41,450 nucleotides of DNA from a virus (taxonomy: Duplodnaviria > Caudoviricetes). The translations under genes were made by a program, and so were the position numbers. Positions 1-41,450 of the stretch are shown piece after piece; within the stretch, counting starts at the first letter, position 1, and each line of letters begins with the position of its first letter. A model generated the notes under the pieces. The model saw nothing but the letters and a program-made list of their open reading frames with translations, was not told where the DNA came from and did no database searches. The DNA lies in IMG/VR virus record IMGVR_UViG_3300017646_000178, positions 1-41,450 of that record. One strand, given 5' to 3'.

Positions 1-1113
1 TCAGCCGATGGCCCTCCTCACATCGTCGAACGATCGGCGCAGCGGATGGCTGTAGTAGCCGATCATGGTTAGTACGTTGTGGCCGGTGATCTCGGCCAGG
101 TCCTCGTCGTTGATCCCGGCCGCCCGCATGTGCGTCACGAACGAATGCCGGAAGTCGTGCGGGGTCGGTGAGAGGCCCGTGGCCTCACTGGCCGGCCCCC
201 AGACGTCGCGGATGAAGTTTCGGTACCGCCAGAGCTTGCCCCTCGGGGTCGTGAACATCAGCCCGTCCCCCCGCTCCTGCGCACGCTCGGCCAGCCGCTT
301 AGCCAGCGAGTCGTGTACCGGCACCTGCCGGGTGAACGTTCGCTCGTCGCGCTTGCCCTTGAGGCCCCGGGATATCTGGCCCTCGTAGGCGGTCTGCTCT
401 ATCGAAAGCTCCTTGCGCTTCGGGTCGAAGGCGGCGACCTCAAGCGGCAATGCCTCCCCGATCCGAAGACCACAGTCCGACAGGATCAGCACGAGAAGCT
501 CGGAATCCTTCGGAGCCGCCGCGGCAAACCGGTGCATCTCCTCCCAGCTGAACACCTGCGGCTTTCGGGCCGGCTTCTTGATCCTCTTGTCGTCGGCCTT
601 GATCTTGATCTTCGTGAACCCGTTGTGGTTGGCGACCTCGTCGGTGATCGCGTCCTCGGCCATCGCGGAAAGCACCCGGATCACTCCGAGCGCCCCCTTC
701 CGGGCCCGTTTCTGTTTCGTGAGGAGCAGCCCGACCAGGCCAAGCGCCTGCTTGCGACGGAACGCCCCGATCGGCCAGTCCTCGAGCGGCCGTCCTTCGA
801 CCTGGACTTTCCTGACCGCGTTGAACTTGGTCACATACGACTTCTCGGTTCGCAGTGCCCGCGGGTGCCGGTCAAGCCAGCCATCGCCCTTGCCGGTCCC
901 GTCGAAGTACGCACCGAATGTCGATGCCTGTTCGGCCAGTCCGTAGGCTTCGTCGATCGCGGCCTGCGCGTCCATCTTCCGGTCGAAGGTGCCCTTGCCG
1001 CGGTTCCACGTCGGCTTGGCGAGCTCCCGCCTGCCCGTGACCGGGTTGGTGTAGCGGGCAAGCCACCGGACCTTGCCATTCACCACCCGCTTGGTAGGGG
1101 TTTCCCTTCTCAC
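1..1113 (-). CDS. int: Tyrosine integrase
   Basis: GLRIGEAL (catalytic Arg), HDFRHS, GH-(x)-YY motifs; N-terminal arm-binding region (WLARY...FDRKMDA). Confidence 0.95.
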   Translation of the reverse strand: MRRETPTKRVVNGKVRWLARYTNPVTGRRELAKPTWNRGKGTFDRKMDAQAAIDEAYGLAEQASTFGAYFDGTGKGDGWLDRHPRALRTEKSYVTKFNAVRKVQVEGRPLEDWPIGAFRRKQALGLVGLLLTKQKRARKGALGVIRVLSAMAEDAITDEVANHNGFTKIKIKADDKRIKKPARKPQVFSWEEMHRFAAAAPKDSELLVLILSDCGLRIGEALPLEVAAFDPKRKELSIEQTAYEGQISRGLKGKRDERTFTRQVPVHDSLAKRLAERAQERGDGLMFTTPRGKLWRYRNFIRDVWGPASEATGLSPTPHDFRHSFVTHMRAAGINDEDLAEITGHNVLTMIGYYSHPLRRSFDDVRRAIG

Positions 1114-1307
1114 GCCGCCTTCCTCGGTTGGACAACCAGCGAGTCTCGGAACGCCTCGAGGTCAGCGGGCCGGATCCGCAGGCCGCCGGCGAGCCGGTAC
1201 GCCTTCAGGTCGCCGCGGAGGATGTAGTTGTGGACGGTGCGCGGTGTGACTTTGAGGATTTTCGCGACCTCTTCTTTGGTGAGGTCCGGTTCGAGGTTCA
1301 CGCTCAC
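1110..1307 (-). CDS. xis: Excisionase-like HTH protein
   Basis: LTKEEVAKILKVTPRTVHNYILRGDLKAYRLAGGLRIRPADLEAF is a typical HTH_17/excisionase pattern; GTGA-coupled to int. Confidence 0.85.
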   Translation of the reverse strand: MSVNLEPDLTKEEVAKILKVTPRTVHNYILRGDLKAYRLAGGLRIRPADLEAFRDSLVVQPRKAA

Positions 1308-2167
1308 TCCCCCGTCCCCTCCTCGTTTACCTGTTCACCGGCAGCCCGGCCCCCGTCACCGAGCAGCGACAGGGGGCCATGGGCCTCGATCCCGGGTGAA
1401 AGCCAGACCGCTTCCGGGGCGAACGGCAACGTCCCGCCTTCCCGGGCTTGAACGGTGCGCCGCCTCCGAAGATCACGCCGGGTCCATCCGGCATCTTCCA
1501 GCCGGACGGATTCCTCGCAGGGGTAGCCGGACAGAACCACGGCGGCGTTCTCGACCGTGAGCAGCTGATCGACCAGACGGGTCCAAATATCCGGGTCGTC
1601 GTGCCGATACCCCTTGTGCGGCTGGGTGCGCGACGGGCCCGCGTAGGGCGGGTCGCAGTAGATCAGGCAGTCCTCAACATCCCATCGGGCGATCACGTCA
1701 ATGGCGTCGGTGGATTCCAGTGCGACACCTTGAAGCCGGGTCGCGGCCGCAAGGATCTTCGGCGGAAGATTCCTCCAGGTTCCCGGCTGCCACCGGCCCC
1801 GGCCACAGGGCACGGACCATGATTCGCGGGACCGGGAGAATGACTGGTCGATCCGGGCCAGGAACCGCCTCGCGGCCTCGACATCATCCTCGGCGGGCTG
1901 GTCACTTGCTTTCCATTCGGCGCGGCTGTACGGGGTTGTGGCCACCGCCTCGGCCAGTTCCTCCGGGCGTTCACGAATCACTTTCCAGAACCGCATTACG
2001 TCGCCGTCAAGATCGTTCAGGGTTTCGCGCTCAGCGGGTTCCTTCGCGAAGAGGACAGCGGCACCCCCGGCGAACGGCTCAACGTAGATTCGGTGGGCCG
2101 GGAACAGCTGGACGATCTGCTCGGCCATGCCTTGCTTCCCGCCGTAGTAGGTGAGCGGGGTTCTCAC
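1304..2167 (-). CDS. DNA adenine methyltransferase (Dam/D12 class)
   Basis: YYGGK, YVEPFAGGAAV (motif I), LNDLD, YCDPPY (motif IV). Confidence 0.92.
   Translation of the reverse strand: MRTPLTYYGGKQGMAEQIVQLFPAHRIYVEPFAGGAAVLFAKEPAERETLNDLDGDVMRFWKVIRERPEELAEAVATTPYSRAEWKASDQPAEDDVEAARRFLARIDQSFSRSRESWSVPCGRGRWQPGTWRNLPPKILAAATRLQGVALESTDAIDVIARWDVEDCLIYCDPPYAGPSRTQPHKGYRHDDPDIWTRLVDQLLTVENAAVVLSGYPCEESVRLEDAGWTRRDLRRRRTVQAREGGTLPFAPEAVWLSPGIEAHGPLSLLGDGGRAAGEQVNEEGTGE
1316..1345. repeat. Junction repeat A, copy 1 (30 bp)
   Basis: CCCCTCCTCGTTTACCTGTTCACCGGCAGC, identical at 2173-2202 and 2631-2660. Confidence 0.95.
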
Positions 2168-2625
2168 TTCTGCCCCTCCTCGTTTACCTGTTCACCGGCA
2201 GCCGGCCCATTTGAGGGAGCGCTAAACGCGCTCTGGCGTGCCGGAGCATCCACCGGACCATTACGCGGGTCCAGAAGATCCATCTGCCCTTTCGGTGGCC
2301 GTGGCCCACGCTTCGGCCTGTCGTCCGGCTCATCGAAGCCACGCCGTTCCGGGCAAGTCGCACTCTCGGTGTAGGTCGACCCCTCAACCAGGGTGCCGTT
2401 TGGACCTGGCTGCAAGAACCCGGCCCGGAGTCCCATAGCTGCGTCTAGATGCTGGCCTATGCCAGAGATCGAAAGAGCGAACTCGATCTCACATGCCGGT
2501 GGGCACCTGTCGGCTTCCGGCTTGTATTTTCGGCAGCCTTCGCAGTTCCTTCCAAGCCATATTTCGTACTGGGTGTGGTTCGAGAAGGGCCGGTACTCAT
2601 CTTCGGGCTTGTAGACCTGGCTCAC
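2164..2625 (-). CDS. Hypothetical Cys-rich phage protein
   Basis: GTGA-coupled ORF; NCEGC...CPPAC motifs. Confidence 0.7.
   Translation of the reverse strand: MSQVYKPEDEYRPFSNHTQYEIWLGRNCEGCRKYKPEADRCPPACEIEFALSISGIGQHLDAAMGLRAGFLQPGPNGTLVEGSTYTESATCPERRGFDEPDDRPKRGPRPPKGQMDLLDPRNGPVDAPARQSAFSAPSNGPAAGEQVNEEGQK
2173..2202. repeat. Junction repeat A, copy 2
   Basis: Exact 30-bp match to 1316-1345. Confidence 0.95.
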
Positions 2626-3560
2626 CGTTCCCCCTCCTCGTTTACCTGTTCACCGGCAGCGCGGCCCCCGTCACCCTCAACAGGAGAGACAGCGGCGACG
2701 GGGGCCTCTGGGTTAGGGGCTCCGGCATTCGCCTCCGCCTGGGTTTGGTCTTCGGCGGGAGCAACCTCGCCGTCATACCGAAAGCCAGCCAGCTTGATCG
2801 GGCCTTCGAGAATCGGGTATTCGAGTTCGCCCTCCCCCGTCGCCCGGAAAGCCGAACCGGCACCCAGCGCCCACTCGCCCTTCTTCGGCACCCGTCGCTC
2901 GCCGGTCTCCAAGAAGAACCAGTAATCACCGTCACGCCAATGACGATGAACCTTCGGCAAGTGCGGGTTCGCCCACTTGAACGCCGCAGCCAGCGCGTCT
3001 TCCAGAATCGACTGGTCGTCTTCGTCCAGGTCGATGTAGCCGAGAAAGGTCCGGGCCGCAACGGAAAGCCACTCGTCCGTCGTTTCGTTCCGGGACCCAC
3101 CCTGGCCGGTCGTGACCGCAGAGGCGAAGCCTCCCTCAACCCAATTCAGAACCGCATCGAGCGCCGCCACCCATCCGTTCCGGAAGCGGTAATCGGCATA
3201 CGGCCCAATCGTGGTCTTGAGGCTCCGCACGGTCGTTACCAGTTCGCTACGCCCCGCTTCTATTCGGGGATCAACAGGGGCGGATGCCGCCTCAAGGATC
3301 GCCGGAAGGTCGGCGCAATCGGCGTAGTGGGCGTTCTTTCCGTCCGGTTGGGGGTGGCCGCAGGTCGGGCACCTTTCGGGGGCAGGGGAAGGAGTAGGCC
3401 GGTCAGGGGGGGCAGCGTCGAATTTGCCGTGCTTATGGCACTCGCCTTTCATACCCATCCCGCACCGAAATGAGTAAGGGCCATCCCAGTCCTGTACCGG
3501 GCAGCCAGCTTTCCCGTCCTCGACGGCCAGCCAAGCCCGTTCCTCGCTCTCAGCGCACAT
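2622..3560 (-). CDS. Hypothetical mosaic phage protein with Cys/His clusters
   Basis: 312-aa ORF in the coupled chain; CxxxxxxxCxxHG and CPTCGH...H...C clusters. Confidence 0.65.
   Translation of the reverse strand: MCAESEERAWLAVEDGKAGCPVQDWDGPYSFRCGMGMKGECHKHGKFDAAPPDRPTPSPAPERCPTCGHPQPDGKNAHYADCADLPAILEAASAPVDPRIEAGRSELVTTVRSLKTTIGPYADYRFRNGWVAALDAVLNWVEGGFASAVTTGQGGSRNETTDEWLSVAARTFLGYIDLDEDDQSILEDALAAAFKWANPHLPKVHRHWRDGDYWFFLETGERRVPKKGEWALGAGSAFRATGEGELEYPILEGPIKLAGFRYDGEVAPAEDQTQAEANAGAPNPEAPVAAVSPVEGDGGRAAGEQVNEEGER
2631..2660. repeat. Junction repeat A, copy 3
   Basis: Exact 30-bp match; identity with copy 1 extends to 45 bp with one mismatch (to 2675). Confidence 0.95.
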
Positions 3561-3741
3561 AAGAAATTCCTTCGTTCTTGATGGCCGCGATGAACGCCCC
3601 GGTCGATTCCAGCCGCATCGTGTAGCCGCAGCACACGGGCCAGCCGGCCTTCAACGCCTTCCGGTGGCCGGGCCGGGCCTCACGACCGCACACCGTGCAG
3701 CGAACCCGCATCCTCGGGACAGCTTCCCGTTCCTCGCTCAC
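3550..3741 (-). CDS. Small zinc-ribbon-like protein
   Basis: CTVCG...WPVCCGYTM; overlap-coupled. Confidence 0.65.
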   Translation of the reverse strand: MSEEREAVPRMRVRCTVCGREARPGHRKALKAGWPVCCGYTMRLESTGAFIAAIKNEGISYVR

Positions 3742-3929
3742 TTGTTTTCCTTCCTGTCAGCAGACCGGGCCTGGCGAAACGAGGCCGTGTTGATCGGACC
3801 ATCGAGCGGTTTGGCGGGCACGATTGCCTTTCGCTGTTCCTCTGAAAGCTCGGGCAGGTTCCCGTCTGGGTACATGCGGAGGATCTGATCTCTCACGCCC
3901 CTCGGCAGGTGGTCTAGCTTGCCGCTCAT
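3738..3929 (-). CDS. Small hypothetical protein
   Basis: ATGA/GTGA-coupled with RBS; ends ADRKENK. Confidence 0.65.
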   Translation of the reverse strand: MSGKLDHLPRGVRDQILRMYPDGNLPELSEEQRKAIVPAKPLDGPINTASFRQARSADRKENK

Positions 3930-4152
3930 TCGTTTTCCTTCCTGTCAGCAGCCCGGGCCGCACGAATCTTCTCGTCGTGAACCTGCCACGCCATGCCATC
4001 CAGCCGACCGCATTGACGGGCGAACGCCTGTAGCTCGATCGGTTCCAGCTTTTCCAGTTCTGCTCGGGCGTCGTCGTAGCGTTCTTCGATCACCGCCGAC
4101 AGCGCCAGTCCTTCGATGCTCTCGCTCATTCGTTCTCCCCCTTCCTGTCAGC
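3744..4152. repeat. Junction repeat B (3744-3763, 3932-3951, partial 4140-4152)
   Basis: GTTTTCCTTCCTGTCAGCAG occurs twice exactly; CCTTCCTGTCAGC core occurs a third time. Confidence 0.9.
3926..4129 (-). CDS. Small hypothetical protein
   Basis: ATGA-coupled; ends ADRKENE. Confidence 0.7.
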   Translation of the reverse strand: MSESIEGLALSAVIEERYDDARAELEKLEPIELQAFARQCGRLDGMAWQVHDEKIRAARAADRKENE

Positions 4153-4317
4153 GGGTTGAAGCTCGTCTGGGTCAACCTCGATTGTGTCCCGCTGATCCCA
4201 TCCCGGAATCGGCCATGACACGCGCACGAAGCCGTCGTGCGTGAAGCCCTCCACGATCCCAACGTCACCCTCCGAGTCCGGTGTTGTCACGCGGTCGCCG
4301 CGCTTCCATTCGCTCAT
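4126..4317 (-). CDS. Small SH3/KOW-like protein
   Basis: WKRGDRV...GIVEG...VRVSW beta pattern; ends ADRKGENE. Confidence 0.65.
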   Translation of the reverse strand: MSEWKRGDRVTTPDSEGDVGIVEGFTHDGFVRVSWPIPGWDQRDTIEVDPDELQPADRKGENE

Positions 4318-4404
4318 TCGCTTCCCTCCTTGCCTACACGGGCCAGGGCAGCGGGGCCGGGGTTGGTTGAGGAGCCGCTGACGGAGGAGGCGGCATCACC
4401 CATT

Positions 4405-4710
4405 TTAGGCCTCCAGCGCCTCGTTGTTCGCCAGGATCTCGGCACCGAGACGATCCGCGAAATCACCCAGCGATTCGGCCTCAGCCTCGGAAAGCTCCTC
4501 ACCCTTCGCGGCCCGGACCATGATCGGCTGAAGGTCCGCGCAGCCCGGAGGCATCAGGGTCAGCAGCATCAGCGCCCGAAAGTCATCGGACACATCGTGC
4601 TTCGTTTGCGCCCGGACGACCCCGTCTTTCTCGGTGTACCGGGTGATCACCTCGACACGGCCTGAGATCGGTCCGCGCCGAAGCAGAATCGGATTCTTGC
4701 GCTCACTCAT
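4405..4710 (-). CDS. Hypothetical protein
   Basis: Start reassigned to MSERKNP (ATGAGTGA overlap, GGAG RBS). Confidence 0.65.
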   Translation of the reverse strand: MSERKNPILLRRGPISGRVEVITRYTEKDGVVRAQTKHDVSDDFRALMLLTLMPPGCADLQPIMVRAAKGEELSEAEAESLGDFADRLGAEILANNEALEA

Positions 4711-4939
4711 GGTTCTCTCCGTTTCCTGACTTGGACTCAGAGTCGGGCATGGGGATTCGGACAAGGATGCGCTCGGGTCCCTCGTAGTCGTAGAACTCCG
4801 ACTCGCCCTTGACCCGCGAGTAGATGTCTACGAATCCGTCGGGTGTTTCAGGACCCTCGGTCTGGAGTCGCCGTGATCGCGGCTTCGGGACCTCCTCGCC
4901 GTCATAGGGTCCGCCTCGCAGCTTCACTGTGGCGCTCAT
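4703..4939 (-). CDS. Hypothetical protein
   Basis: LRGGPYDG motif common in small actinophage proteins; coupled on both sides. Confidence 0.65.
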   Translation of the reverse strand: MSATVKLRGGPYDGEEVPKPRSRRLQTEGPETPDGFVDIYSRVKGESEFYDYEGPERILVRIPMPDSESKSGNGENHE

Positions 4940-5223
4940 CGGTTCTCCCCTTCCTCACCGCTAGGGGATACGAGCCGGTAGCCCGGAATGCGCCCGTTGC
5001 GCAGCCGAACCCGCGTAGGCCGAGCCGACGCCTTGCCCTCCGTCAGTAGCCAAGCGAACGACTCGTTCACCTCCGTCACGACCCGGCGTTGACGGTTACC
5101 TCGCAGCACGTCGCCGGTGTGGGTGGACGAGTAGACCTGACCCACCTCGACAGCGGGGGCGGGAGCGGGTTTTGAGGGCGGGCTAGACGCCCCCTGGTTT
5201 TGGCTGGTGGTGGACTCAGACAT
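4936..5223 (-). CDS. Hypothetical protein
   Basis: Start MSESTT at an ATGTCTGA overlap. Confidence 0.6.
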   Translation of the reverse strand: MSESTTSQNQGASSPPSKPAPAPAVEVGQVYSSTHTGDVLRGNRQRRVVTEVNESFAWLLTEGKASARPTRVRLRNGRIPGYRLVSPSGEEGENR

Positions 5224-5812
5224 CCGAGTCACCCGCCTCAATCATTCGGTCCAGAAGCTCAAACGCGGACGCTTGAAGTTCAACCTTCGTTGGTTCGAGC
5301 TTCTTTTTGGCAGCGTCCCCGGCAGCGGCCCAGGCAGCGTCCCCGGCAACGGCCCCGGCAACGGCCCCGGCCTTCTTCGCCTCGGTCAAGGCTGGCATCG
5401 AGTCCTTCACCGCCGTGAGATCCATCAGCGGCGGCAACTCCCTAAGCGCCGCTGCTTCCTCCGTCACCCCGGCCAACTCCAACCACGCCGGAGTGAACAC
5501 CCTGACCTGCCAATCCCCCGCCATGAAAGACCGACGCTCCTCAACCTCCTGCGACGCAGCCGTACCAACCAGCTTCGGGATGTACGGCTTCAACCGCTGC
5601 CTTCCCTCCTGGTCCAGCGAGTCGTTCCACGACCGCATGAACGCGGCGATAACCGGAGAAGCACAAGCCGGACTATCTGACCACTCCTCCCCGGCCACAT
5701 ACGCGACGGCTTCCATGACGCACATCTGGCCCTCCGAGTTCGGCTCATGGGCGCCCGAAAGCAACTCGAACCCGCTCACTTCTTCCAGCCGATCCTTTAG
5801 TACCTCAGCCAT
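5216..5812 (-). CDS. Phage protein with Ala-rich AxAGDAAW repeats
   Basis: GAH...CVMEAVAYVAGE.WSD.P.C.SPV...WND motif; 12-bp tandem repeats at ~5330-5371. Confidence 0.75.
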   Translation of the reverse strand: MAEVLKDRLEEVSGFELLSGAHEPNSEGQMCVMEAVAYVAGEEWSDSPACASPVIAAFMRSWNDSLDQEGRQRLKPYIPKLVGTAASQEVEERRSFMAGDWQVRVFTPAWLELAGVTEEAAALRELPPLMDLTAVKDSMPALTEAKKAGAVAGAVAGDAAWAAAGDAAKKKLEPTKVELQASAFELLDRMIEAGDSDV

Positions 5813-5853
5813 GCTTCACGCTCTCCTCTCCAGCCGGAAACACCGAAGCTCGC

Positions 5854-6033
5854 TCATTCGGTCAACTCCCAGCTCTCCGATCCACAATCCGGACACGCAT
5901 CGCTGTCGCAATCCGGAATCCCAGACCCGGCCAGAACCTCAACCAGAAACCGCTTGCCGCACTCGTCACACTCAGCCTCGGCCCGACGATGCCGCCGCTC
6001 GTACCGCTCCTCGTCACACGAATAAACCCTCAC
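5854..6033 (-). CDS. 59-aa zinc-ribbon protein (absent from ORF track)
   Basis: Manual translation MRVYSCDEE...CDECGKRF...CPDCGSESWELTE; GTGA/ATGA overlaps on both sides. Confidence 0.7.
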   Translation of the reverse strand: MRVYSCDEERYERRHRRAEAECDECGKRFLVEVLAGSGIPDCDSDACPDCGSESWELTE

Positions 6034-6911
6034 GCCGGCACCACCTCCTCCCGCGCATGCTCCGCAACCTGCCGCGCCTTCTGACTAGCCCGAACGATCC
6101 GGCCCGCCTCCCGGTAATTCCTGACCGCGATCTCGAAACCCTCCGGGGTGCCCTGAGCCCGCATCAGCCGATACGTGCCATCGTCGAACACCTGCAAGAT
6201 CAGCCCCCAGGACACCTCACCGAACCCGGACTCGGCCAACAACAACGGATACCCGCCCCCCACCTGGGTATGAGCGGCCGCGCTGATGAACCCGCCCGTT
6301 TTCAGGTCGATCACGCCCTCCCCCACCACATCTTCGTCGTGGCAGGCGCACCCCGGATCCTCACAGGTCATTCCCAAGCCGGCGAGTAGGTCCAGTCGCC
6401 CAGCAACGCCAAGCCGCTCCGAATAGACCACCTGCTCGACCAGATGAACGTCCGGGGCGTGGTCATGCCAGAACGCCTGAACTGCCTCAGCCTTGCCACG
6501 CTCCGCATCACCCATCCCCGACGTGTCCGGGGCCGGCTTGCCAGCAGCCAGGGCCTCCATCGCCTGAACATGAACCCGGGTGCCCTCCGACGCTGCCCGA
6601 TCCCGAACGTCGTCGTAGGTGAGCTGGCGACGCTCGAGTTCCTTCCAGCACAGGTCCGGATCCCGCATCAGGTCGACCGCCTGATCGCCCAGCTGGTCGA
6701 TCAGCGTCGCCGCTCCCAGCAGCTGGGTGCGGGCGGCCCACTTGAGCAGATTCGTCGGGTCGATGTCGAGGCTCTTGCAGGCCGTGGTCACACCGGTCAG
6801 ACGACGCCCCCGCTTGCCGGTCGCTTCGTTGAACCTCCAGTACGAGTGGTCGTCGTCGACGTAGATCACCGAGCTGCCGTTCGGCAGGAAGATCCGTTCG
6901 TAGTCACTCAC
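6030..6911 (-). CDS. PD-(D/E)XK exonuclease (RecE-like partner of RecT)
   Basis: LTGVTT, GTRVH, VEQVVY..VAGRLD, IDLKTG, Q..Y motifs; adjacent to the annealase. Confidence 0.8.
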   Translation of the reverse strand: MSDYERIFLPNGSSVIYVDDDHSYWRFNEATGKRGRRLTGVTTACKSLDIDPTNLLKWAARTQLLGAATLIDQLGDQAVDLMRDPDLCWKELERRQLTYDDVRDRAASEGTRVHVQAMEALAAGKPAPDTSGMGDAERGKAEAVQAFWHDHAPDVHLVEQVVYSERLGVAGRLDLLAGLGMTCEDPGCACHDEDVVGEGVIDLKTGGFISAAAHTQVGGGYPLLLAESGFGEVSWGLILQVFDDGTYRLMRAQGTPEGFEIAVRNYREAGRIVRASQKARQVAEHAREEVVPA

Positions 6912-7806
6912 CGGAACCACCCCCGCTGCCGCTTCCGTTCTCGGCCTCGGCCTTCCGAGCGATCCACTTCTCGAGCCGGTCTGCCTGTTCCTCGGTCATT
7001 TCGGCCAGCACCGGCACCGCGGCCTTCTTCGTTGACAAATCCCCGACCGTTTCGCGCTGGGACGCATACGCGACCGCCTGGGCGAGACTGTCCGGGTCGA
7101 TCGAAGTGACCTGACGGGCCGTGTCGTAGATCGCGCCGGCACGGGTTTTCGTGATCGTGTCCCGCACCGGCCCCGGTTCCGTGCCTTCGTCAACGACCTC
7201 GCCGACGACCACCTCCGGCTCATCCGTCGTCACGGGCTCCTGATCGGGGATCCGAACCGCCTCACCCTCTTCGTTCACCTCGGCACCCATTTCCTCGGGC
7301 ACATATGCCGGGGCGCCCGAGAGTACGTCCGGGCAATACCAGCGCACCCCCTGCGACAGAGAACGAGCGAACAGCATCGCTTTCGGGTACTTCTGCCAGT
7401 TCTGGCCCTTCAACAGGCCGGCCCTTTGCGCGTCCTCAATCGAGAACTCGCTAACCCCGATCGACTCGCCGTTCTGGAGAAACTCCAGCTCGACCCGTTC
7501 GTTCGAAATCTCCCGCGGCAGGTAGGTGTACGTGCCCGACGCCTTGACCTTCGCGGCCATGAGGTTCGAGGAAAGCGTGACTTTCCCCTGAATGACGTTG
7601 ATACCCATCATCGCCGCCATCGGGCCGATACCGAGCTCACGGCCGGCCATGATCTTGACGAACGCCTGAGCTTCCGATTCCAGGTCCGGGAACATCCCGG
7701 ACGTCTTGAACGCCCTCGCGACGGCGGCCGGATCGGTTCCGGCGAAAACGTCGAGTTCCGTGCCGGACCGGGCCTTGCTGAGCGTGACCCCGTTGCCCGT
7801 GCTCAT
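6904..7806 (-). CDS. RecT-like ssDNA annealing protein
   Basis: GRELGIGPM...INVIQGK...DAQRAGL...NWQKYPKAML.AR...PDVL.G..Y.PEE. Confidence 0.8.
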   Translation of the reverse strand: MSTGNGVTLSKARSGTELDVFAGTDPAAVARAFKTSGMFPDLESEAQAFVKIMAGRELGIGPMAAMMGINVIQGKVTLSSNLMAAKVKASGTYTYLPREISNERVELEFLQNGESIGVSEFSIEDAQRAGLLKGQNWQKYPKAMLFARSLSQGVRWYCPDVLSGAPAYVPEEMGAEVNEEGEAVRIPDQEPVTTDEPEVVVGEVVDEGTEPGPVRDTITKTRAGAIYDTARQVTSIDPDSLAQAVAYASQRETVGDLSTKKAAVPVLAEMTEEQADRLEKWIARKAEAENGSGSGGGSGE

Positions 7807-8057
7807 TCGGTCACCTCCAGCAGCGCAGCCTGGGCGTCCAACACCGCGGCCCGGGCAACCTCGAGGTGATACTCGACCCGCTTCGGCATGTCGTAGCTGA
7901 TCGCGAGGTTCACCCCGTCGACCGCGTCCTCGATCGCGGCTTTGTGCATCAACGACCGGTCCTGCTCGGGCAGCCTGGGTTGGACCGTGATCGGTTCCAA
8001 CGTCGGGATCTCCGGTAGCGGTCCGTCCGTCGAGTCGGGTTTACTTGAACGTGGCAT
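7803..8057 (-). CDS. Hypothetical protein
   Basis: RBS (AAGGAG) and overlap coupling. Confidence 0.6.
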   Translation of the reverse strand: MPRSSKPDSTDGPLPEIPTLEPITVQPRLPEQDRSLMHKAAIEDAVDGVNLAISYDMPKRVEYHLEVARAAVLDAQAALLEVTE

Positions 8058-8370
8058 AGGAACTCAGCTCCTTTGTCCGTGAGGCCGGTCGTGGTAGCGA
8101 CGCGGCCTCGTTCTTTTCAGGGTCAGCACCGGTCGCGAGATAGATCGCGAACCGGTTGCGGGTACGGCGGATAAAGCTCTCGGCCAGAAAGTCCGCGACA
8201 GGCTCCCGGTAGTCCTCGCCGGTGAGGGCAAGCTCGTCCTTCGGGATACGCCGATCCGGACGTGGCTGTTCCTCGACCGGGGCGTCCAGGCGCCGGTCCG
8301 CAAGCCACGCCAAACCGGCCAGGACACCGCCGATCAGCACGACCATCACTCCGAAGTCGAACCAGGTCAC
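8041..8370 (-). CDS. Small membrane protein
   Basis: N-terminal hydrophobic helix FGVMVVLIGGVLAGLAWL. Confidence 0.65.
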   Translation of the reverse strand: MTWFDFGVMVVLIGGVLAGLAWLADRRLDAPVEEQPRPDRRIPKDELALTGEDYREPVADFLAESFIRRTRNRFAIYLATGADPEKNEAASLPRPASRTKELSSYATFK

Positions 8371-8546
8371 TTCCTGCCCCCTCTCTGTTGTGCACGGATG
8401 CGCCGGCCAGCCTTCACCGCGGCCGTGGCCTTCCGGCCCCCACGAACACCCTTGAACGCAGACTTGATCCGTGTCTCGTGTTCGATGTCCTCAACCAGCT
8501 TCTGGACCGAACGTCCGGACGGCTGATTCAGATTCGGCGGCCTCAT
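8367..8546 (-). CDS. 59-aa basic protein
   Basis: MRPPNLNQ...RGGRK; ATGA and GTGA overlaps on both sides. Confidence 0.55.
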   Translation of the reverse strand: MRPPNLNQPSGRSVQKLVEDIEHETRIKSAFKGVRGGRKATAAVKAGRRIRAQQRGGRK

Positions 8547-9079
8547 GCGAGACCTCCGAGGAACTCTTCGAGCTTCGCGATCCTGGCCTTCCCCAACTGG
8601 TGCCGGACGTTCTTGGTGCGGAACATCGACGGCGGGGTGCGCCTGACCGTGTCCACCACGATCCGGGCGGCTTCCGGGTCCGGACCGGCGAGCAGCCGGT
8701 CGAGCGGGTCTTTCAAGATCTGGATGAGCCGGTTGCCGGACATGCCCTTGATCTGGCCGCGGACGGACCGTTCGATCGCGGCGGCCTCGTCGGCGACACC
8801 GGCGATCTGCCGGAGCATCAGTCGTTCCTCGCTGTTGGACCGGATACAGGCCAGGGCGTGGGCCTCGGCGGTTTTCCAGTCTCGATGGTGGATCGCGACG
8901 AGGATCCATTCGAGGTGGGAGTTGATCGCCGGGTCCGGGTTGTATTGCTCCTCGTTCAGGACGATGCCGTCCATCGCGGGGTGGAGGATCCGGGTTTCGA
9001 TCAGGTGGCCGGAAAGGTTTCCGTGGGCTGCGGAACTGGTTTGGAGGGCCGTACCGTCGCCGGCGTGAACGGTCACCAT
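8543..9079 (-). CDS. Hypothetical protein; C-terminus loosely resembles actinobacterial IHF
   Basis: TGATG-coupled to the Arc gene; resemblance judged by eye only. Confidence 0.6.
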   Translation of the reverse strand: MVTVHAGDGTALQTSSAAHGNLSGHLIETRILHPAMDGIVLNEEQYNPDPAINSHLEWILVAIHHRDWKTAEAHALACIRSNSEERLMLRQIAGVADEAAAIERSVRGQIKGMSGNRLIQILKDPLDRLLAGPDPEAARIVVDTVRRTPPSMFRTKNVRHQLGKARIAKLEEFLGGLA

Positions 9080-9252
9080 CAGGCAGTCGCCTTCTCACGC
9101 TCGACGTGCTCTCGAAGGGCCACCCGAACCTCAGCGGACATATTCCGCTCGTTCGCCTCGGCCACTTCTCGAACTGCGTCCCGAAGATCCTCCGGGAGAC
9201 GCACGGCAATCAGCGGGTCGGCTGCGTTCGACTTGCGGGTGGATTGCGTCAT
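9079..9252 (-). CDS. Arc-like ribbon-helix-helix regulator (Cro position)
   Basis: IAVRLPEDLRDAVREVAEANERNMSAEVRVAL; ATG 6 nt after a TATACT box. Confidence 0.85.
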   Translation of the reverse strand: MTQSTRKSNAADPLIAVRLPEDLRDAVREVAEANERNMSAEVRVALREHVEREKATA

Positions 9253-9258
9253 GGGCGC

Positions 9259-9288
9259 AGTATAACCACATTTAGCCCGCAATGTCAA
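9259..9288 (-). promoter_or_regulatory. Sigma70-type early promoter giving a leaderless mRNA
   Basis: TTGACA (9288-9283)-18 nt-TATACT (9264-9259)-6 nt-ATG. Confidence 0.8.
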
Positions 9289-9303
9289 CGCAACTAACCC
9301 GCA

Positions 9304-9320
9304 AGAGCGAATTTCGCTCT
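9304..9320. promoter_or_regulatory. Candidate repressor operator
   Basis: Perfect palindrome AGAGCGAA-T-TTCGCTCT between the divergent regulators. Confidence 0.6.
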
Positions 9321-9356
9321 ACCAAGCGGCGCGAGGGGCGAGTAAGGTGCGCCACG

Positions 9357-9761
9357 ATGGAGACCGACGACCAGCCAGCGGCGGGGGTAGGCGGCCGGAT
9401 CGCGATGCTCCGCGAGCGGCGCGGCCTCGATCAGATCGAGTTCGCCGCAGCGGCGGGCAAGAAGCCGCGGACCATCCAGAGCTGGGAGGGCGACAAGGTC
9501 ACTCCCCCCAGGCGAGAGGTAGCTCGCCTGGGGCGCATCTTCGGCGTCGACGCAGGCTGGATATGGACCGGGGAGGGAACCCCTCCCTCGTGGGCCGGCG
9601 CGGACCCCCAGCAGGATCTCAGGGAGCTGCTGGGGTTCTTCCGCCAGGCCGTGGAGTCGAATGATGACGACGGATTCGCCGCCCTATTGAAGCGGCTCCA
9701 AGCCAACGATCCGCATCTGCCCGAAGGGCCCGACGAAGATCGGGGTCCTGAGCTTGACTAG
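9357..9761 (+). CDS. XRE-family HTH immunity repressor
   Basis: RIAMLRERRGLDQIEFA...RTIQSWE...P...LGRIFGVDAGWIWTGEG; divergent from the Arc gene; TAAGGT 8 nt upstream of the ATG. Confidence 0.85.
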   Translation: METDDQPAAGVGGRIAMLRERRGLDQIEFAAAAGKKPRTIQSWEGDKVTPPRREVARLGRIFGVDAGWIWTGEGTPPSWAGADPQQDLRELLGFFRQAVESNDDDGFAALLKRLQANDPHLPEGPDEDRGPELD

Positions 9762-9822
9762 CCTTCTCGGCCAGCGTGTCGGCAACCTCTTCCGTGAGGG
9801 TGACATCGGATTCGGTGAGCAA
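9619..9822 (-). CDS. Possible small antisense ORF overlapping the repressor 3' end
   Basis: Strong RBS GAAGGGAG 7 nt before TTG; helical-looking 67 aa. Confidence 0.4.
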   Translation of the reverse strand: MLTESDVTLTEEVADTLAEKASQAQDPDLRRALRADADRWLGAASIGRRIRRHHSTPRPGGRTPAAP

Positions 9823-9970
9823 TTTTCGACTCCCTTCGGGCAGGGGTGCCCGTCAACCGCCCTCCAACCCGATGTTCGGCGTCCAAAACCGAGCACCTGC
9901 ACACGAACATACATTCCCGTCCGGCGTATGTTGACGCCTGTCAGAAACCCCCTGCAAACGGAAGGAATCC

Positions 9971-10618
9971 ATGAAACGACTCGCACCGATCCTGCTCGCA
10001 CTGGCCCTCGTCGTCGGATGCGGATCGGACGTCGAACCCGAATCTGACCACGGGCTGACAGCCGCCGCTGACTGCCTAGGAGACGGCGGGGCGACAACGG
10101 TCATACCAAGCGGCGGCGACCTCCAAAAGAACGTTGCGGCCAAAGGGCCGGGTGGGACGTTCATCAGCCTCACTACCAGCGACGCGGACACGGTAATCAT
10201 CGCGGCCCGGAAGATGCGGACCGCCACCGACACCGATCTCGTGACTTGGCTCACCCCCGACCACCAAGCATTCGCGGCCGTAGAAGGCACCGACAAACCA
10301 GAAGATTGGCGTCTAGCGGTCGAATGTGCCCTCGTTCTCCCGGACGATCCCGGCAAGGGCAACCAGGAGATGCGGCTCGATGAGATGCACTTGAATACCG
10401 AGTATTTTGCCTCGGTCGTAGATGGTGCCTGCGACCTAAAGCCCGGGCGCATGTCATCTCTGCTCCTCGGAGATGCGGTTCAGCGCGATATCGGCCCAAA
10501 GCGCTGGGATGGGTATATGAACCGGATGGCTGCGAGGGCGGCAGATCTAACCCTTGACCCGCGAACCCGGGGCGAGACGTGTCGAATGTTGCGTCGAGCG
10601 AAGCCCTGGGCGGTGTAA
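9971..10618 (+). CDS. Lipoprotein
   Basis: MKRLAPILLALALVVGC signal peptide with lipobox; AAGGA RBS. Confidence 0.8.
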   Translation: MKRLAPILLALALVVGCGSDVEPESDHGLTAAADCLGDGGATTVIPSGGDLQKNVAAKGPGGTFISLTTSDADTVIIAARKMRTATDTDLVTWLTPDHQAFAAVEGTDKPEDWRLAVECALVLPDDPGKGNQEMRLDEMHLNTEYFASVVDGACDLKPGRMSSLLLGDAVQRDIGPKRWDGYMNRMAARAADLTLDPRTRGETCRMLRRAKPWAV

Positions 10619-10726
10619 CCCCTTACCCACCAACTCCCGCCAATTTGACGGGAGTTGCCCTGCGGGATCGGCCTCGACTCCGGTCCCTGCGAGTTCCCCT
10701 GCGAAGCTCACCGGTAGAAGTTTGTC

Positions 10727-10761
10727 TACAGACTTGACATTTTCTGTCAAGTCTGTATATT
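10727..10761 (+). promoter_or_regulatory. Promoter embedded in a 13-5-13 perfect inverted repeat
   Basis: TACAGACTTGACA-TTTTC-TGTCAAGTCTGTA; TTGACA 10734-10739, TATATT 10756-10761 (16-nt spacer). Confidence 0.75.
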
Positions 10762-10831
10762 GGTTTCATCAAGTCAAAGAGGCCCCGGCGATTCAGCGCC
10801 GAGGCCCCAGAGCCAAAGGAGACACATTCCA

Positions 10832-11041
10832 ATGACCCGCATCGAATCTAACAGCCTCACCCAGACCGAAGTCCTCGGTGACCTGATGAACCTGGAACGC
10901 GGCGAAGAGCTCGTCTTCACCGCCGGTCGCCGCGAAGTCACCGTCACCGGCGGCAACGGCTTCTACAGCATCGAAGGTATGAGCCGCGACTACAACGGTG
11001 AGAAGATCACCGCCCGCGTTATCGCCAACATGATCCGCTAG
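10832..11041 (+). CDS. Small hypothetical protein
   Basis: AAGGAG RBS before ATG (MTRIESN). Confidence 0.75.
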   Translation: MTRIESNSLTQTEVLGDLMNLERGEELVFTAGRREVTVTGGNGFYSIEGMSRDYNGEKITARVIANMIR

Positions 11042-11052
11042 GGAGGTCGAGA

Positions 11053-11541
11053 ATGAACTACCCCATCCACATGATCCTCACCCTCCGCAGGCACCTCGAA
11101 GAGGATGGGGCCGACAACCCAGACCTTGCCGCCCGGCAGTGGGCCGAACAGGGCTGGACCGACCCCTCAACCGCTTACCGGGAATGGTCCGGACTCGGAA
11201 TTACCGACCCCGATCTTGCCTGGGAACTTCACGAACATGGTGTGAAAATCGTTCAGGCATCCGAGATCCGCACCGTTGACGGCATCGAAGACACTATCGC
11301 CGGTCATGTCAAAGCGGAACGCCTCACCGTTGGAGAGGCCGTCTCGGAGGCCGGGGTTGATCCGCTCCGCGACCTTGAGATTCTCGCGCAGGACCGCGCC
11401 ACCGCGGAACAGGCTCTATCCGCGATCGGGAAGCTCGCGAAAGTGAAAGCAACCGCCGCGAGAGAACAGGGCGCGTCGGTTGAGAAGATCGCTTCCGCGT
11501 TCGGGGTTTCCCGACAGACCGCCTACAACCTGCTCGACTGA
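11053..11541 (+). CDS. Protein with C-terminal HTH
   Basis: GGAGG RBS; REQGASVEKIASAFGVSRQTAYNLL. Confidence 0.75.
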   Translation: MNYPIHMILTLRRHLEEDGADNPDLAARQWAEQGWTDPSTAYREWSGLGITDPDLAWELHEHGVKIVQASEIRTVDGIEDTIAGHVKAERLTVGEAVSEAGVDPLRDLEILAQDRATAEQALSAIGKLAKVKATAAREQGASVEKIASAFGVSRQTAYNLLD

Positions 11542-11611
11542 CCTGCACTGGGATGTAGTAGCAGGTGAAGGCGTGGCACCGCGCCGCCGACCTGACCCCC
11601 GGGCGCCCACG

Positions 11612-11647
11612 AAAAAGCCCCCGCCACCCGGAAGGGTGACGAGGGCT
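11612..11647 (-). terminator. Intrinsic terminator ending the late/lysis operon
   Basis: AGCCCTCGTCACCC-TTCC-GGGTGGCGGGGGCT followed by a T-run on the minus strand, between convergent units. Confidence 0.75.
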
Positions 11648-11870
11648 AGCCCTGAAATACGTTCCGTTACGGGTAGGTACGGATACCCGCGGCGTCAGGC
11701 CGCCACCGCGACCCTTCCCCCAAATCCCGCCCAGAACGCCTCAGGATTGAATCCCGCCGGAATGTTCGCGGCCCGGCGTTTGTGGTCCCGGACACGGCAC
11801 GCATCCGATGCGTACTTCGCATCGGCCCGCATCCCCTTCAACGGGGTACGGCACCCGCAGGCACACCGCC

Positions 11871-12272
11871 TCACAGACCCACCCGCCGGTCCGGGTCAAG
11901 GTCCTCAGGATCGAACCCTTCCTCATCCTCGGACGGGGTCCAAAGACCGACCGCCAACGGCACCAACCCCGCCAGGGCGACCAGGTCGCTCTGGGTGAAG
12001 TTGTTCAGCTGCTCGATCCCGGTCAGGTCGGCCAGAGCCGGAAGCAGCCACCCGAGCACAATCACCAGAGCCGCCGACCCGCCGGCCGGATAAGCCTTCA
12101 GGCCATGCCGTCCCGCCCATCCCGGGGACAGGTAGACGGAAACGGCAACGACGAGGCCGACGAAGGCCAGGGCGACGCCGTTCGGGATGTCGACACCGAA
12201 CCAGGTGGCGATCAGGCAGACGAGCGATGCTAGGGCGGCATTGCAGCCAACCCTTGACTGTTGGTAGGTCAT
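11871..12272 (-). CDS. Holin-like multi-TM protein
   Basis: About four hydrophobic helices; directly follows the endolysin. Confidence 0.6.
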   Translation of the reverse strand: MTYQQSRVGCNAALASLVCLIATWFGVDIPNGVALAFVGLVVAVSVYLSPGWAGRHGLKAYPAGGSAALVIVLGWLLPALADLTGIEQLNNFTQSDLVALAGLVPLAVGLWTPSEDEEGFDPEDLDPDRRVGL

Positions 12273-12287
12273 GGCACTTCCCCTCTC

Positions 12288-13085
12288 TTAGCGCGTCACG
12301 CGCCGGTAGTCGTTGACCAGCGACTTCGACCGAACCTTCCGGTACACGCCGTCGCCGCCGGTCTTGGAATCGCTGACCGCACCGGACGCGCCGGTGTTGC
12401 CCTCGATTGTGGTGATGGTTCCGTCGCCGTTGTCCTTCTCGAACAAGCCGACGTGATCGAACTTGAACCGGACGAGATCCCCCGGTTTCGGGACCGCGAC
12501 CTTGTTGATGCCGAGGAGCGTCCCGAGGTAGTAGACGGATGCCCAGAGACGCTGAACGAGTTTCGATCCGGCGATGCGGTAGCAGAACGCGCAGAAGTCA
12601 CCGCACCACGGTTCGCCGATAACGCCGCCGTTGGCACGGATGATCTTGTCGACGATCGGGCCGGTGTTGTTGCCGCCCTGCTCCATTACCCCGATCAGGG
12701 TTCGGGCGACGTCGAGGGCCTTCTGGCCGAGGGTGCGGTCCCACCGCTTTCGCATCCGTTGCCGGTAGCTCTTCCGGCGCCGGGTCGCACGACGCTCCGC
12801 CTTGTTCTTGGGACGGGTCCGCCGGACCAGCCGTTGCGCGGACTCCGGGCACCTGCGGGCGGCGAGTGCCGCACGATTGCCGGCCAGGGCACCCATGCCG
12901 ATCGCGGCCATGCGAACACCGCGGTGGGTGTTCGGGCCGTACTCCCCGTCGATTACGATGTCGTAGTCGATCTTGAAGTGGTCGAGGACCTTCTGCGCTG
13001 CCTTTTGGAGAGCGCTGACGTCCTCGCCGGTATCGCCGAACCGCAGGGGTCGGTGAACCCGTGCGGGGCTTTTCTTGGCAGACAA
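12288..13085 (-). CDS. Endolysin (PG-binding domain plus CHAP domain)
   Basis: LRFGDTGEDVSALQ...DGEYGPNT; PWC, HVGL, TIEGNT. Confidence 0.9.
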   Translation of the reverse strand: MSAKKSPARVHRPLRFGDTGEDVSALQKAAQKVLDHFKIDYDIVIDGEYGPNTHRGVRMAAIGMGALAGNRAALAARRCPESAQRLVRRTRPKNKAERRATRRRKSYRQRMRKRWDRTLGQKALDVARTLIGVMEQGGNNTGPIVDKIIRANGGVIGEPWCGDFCAFCYRIAGSKLVQRLWASVYYLGTLLGINKVAVPKPGDLVRFKFDHVGLFEKDNGDGTITTIEGNTGASGAVSDSKTGGDGVYRKVRSKSLVNDYRRVTR

Positions 13086-13146
13086 GGCTGCCCCCTTTCA
13101 TCGTCTTCGGCCCTTGCGGGCGGGTGTCGTGGCCCTCGCGGGCGTT

Positions 13147-13428
13147 TTAGATGAAGCGGCCGGCGAGCAGGACAACTACGCCGGAAACGATGCCGGTGAT
13201 TGCAGGCACCGCAAACTGGGAAACGGCGAGCCCACCCTGAACACGGGCCTGCCACATTTCGAGCTTTCGCACCCTGCCGTTTGTCGCTCGAGCGAGGTCA
13301 CGGACCTCCCCGATGTCCTCGCGCAACTCCAGGCGAACTTCCTGAATGTCATCCTTGAGGCTGACATGGACGGCGTCGAGTTTCGCGTCGACGTTGTCGA
13401 GACGGGCGGCCAGAACTTCCGGGGTCAT
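13147..13428 (-). CDS. Coiled-coil protein with C-terminal TM (lysis-associated)
   Basis: TNGRVRKLE motif plus hydrophobic C-terminus, upstream of the endolysin. Confidence 0.6.
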   Translation of the reverse strand: MTPEVLAARLDNVDAKLDAVHVSLKDDIQEVRLELREDIGEVRDLARATNGRVRKLEMWQARVQGGLAVSQFAVPAITGIVSGVVVLLAGRFI

Positions 13429-15047
13429 CCGAGGCTCCTTTCGGCCCCGACCCGTAGCCGGCCAAGAACCGTGTCGAGGCGATTCGGTGGGCTATCCGTG
13501 GAGACAACGGTCTGTCTCTGCTCGTGGCTGTACCGCTTGTCCACGATCGTGCGGCGACGCGGCGAACGTTCGTTCTCAACCAGGATCCGGTCACCGGACC
13601 GGACCGCCCAGGACGGGTGAGGAACCCCGATCGAGTCCCTCACCGGGCCGGTCAACGTGATCTCCCCTTTCGACATGGGCCGGCCGAGCTCAACAAGGGC
13701 AACCTGCGCGAGCCGGAGCGCGATATCTGGGTCGACCACGCCCAGATCGATCGGGTCCGGCATCTTCCTTGGAATACCGGCCTGGTTGACGGGATTGGTT
13801 GGGGACGTGTCAAGCAGCGACGGGTCTTCTATGTCGCTGCCCGATCCGGGCGGCCCGAGCGTGTGCTGCCGGCCCGATGCGTCCGTGAACGTGGCCGCGA
13901 TCGCGTTGTAGCTCTCCGAAAGGCTGTCGCCTTGCTCCACGAGCTCGCATCCTTCTCCTTGTCGGACCCGCCATTCGCGGCCGTAGGTGCCGGGGGAACG
14001 CATGAAGAACGTGCGGTGCTCGTACACGCCCCAGTCCATGAGCCGGCCACCGGACCCGCCGAGCGCGGCAACCTGGGTGACAACATCTTCCGGATGGACG
14101 GACGGCACGAAGCTCAGGTGCGGGGGAATGAAGCTGGACGGTTCGATCGACCCGCCCGGCCCGGTGGTGAACCTGAGCATCGGGGCGGCTTTCCCGACCG
14201 CATGGGCGACCGCGTCGGAACCGGCTACACCATCAACTCCGTCGTCGGCCGGGGCGAGCGGGAGACCGTGATCACCGTAGAGGGCAACCCGCCAGAACAT
14301 TGTGTAGTCCTGGCTGTCTCCGCCGGCCAGGAGCGCGAGTTGCTGCAGGGCGATGTACCTGCTGGGGGTGGCCGGGGTCCAGTAGCCGCCGGACCCGTCC
14401 CTGGTGATCGATCCGGAGTTCGTTCCGCCGTCACCTTCCGGGTTATCGAACGCGGATAGCAACGCCAGCCAGCTTCCGCCGGTGGTGCCGGCTGCGTCGT
14501 TCGCGGACACTTTCCGCCACACCTTCGAGATGCGGCAGGGGCCGGCGTCGAACCAGCCCTCGATGACCTGGCCGCGTTCCCATGGGCCCGTGAGGGATGT
14601 TTTGAGGGCTGGGGAGGTTTGGTCCCAGTCCGCGGTTACGTCCTGGGCGTCGATGCCGAGCGAGTCGGTTTCGAGACGTCGCGCGACGGATGGCCCGTCC
14701 CAGTCGCCGTAGGCGCGGTGACAGTAGATTTCCGCGACTCGGTCGTCCCGCAAGTGGGCGGCCCAGCCTTCGCATTGGACCTGTTGGCCTCCGTGCTGAT
14801 CGGGGTTGACCTGGGTGATCCGTCCCTCCCATGCAACCCGGGATCCGGTTCCGAGGATGCGCACGTTCATGCCCCGACTGACAAGGGTTTCGCCGTGGAT
14901 CTGGAAGGTGCAGTCCCCGAACCCGCCGGGGATCGAGTCCCCGAAATCGGGTGGTGACATGCGCCGGGACACGTCCTCTTCGTCGGTTCCGAACCGGAGG
15001 GTCAGACCGGGCGCTTCGATGATCGCGTGTAGCCGGTCCTCGGTCAT
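13425..15047 (-). CDS. Minor tail/baseplate hub protein
   Basis: Position after the Dit-like gene; PGGFG...AWEGRI and VRSGDRI motifs. Confidence 0.7.
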   Translation of the reverse strand: MTEDRLHAIIEAPGLTLRFGTDEEDVSRRMSPPDFGDSIPGGFGDCTFQIHGETLVSRGMNVRILGTGSRVAWEGRITQVNPDQHGGQQVQCEGWAAHLRDDRVAEIYCHRAYGDWDGPSVARRLETDSLGIDAQDVTADWDQTSPALKTSLTGPWERGQVIEGWFDAGPCRISKVWRKVSANDAAGTTGGSWLALLSAFDNPEGDGGTNSGSITRDGSGGYWTPATPSRYIALQQLALLAGGDSQDYTMFWRVALYGDHGLPLAPADDGVDGVAGSDAVAHAVGKAAPMLRFTTGPGGSIEPSSFIPPHLSFVPSVHPEDVVTQVAALGGSGGRLMDWGVYEHRTFFMRSPGTYGREWRVRQGEGCELVEQGDSLSESYNAIAATFTDASGRQHTLGPPGSGSDIEDPSLLDTSPTNPVNQAGIPRKMPDPIDLGVVDPDIALRLAQVALVELGRPMSKGEITLTGPVRDSIGVPHPSWAVRSGDRILVENERSPRRRTIVDKRYSHEQRQTVVSTDSPPNRLDTVLGRLRVGAERSLG

Positions 15048-17443
15048 GTGAGAAGCACCCTCGGGATCACGGTCAGCTCGAGGTCCATTTCGTCGGCGGT
15101 TGAGTGTTCGATGCCGGATCCCGGCAACGAGCGGGACACGAATACGGCGAGTTCGGACGGGGCGAGTTCCCGGCCGTATGGTGGGATGCGCAGGTAGTCA
15201 CCTTCGATGGCTGATTCACCGATCCGGTCCCCCTGGTCGTCCTGTCGGATGAACTCGCGGTGGGTGAGGGTTCCGGCCTGGTCCTTGCCGATGATGGGGA
15301 GTTGGTCGGTGCTGCCCACCAAATCTTCGATGGTGAAGTCGTAGTAGGCGGCGTCCTGGGTGCCGGAGGTGAATCGTTGGTCGACGATGCCGCAGGCACC
15401 GGTCGCGTTCGAACCCCCGGTGTTGAGATCGGAGTGCTGCAGTCCCGCGATGGCGAGAATGCTGTTCGTGACCGAGTCGACGGCGGCGGCGATAGCCAAA
15501 CCTCCGGAGTGGAACGCGAGCACCACCCGGACGCGACCCGGCTGCTCGAACAGACCGGCTCCTGACGACAGCGGAACAACCTGGGAGGCCCCGGTTTTCG
15601 TGAAGGTTAGTGTGAGTATCGACAGGGTCTCGTCTCCTCGGATGACGGTCGCCTTGACGTAATGGCTGGACGCATACCGGCCATACACGCCCATCTTGGA
15701 GAGCTTCCCGTTGAGGTCACACAGAACCCCGACACTCACCCGCGCCAGCCCGAACGATTCCGGGGTGCCACCGGTCACGGACGCCGCCGCGAGCTGGTCG
15801 TTGTCCGCGTTTCGTGCCGGCACCAGTTTGCCGCTGCTCCGGGAGAACCGGCCGTTCGTCGAAGACCAAGTACGCGCCCCGGCCTTCGAGTAGCCCATCG
15901 ACGCACCGTTCAACTCGCCGGAACCAGAGAACCTGTCAAACCGGATCACGTCCCCGCCCGAGGTTCGCCGCATATCCGCCTTCGCCAAACCCGCACACTC
16001 CGCGACCGGCTGCAGCCAGATCCGGGACAACGTCATCGTCCCGGTCTTCCCGACAAACTCAGCCTTCCAGCCAGTCGCGTCCTCCGGAACGATCATCAAC
16101 CCGAGATCCACCACGGTTCGGGTACTGGACTCCAGCACCACCGACGGGTTCCGGGCCATCAGACGGCCATCGTCGATCCCCCACATCCAGGTGATCTGGG
16201 CCTGGTCGGTGCCGCCCGCCAGCGCCCACACCCGGTAGGTGCCGCGGTGCTGACCCTCCAGCGTAAACAGGGACCGTTCCTGTGACAGCAGAGTTGCGGT
16301 CACGACCGAGTCCGACACGGTCGCACCGGTCAACGTCACGTCGCCCGAGTCGAACTCGAGCGGGTTACCGTCCAGATACCGGTGCCGGAGCCCCCACCAT
16401 GCGAACAGCCGGTCGCTGTCGTCCTGCTCGCTGATCTTCAACCGGCCAAGCGCATCCACCGAGCCGGGAACCTCCGGGATCGGCACCACGGCGAAGTCGG
16501 TTTCCCCGATGGCGGTGGCGACCACGACCGGTTCGAGCCGACCGTAGGGCCGGCACTCAAACTCGATCGTGGGTTCGCACCTGAACAGAGGGGTGGACCG
16601 GTCGCTCGGAAGAGCAGTGATACGGGCATCCACCAGGTCATAGGTGACCGGTACACCCTGGGGCGGGATGTGCAGGTAGGTGCCGCCGCGACGTTTGATG
16701 CCCTGGACCAGCTGCTGGAGATCCTCGATGATCGCCCAGAACCGGGGGCCGCCGGACTCAGGCCGGGTTGACGATGATTCGTGCCGGGCACCCGTCCAGG
16801 AGCAGCCGGGGGTGTCCCCGTCGAAGTAGGGGGTCTCGATGTCAGTGACCGACACGGCGTCGATGTCGAAAGTGCCGGCCCCGGCCGCCACGAACTTCAA
16901 AGAACCCGTTGCGGAGGGCACTTCCAGGTCAACCTGCTGCCAGTTGTCGGTGACGTCGATCGACGCGAGCTGGGTGGATCCGCGAACCACCTTCACGGCG
17001 ACGTCGCCCCGCACCTGGAACGTGAGGTAGCCGCCGCCGGTGAGGCTGGTCGCGATGCCGTCGTTGCCCGCGGCACACGTCACCCTGGCGTGGCAAACAC
17101 CGGCTACCCCGTCCCCAATCACTCGCTCGACGGTGCCGGTGCCTTCCTCGGCCCAGCCGTCGGTGCCGTTCTCGAACGACGGGTTCGTGACCCGGTTAGT
17201 CGCCGCCTCAAGCTCAGCCGGCTCCGTCACCCTGAGTTCCACGCTCGCAACCCCGTTCTGAGGATCAGACCCGACCAGGCCTGCACCCTCCACGCCTGGG
17301 GCCATCGTGTTGCTGAACTCCGGCAACGGCAACTTCCGCTCCGTCAGGAACACGCCATGAGCGGCCACGGTGCCGACGAGCTCGAAGGTTGCCCCGGTGT
17401 TCTCGGGGGCGGGGTTCAGAATGTCGCGTGGCGGGACGCTCAC
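15044..17443 (-). CDS. Distal-tail-like protein with inserted carbohydrate-binding-like modules
   Basis: Follows the tape measure gene; NRVTNPSFE.GT.GW and PYFDGDT motifs. Confidence 0.7.
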   Translation of the reverse strand: MSVPPRDILNPAPENTGATFELVGTVAAHGVFLTERKLPLPEFSNTMAPGVEGAGLVGSDPQNGVASVELRVTEPAELEAATNRVTNPSFENGTDGWAEEGTGTVERVIGDGVAGVCHARVTCAAGNDGIATSLTGGGYLTFQVRGDVAVKVVRGSTQLASIDVTDNWQQVDLEVPSATGSLKFVAAGAGTFDIDAVSVTDIETPYFDGDTPGCSWTGARHESSSTRPESGGPRFWAIIEDLQQLVQGIKRRGGTYLHIPPQGVPVTYDLVDARITALPSDRSTPLFRCEPTIEFECRPYGRLEPVVVATAIGETDFAVVPIPEVPGSVDALGRLKISEQDDSDRLFAWWGLRHRYLDGNPLEFDSGDVTLTGATVSDSVVTATLLSQERSLFTLEGQHRGTYRVWALAGGTDQAQITWMWGIDDGRLMARNPSVVLESSTRTVVDLGLMIVPEDATGWKAEFVGKTGTMTLSRIWLQPVAECAGLAKADMRRTSGGDVIRFDRFSGSGELNGASMGYSKAGARTWSSTNGRFSRSSGKLVPARNADNDQLAAASVTGGTPESFGLARVSVGVLCDLNGKLSKMGVYGRYASSHYVKATVIRGDETLSILTLTFTKTGASQVVPLSSGAGLFEQPGRVRVVLAFHSGGLAIAAAVDSVTNSILAIAGLQHSDLNTGGSNATGACGIVDQRFTSGTQDAAYYDFTIEDLVGSTDQLPIIGKDQAGTLTHREFIRQDDQGDRIGESAIEGDYLRIPPYGRELAPSELAVFVSRSLPGSGIEHSTADEMDLELTVIPRVLLT

Positions 17444-20400
17444 AGCGATCTCCCTCCTTGGGGCACATTGCGGTTGGCACGGAAAACCTGATCTCGGATC
17501 ACGTCGCCGACGATCGTCTGGACGCGGGTGTCGAGACTGACCGGGTCGACGAACACGTTCACGATCGGCTGGCGGGACTCACCAACCGGGGTGATTTCCT
17601 CGCCCCCATGAACGATCGCGTGACGGGCCGCACCGGGCGGTCCGGGCACGGTGCCACCCGTCTGGAAGAACCCGGCGAACGGTGGCACTTCCCGGCGAAG
17701 ATCCTCAAGCCAGCCGGTCAGAACGTCGGTGCCGGACTGACGCAACGCCAACGCCTTCTGCGCGTCGGTCAGTTGCTGCGACAGAAGCTCGGCCCGCTCG
17801 CTGTCGGCGCCGGTTCGGCCACCCGGCTTCATTTCCCCAAGTTCCTTTAAGCGATACTCGACATCGGCGAGAGCCCCGCCCTGGCCGGACTTGCCTACCA
17901 CCTCTTCGAGGGACTGGCGCATCGGGCCGATAGCTGACATGGTTGCGTCCAAAGCCTTTTTGACCCCCGGCACCTTCCACCGCAACGCCGGGTCCTTGCG
18001 GAACTGCTTGAGTTGCTGACGCAAACGGGCCGCCTGACCCTCCATCGCCGGAATGTAATTTTCAAGCATTCCCTTCCGGCGGAACAACAGCCCCCACAGG
18101 CGATTGTTCATGTCCTTCTCGGTGAGGATTTCCCGTTCGGACATTTCCGAGCCAAGCTCCGACCAGTCCGCCCCATGCTCTCGGACCGCGAGCTCGATCT
18201 GTTCCATCAGGATCTCGGTAGCCTGCTCGTTCTCACCGACCCGGTTCCGGAACGGCAACATCCGATCCAGCTTCTTCGCGAGGTTGTTGTTGATCCGGGT
18301 TTTCTTCCGGTCGGCCCGTTTCGATCCCCGATCCCGCACCTTCTCCAACTGCCGGACCAGCCGGTCGTTTTCGTTCTCCCGGCCGTTCAACTCCACCCGG
18401 CCTTCCAGCCGCTTCGCGAGCGTGTACAACTGGCCGGCCTTCCGGTTCGGGTTCGGGATCGACGCGATCTCTCGGACCCGCTGCAGAAACATCTGCTTCT
18501 CGCTGACCTTCCCGCCCGGTGTGACCCCGCCGGCGAGCACGCCACCCTTAGTGACGTTGAAGTTGCCCCACTTCGCGTAGGCGTCAAGGATCTGCCAGTA
18601 CAGACCCGTTTTCGCGACGGGGGAGTTCGCACCCATCGCCCTGGCCATGAGCTTCTGGATGTGCTTCTGCCTGCGCTTTCGAGTGGCCGCCCTGGTTGCC
18701 TGCTGACGCTCCCGCTCAGACATGCCACCGTCGTCGTCACCGGGCCGGACGATTCCCGCGTTTCGAAGGATCTTCGAAGCCTCATAGCCGCCCCGAACAC
18801 GATCCGAAAGGGCAGGCACCCCCGGCCGCTCCCAGTCCTCCATGAAGATGCGGGCGGTGTCGCTGATCTTGTCGGCCGCGTTCAACTTCGACCGGAGGCC
18901 GAAACCACCGTGTTTGAGCATGAAGTTGGTTTGCAGAATCTCATCGGTCCACGATTTGCCCTTCGAGGCAGCGTAGTTCTGCAGGTCGGCCAGCGAAACG
19001 GGCGAGGTCGTGAACCCCCAAAGGCCCCCGCCACCCGTGCCGGTCGAGGCCGGGTTCCACGGCGGCAAGGCCTCACGGTAAGCGTTGCCCAGAATCCCGG
19101 CGGTGGCCCTGAAATCGAAACCGTTGGCTAGCAGGTGCCGGCCCACATTCTTCACGACCCTCACCTGACCGCCCGTGTACAACGCCTGCAACGCGGCAAG
19201 GATGCCGCCCTTCCGCATCGCGACGTGAACATGGTTGTAATGCTCCGCGGCCGCGTACGGGGCAACCTTCCGGCCGTTCTTGATCCCGAACCCGAGCGGG
19301 GTATGGATCAGCTCGAGCAGCCGGGCTCCCCACCGCTGGGCAACGATCTTCGCGAACTTCAACTCGGTCGCGGTTGCGTAACCATCGGAAAGGTCCCGGG
19401 CACGATTCGAGCCGTGATATCCGTCGTCACCCGGCCGGTACCCGGACGTGGTCCGCAACCCCATCGAGTGGCCGAGAGCCTCAATCGTGCCCAGGGTACC
19501 CGGGGCGTTGCCCAACGAGTTCCGGACCTTTTTGACGACCGCTACGGCCGCCTGATGAACCTTGTCGATCGACTTGTTGCCGATCTCCTTCGCCTTCGGG
19601 GTGCCACCCGAAAGCTTTGGCTTCACAATCCCGCCCTCGTTGAAATGCGCGGCCTGCTTCGCCAGAGCCTCGGTCTCGGACGCACCCTCCGCGAGCCTGC
19701 GCTGACCGTCCCACGTGAAAATTTTCGTGTCGACCGGGAACGTCGTCAGGACGTTGTCCGCCGCCGTCGGTCGGCCAGGCACCCTGCCCCACCGGCCATC
19801 GGGGGTCTTGAACACCTCACCCGGCGAAACCGCGACCGGCACCCCACCCCGGTTGAACGACTGAACCCACCGGATCATGCCACCGGCCCGGCGTCGCTGA
19901 ACCGGCCCGAGATTCTTCAACTCGCTGATCGTGTCCTCGGCGTCGGTCTTGATCAGGTCCGTCGACTCGTCCTGCGCCTTCGCGATGTTCCGCCAATTCT
20001 TGTTGGCCGTCTTCCGGACGTTCGTGGTCGCCTCACCGAACTTCTTCGCGCCACCGGTCGCCTTCCTGAACTGCAGAGGACCGATGCTGCCGATATCACG
20101 GAAACCCTGGACGATGTCCTTCGAGCCCGTCGTGACCGTCCGTTTCGTGTTAAGGAACCTTCGGCCCCACTGAAGCTGCCCCGACGTCATCTTGCGAAGA
20201 GACTCAGCGAACTTCGGGCCGATCTGCCTTGCCGCCTGTTCGTAGCTCTTGTTCAGCTGCTTCTGTGCCCCAGCCACCCGCTTCGCGGCGTCGTTGTAGC
20301 GGTCCAACGCCTGTTCCCTCTCCTTCTGGGAAGCGTTGCCCCTGGCCGCCTGGATCAGAGCCTTCCGAGCGTCTCTCAACTCCTGCTGGTTGACGTTCAG

Positions 20401-22398
20401 AACTTCCTTCTGAATCTGAACCGACGACCGCAACGTGCGCTGGGTTGTCTTCCGGGCCGCCCCCTGGAGACGTTCCGCGTTCTGCAGATTCTTCGTCGCC
20501 CGGTACGACCGTTCCTTCGCCCGAGCCAGGTTGACCTCGGCCCGTGCCGACTGAGCCGAGTTCGCCCCGTACCGCTGCTTCGCTGCCGCGGCGGTCCGTT
20601 CGGCCTGGCGCAATTTCGCGGTGGCCTGTCTCTCCCTGGCCCTGGCACGCTCAACCTGCTTCGAGATCCGGTTCAATCCGTTAACCGCGGTCATCTCCCG
20701 CTGCATCGCACGACTGGCACGTTTCGCACCCAGAGCAAGCTGCTGCTCCATCGTGAGCATCGGATCGCTCTTGCCACTGAACAAGCCCGCGATCGAGTCC
20801 GACAGGCCCGCCCCGATCCCGGCACCGATCATGGCGCCAACCCCGGTCCCGACGACCGGGAAGATCGACCCGACGGCCGCGCCAAGGCCGGCACCGGCCA
20901 GCATCCCACCGGCCTTCTCCAAACCCTTCTTCGTGTCGCCCGACACGACCGCCCCCAACGTCTCGCTGATCCCGTAGGTGACTGCCAACGCCGGGAGCGC
21001 CCTTCGCAATCCGAGAAGCAGGGACGAGCCAAGCTGCCAGCCCATCGCACCCATTCCGGCGGCACCTGCGGCACCGCGGCCACGGCCAAACGACCGGGCG
21101 AGATCGAACGCGGCCATGCCCGACTCGAAACCCTTCCGGAACCCACCGGCAACGATCGTGCCCGGTCCCATCCCGGCCGTTTGCAAGGCCGCAAACCCGC
21201 CAAGCTTCGAGAACAACCATGCCCCGACAACAAGCTGGCCGAGGAAGTCCGATTCCAGGAAACCCTCGACGAACGCCCTGGCAACCTGCGGTCCCGCGGT
21301 GCCGGCGGTGGCGACCATGCCCTTGACCATCTCGCCGATCAGGTCAACCACCATCGGGGTCAACTTCCGAATCACCGCCGTTGCATGCGGGACGAGGTCC
21401 TCGAGCGTGTCGAAGAACTTCGGCAGCGCGTCCTCGGCCGCGTCACCAACCTTGTCGATCAGCTCATCGAAGTCCTGGCCTAGCTTCTCGATCTTCTCCT
21501 GGCCCGACATCTTCGGGTCATCCAGGGTCTTGATGAACGTGCCAAGTTCCTCGTTCACCGCCGGCAGGATCGTTGTTGAAAGCGCCCGGAACACGGGCTC
21601 CGAAACGATCCTGAGCAGCTGCTCCGCACCCTTCCGGGCCGACGCCAACTGGAAATTGAACGTGGTGGCCGCCCGCTTGTACCCCTCGCCGTACCGTTTC
21701 TCGAGTCCGGTGTTCAAAGCGTCGATCACCTTGTTGGCGTCGATGCCTTCCTTGCCGATGTTGCGAACCTGATCGGCGGTCAGGCCGAGCTCTTCCTTCA
21801 GAATCGCGTAGGCCGGGATGCCCCGTTCGGCAAGCTGGAGAAGCTCTTGACCTTGGACGCGGCCCTTCGTCTGGATCTGTCCGATCGCGAGCACGATGCC
21901 GCGCATGTCGGCCTCGGACTTGCCCATCGTCACGACGGCCTTGTTGATCGCGTTGAGGGTCGGGAGAACCTTCTTCGCGTTCATCCCGTAGCCAAGGAGT
22001 GTCTTGGCGCCCTCCTGCCATTCCGTCAGTCGGAGTGGAGACTTGTTCGAGATCGTGCGCAGTTCTTCGGTGAAGTCCCGGGCTTTCTGCATCGACCCGA
22101 GCAGCGTCGCCAAGGCAGCCTCGTTCGACTGCCAGGTCGCGTTGAGCTTCACCCCGTACCCGATCGCGGCGGTTGCCGCGGTCCCGGTGATCAAGGTGGC
22201 CCTCTTGACGAACGTGACCAGTTCACGGGCCGACTTCCGCTGCCGGTCGAACGCGGCCTGTGCCGCCGAGTTGACCTTCTCCGACTGAACCCCGAGCGCA
22301 GAAAGACCGGTGGCGGCAACGTTGCTTTCACGAACTACGCTGGCGCCACCGGTCGCGGAGATACGAATGATTAGTTTTTCGGAGGCCAAACGGACCAC
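17440..22398 (-). CDS. Tape measure protein with peptidoglycan-hydrolase-like domains
   Basis: Tape-measure domain (GQIQTKGRVQGQELLQLAERGIP), TM region, SGYRPG..H...D...HYNHVH and AGILGN..RE...WERPG domains. True start may be TTG at ~22389. Confidence 0.92.
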   Translation of the reverse strand: MVRLASEKLIIRISATGGASVVRESNVAATGLSALGVQSEKVNSAAQAAFDRQRKSARELVTFVKRATLITGTAATAAIGYGVKLNATWQSNEAALATLLGSMQKARDFTEELRTISNKSPLRLTEWQEGAKTLLGYGMNAKKVLPTLNAINKAVVTMGKSEADMRGIVLAIGQIQTKGRVQGQELLQLAERGIPAYAILKEELGLTADQVRNIGKEGIDANKVIDALNTGLEKRYGEGYKRAATTFNFQLASARKGAEQLLRIVSEPVFRALSTTILPAVNEELGTFIKTLDDPKMSGQEKIEKLGQDFDELIDKVGDAAEDALPKFFDTLEDLVPHATAVIRKLTPMVVDLIGEMVKGMVATAGTAGPQVARAFVEGFLESDFLGQLVVGAWLFSKLGGFAALQTAGMGPGTIVAGGFRKGFESGMAAFDLARSFGRGRGAAGAAGMGAMGWQLGSSLLLGLRRALPALAVTYGISETLGAVVSGDTKKGLEKAGGMLAGAGLGAAVGSIFPVVGTGVGAMIGAGIGAGLSDSIAGLFSGKSDPMLTMEQQLALGAKRASRAMQREMTAVNGLNRISKQVERARARERQATAKLRQAERTAAAAKQRYGANSAQSARAEVNLARAKERSYRATKNLQNAERLQGAARKTTQRTLRSSVQIQKEVLNVNQQELRDARKALIQAARGNASQKEREQALDRYNDAAKRVAGAQKQLNKSYEQAARQIGPKFAESLRKMTSGQLQWGRRFLNTKRTVTTGSKDIVQGFRDIGSIGPLQFRKATGGAKKFGEATTNVRKTANKNWRNIAKAQDESTDLIKTDAEDTISELKNLGPVQRRRAGGMIRWVQSFNRGGVPVAVSPGEVFKTPDGRWGRVPGRPTAADNVLTTFPVDTKIFTWDGQRRLAEGASETEALAKQAAHFNEGGIVKPKLSGGTPKAKEIGNKSIDKVHQAAVAVVKKVRNSLGNAPGTLGTIEALGHSMGLRTTSGYRPGDDGYHGSNRARDLSDGYATATELKFAKIVAQRWGARLLELIHTPLGFGIKNGRKVAPYAAAEHYNHVHVAMRKGGILAALQALYTGGQVRVVKNVGRHLLANGFDFRATAGILGNAYREALPPWNPASTGTGGGGLWGFTTSPVSLADLQNYAASKGKSWTDEILQTNFMLKHGGFGLRSKLNAADKISDTARIFMEDWERPGVPALSDRVRGGYEASKILRNAGIVRPGDDDGGMSERERQQATRAATRKRRQKHIQKLMARAMGANSPVAKTGLYWQILDAYAKWGNFNVTKGGVLAGGVTPGGKVSEKQMFLQRVREIASIPNPNRKAGQLYTLAKRLEGRVELNGRENENDRLVRQLEKVRDRGSKRADRKKTRINNNLAKKLDRMLPFRNRVGENEQATEILMEQIELAVREHGADWSELGSEMSEREILTEKDMNNRLWGLLFRRKGMLENYIPAMEGQAARLRQQLKQFRKDPALRWKVPGVKKALDATMSAIGPMRQSLEEVVGKSGQGGALADVEYRLKELGEMKPGGRTGADSERAELLSQQLTDAQKALALRQSGTDVLTGWLEDLRREVPPFAGFFQTGGTVPGPPGAARHAIVHGGEEITPVGESRQPIVNVFVDPVSLDTRVQTIVGDVIRDQVFRANRNVPQGGRSL

Positions 22399-22412
22399 CC
22401 CCCAGGGATGCT

Positions 22413-22742
22413 CTAGGGGAGTGCCGCGAGCTGAGGTGGAACCTCCGCGTCGTCACCCCCCTTGGGGATCGTGGGACGCTCGGGGCGTCCATCCGTGGCC
22501 TGCTCATCAACAGCCTCCAGAAGGCCCTCGATCAGCAAAGCAAGCTCCTGTTGAGGCATCCGACGGGCCTGTTCCCATCCGATGCCGAACCGTGTCCGCA
22601 GAAGCAACAGCACGGCCCGGGTGTCCTCGTCGAGGACGGGTTCTACGGTCTGGGCTTCCTCAGCGTCAACCCAGAACGGAAACCATGCGGCAAGGGCCGG
22701 AAAGTCGCTGAGGTCCGGCCCCTCCCGCTTCAGGAAGGTTTT
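22413..22742 (-). CDS. Tail assembly chaperone frameshift extension (T region)
   Basis: The -1 frame is open from the G-gene end (A-AAA-C at 22742-22738) to TAG at 22413. Confidence 0.7.
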   Translation of the reverse strand, partial: KTFLKREGPDLSDFPALAAWFPFWVDAEEAQTVEPVLDEDTRAVLLLLRTRFGIGWEQARRMPQQELALLIEGLLEAVDEQATDGRPERPTIPKGGDDAEVPPQLAALP

Positions 22743-23128
22743 GACAGCTCGATCACCTGCTCCGACACGGAGATGATCTGGGTGGACGACATGCGCCCGT
22801 CCTGGTAGAGCCGGACCATCAGGTCACCGGCCGGCTCGGTGTTGCCGTCGGCCGGTTCGAGCAGCACGTTCATGTACCTACGCTGCATTTCGATCCGGTC
22901 GGCCATCTTGTCTAGCGCGTCCTCGGCAGCGAGATCGTCGTCTTCGGTGAGCGCGTTCAGGGTGGCCTTCGCCTTCTCCATGTACTCCGCGCTGATAGCG
23001 TCGATCTCCTCGTCCACCTCCGCGGTCCGGGCGACCGCCTCGAACTTGTGGACGTCGTTCTCGGGTCCGAGGTCGAGCTTGATGTCAGGCTTGAGTGCCG
23101 GAACCGTGATCCGGGTGATTTTCGTCAC
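22730..23128 (-). CDS. Tail assembly chaperone (G)
   Basis: Acidic helical protein between major tail and tape measure genes. Confidence 0.75.
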   Translation of the reverse strand: MTKITRITVPALKPDIKLDLGPENDVHKFEAVARTAEVDEEIDAISAEYMEKAKATLNALTEDDDLAAEDALDKMADRIEMQRRYMNVLLEPADGNTEPAGDLMVRLYQDGRMSSTQIISVSEQVIELSKPS

Positions 23129-23152
23129 TGTCGTTGCTTCCTTTCGTTTGAT

Positions 23153-23187
23153 CGCGGGGAAACCAGACGGTGCCTGGCTTCCCCGCG
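23153..23187 (-). terminator. Hairpin after the major tail gene (attenuator or mRNA stabiliser)
   Basis: CGCGGGGAAACCAG...CTGGCTTCCCCGCG stem; no strong U-tract. Confidence 0.45.
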
Positions 23188-23209
23188 AAGTTGTCGTGTT
23201 GGGGTTGGT

Positions 23210-24283
23210 CTACTTGTAGGCGGCGACGTCGTTGACGACGGTGACCGTGAAGTCGGACTCCGCGATCTCGTCGTACGAGGCCCGCCAGTCCAGCTGGTAC
23301 TGGTGGCGTGCCTGGTTCTTCAACGTCTCCAGGTCACCGGAGGCGTACTGGGCGTTCGGAGCCTCGATCCACATCGAGTACGGGTAGCCGGCCGATCCGG
23401 ACCCGGACCCGGAACCGCTGCCGGAGCCGCTGGTGCCGGCGATCTCCTGCTCGCTGATCATGGAGCAGGAGACCGCGAACGACTCGGCCGCGACCAGGGC
23501 ATCCCAGTCGGCGCTGTCGAGCTGCCGGCGAGTGATCGACCCGGACAGACGCAGGAACCCTTCCGGGCTGTTGGCCCGTTCGGTCGCGGACGGCCAGCCG
23601 GTCGCGGACCCGAGGTCGCGAACGTACTCGAGCGACTGCTCCAGGGTGAGCTCGACGTTCTCCATCAGCGCGGACCCGATGCCCCAGTCGACCTGGACGT
23701 TGCGACGACGCATCGGCAGAAGCGCGAAAGCGTCGTAGTCGTCCGGGTCACCGTCGCCGGGGTCGGCGGTGAGACGGTTCATGTAGTTCGCCATCAACGT
23801 GGCGTTCGCCTTGACTCCGTCTTCCTCGATCGCAAGCGCGAGCTGGGGGATCGTGACGCCACGGGACCGGAAGAACGTGGACCCGTAGTTCAGGGTCAGC
23901 CTGCCGGACCTGGGGGTCACCCCGGCCTTCTTCTGGAACACGTGCCGGTAGGCGCCGGCAGGGATCGTGTTGCCGTCCGGGTCGGTGATCAGCCCGTCCC
24001 CCGGGGTGGTGGTCACGTCACCTATCAGCACGTACAGGATCGCGCCGAGCGTGTTGACGTAGTTCCGGAGGTTGATCGACCCCTCCGGGGCGTACTCGTT
24101 CGCGGCGAGCGGCAGCGACCCGTCGATGCCTCGCTGCTCGTCGTCACGATTCAGCGGGTTCGGGGCGGGCTGGATTCCCACCTCGGTGGAGGGAAGGAAG
24201 AACGGGGTGCCGAAAACCGCCTGGTCGTTGGTTTCGGTGCCCTGTCCGTTCGTTTCGATTTCGAACTTGGCGTGGCGCGGCAT
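23210..24283 (-). CDS. Major tail tube protein with internal (GS)n loop
   Basis: Position, size, strong AAGGAGG RBS, YRHVF motif; [15 protein letters not shown] insert. Confidence 0.8.
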   Translation of the reverse strand: MPRHAKFEIETNGQGTETNDQAVFGTPFFLPSTEVGIQPAPNPLNRDDEQRGIDGSLPLAANEYAPEGSINLRNYVNTLGAILYVLIGDVTTTPGDGLITDPDGNTIPAGAYRHVFQKKAGVTPRSGRLTLNYGSTFFRSRGVTIPQLALAIEEDGVKANATLMANYMNRLTADPGDGDPDDYDAFALLPMRRRNVQVDWGIGSALMENVELTLEQSLEYVRDLGSATGWPSATERANSPEGFLRLSGSITRRQLDSADWDALVAAESFAVSCSMISEQEIAGTSGSGSGSGSGSGSAGYPYSMWIEAPNAQYASGDLETLKNQARHQYQLDWRASYDEIAESDFTVTVVNDVAAYK

Positions 24284-24333
24284 AGTGGTGCCTCCTTGAT
24301 TTCTGGAAAGCGTTGTTTCGTGGAGGTCGGCTG

Positions 24334-24780
24334 CTACCGCGCCTCGGTGATTTCGACTTGCGTGGCGAACGTGACCCGGATCAAGGGCTGCCCGCTCTTC
24401 GGGGCAACCACGTCCAGGTCACCGGTCGCCATCGCCGTGTCGTCGGCGATACCGCCCAAAGTCTTGTCCTGCTCAAGGGCCAACACCACCTGGTAGGTGA
24501 GTTTCTGCGCCTCCCGTTGCGCGGCCTCGGCGTTCGATCCGAGACCCACCCAGAGACGGGTGGCGTACTGGTAGACCCAGGAACGGCCCCCGAGGGGATC
24601 CTTGATCGGGGTGCCGCCAAGATCAGGCGTTTCGAGTCCCGCTCGAACGAAACCTTGGAACATCTGAGTGACGAGCGGCACCTTCGATGCGGACATGGGC
24701 TCGTAGGGCAGGGACCCTTTCAGACTGTCAATGGTGCCGATCTGGTTGGCGAGACGTTCCGCGATCTCGTCAGGGCTCAC
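24334..24780 (-). CDS. Tail terminator-like protein
   Basis: ALEQDKTLGG motif; precedes the tail tube gene. Confidence 0.65.
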   Translation of the reverse strand: MSPDEIAERLANQIGTIDSLKGSLPYEPMSASKVPLVTQMFQGFVRAGLETPDLGGTPIKDPLGGRSWVYQYATRLWVGLGSNAEAAQREAQKLTYQVVLALEQDKTLGGIADDTAMATGDLDVVAPKSGQPLIRVTFATQVEITEAR

Positions 24781-25229
24781 GACGCACCGCCTGAGAAATC
24801 GTTGGCGATCTCAAGGCCAAGTAGTTCGGCGGCCCGGTCCCCGGTCTGGTCGATCGCTCTCCGGGCATACCGTTTCTCCCGGATCTTCACCTGGCTGGCG
24901 AACACCATCTCACCGTCAATTTCGAACGCGAGGGTTTTCGCCTTGCGGGGCTTGATGATGCCGCCGTACTCGTGAATGGCGGCGTAGATGGGGGCGCCCC
25001 GGCCGAGCACGACCGCCTGGTTGCCCTCCGCTTCCGGGGTCAGAAACGACCGGGCGAGCCGGCGGGTGCCGGGGGTTTCCATGAACCCGATCACGTTCTC
25101 GGACACCTTCCGGCCCACGAACAGGCCGGCCTTCAACAGGCCGCGGCGCACCGACCCGTTTGCCCGGTCGCGCACCCGTTTCAACGCCTCGATCGCGGAC
25201 GGATCCTCTATCTCGGTGTGAATCTTCAT
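24777..25229 (-). CDS. HK97 gp10-like neck/morphogenesis protein
   Basis: YAAIHEYGG...KAKTLAF; start reassigned to MKIHTE at an ATGA overlap. Confidence 0.75.
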   Translation of the reverse strand: MKIHTEIEDPSAIEALKRVRDRANGSVRRGLLKAGLFVGRKVSENVIGFMETPGTRRLARSFLTPEAEGNQAVVLGRGAPIYAAIHEYGGIIKPRKAKTLAFEIDGEMVFASQVKIREKRYARRAIDQTGDRAAELLGLEIANDFSGGAS

Positions 25230-25939
25230 ATGGCGGTCACCCCCGGCCCGGCCTTTTCGTCGGACTCGAGGATTCGAAGCACGTCCGGGGGAATGTCCAG
25301 GATCGACTTCGCGCCTTGCGCGAACGCCTCGGAGAAGTACGCCTTGTCCTTGCGGTGGATGTGCGCGATGAACGACAGCGCCGCCATCCGGATATGGCCG
25401 GGCACCTGGGTGTACCCGTACCGGGCGGTGACCTGAACGAACGTGACCGCTTCGGCCTCGGCGCGGGACTGGTTCGGCCATGCCGTACCGTCCGCGTTCT
25501 GTTGCTGGCCGAAATACCAGCCGATCCCGGTCGCGGGTAGCTGAGTACCGAGAAACCGGATCTGGGATTTTCGATCCTGGCTGGTTGGCTCGGCAATCCA
25601 GGCGTCGGTGGGAAGCTGCCGCCATCCTTGGCCGCGGCTCACCTCGACTTTGGTGACGTCCTGGCAGTCGTCGATGTCGATGGTGGGGCTGTCCCCGAAC
25701 CTCTGGTACTTGCGGGACTCGATCGTGGCGGCCTTGGTGTAGTCGCGGCCGGTGAAGTGAATGATGGTGCCGGTCACCACCGCGATGACGAGATCCAGCC
25801 AATCCTCGGAAGGCTGCTCAACGTCGCTGTCCTCGGCGCCGAGGAACTGAAGCACCGTTTCCGGAGTGACGAGGCCAAGCTCGTCGTCTTCGTCACCCGA
25901 CCCGTTCGGGATCAGGTAGATGTCGCTGCTGGTCGTCAC
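25226..25939 (-). CDS. Head-to-tail adaptor
   Basis: LVT..V..FL, FTGR, VTARYGY..VP..I..A, IP.DV..IL motifs. Confidence 0.75.
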   Translation of the reverse strand: MTTSSDIYLIPNGSGDEDDELGLVTPETVLQFLGAEDSDVEQPSEDWLDLVIAVVTGTIIHFTGRDYTKAATIESRKYQRFGDSPTIDIDDCQDVTKVEVSRGQGWRQLPTDAWIAEPTSQDRKSQIRFLGTQLPATGIGWYFGQQQNADGTAWPNQSRAEAEAVTFVQVTARYGYTQVPGHIRMAALSFIAHIHRKDKAYFSEAFAQGAKSILDIPPDVLRILESDEKAGPGVTAI

Positions 25940-26370
25940 GCGCCCGACCCCGATCCGGAACCCTCATCGGGCGGGTCCAAACCCGGCAGCACCTCTAGCT
26001 CCTCGTAGCTGTCGTGCGGGAACGTGGTGATGAGCGGCCGGTCCTTGTCGTCGGTGCCCTGGTCAACTTCAGCTTCGAGTAGGTAGAGCTGCCGGCTGAA
26101 CGGTGCCTGGTTGGTGTCGGCGGGGGCCGGGGTGTAGGTGATGATCCCGCCCTGTTGATCTTCGACATCAACCTCGCCGGTGTGGACGTGAAGGTCGGTG
26201 CGTTCCGTGATGATCGTGCCGTCCTTGAGCATGGTGCCGGGCTCGAGAGTGGTCTTCATCCACAAGCGGATGACTGCCCCGTCTGGGATCGACCATGGTT
26301 CCCCGTTCATGGTGAGCGGCATGGTGATCGGCGGGTGGGTGTCCCCGGCTTTCATGGTTCGTCTAGCCAT
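25936..26370 (-). CDS. Virion-associated Ig/BppU-like protein with GS tail
   Basis: MKAGDT.P.I...L, G.I.Y....DT, TFP motifs; ends GSGSGSGA. Confidence 0.55.
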   Translation of the reverse strand: MARRTMKAGDTHPPITMPLTMNGEPWSIPDGAVIRLWMKTTLEPGTMLKDGTIITERTDLHVHTGEVDVEDQQGGIITYTPAPADTNQAPFSRQLYLLEAEVDQGTDDKDRPLITTFPHDSYEELEVLPGLDPPDEGSGSGSGA

Positions 26371-26644
26371 TGAAGATTTCACCTCCTGGACGGTCTTCCC
26401 GGACGGTGGTGTTGGGCCGGGGTTCGGGGATTTCCGTGTTGGTCGTGTCTGGTTGGACCGGGGCGCTGGTGGTGGGCTGTTCGATCGTGGCGTCGCTGGT
26501 GACTTCTTCGATTTCGGCGCTCGTTTCGACGTTCTCGATGTTCGCGTCGGCTTGGTCGGCTTGGATGTCGGCGCTGGTGCGGGTGGTGACGGGCTGGCCG
26601 AGCCTGGTGTTGGCGGTGAGGCGGTTGTGAGCGGTGAGACGCAT
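26363..26644 (-). CDS. Low-complexity Thr/Glu-rich hypothetical protein
   Basis: MRLTAHNRL...; TGATG and ATGGCTAG overlaps with its neighbours. Confidence 0.55.
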   Translation of the reverse strand: MRLTAHNRLTANTRLGQPVTTRTSADIQADQADANIENVETSAEIEEVTSDATIEQPTTSAPVQPDTTNTEIPEPRPNTTVREDRPGGEIFNG

Positions 26645-28104
26645 CAGGCGTCGAACGGTCCGTAGTTGACGGTCATCGAGAACAGGGGCGGGGCGTCCGG
26701 AATGGATGTGTGCCGGAACACGGTCACGGTGCCGTCGGTGAGGATCTGGATGCCGGCACGTGGCATGGTGCTGCCGCTCAGGGAGTTGGCGGCGGTGACC
26801 TGGTGGGTCAGATTCACTAGCGGCCGGTAGCCGACGGGCAGCGGGCTTGACAGCACCTCCGCGCCCGTGTAGTCGAGGCTGATGCAGGCCTGGATCTCGA
26901 CCCATCCGTCCGCGTCCTTTCGATACCTGAACGCGCCGATGGAGTCGCCCAGGGTCGGGTAGATCCACGGGTCGCCACCTCCGCCGCCGGCGATCGCCTG
27001 AACCGCCGAGGCGAAATCCTCCCCGCTCATCGGCACGAACTGATTGGTGTCCGGGTCAGCGATGACGAAGGACGAATCCTCGAGGTCGCCATCCCATGAG
27101 AGCCAGTCGGCCTCGACGCCGGCGAGATGATGATGGGTGGTGTTCGCCTTCCCCGCGAGCGCCGTAGCCAGCCCGTCAATATCGCTCTGGGTGTGGGTGT
27201 GCGCGGTCGGCGTCCGGGCGTTCGAGAGCCGAGCGTCGGAATCGGTCACGTACTTGTTACCGGCCCCGGGCGACCCCGCCGTGCCCGCAAGCGCCGCTTT
27301 CTCACCCGACGAAGGAAACCGACCATCCCCCGTGTCAGCCTTCCCCGACAGCGCATCCGACAACCCGTCAACATCCGAAACCTCATGCGAATGCGCCTTC
27401 GGTTCCCTCGCGTCCGACAACCTCGAATCCTGATTGGTCACATACTTGTTGTCGGAACCCGGGGTGCCGGCCGTGCCCGCCAAGGCGTTCTTCTCACCCG
27501 ACGTCGGGAACCGGCTGTCATCACCGGCCGCCGCATGGGTCGAACCCGTACCCAACCGCCGCAAAGACTCGTCCGTCGCGGCTGCGCTACCGGACGGCTT
27601 CAGCGACGAGTGAACCTTCGCGGCGGTCACCGACCCGTCAATCGGGGTTCTCGCGTCCGTCAGTCGCGCATCGTCGTCATAAACCAGGTCGCTGGTGTCG
27701 GTGATCCCATGAACCGACGTGGTCGCGGACTCATGGTCCGACAGAGCTGAATCGTCCACCTTCGCGCTGAGCGCATCACCAAGCCCGTCAACATCGGAAA
27801 TCTGATGAGAGTGCTCGGTCGGTTCTCTGGCATCGGACAGCCGCGGATCGGAGTCAGTCACGAACATGTTGGTGCCGGACGGAGTGCCGTTGGTGCCGGC
27901 CAACGCCGCCATCGTGTCCTCATCCAGACCCGACCCGACATTCCCCAGAGCCTCCCAGATCGCGGCGTCCGCCTCCTCGAGCGCGCCGACGGCACCGTCG
28001 ATCCGTGACTCCAGATCGTTCGCCTCCACATCCCGGAAACGCGAGGCGTCCGACGTGTCGAACGGATACCGGGTGTACGTTCTGGGTTCGAAGTTCTCGC
28101 TCAA
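26644..28104 (-). CDS. Fibre-like protein with three internal repeats
   Basis: Three copies of ALAGT.G.P...N..VT..D.RLS.AR.P..H.H..SD.DGL..AL..K; C-terminal receptor-binding-like domain (YRK..G.V...LP.GYRP). Confidence 0.75.
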   Translation of the reverse strand: MSENFEPRTYTRYPFDTSDASRFRDVEANDLESRIDGAVGALEEADAAIWEALGNVGSGLDEDTMAALAGTNGTPSGTNMFVTDSDPRLSDAREPTEHSHQISDVDGLGDALSAKVDDSALSDHESATTSVHGITDTSDLVYDDDARLTDARTPIDGSVTAAKVHSSLKPSGSAAATDESLRRLGTGSTHAAAGDDSRFPTSGEKNALAGTAGTPGSDNKYVTNQDSRLSDAREPKAHSHEVSDVDGLSDALSGKADTGDGRFPSSGEKAALAGTAGSPGAGNKYVTDSDARLSNARTPTAHTHTQSDIDGLATALAGKANTTHHHLAGVEADWLSWDGDLEDSSFVIADPDTNQFVPMSGEDFASAVQAIAGGGGGDPWIYPTLGDSIGAFRYRKDADGWVEIQACISLDYTGAEVLSSPLPVGYRPLVNLTHQVTAANSLSGSTMPRAGIQILTDGTVTVFRHTSIPDAPPLFSMTVNYGPFDA

Positions 28105-28382
28105 AGGCGCCGACCCTCCCGGCCTGCCCTACGAGCTGCCCAGCCCTTCAACCGGCGCGGCTGACGACGCCGCTCACGGCGACGTTCGTTCTCTCGTTCG
28201 ATTTCCCGGCCACGGGCCGCCGCCTCCTCCGGAGTAAGCGGACGATCGTTGAACACGCGGGCACCCTCCCGCCTCTTCACGAACCCATCCTTGTTCTCGA
28301 ACTCGCCAGCGTCACGCACGACCAAACTCCTTCCGCCAGGCCCACAGATCCTGCACCTGATCAAAGTCATCGGTTTCATCAA
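28101..28382 (-). CDS. Small basic hypothetical protein
   Basis: GTGA-coupled to the fibre gene but overlaps the upstream gene by ~70 nt. Confidence 0.45.
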   Translation of the reverse strand: MMKPMTLIRCRICGPGGRSLVVRDAGEFENKDGFVKRREGARVFNDRPLTPEEAAARGREIERENERRRERRRQPRRLKGWAARRAGREGRRL

Positions 28383-29007
28383 CCGGGGTTTCCACCCACC
28401 CGTTCTCCCGAGTTGCCAGCCCCGTCAACTTCCGGCGCTCGCTACGGGTGTAAGTCAGGCCGCCGGTGTGCCGATGCCAGAAAAACCGCCACGGTCCACC
28501 ACGCCGGTTCATGCCCTTCACACCCGCCACCGCCTTGGCGACCCGTTCGACCTCGTCAACATCCTCGGGAACCCGGAACGACAGACCGAACGATTCGGAC
28601 CGGCGATGATGCTTCTGCGACAACGCCCGTCCGTAGATCGTGGGCTGGTCCGGGTCATGGTCCAGAATCACATCCAGGGTCGCGTCGGTGTAGAACACGT
28701 CCCCGTACACACCCACCACCCGGCCCTGCTCCGGCCAGTACGGACGATGGTCGAGGAACTTGCCCATCTCTCCCATCCAGTCCTCGTGGGCGGCCTCCAC
28801 CGGATTCAGGCCCTGCCACGCCCGGTTCGCGGGATCCCGCACCACCGTCAACGGATCATGTCCGCGGTCGGTGAGCATCCGGAACGTCCGGTGGATGATC
28901 GGTTCGCCGTCCACCTCGGTGAACTGCTTCAAACCGACCGCGCCGGACTTCTGCCACCGGGTCTGTTTACCGGCGGCAAGGATCAGAACCGTCACGGATT
29001 CCGACAT
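28312..29007 (-). CDS. Nucleotidyltransferase (GT-A fold; LicC/NTP_transf-like)
   Basis: ILAAG.QTRW...K....DGEPII.RT...YGDVFY. Confidence 0.8.
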   Translation of the reverse strand: MSESVTVLILAAGKQTRWQKSGAVGLKQFTEVDGEPIIHRTFRMLTDRGHDPLTVVRDPANRAWQGLNPVEAAHEDWMGEMGKFLDHRPYWPEQGRVVGVYGDVFYTDATLDVILDHDPDQPTIYGRALSQKHHRRSESFGLSFRVPEDVDEVERVAKAVAGVKGMNRRGGPWRFFWHRHTGGLTYTRSERRKLTGLATRENGWVETPVDETDDFDQVQDLWAWRKEFGRA

Positions 29008-29040
29008 GAACGACCTGCCTTTCCGTCAGATACGAAAGAA

Positions 29041-29123
29041 CAGAGGGCGGGGGAGTCGAACCCCGGGCCAGGAGGCCCCCACCGGGTTTGAAGTCCGGTT
29101 TGCCGCCACCGGCGGCACCCTCT
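29041..29123 (-). tRNA. Atypical class-II tRNA, anticodon UCA (opal-reading; Ser/Sec-like)
   Basis: AGAGGGUG/CGCCCUCU acceptor, G discriminator, GCCGCC-GGU-GGCGGC D arm, ACCGG(A)-CUUCAAA-(C)CCGGU anticodon arm, GGGCC-UCCU-GGCCC variable arm, GGGG-UUCGACU-CCCC T arm; CCA not encoded. Confidence 0.85.
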
Positions 29124-29202
29124 TGAAACGTGGTGGTGCCGGGTCGTGTGCCGGCGCCCCGATCGGTCCAGGGCACGCCCTTCCAACGTGCCGTCACCCG
29201 AT

Positions 29203-29307
29203 CTAGACGCCGGACCCGGAACCACTGCCCGAGCCCGAGCCCGAGCCTGACCCTGAACCGAAACCCGATCCAGAGCCAGAACCCGAGCCCGAACCCGAGC
29301 CGGAACC
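29203..29307 (-). CDS. In-frame (Gly-Ser)n readthrough extension of the capsid gene
   Basis: 34 codons [34 protein letters not shown] after the TGA, ending in TAG, with varied synonymous codons. Confidence 0.75.
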
Positions 29308-30717
29308 TCAGCTGCTGCCCGAACCGGAGCCGGAGCCGGAGATCAGACCGAGATCCGGGCCGATCACGCCGGGCTTCACGCCCTCGATCACCTCGAACGA
29401 CTCGCCCCGCACGACCAGGAACCCGGAGCGTTCCTCACCACGGAACCAGGTCGAGTTGTTCTTGAACCCGAGCGACGTGTCCACGTCAACCCGGAACGGG
29501 GTCCGGTCGAACACGACCGCGTCCTGGAAGTTCCCGACGATGATCGGGGACTCGTCCTGGCCCGTGCCCTGGTCGACCGGGATGATCGGATCCTGGGTGA
29601 CCGGCAGACCGAGCAGAACCGGCTTCGACTCCTGCTCCGGTGCCGAACCCGAACCCTGCGGGCTGCCGTACAGCCACCCGACCCCGGTCTCGAACGCGAG
29701 CGCGATCACCGTCCACACGGCCGGCGACAGCGCGATGTCGGTCGGGGTGCGCTTCCCGTTGATCCGGATGCGCTGGATCGACACGAACACCTGCTCGATG
29801 ATGTCCTTCGCCGTCACCGCGCCCGAACCCGAGCCCGAACCCGAACCCGAACCTGTCGCGCCGATGATGCGGCCGGGCACGTCCGGATCGGACAGCAGAC
29901 CGAGCGGCTCACCGGTGCCGCCCCCGAGCAGCGCCAGCCGGTTCTTCTCCGCCCCGACCGCGTACCCGAGCTCCGAGGCGATCCACGCCCTGGCCGCCGG
30001 GTAGTCCTCCAGCGTCTGGTTCGGCACCTGGGTCAGACCAGCAATCGTGAACGCCCGGGCATCGACCAGACCGAACGTCGGGTCCGACTCCGGCTTCGCG
30101 CCCATCTCCGCCACCACCTGGGCCTGGAGACCGGACGTGTACTTCGGCCACTCGACCGAGCTCGAGCTGATCTTGATGCGCCGACACAGCTGGATGAACG
30201 GGGTCGCGTGGTGAAGGAACGGCAGCGCCTCCTGAACCTCGGGGAGGATCAGGTCGACGTCCTCGAGGTCACCCGACGCCCACGCCTTGACGCGGTCTTC
30301 GGACTCGATCGCGTGCCGGTACTCGGCCAGCTCCGCCGCAAGCTGCGGGTTCTGAGCGGCGGTCTTCATGTCGAGGAAGAGGTTCTCCCCCTTGTACCGC
30401 TCGACCTTGCCGGTCTTGACCTCACCGTCGGCGGCGGCCTTCGCACCGTTCAGCGACCGCGGGTCACCCTCGGGAAGCTTCTCGAGCTCCTCGATCCGTT
30501 CCCGGAGCGCCTTGACCTCCGCGGACTCGTTCTCCTTGATCGCCTGGATCACGACCTCGGAGAGATCGTTCACCTCGGCGTTCCGCTTCTCGGCCTCGGC
30601 CTTCTGCAGCGGATCGTCCGTTTCGAGGGCCTTGCCGATCGCTTCGACCAGCCCTTCGCGGAGATGATCGAGACGGTCCTCGCTCTCCTTCTGTTTGTCC
30701 TTTGTCAAAAGTCCCAT
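29308..30717 (-). CDS. HK97-fold major capsid protein
   Basis: N-terminal coiled-coil delta domain; [42 protein letters not shown] motifs. Confidence 0.93.
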
Positions 30718-30723
30718 GATGGG

Positions 30724-31500
30724 CTACTCCTTCTGGTTCTTGAGCTTCGTTAGTTCGTGGATGGCGGCGAGGCCGCCCTCGTAGAACGCCCGCTCGATCA
30801 CGTCGGCCGTGATCGCGTCGGGGAGTAGCCCTCCCAGGGCGTCGTGAAGTTCCTTGACCGTGGCCCGGTCCAGATGATCAGCCCGGTCGTCCTTGGCGAA
30901 GTAGCCGGACAGCTGATGAATCAACGACTTCGCGTTCCGATGGAACTGGTCCACCTGCGCGTCGGCGCGACTGTCCAGAGACTTCACCTCAGACACCGTG
31001 GCGAGCTCGTTCGCCGGGAACGTGACCGGCGAAAACTCGTGAAGGTCGATTTCCTTCAGCAGCCAGGCATCGAGGTTGTCGTTGCGTTCCTCGACCGCGA
31101 CCCGGTAACCGATCGACAGGCCGTTCACGACCCCGTCGGTCATCAGTGGCAGAACCTCTTCCTGAACGAACTTGGTGTTCGACAGGGTGCCCTCGGCCAC
31201 CAGCCCGTAGTCATCCTCGTACGCGGTGCCAAGCCCGATCGGTTTGCTGGGGTCGTGTTGCCACAGCACCTTCACCTCCGGGCGTTCCCGGAGGCTCTTC
31301 TCGAAGGCGCCCTTGACGATGATGTCGCCGTGGTGGTCCCGGTTGCCGAACACGGCCGCGTACCCGCGGAACTTTCGGCGGCCCTCATCATCAGGGTCAG
31401 CGAGCTTCACTGCCCGCATCGGGAACGTGGCCTTGCGCTCCTGTTCACGCTCGGCGGTCGCAGACTTGACTCGAAGCGAGTTCACTGGAGCCTCCTTCAC
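30724..31500 (-). CDS. HK97-family prohead protease
   Basis: FRGYAAVFGN.D...DII.KGAF, LWQHD...PIG, GLSIGY, L.E.S.VTFPAN. Confidence 0.93.
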   Translation of the reverse strand: MKEAPVNSLRVKSATAEREQERKATFPMRAVKLADPDDEGRRKFRGYAAVFGNRDHHGDIIVKGAFEKSLRERPEVKVLWQHDPSKPIGLGTAYEDDYGLVAEGTLSNTKFVQEEVLPLMTDGVVNGLSIGYRVAVEERNDNLDAWLLKEIDLHEFSPVTFPANELATVSEVKSLDSRADAQVDQFHRNAKSLIHQLSGYFAKDDRADHLDRATVKELHDALGGLLPDAITADVIERAFYEGGLAAIHELTKLKNQKE

Positions 31501-33671
31501 TTGATGACCGGCAGGCCGACACGCCGACAGTTCGGGTGCGCCAACGGTTCAGACTCGTATTTCGTAAGGGGCCACCGCTCACCGTTCGCGTCGGCGCATC
31601 CCTTGTCGCAATCCGTGCCGTCATCGATATCGACCTCATCGACACCGGCCTCCCGCATCGTCATCGCGGACGACCTGTTGAAAGCATGGGCGGTTTCCGT
31701 GCGGGCGATCCGGACGCCCTTCCACGTTTCGAACTCCTGATACACGCCCCGGATGCCCTTCAGCGTGACCTTCTCGGTGTCGCGTGCTCCGGGCGGTCCG
31801 ACATGGAACGTGCCACCGTTCGCGACATCGGAGGCGGTGAGACCGTACCGGACCCCTTCTCTGACTTCCGCCAACACCTGGTCGCGTAGATCGTCGGGCA
31901 CCGTTTTGACGCCCTTGGGACGGTCGGCGATCTCCTCGAGCATGCCTCGGATGGCCGGGTTGTCCAGGGTGAAAAAGTCAAGGTTCCCGCCGATCAGCCC
32001 GGTCGTCTGGGTGGCACCCTGCTCCGCAGCAGCGATGTGGAAAGTCTCCACGAGGGTGATCAGGTCCTCGCCGGTGCCGTTCCAGTCATGCGCGGCGATC
32101 ACCGCTTCGAGGTCCGGCACGGTCTTCTTGACTCCGAGCTCGGCCAGCAGCTCATCCCGGTCCGTCATCAGGCGGCTCTTGATCTGGCCGGCCATCAGTC
32201 CGGTGAGTTTGTCGAGGGTGCGGCCCCTGGTCCGCATCCACTTCACCGCGATGTCGGTCGGAATGCCCCCGGCCTTTGCCTGGTAGGTCGGTTCGGGCCA
32301 CGGATCGATGGTGACCGCCTTCGCTTTAAGGTCGTCAGCGTTGGGCAGATCGCCCGGCTGGGCCGGGTCGGCCGCGTCGGACCCGCCAACATCGGGATCG
32401 CTGTCCTCTTCCCCGGTGAACGACACCAGCGACATCGGCTGGTACAGCTGATCCGCCGCTGGATCATCCAAAGGTTCGATCCCGGCAAGCTGACGGGCCT
32501 CGTTCGGGGTGCGGATCCCCGAGGCAACCTCCCGGGCCGCTCGTTCGGACCGTTCACCCTGCGACGTCTGGAGCGCCTCCACCTGGCTGTAGTCGGGCCG
32601 GACATAGTCGATGTCCGGGTAGAACGGAACCAGCGCGAACGTGATCCAGGAGCAGATGAAGTCCAGCAGCGGCTGAACCGTGGTTTCCCACAGAACCGTC
32701 CTGGCCGTCTCATAGTTCGAGTAGGTGGCGTTGTCGGTGATCCCGACCAGCATCGGTGGCACACCGAACGCCGCGACCTCCTCTTCCCGGGACATCTTCC
32801 GGCCCTCCCGGTACTCCATGTCCCGGGGGGTTTGGCCGAGCAGATGAACCGACGGGTTTCCGCCGAGGATCGCGGCCTTGTGTGCCCGGTCCAGACCTTT
32901 GAACGCCTGCCATTCCTTGCGGTTCGCGTCCCGTTCCTGGTCGGTCAGGCCCTTCTCGAACCCGATGATCAGATCCGGCCGGCCGCTGTTCCGGAAGAAC
33001 CTCTGGTCGTACCGGACCGCGTAATACTCGGACACGATCGCGTCCTTGGCCGCCCTCAGGGGGGACATGCCGTAGTAGTCGTCGAGCGGAGACGTGAACC
33101 TGCCGGCCACCACCGTTCCGGGCTGAACCCTCGGCGGGGTTGCCATGTCCAGCTCGATGACCGGTTCGGCCTCCAGGTTGGGCCGGTAGGCGATCCCGGT
33201 CACGCGACCGTTCGCGTCGGGTTCGACCCGGACCGAGTACGCCCGGAGCCGGTAGAGCTCGGCGATGCCGCCGCCGCGGGCCGGCACGATCTCCCACCAC
33301 CAGTCCCCGACCGTCTGCGACCAGAAGATCGTTTCCGAGACCAGCTTCATGTTCGGGTCGCGATGGTTCGGCCGCTGGATCAGCCGTAGAATGTCGTGGC
33401 CCTCCACCTCGACGTCGTCGGGATGGGGCCGGTCCGGGGTGCCCTTCCCCCGCATCGCTTTCAACGGCACCGACGCCGCCGTGTTTCGGAGCAGATCAAC
33501 TGACCGGCGCACCCAGATTCGGTCCCGGTACGCCTCAACGAATTCGCGGCGAGACCCCGGCTCGTATAGCTCACCGCGGGGGCCGGTGCCACCCAGCGGC
33601 CTCGGGTCGGGGGTGGACCGTGGGGGCCGCATCTTCAATCCGATCACTGGAACACCTCCGACAGGCAGCAC
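31497..33671 (-). CDS. Portal protein fused to a MuF-like minor head domain
   Basis: YGMSPL, FFRNSGRP, AFGVPP..VG....TYSN, TPNEAR; C-terminal RIARTET...C...NG...HPNCR. Exact start uncertain. Confidence 0.88.
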   Translation of the reverse strand: MLPVGGVPVIGLKMRPPRSTPDPRPLGGTGPRGELYEPGSRREFVEAYRDRIWVRRSVDLLRNTAASVPLKAMRGKGTPDRPHPDDVEVEGHDILRLIQRPNHRDPNMKLVSETIFWSQTVGDWWWEIVPARGGGIAELYRLRAYSVRVEPDANGRVTGIAYRPNLEAEPVIELDMATPPRVQPGTVVAGRFTSPLDDYYGMSPLRAAKDAIVSEYYAVRYDQRFFRNSGRPDLIIGFEKGLTDQERDANRKEWQAFKGLDRAHKAAILGGNPSVHLLGQTPRDMEYREGRKMSREEEVAAFGVPPMLVGITDNATYSNYETARTVLWETTVQPLLDFICSWITFALVPFYPDIDYVRPDYSQVEALQTSQGERSERAAREVASGIRTPNEARQLAGIEPLDDPAADQLYQPMSLVSFTGEEDSDPDVGGSDAADPAQPGDLPNADDLKAKAVTIDPWPEPTYQAKAGGIPTDIAVKWMRTRGRTLDKLTGLMAGQIKSRLMTDRDELLAELGVKKTVPDLEAVIAAHDWNGTGEDLITLVETFHIAAAEQGATQTTGLIGGNLDFFTLDNPAIRGMLEEIADRPKGVKTVPDDLRDQVLAEVREGVRYGLTASDVANGGTFHVGPPGARDTEKVTLKGIRGVYQEFETWKGVRIARTETAHAFNRSSAMTMREAGVDEVDIDDGTDCDKGCADANGERWPLTKYESEPLAHPNCRRVGLPVIK

Positions 33672-34246
33672 GGGTTCGGACCCTCGTGCGCGTGGAACTT
33701 GAGCTCGATGCCGTGCTTTTCGAAGTCGGGCACCGACAGGTAGGCGTGCGAGTTCGGGGCGGCCAGATACGTGGTGCCGCCCAGTGCCTTGATCGTGCGG
33801 ATCAGCTGCTCGGCGATCGAGTGGCCGCCAAGCTTGAACTCGGACTGGCGGCGCTGGACGGTGTCGATTCCCAAAGCGGGCAGGATCAGGTCGAGCAGGC
33901 CGGCGGACAGGTCAACGAGTTTCTGGCCGGACCAGTCGTTGCCGGCTATGAACCTCGGAATGTCCGGCTGGTAGTTCGGCTGCTCACCGAACACCCTTTC
34001 GATGTGGGCGGCATGGTCGACAGCCCATCCCTGGCCCTCGATTCGTACCTTCCGGAGCCGGTCCCGGTGTGACTCCCGGACGACCGGGACGGTGAGCTGG
34101 GTGCCGTCCGGGAGAACGTTCCGGTCCTGCCAGCCGGGGGTGCTGTAACGGATGTTGTCGAGCCACAACACGACGTCGGCGTCGGCGACCTTTCGGATCA
34201 CCGAAACGCCTGGCAGGTAGTTGAGCGGGTGTGAGGTGACGATCAC
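33644..34246 (-). CDS. WbqC-like protein
   Basis: H..NYLP.....K...AD....LD...Y....WQ.RN, LTVPV, G.T.YL......YL pattern. Confidence 0.75.
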   Translation of the reverse strand: MIVTSHPLNYLPGVSVIRKVADADVVLWLDNIRYSTPGWQDRNVLPDGTQLTVPVVRESHRDRLRKVRIEGQGWAVDHAAHIERVFGEQPNYQPDIPRFIAGNDWSGQKLVDLSAGLLDLILPALGIDTVQRRQSEFKLGGHSIAEQLIRTIKALGGTTYLAAPNSHAYLSVPDFEKHGIELKFHAHEGPNPCCLSEVFQ

Positions 34247-34534
34247 CTAGTCGATGGCGTTGAGTACCGCGGTGGTGTACTCGCGGTAGCGGTCCTTGAC
34301 CGCGGACTGGAGGTGGGTCCAGGGCTTGCCGTTCGGGTTGGCGACCTTGTGGAGCGCCTGGGCTGCCTTCTCGACCCGGGGATCTTCGGTGTCGACCGTG
34401 TCGGTGGCCGGTTCCTCGGGGGTGGTCTGGGTGGTGACGTCGGCGAGTTTCTGTTCGAGTTCGGCCTTGGTCGCGGACTTGTTGGCTTCGATGCCGTGCT
34501 CGGCGAGCTTGGCGATCAGTTCGTCCTTGTTCAT
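34247..34534 (-). CDS. HeH/LEM-like domain protein
   Basis: MNKDELIAKLAEHGIE...SATKAEL. Confidence 0.7.
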   Translation of the reverse strand: MNKDELIAKLAEHGIEANKSATKAELEQKLADVTTQTTPEEPATDTVDTEDPRVEKAAQALHKVANPNGKPWTHLQSAVKDRYREYTTAVLNAID

Positions 34535-34546
34535 GGGGTGGTCCTT

Positions 34547-34717
34547 TCAGGCGAGGGTCAGGAGTGCCGCTGCGAGTCCGATGGCGGCCGCGGCGGCGGC
34601 GGTCGTGGGCAGGGCCAGGTAGCCGGTGAGGGCGAGGTTTCGTAGGTCGTGGAGAAGCACGGTCAGGCCGATGGTTGCGGCGATGGTGGCGAAGAACACG
34701 AGAGCCGCAGAGGTCAT
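34547..34717 (-). CDS. 56-aa two-TM membrane protein (absent from ORF track)
   Basis: Manual translation MTSAALVFFATIAATIGLTVLL...AIGLAAALLTLA; AAGGAG RBS and ATGA overlap. Confidence 0.6.
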   Translation of the reverse strand: MTSAALVFFATIAATIGLTVLLHDLRNLALTGYLALPTTAAAAAAIGLAAALLTLA

Positions 34718-35388
34718 TCGGCCATCTCCTTGTCGAGGGCGCGTTCAGCGCGTTCAGCCTTCTTGAGTGACCCGACGGTCTGGAATCGGCTGTTGCCGTT
34801 CTCGTCGCGGCGTGTGACGATCTTCCGGGCGGCGAGGTGCCGGTTCACCTCGGCCCTGACCAGGTGGACGTCGGCGGTGAGGTTGGTGGCGATCTCGGCG
34901 ATGGAGCGGGCCTGGTCCTGCCTGTCGAGGAAGTCGAGCACCCGCTGGTCGAGATCAACCGTGTCCGGCGGTGTGGGTGTCTCCGGGGTGGTCTGGCCGG
35001 GCAGCTCGTAGGTGGTCGCGGTGGTATGACCCTTCCGGATCACCCTGCCGTCGTTGACCAGCTGCTGAATGTCCCGACGGAACTCGTCGCGGCTGGAACC
35101 AACTTGTTCCCGGAGCCGCTTGCCACCTACCGGACCATCCGACCGGGCGAGCACTTGAAGGATCCGGGTGCGGCGCTCCTCGACCTGCCAGGCCGGTTTC
35201 CTCGGTGTCGTCCCGTGCGGCGTGACGGGCAGGTCGGACACCTTCCCGATCGCGGCGAGCGCATCCTCGATCCGTCGGGCCTGCCCGAGCATCTCGTCCA
35301 GCGCGTCTAGATGCTGGTCTAGCTCCTGCCGGGTCTCTTCGACCTGGGCGCGACGTTCCTCGATCGCTTCGACAAGCGAATCAGCCAT
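34714..35388 (-). CDS. Coiled-coil plus tandem winged-helix-like protein
   Basis: ILQVL...LV.DGRV.RKG..T.TTY and VLDFL...SIAEIA...L.....V patterns. Confidence 0.65.
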   Translation of the reverse strand: MADSLVEAIEERRAQVEETRQELDQHLDALDEMLGQARRIEDALAAIGKVSDLPVTPHGTTPRKPAWQVEERRTRILQVLARSDGPVGGKRLREQVGSSRDEFRRDIQQLVNDGRVIRKGHTTATTYELPGQTTPETPTPPDTVDLDQRVLDFLDRQDQARSIAEIATNLTADVHLVRAEVNRHLAARKIVTRRDENGNSRFQTVGSLKKAERAERALDKEMAE

Positions 35389-35391
35389 GTC

Positions 35392-36750
35392 TCACCACAC
35401 CTCCGTCCAGATGCCCGATCCCTCGGGCACCAACGTGAGCAACAAGGCATCCCCCCGGTCAGGGGAACGGCCCAGCCGCTTCTTCGTTTCAGCCTTCGGC
35501 TCAACAACCCGACGGCCCCTCGAATCCAGCCTGTAAGTCGGCGCGACCAGATCAGCCAGCAGCTGATCATCAGACGGATCAATGTCCAGATCCGACATCC
35601 GGTCCGCACCCAGAAACCAAAGCTCCGAGCGTCGGTTCGGATAGTTGTCCGGCTCCAACGCCTGCTCCCCACCGTTGAACCCGGTCACCGGCAAACCCAG
35701 CTCCCGGCACCGGTCCGTGACCCCGCCACCGACCCCGGTGTCATCCACCACGATCCGGCCACCGTGCTGTTTGTGCGCGTCGACCAGGTGCCCGACCGTC
35801 TCCATCAGGTTCTTCCCGACGTACTGAATGTGGCGACGAACCCGGTTGCCTTTCCGGATGTCGATCACGGTTTCGTCGGTGCCGAACCGGGCCACGTCGC
35901 ACCCGATCACGACCTCATCCCGGTCGGTCGGTTCGTAGTCGCGCTGCTGGGCGGACTCGCAGGCGAGCAGTGAAATCACCGCATTCTCCGCCTCCGCAGG
36001 GAAGTTCCCCAGCACCCTCACCTGGTACAGCGGGGATTCCTCCCCCCATGCCTTCCGTTTCTCCTCGACCCATGTCGGGCCGATCAGGTGACGGGCCACC
36101 TCCTCCGGCACCTTTTCCCCCGTGAAGTTCGGGGAATCGAACGCCGAAATGTGAATCGTGTTGTACGACTGCCGCTCCGAATGGTGCGACTTGTAGAACT
36201 GACCATCAGGCCGGGTCGGGTTCCCGATCATCAGCAACTTCGCGCCCTCCGAGGTCATGTAGCCCTCGCCGGCCTCGTAGATCGGGGACGGGATGCCGGA
36301 CGCCTCGTCGTAGATCACCAGCAGGTTCTCGGCATGGTGGCCGGCGAACGCTTCCGAGTTCTCCGGTTTCGACGACAGACCGATCGCGTACCGGCCATCG
36401 TCAAGTTGAAGTTCCGTTTTCAGGCACCGGCCACCGAGCGGGAACCGGGCCTTCATATGCCGCTGGTTGATCTCATGCCACAGCAGCTTTTCGACCTGGG
36501 AGAACGTGGTTGCGGTCGTGACCACCCGGGAGTTCGGGAAGCTGAACAGAAACCAGACCGCTACCCCGGAAGCCACATACGTTTTCCCGACACCGTGGCA
36601 GGACCTGACCGACGTGCGGCGATGATCCCGAACGGACTCCGCGACCTCCCGCTGCTTCGACCACAGAAACCCGCCCAGCACATTTTCGATGAACCACACC
36701 GGGTCCCGGCGAGCACGGTCCAGAACCCGTTTGGCTTCAGTCGCCTCCAC
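35392..36750 (-). CDS. terL: Terminase large subunit
   Basis: SCHGVGKT (Walker A), IYDEASG (Walker B), GNPTR, GCDVARFG.D, SPDRGDA. Confidence 0.95.
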   Translation of the reverse strand: MEATEAKRVLDRARRDPVWFIENVLGGFLWSKQREVAESVRDHRRTSVRSCHGVGKTYVASGVAVWFLFSFPNSRVVTTATTFSQVEKLLWHEINQRHMKARFPLGGRCLKTELQLDDGRYAIGLSSKPENSEAFAGHHAENLLVIYDEASGIPSPIYEAGEGYMTSEGAKLLMIGNPTRPDGQFYKSHHSERQSYNTIHISAFDSPNFTGEKVPEEVARHLIGPTWVEEKRKAWGEESPLYQVRVLGNFPAEAENAVISLLACESAQQRDYEPTDRDEVVIGCDVARFGTDETVIDIRKGNRVRRHIQYVGKNLMETVGHLVDAHKQHGGRIVVDDTGVGGGVTDRCRELGLPVTGFNGGEQALEPDNYPNRRSELWFLGADRMSDLDIDPSDDQLLADLVAPTYRLDSRGRRVVEPKAETKKRLGRSPDRGDALLLTLVPEGSGIWTEVW

Positions 36751-37276
36751 CGGCCGCCGCCGCCAGATCAGCAAACGTCACCGGGCCGCCATCGGCACCA
36801 GTGATCTCCGTTGCCTGCTTCGGCCTGCCGTAGACCCGGTCCAGCAGCCTTTCCGCCGCCGCGATATGGGCGCCCAGATCGTCATGCTCCGAAACCTGAA
36901 TCCGGCCCGACCGGGCAGACGTGCCGTGAAGTTTCGCGCCACCCTCCGGCAGCTCAACCAGCTCCAGCTGACCGGTTTCCTCGTTGCGGATCACGTCGTA
37001 GCCAAGCGTGCGGAAGTGCGGGGCCATCACCACCTGGACGTGGTTTTCGACCAGTTGACGCATCACCTCGGTCGGCTTCGGCTTCGGCGGACGGCCAGCG
37101 CCGGGCTGCTCCCCGCCGATTCTCGCCTTATCTGGAAGATCCTTGTCGTGTTGGCGGCACCACTTGCCGGTGACGGTGACACCCTCGATCACGGTCCCGG
37201 GCTTCAGCGGGACGGCGCCGCAGGGTTTGCCCTGCAGGTTCTTTGCGTGGCAGGCGCGTTTCTTCTTCTTCGCCAT
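36737..37276 (-). CDS. terS: Terminase small subunit
   Basis: Upstream of terL; GAGRP, LLDRVYGRPKQ, EITGADGGPV; N-terminal C...C...C..H cluster. Confidence 0.8.
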   Translation of the reverse strand: MAKKKKRACHAKNLQGKPCGAVPLKPGTVIEGVTVTGKWCRQHDKDLPDKARIGGEQPGAGRPPKPKPTEVMRQLVENHVQVVMAPHFRTLGYDVIRNEETGQLELVELPEGGAKLHGTSARSGRIQVSEHDDLGAHIAAAERLLDRVYGRPKQATEITGADGGPVTFADLAAAAGGGD

Positions 37277-37304
37277 GCTGCCCCCTTTCGGAGGTGGTTT
37301 GAGA

Positions 37305-37376
37305 TAGCGGGCACCGGATTCGAACCGGTCTCTCTCGGGAATGGGCCGAGCGTGGTCACCTATCCACTAGCCCGCG
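37305..37376 (-). tRNA. tRNA-fMet-like gene (CAU) with non-canonical anticodon loop
   Basis: Full cloverleaf, unpaired C1, GGUUCGAAUCC T arm, anticodon loop CCCAUUC. Confidence 0.7.
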
Positions 37377-37551
37377 GCAAGCTTCCCGCCCGGGTGAATC
37401 TCTGACCGAAGCCCCGGGTCGGGTAAGGACCGCGCTGAGGGTGCGGTCAGGGGGAGGAGGTACTACGAGCTACGGCGTCGCGGCGGGACTATGTGGGTCC
37501 CCGTGCGCCTCAGCTCGGTACCTGATTGTTCATGGACCGTCGGACGGAAAC

Positions 37552-38160
37552 TTATGCGGCCTTCTTCTTGAAGCGTGTCCGGTCGCGTTGGGCGCGGGCG
37601 TGGATCGCTCGAAGTCGTTTCGGGTGTCGCATGGTCACGTCCTCAAGGTCAGCTTCCTTGTCAGTTCGGCCTTCGATCGCGACTAGGGGCACGTCTCGGT
37701 CGATCGAGTGGAGCCGGTTCGGGGTGGTGCCTCCGTATCGGCGCATGAATGGTTCGGTTCGGTCGAAGCCGCAGGCGACGAATGGTGCTTGCCAGTGGCC
37801 TTTGCGGTGCCGGATTGGGTTCGCGGTGATCCGGAGGTAGATGTCGGGGTAGGTGGTTTTGAAGGGGTGGCCGTTTTCGTTGATGCCTTGGGTTCGGCTG
37901 AATCGGAACACGATCAGGTCGCTGGCACGGGCGTCGGGTTCGGTGGGCCAGGTGAGCATTTCGGGGAGGGCTTTGAGGAGGTCGTTGATCGAGAGCTCGG
38001 TGATTTCTTCGCCGTCATGGTCGAGCCAGGGCAGGTTGGTTGGGTGGGGTTCGGGGTGGTGGATGCTCAAGCCGAGGTCCTTTCTGGGCGGGTGGTCTCG
38101 CTGGCTGGGACTTTCTCGACGATTTGCCTTGTCAGGCCGCGGAAGAGTCCACCGGTGCAT
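37552..38160 (-). CDS. Hypothetical protein
   Basis: Long ORF in the operon direction; start uncertain. Confidence 0.55.
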   Translation of the reverse strand: MHRWTLPRPDKANRRESPSQRDHPPRKDLGLSIHHPEPHPTNLPWLDHDGEEITELSINDLLKALPEMLTWPTEPDARASDLIVFRFSRTQGINENGHPFKTTYPDIYLRITANPIRHRKGHWQAPFVACGFDRTEPFMRRYGGTTPNRLHSIDRDVPLVAIEGRTDKEADLEDVTMRHPKRLRAIHARAQRDRTRFKKKAA

Positions 38161-38396
38161 TTGACGATCCGGACGTGCCGGGAGTTCGCGAGGAATAGGT
38201 CCCCGTCGCGTGTTGGGCGCACGATGACTTTGCCTTCCCGGTCAAGTACCGGCCGGTATTGGTGTCCGAGGATGTCGGTTGCGGTTTCGCCGGGAGCGAG
38301 GGTGACGCGGCCGTTGGCCTTGAGGGCCGGCATGTCGGGCACCATGCGGCTGGATCCGTAGACAAGTTGTCGGCGTGGTCCGCTGCGTTCAGGCAT
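38067..38396 (-). CDS. Hypothetical protein
   Basis: ATGCCTGA overlap with the upstream gene; GGAGG RBS. Confidence 0.55.
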   Translation of the reverse strand: MPERSGPRRQLVYGSSRMVPDMPALKANGRVTLAPGETATDILGHQYRPVLDREGKVIVRPTRDGDLFLANSRHVRIVKCTGGLFRGLTRQIVEKVPASETTRPERTSA

Positions 38397-38625
38397 CTTG
38401 GGTCCTCCGGTGCTGGTCAGCGTTTGGGCATGTCGCGAAGTGCGACACGAACGTTTTCCGGCCCCGGAGTGCCCGCCGGTTCGTCGGGGAGATCACCTCG
38501 GCGATCTGGTTTTCGTCGAGGATCACGTTGCCGTTCTCGACCGGCCGCCGGTCCAGGGGCATGGATTTGCCGGCGGCGGTCATGGCCCAGAAGATCTGGG
38601 CGCCGCAGCTGGAGCAGACGCTCAT
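38389..38625 (-). CDS. Small Zn-binding phage protein
   Basis: CSSCGAQIFW..T..GK.MPLD...SHFATCP. Confidence 0.75.
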   Translation of the reverse strand: MSVCSSCGAQIFWAMTAAGKSMPLDRRPVENGNVILDENQIAEVISPTNRRALRGRKTFVSHFATCPNADQHRRTQDA

Positions 38626-38670
38626 CGCGACACCGTCCTTTCGAGATCGAGAGTCAGACAGGCGTGTGGG

Positions 38671-38883
38671 TCACCGATCATCGGCCACTCCGGTCTGGAT
38701 TCTCGGGGGGGTCCCGCCGGCCCCCTTGGCTGCGTGAAGGCAAACTTCGGATCGTTCGCGGAACGCGCGTCGGTGCGGGGATGTCGGGGACTGCTTGGCC
38801 CAGGCACCTTTCCCGTTGATGGAGTCGAAGATCGCTTCGGCCCCGGCCTCGATCATCTGGTCGGTGATGTCGCTGTTGCTCAT
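38671..38883 (-). CDS. Small hypothetical protein
   Basis: AAGGAG RBS before MSNSDITDQMIEAGA. Confidence 0.6.
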   Translation of the reverse strand: MSNSDITDQMIEAGAEAIFDSINGKGAWAKQSPTSPHRRAFRERSEVCLHAAKGAGGTPPRIQTGVADDR

Positions 38884-38942
38884 GCGTCTCCTTTTGGAGG
38901 AGGCGCCCGCCCCCTCGGTCGTGGGGGTGGGTGGAAACCGCA

Positions 38943-39401
38943 TCAGATCCACCCCCGATTGGCGGGTTCGGCTGGCAGATCGCAAAGGATCGCGCCGTCG
39001 AAATCGGTCAGGTCCCGGATCGCGTCGCCGATCACTTCCGCGTATCGCCGCAGCACCCAGGTTCGGATCGGGCCGGGACCCGCCAGCACCAGCCGGTTCT
39101 CATGCTGGCCGATGAGCTGCAGCGGTGTCACCCACATGTTGAAAGCCGACTCGAAGAGCTGAACGCGAAGCTGAACCTCGAGGACGGTCTCCCACGACTT
39201 CGCGGCGAGCTCGGTCCTTTCGGTGCCTTCAGGTATCGGGTACTGCTTCTTTCCAGATCCCCTCCGATCCCTACCCATCCCATCCCGGTTTCCGGTACGC
39301 CCGGAAACCGGTCGGGGGGAATCCGAGGGATTTCCGTGAGGGGAATCCGTGCGGAATCCACGGACACGTCTATCTCCCGATGAGGTGCGGATCTCAGCCA
39401 C
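38943..39401 (-). CDS. Replication-associated protein with C-terminal DnaA-N-like domain
   Basis: W..VL...L....F..W..PL.L......LVL..P....WV..RY...I; GTGGCTGA overlap with the upstream initiator ORF. Confidence 0.65.
   Translation of the reverse strand: MAEIRTSSGDRRVRGFRTDSPHGNPSDSPRPVSGRTGNRDGMGRDRRGSGKKQYPIPEGTERTELAAKSWETVLEVQLRVQLFESAFNMWVTPLQLIGQHENRLVLAGPGPIRTWVLRRYAEVIGDAIRDLTDFDGAILCDLPAEPANRGWI
39318..39363. repeat. Iteron-like GGA(A/T)TCC repeats, candidate origin
   Basis: GGAATCCG, GGATTTCCG, GGAATCCG, GGAATCC clustered within the initiator region. Confidence 0.5.
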
Positions 39402-39735
39402 TCTTGGCCTGCTTCCGCTCTCGGTCCTTGCGGCGCTTCTCAAGCACCTCTTCCTTGGACGGGTTCCAGTCGAGGTAGTCGTGGATGACGAAGCCGTCTT
39501 CGCCGTTCTCATACCACTGTCCCTCAGCGATCAGGGCTTGCACCATGTCCTCTCGGTCTCGTTGGAGGGGCACCATGCCGTTGACCACTTCGTTGGAAAT
39601 GTGTCCATCGGTGAGATGTTTCGCGCAGTAAGTGATTGCCCGCGCATGCAGGCCGACCGCCCCGTGGTTGCGCCGAGCCAGAGAGATCGTTTTGGGGTGG
39701 TCGTAGAAACCGTCATCGAGTCTTGCCCAGGCCAC
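39394..39735 (-). CDS. Phage replication initiator N-terminal domain
   Basis: MAW.RLDD.F..HPK...GL......C....TDG.I...IHDYLDWN...RRKDRERK. Confidence 0.75.
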   Translation of the reverse strand: MAWARLDDGFYDHPKTISLARRNHGAVGLHARAITYCAKHLTDGHISNEVVNGMVPLQRDREDMVQALIAEGQWYENGEDGFVIHDYLDWNPSKEEVLEKRRKDRERKQAKSG

Positions 39736-40398
39736 CTATGCGGCCTCGCTTTCGTGATGCCCGAGGGTGTGGCCGGTCGCCGGCGGGAGATCGAGCGGCA
39801 GTTCGATCACCTCGGGTTCCGGGGCGTTCTCGTCGACCTCCTCGGCGGCGTTCGTGACCATCGGGGTCAGGAACCACTTCCCGCGCTCCGTGATCGCGTA
39901 TCCGTCACCGTCGGGTTCCATCACCCCTCGGCGGGTCGCGGCTTCGATCGCTTCGTCGATCAGGTGCCGGTAACTCTCGGGCACGCAGAGGTCGTCTAGG
40001 TCGGCCGGCCGGAACTGTTCGGTGAAAACCAGCGACTCGGCGATCATCCACCGGACCTGGGAGGTCCACCTTTTCGACTGGGCCGGATCGGCTGCCGGTG
40101 CCGCGGCTCCCACCCGACGGTACACACCTGACTTTCGGGCCCGGGTCTCCCGGCGCCTCTTAGGATCGTTCGATGCCCGCCGGCCGACCTCGACGATCTG
40201 ACCGGTGTTGACCAGCTTCGCGACCACCGAAGGCATCGCGTTTGAAGAGTCCGCCGGAATAGTGACGGTCAGATCGTCGGAGTGCCAGGTGTCGTGGCTC
40301 TCGAGGTGCCGGAGGATGTCCTGCTCGATCGCGTCGATCAGCGGGGACTTGTAGGTCTCCATGAGTTCGCGGCCGTGGTCGAGATCGCGGGTGCTCAC
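39736..40398 (-). CDS. Hypothetical protein, possibly winged-helix
   Basis: AAGGAG RBS; LV..G.I..VGR and G.....GY.IT.RG patterns. Confidence 0.6.
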   Translation of the reverse strand: MSTRDLDHGRELMETYKSPLIDAIEQDILRHLESHDTWHSDDLTVTIPADSSNAMPSVVAKLVNTGQIVEVGRRASNDPKRRRETRARKSGVYRRVGAAAPAADPAQSKRWTSQVRWMIAESLVFTEQFRPADLDDLCVPESYRHLIDEAIEAATRRGVMEPDGDGYAITERGKWFLTPMVTNAAEEVDENAPEPEVIELPLDLPPATGHTLGHHESEAA

Positions 40399-40805
40399 CC
40401 TTTCTCTCCTTTCAGGATCGACTGGGCGGCGTTGATTGCGGCCTTGCGGCCGGAGATCGTCTGTTTCAGCGACTTTTCGCGGGACTCGAGAGCGATGTAT
40501 TCGAGCCAGAGTTCCCGGTGTTTTTCCCGGACGATCTTGTTGACGCGGGCGGTGCGAATGTCTTCGGCTGGGGGGCGTTGTCCGAGCTCGAGGTAGCGTT
40601 CTTCGAGCCGGATCAGTTCTTGGTCCCAGACTTCCTGGAACCGGTCGGCGAGGCCACGGACCAGCTCGCTGTTCTCGTCAACGCCGCCGCGGAGTTTCAG
40701 GGTGACCTGGTAGAGCTCGGTGGTGGCCCGGTTGAGTCGTTGCCGGTCCCGTTCGAGTTCTTGGAGGATGGTTAGGGGTTCGGCTTGGGTGGTGGTCTGA
40801 TTCAC
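40395..40805 (-). CDS. Coiled-coil hypothetical protein
   Basis: GGAGG RBS before GTG (MNQTTTQ). Confidence 0.7.
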   Translation of the reverse strand: MNQTTTQAEPLTILQELERDRQRLNRATTELYQVTLKLRGGVDENSELVRGLADRFQEVWDQELIRLEERYLELGQRPPAEDIRTARVNKIVREKHRELWLEYIALESREKSLKQTISGRKAAINAAQSILKGEKG

Positions 40806-40841
40806 CGGGTCACCTCCCGGCGGGCTTTGACCGCCCCCGCG

Positions 40842-40863
40842 AAATGACACCAAAATGACACCA
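40842..40863. promoter_or_regulatory. Candidate integrase arm-type sites
   Basis: Tandem AAATGACACCA x2, ~120 bp inside the tRNA boundary. Confidence 0.6.
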
Positions 40864-40980
40864 AGATTTTCCGCAGCGACCAGAAACCCCCGGAAAATGG
40901 CGGAACGGGACGGATGCGGTCGCAGGCCAGGAATTCCCGCCCCACAGCCAAACTTTGGCTTGTGGAGCGGAAAAACCTGA

Positions 40981-41054
<74 letters not shown>

Positions 41055-41141
41055 GTCGGGCTCGCGCCCGGGGCGAACGATATTTGGCGGACGACCGGCC
41101 GCGCTCCGTCGCTGGAACGAAACCCGGACCGCCACCCCGAT

Positions 41142-41442
41142 GGTGGCTGCAGTTTTGGCCTCCATGCGGCAGTAATCGCAGCCACCCTTCAGGAGGTCGC
41201 GGCCCGACGAAGCCCATGGACCATGGGTGGCTGCAGTTCTAGCCTCCATGCCGCAGTAATCGCAGCCACCCTTCAGGTGGTCGCGGCCCGACGAAGCCCA
41301 TGGACCATGGGTGGCTGCAGTTTTGGCCTCCATGCCGCGGAAATCGCAGCCACCCTTCAGGTGGTCGCGGCCCGACGAAGCCCATGGACCATGGGTGGCT
41401 GCAGTTTTGGCCTCCATGCCGCGGAAATCGCAGCCACCCTTC
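41142..41442. repeat. 84-bp tandem palindromic repeat (~3.6 units), REP/BIME-like, host side
   Basis: Units start at 41142, 41226, 41310, 41394; each has GGTGGCTGC...GCAGCCACC arms and a CCCATGG-A-CCATGGG linker. Confidence 0.9.
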
Positions 41443-41450
41443 GGGCAGCC

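Follow-up and report, generated by a model that had tools for sequence, protein, structure and literature searches.

A capsid UGA codon, a Gly-Ser extension and a UCA-anticodon tRNA gene in an uncultured tailed phage: a candidate readthrough cassette

Does a tailed phage carry its own tRNA to read through the stop codon of its capsid gene? This question is raised by the IMG/VR record IMGVR_UViG_3300017646_000178, which was studied over its whole length (41,450 nt, hereafter the window) and which belongs to an uncultured tailed phage (Caudoviricetes). Its major capsid gene ends in UGA, the same frame continues as a Gly-Ser repeat, and a tRNA gene with the anticodon UCA lies shortly downstream on the same strand. 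A first-pass annotation had proposed that the phage supplies a late opal suppressor, so that a fraction of the capsid subunits carries a longer tail. Herein, we weigh this proposal against its rivals. The features are collected in Table 1.

Table 1. Features of the window discussed in the text
Feature	Position	Strand	Remarks
HK97-type major capsid protein, 469 aa, short Gly-Ser C-terminal tail	30717-29308	-	PF05065, PHROG 10
Capsid UGA stop, candidate readthrough codon	29310-29308	-	Ser slot of Gly-Ser register; present in X3 strain
34-codon Gly-Ser extension and UAG stop	29307-29203 (UAG 29205-29203)	-	third-position bias, p 5e-6
Predicted 34-bp RNA stem, 5-nt loop (29265-29261) at the single Phe codon	29300-29227	-	-63 kcal/mol
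8/4 tRNA-Ser-type gene, UCA anticodon (29091-29089)	29123-29041	-	G73, long variable arm, no encoded CCA
Nucleotidyltransferase-fold gene directly 3' of the tRNA	29007-28312	-	NTP_transf_3, 4.5e-5
Internal Gly-Ser loop of capsid	29853-29824	-	in 0 of 24 aligned homologs
Gly-Ser loop in putative major tail protein (23210-24283)	23431-23396	-	in window and P0198, absent from 11 of 12 aligned homologs
Short Gly-Ser C-terminus of 148-aa head-tail-region protein	25962-25945	-	sequence
WbqC-like gene ahead of portal	34246-33644	-	PF08889, 1.4e-26
Host-type tRNA(CAU)	41054-40981	-	candidate attachment site

The phage is temperate, with a GC content of 64.6% and its late genes on the minus strand, where the order is terminase, WbqC-like, portal, protease, capsid, tail genes, tape measure, endolysin, RecT and integrase. 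The sequencing runs that cover it best are soil and activated sludge metagenomes. The tRNA(CAU) probably marks the attachment site, and about five copies of a 60-bp repeat (41150-41450) lie upstream of it. Among the matches listed for the tRNA(CAU) pattern, 75 of 80 genomes are Actinomycetota, mostly Solirubrobacterales. The host class is tentatively given as Thermoleophilia, which is a guess because the best genome match to this tRNA shares only 71 of 75 letters. Two further observations concern other regions of the minus strand. A second odd tRNA-like gene (37305-37376; anticodon CAT according to ARAGORN, score under the Rfam cut-off) lies at the start of the late region, and three neighbouring early genes (1304-3560) share the C-terminal peptide AAGEQVNEEG, pointing to a putative repeated intergenic module.

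The capsid stop, its Gly-Ser frame and a predicted RNA stem

The capsid protein matches the Pfam family Phage_capsid with an E-value of 1.5e-34. Its TGA and the open Gly-Ser frame of 34 codons to TAG were found exactly where the first-pass annotation had placed them. The extension encodes 17 Gly, 15 Ser, 1 Phe and 1 Val, with the Gly codons GGC (8), GGT (6), GGG (2) and GGA (1) and the Ser codons TCG (7), TCC (3), TCT (2), TCA (2) and AGT (1). The TGA occupies a Ser position of the repeat and is one base away from TCA, and the closing UAG is unreadable by a UCA-anticodon tRNA. The computed extra mass of the extended capsid is 2,609 Da with Ser at the UGA, in line with the earlier estimate of about 2.6 kDa, versus 2,709 Da with Trp and 2,672 Da with Sec. 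No frameshift slippery site is evident by eye near the capsid stop, and no promoter-like or terminator-like site was found in 28900-29500.

Departures from the commonest Gly-Ser hexamer fall at third codon positions in 19 of 24 cases (binomial test), which argues that the in-frame extension is under coding constraint, a signal that may also date from an earlier time when the tail was coded throughout. A DNA microsatellite or DNA inverted repeat was rejected, since the changes lie at third positions and the stem described below relies on G-U pairs. The shadow of a plus-strand Glu-Pro repeat was likewise rejected for the window, where the motif lies in frame within minus-strand structural genes.

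The reality of the stop was assessed in other sequences. Three further assemblies (L001, L269 and L270) are identical across the cassette and represent the same phage rather than independent cases. A strain from sludge with a 98% identical capsid (X3 contig, which stems from a separate study) differs at 21 of 752 letters over 29149-29900 and keeps the UGA and the tail; within 29149-29560 it has seven differences, of which one lies two codons ahead of the stop, and both stop and tail are free of changes. The protein P0214, probably encoded by the X3 contig, is identical to the capsid at 459 of 469 residues and has the same C-terminal end. A sequencing error, which the earlier annotation had named as a way for its proposal to fail, was therefore rejected: neither X3 nor P0214 shows a sense codon, and since X3 keeps the stop, it is not private to one isolate either. 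The X3 contigs stop short of the tRNA; because the X3 tail is unchanged, it yields no estimate of selection. Most other metagenome pieces that match the tail are unrelated repeats.

None of the 24 aligned capsid homologs (43-63% identity) has an internal Gly-Ser loop or a C-terminal Gly-Ser run, and among 176 capsid-like proteins only the query carries such a C-terminal run. All eight related capsid loci end the gene with TAA or TAG and have neither tail nor tRNA; at 42-62% identity, relatives thus share neither the UGA nor the extension. In most of them the gene after the capsid encodes a small basic protein, whose counterpart here lies at 28101-28334 (assigned by eye). Given that the capsid gene of most relatives adjoins this gene, the tail, the tRNA and the nucleotidyltransferase-fold gene look like a single insertion.

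The predicted RNA stem begins 7 nt past the capsid UGA. As Gly-Ser repeats pair with themselves in any case, a dinucleotide shuffle (z -4.4) was replaced by synonymous permutation and by 46 control repeats. When the stop and tail were permuted together, none of 1000 versions folded as well (z -3.7), and when the tail was permuted alone, one of 1000 did (z -4.4). In the comparison with the control Gly-Ser-frame repeats, the stem had a z of -5.4, versus a mean of +0.33 and a minimum of -2.0 for the controls, none of which fell under -3; the controls comprised one window per locus (46 of 84 windows) and were mostly of lower GC than the phage. In the inner stem, third positions pair with each other five times, always as Watson-Crick pairs, and these are built with TCT, TCA and GGA, codons that are rare in the phage; TCT and TCA each account for 17 of the 406 late Ser codons and are absent from the capsid gene. 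Around the Phe codon, 4 of 4 pairs are Watson-Crick (P 0.0013, for an axis picked after the fold had been seen). The total of Watson-Crick pairs is not above that of the permutations (26 versus 24-26), and the gain is an unbroken stem; 13 G-U pairs are kept, most of them forced by the Gly-Ser code. The 100 nt past the capsid stop fold at -63.5 kcal/mol, versus -20 to -50 kcal/mol for the other 22 stops checked, and this strong predicted fold offers a possible basis for stop selectivity.

Collectively, these results suggest that the extension region is constrained both as peptide and as RNA. The synonymous variation had been read earlier as selection on a peptide rather than a DNA microsatellite. 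The third-position bias bears out the second half of that reading; the first holds in part, since the same codon choices also build the hairpin and are not a sign of peptide selection alone.

The UCA tRNA and its relatives

The tRNA gene starts 79 nt past the TAG, as had been annotated. It is missed by ARAGORN with default settings and found once the threshold is lowered. In its predicted fold, 8 of 8 acceptor pairs and 4 of 4 T-stem pairs are formed, whereas the 7/5 register is broken by a C-C. The tRNA combines G73 with a 5-bp variable stem (SerRS elements) and also has G2-C71, A3-U70 and C11-G24, which we take to be Ser identity elements. Guided by its family, the D arm has a 4-bp stem and a 4-nt loop; this stem can be extended only at the expense of the acceptor. 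Its weak points are an A31-C39 mismatch, A1-U72 in place of the G1 of all 12 other family members, and a cloverleaf that lies 3.2 kcal/mol above a competing fold. In the RNA run X18, one contig (depth 2.2) spans the tRNA and reaches into the gene that follows; as the DNA run X10 has a break close to the same point, this contig carries no weight.

The longest match to this tRNA in GenBank phages, a weak one (E 0.08), lies unannotated in the tRNA cluster of Mycobacterium phage StAugustine. It is an 8/4 tRNA with the Ser anticodon AGA and served as the starting point for collecting a family of tRNA-Ser genes from phages. All 13 members (the window tRNA and 12 phage tRNA-Ser) form acceptor pair 8, which covaries among three pair types, and the fifth T-stem pair, without which no 7/5 fold is possible, is broken in seven of them. 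The comparison omitted L552, L553 and L546, which are not clean 8/4 tRNAs, and L544, which is not a tRNA. Having been gathered by similarity to the window tRNA, the family is biased; four selC genes nonetheless align worse, with scores of 5-24, versus 36 for the tRNA-Ser(UGA) of L545 and 31 for the StAugustine tRNA-Ser(AGA). The L545 gene is identical at 61 of 83 letters with one gap, has the same acceptor-anticodon spacing and the same 4-bp D stem, and its anticodon UGA is one base from UCA. Judged by these sequence features, the UCA tRNA belongs to an 8/4 tRNA-Ser family carried by phages and matches the (8/4) tRNA-Ser or allo-tRNA class described in PMC5389517.

Genes of the 8/4 tRNA-Ser type are common in actinophages, often unannotated (L538:2500-2584; L548:3501-3581; L540:5992-6161; StAugustine and Poushou among them). 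A Solirubrobacterales genome carries an 8/4 allo-tRNA with the anticodon GAC (L499; G005:C1:1672124-1672216) whose T arm and 3' acceptor strand are near-identical to those of the window tRNA. The anticodon arm of the latter (29082-29099), including A31-C39, is identical to that of many proteobacterial selC genes; a chimeric origin, with a selC arm joined to a tRNA-Ser body, is conceivable. Four Thermoleophilia-class genomes (G083, G107, G113 and G131) hold several near-identical copies of the selC 3' part, some of them a few kb apart, which are possibly repeated integration sites.

The selC-type arm bears on a different explanation, in which the UCA tRNA would be an extra tRNA-Sec and the hairpin a SECIS, with host SelA and SelB inserting selenocysteine at the capsid UGA only. 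Such insertion would account for site specificity; the tRNA shares its anticodon arm with 120 selC-like genes, selC-like genes occur widely in Thermoleophilia, to which the host tentatively belongs, and 8/4 tRNA-Sec species have been reported for Rubrobacter and Chloroflexi (PMC5389517). The remainder of the molecule speaks otherwise. All 120 selC-like genes fetched via this anticodon arm have a T stem of at least 5 bp, and the 16 Thermoleophilia selC genes among the matches listed are all 8/5. The window tRNA was rejected as selC, being a plain 8/4 with no T-stem bulge and without a 6-bp D stem with a 4-nt loop, and its nearest relatives are tRNA-Ser. It scores 43.6 bits with the Rfam tRNA-Sec model (RF01852), under the 47-bit gathering cut-off, and this score is not diagnostic, since ordinary host tRNA-Ser genes outscore it at 46-47 bits. 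The bacterial SECIS model places the apical loop 16-37 nt from the UGA with a G in the first two loop positions (PMC13188914), whereas the loop here lies 42 nt from the UGA and begins with U, and the loop of a local alternative hairpin is 12 nt away. We consider selenocysteine insertion very improbable.

As a check, the first-pass annotation had named the co-occurrence of a capsid TGA-(GS)n and a downstream UCA tRNA in related phage and prophage genomes; no second lineage appeared in the sequence sets covered here. A search with the TGA-(GS)n pattern gave at least 193 matches in at least 135 viral loci (55 of them short-flanked), most of which are accounted for by the Glu-Pro shadow, and only one locus among the matches listed carries the cassette, namely this phage (L116). 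In 67 viral loci that match the UCA pattern, no second cassette was found, and this phage alone had a UGA-interrupted repeat nearby. A metagenome scan with the tRNA pattern gave two matches, both to this phage. No second cassette was found in 401 Thermoleophilia-class genomes (which held two distant capsids), among capsid relatives in viral contigs, GTDB and GenBank phages, or with tRNA patterns in viral contigs, GTDB and phylum samples. One further tRNA pattern, off by one base, could not match the window itself, and two of its four matches are family tRNAs.

Possible readthrough at one stop among many

TGA ends 16 of the 22 late genes, and no consistent backup stop follows. Because TGA is the main late stop, a strong suppressor would be harmful; the original suppressor proposal overlooked these stops, which any suppressor must tolerate. 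At the terminase TGA (35394-35392, minus strand), the in-frame ATG of the next gene lies one codon on, and suppression would fuse both proteins. A stop-recoded phage (code 4 or 25) was rejected, since TGA is in such general use as a stop and capsid, portal, protease, terminase and tape measure are all full length under code 11.

Our preferred reading, to which we assign a probability of roughly 0.55, is hairpin-assisted readthrough of the capsid UGA with Ser, which would add 35 residues to a minority of the subunits. Most ribosomes would halt at the UGA, and a few would insert Ser via the phage UCA tRNA and append the 34-residue Gly-Ser tail. We infer that the tRNA is excised from the late transcript, receives its CCA from host enzymes, is charged by the host seryl-tRNA synthetase (for which G73 and the long variable arm speak) and is delivered by EF-Tu. 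Other allo-tRNAs with a 12-bp branch insert Ser in E. coli (PMC5389517). The tRNA would be a weak suppressor competing with RF2, with the stem making readthrough more frequent here than at the remaining 15 late UGA stops, and the shell would be a mosaic in which part of the subunits is 2.6 kDa longer. The cassette likely originated by matching single changes, from the Ser codon TCA to TGA and from the tRNA-Ser anticodon UGA to UCA. The idea of a phage-supplied opal suppressor for the capsid thus gains from the 8/4 tRNA-Ser family, the Ser slot and the stem; against it stands the restriction of the cassette to one lineage among the sequences searched. A client role for the tRNA is also countered by the fact that phages often have tRNAs without a client in the head module, as in Poushou, where a lone 8/4 tRNA-Ser lies ahead of the scaffold gene.

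The same anatomy would be left behind if a once fully coded tail had been cut by a TCA-to-TGA change, with the hairpin acting as a terminator, mRNA stabiliser or processing site and the tRNA as a passenger or a softener of the mutation. A single change separates the stop from a Ser codon that occurs twice in the tail, the third-position bias would outlast a recent stop, 29149-29315 is unchanged in the X3 strain, as fits a recently shared segment, and a hairpin also follows the capsid stop in an unrelated phage contig (L012). A non-coding hairpin could, however, convert its 13 G-U pairs, whereas here the extra pairing arose at synonymous sites, and no terminator-like U tract was found at the hairpin. 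A relic would moreover require that a rare UCA tRNA lies by chance less than 200 nt from a repeat-interrupting UGA, a context found in 1 of 67 viral pattern loci. On balance, a relic tail is unlikely.

Genuine readthrough could instead be performed by a host near-cognate tRNA, of the tRNA-Trp kind used in Qbeta, together with the hairpin, leaving the phage tRNA inactive or incidental. Qbeta produces A1 by leakage at its coat UGA and has no tRNA of its own for this (PMC8880383); the irregular pairs of the window tRNA agree with inactivity, and the other 15 late UGA stops would be spared. Against this, a cognate UCA tRNA with Ser-type features adjoins, tRNA and tail are both absent from all eight related loci, and the UGA occupies a Ser slot. 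We regard this reading as distinctly improbable.

Alternatively, the UCA tRNA may be a general anti-host or early recoding device, of which the capsid tail would be the first by-product. Suppressor tRNAs in standard-code phages have been read as a step that precedes recoding (PMC7886860; bioRxiv 10.1101/2021.08.26.457843). Those lineages are, however, low in GC and depleted in the stop concerned, whereas this phage has a GC content of 64.6% and TGA as its main stop, and the hairpin would be left unexplained. This seems hardly probable.

In a fuller form of the preferred readthrough by Ser, which we hold to be tentative and rather doubtful, the tRNA-Ser-derived opal suppressor and the synonymous-codon stem would set the share of tailed subunits, and phage enzymes would then decorate the tail. 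The least certain step is a modification of the surface, directed by the phage, for which the 16 added serines would be the acceptors. The nucleotidyltransferase-fold protein is modelled with a pLDDT of 93.9 and matches the folds of GlmU, IspD and LicC, and the WbqC-like gene is a candidate second glycan-tailoring gene; no glycosyltransferase is recognisable by Pfam among the 52 ORFs scanned. Of the 16 homologs found for the putative major tail protein, 12 were aligned; its Gly-Ser insert is shared with P0198 (85%) and missing in the remaining 11. The Gly-Ser loops of the capsid and major tail protein are lineage-specific inserts and, with the nucleotidyltransferase-fold gene close to the capsid gene, candidate modification sites.

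The neighbourhood of L012 agrees with the modification idea, in that a relative of the nucleotidyltransferase-fold gene lies with a glycosyltransferase and methyltransferase cluster behind the capsid gene, whereas the Streptomyces phage Rooney does not fit. Nine Streptomyces phages have a distant relative of this gene, which overlaps a glycosyltransferase gene in six, and no Gly-Ser runs were found in the Rooney proteins checked. In L012 (111-5856), Gly-Ser runs occur in the capsid and two other proteins, one with 13 repeats; its capsid ends with a plain TAG, and no tRNA-like match was found.

Precedents and meaning

Each single part of the cassette has precedent. Like Qbeta A1 (PMC8880383), the extended capsid would be a longer subunit produced when ribosomes pass a leaky UGA that closes the coat gene; Qbeta, however, is an RNA phage that uses a host tRNA and adds a folded extension, whereas here a tailed dsDNA phage encodes the cognate tRNA itself and the tail is a low-complexity Gly-Ser repeat. 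The capsid and major tail frameshifts of T3/T7, A2, A118 and PSA (PMC5009743) also extend the C-terminus of some subunits by recoding, although by frameshifting, often with an Ig-like domain added and no tRNA gene.

The allo-tRNAs of PMC5389517 (the topic also of PMC7609411) share with the window tRNA the 8-bp acceptor, the 4-bp T stem, G73, the long variable arm and a phage-borne setting. The first sheet of the supplement lists eight rows with the UCA anticodon, from soil metatranscriptome polycistrons and with no client gene named; the window tRNA differs from these in sitting behind a candidate client and in having A1-U72. No translation test of UCA allo-tRNAs appears in the available part of that paper. 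The suppressor tRNAs of crAss-like, Agate and Jade phages (PMC7886860; bioRxiv 10.1101/2021.08.26.457843) likewise read a stop and are linked to late genes, but many genes are recoded in those phages, to Trp or Gln where the host keeps the standard code, whereas here TGA stays in use as the main stop, a single client is proposed and Ser is predicted. For phages with a code unlike that of the host, only Trp and Gln reassignments are reported in the part of the bioRxiv paper available.

Hairpin-stimulated readthrough is documented for eukaryotic viruses (PMC3159437; PMC13517186). The 3' stem-loops of alphaviruses and furoviruses (PMC3159437) resemble the predicted stem in the UGA, the short spacer and the extended stem within coding sequence (in the furovirus coat readthrough stem, the spacer is 7 nt and the structure spans 96 nt), but they act on eukaryotic ribosomes with host near-cognate tRNAs, and they are supported by conservation and mutagenesis, whereas the stem described here is supported by permutation only. 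No bacterial hairpin-stimulated readthrough apart from SECIS was found in the literature. In the virion glycosylation of mycobacteriophages Che8 and Rita (PMC11256854), phage sugar enzymes act and the capsid has possible acceptor serines, as may be the case here; the present phage differs in having nucleotidyltransferase-fold and WbqC-like genes only.

The combination of these parts in a tailed phage was not met in the open-access literature searched: no tailed phage was found that pairs a capsid readthrough stop with its own tRNA. The cassette is unusual and real, and its anatomy, as read from sequence, is well supported in the one lineage found, while the function given to it here is a proposed one.

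If the preferred reading is true, tailed phages would have a third route to mosaic capsids, in addition to frameshifting and to leaky stops that host tRNAs decode. A natural job would be found for those 8/4 tRNAs whose anticodon matches a stop, for which the 2017 description gave no client, and Ser would join Trp and Gln among the reassignments in phages of standard-code hosts, with UGA-to-Ser recoding aimed at a single gene in a standard-code phage. A 3' structure would steer readthrough on bacterial ribosomes beyond the Sec pathway. The 270-nt piece that holds the stop, the stem and the tRNA poses the question of whether a 3' RNA stem can render a suppressor tRNA site-selective in bacteria, and such site-selective suppression bears on genetic code expansion.
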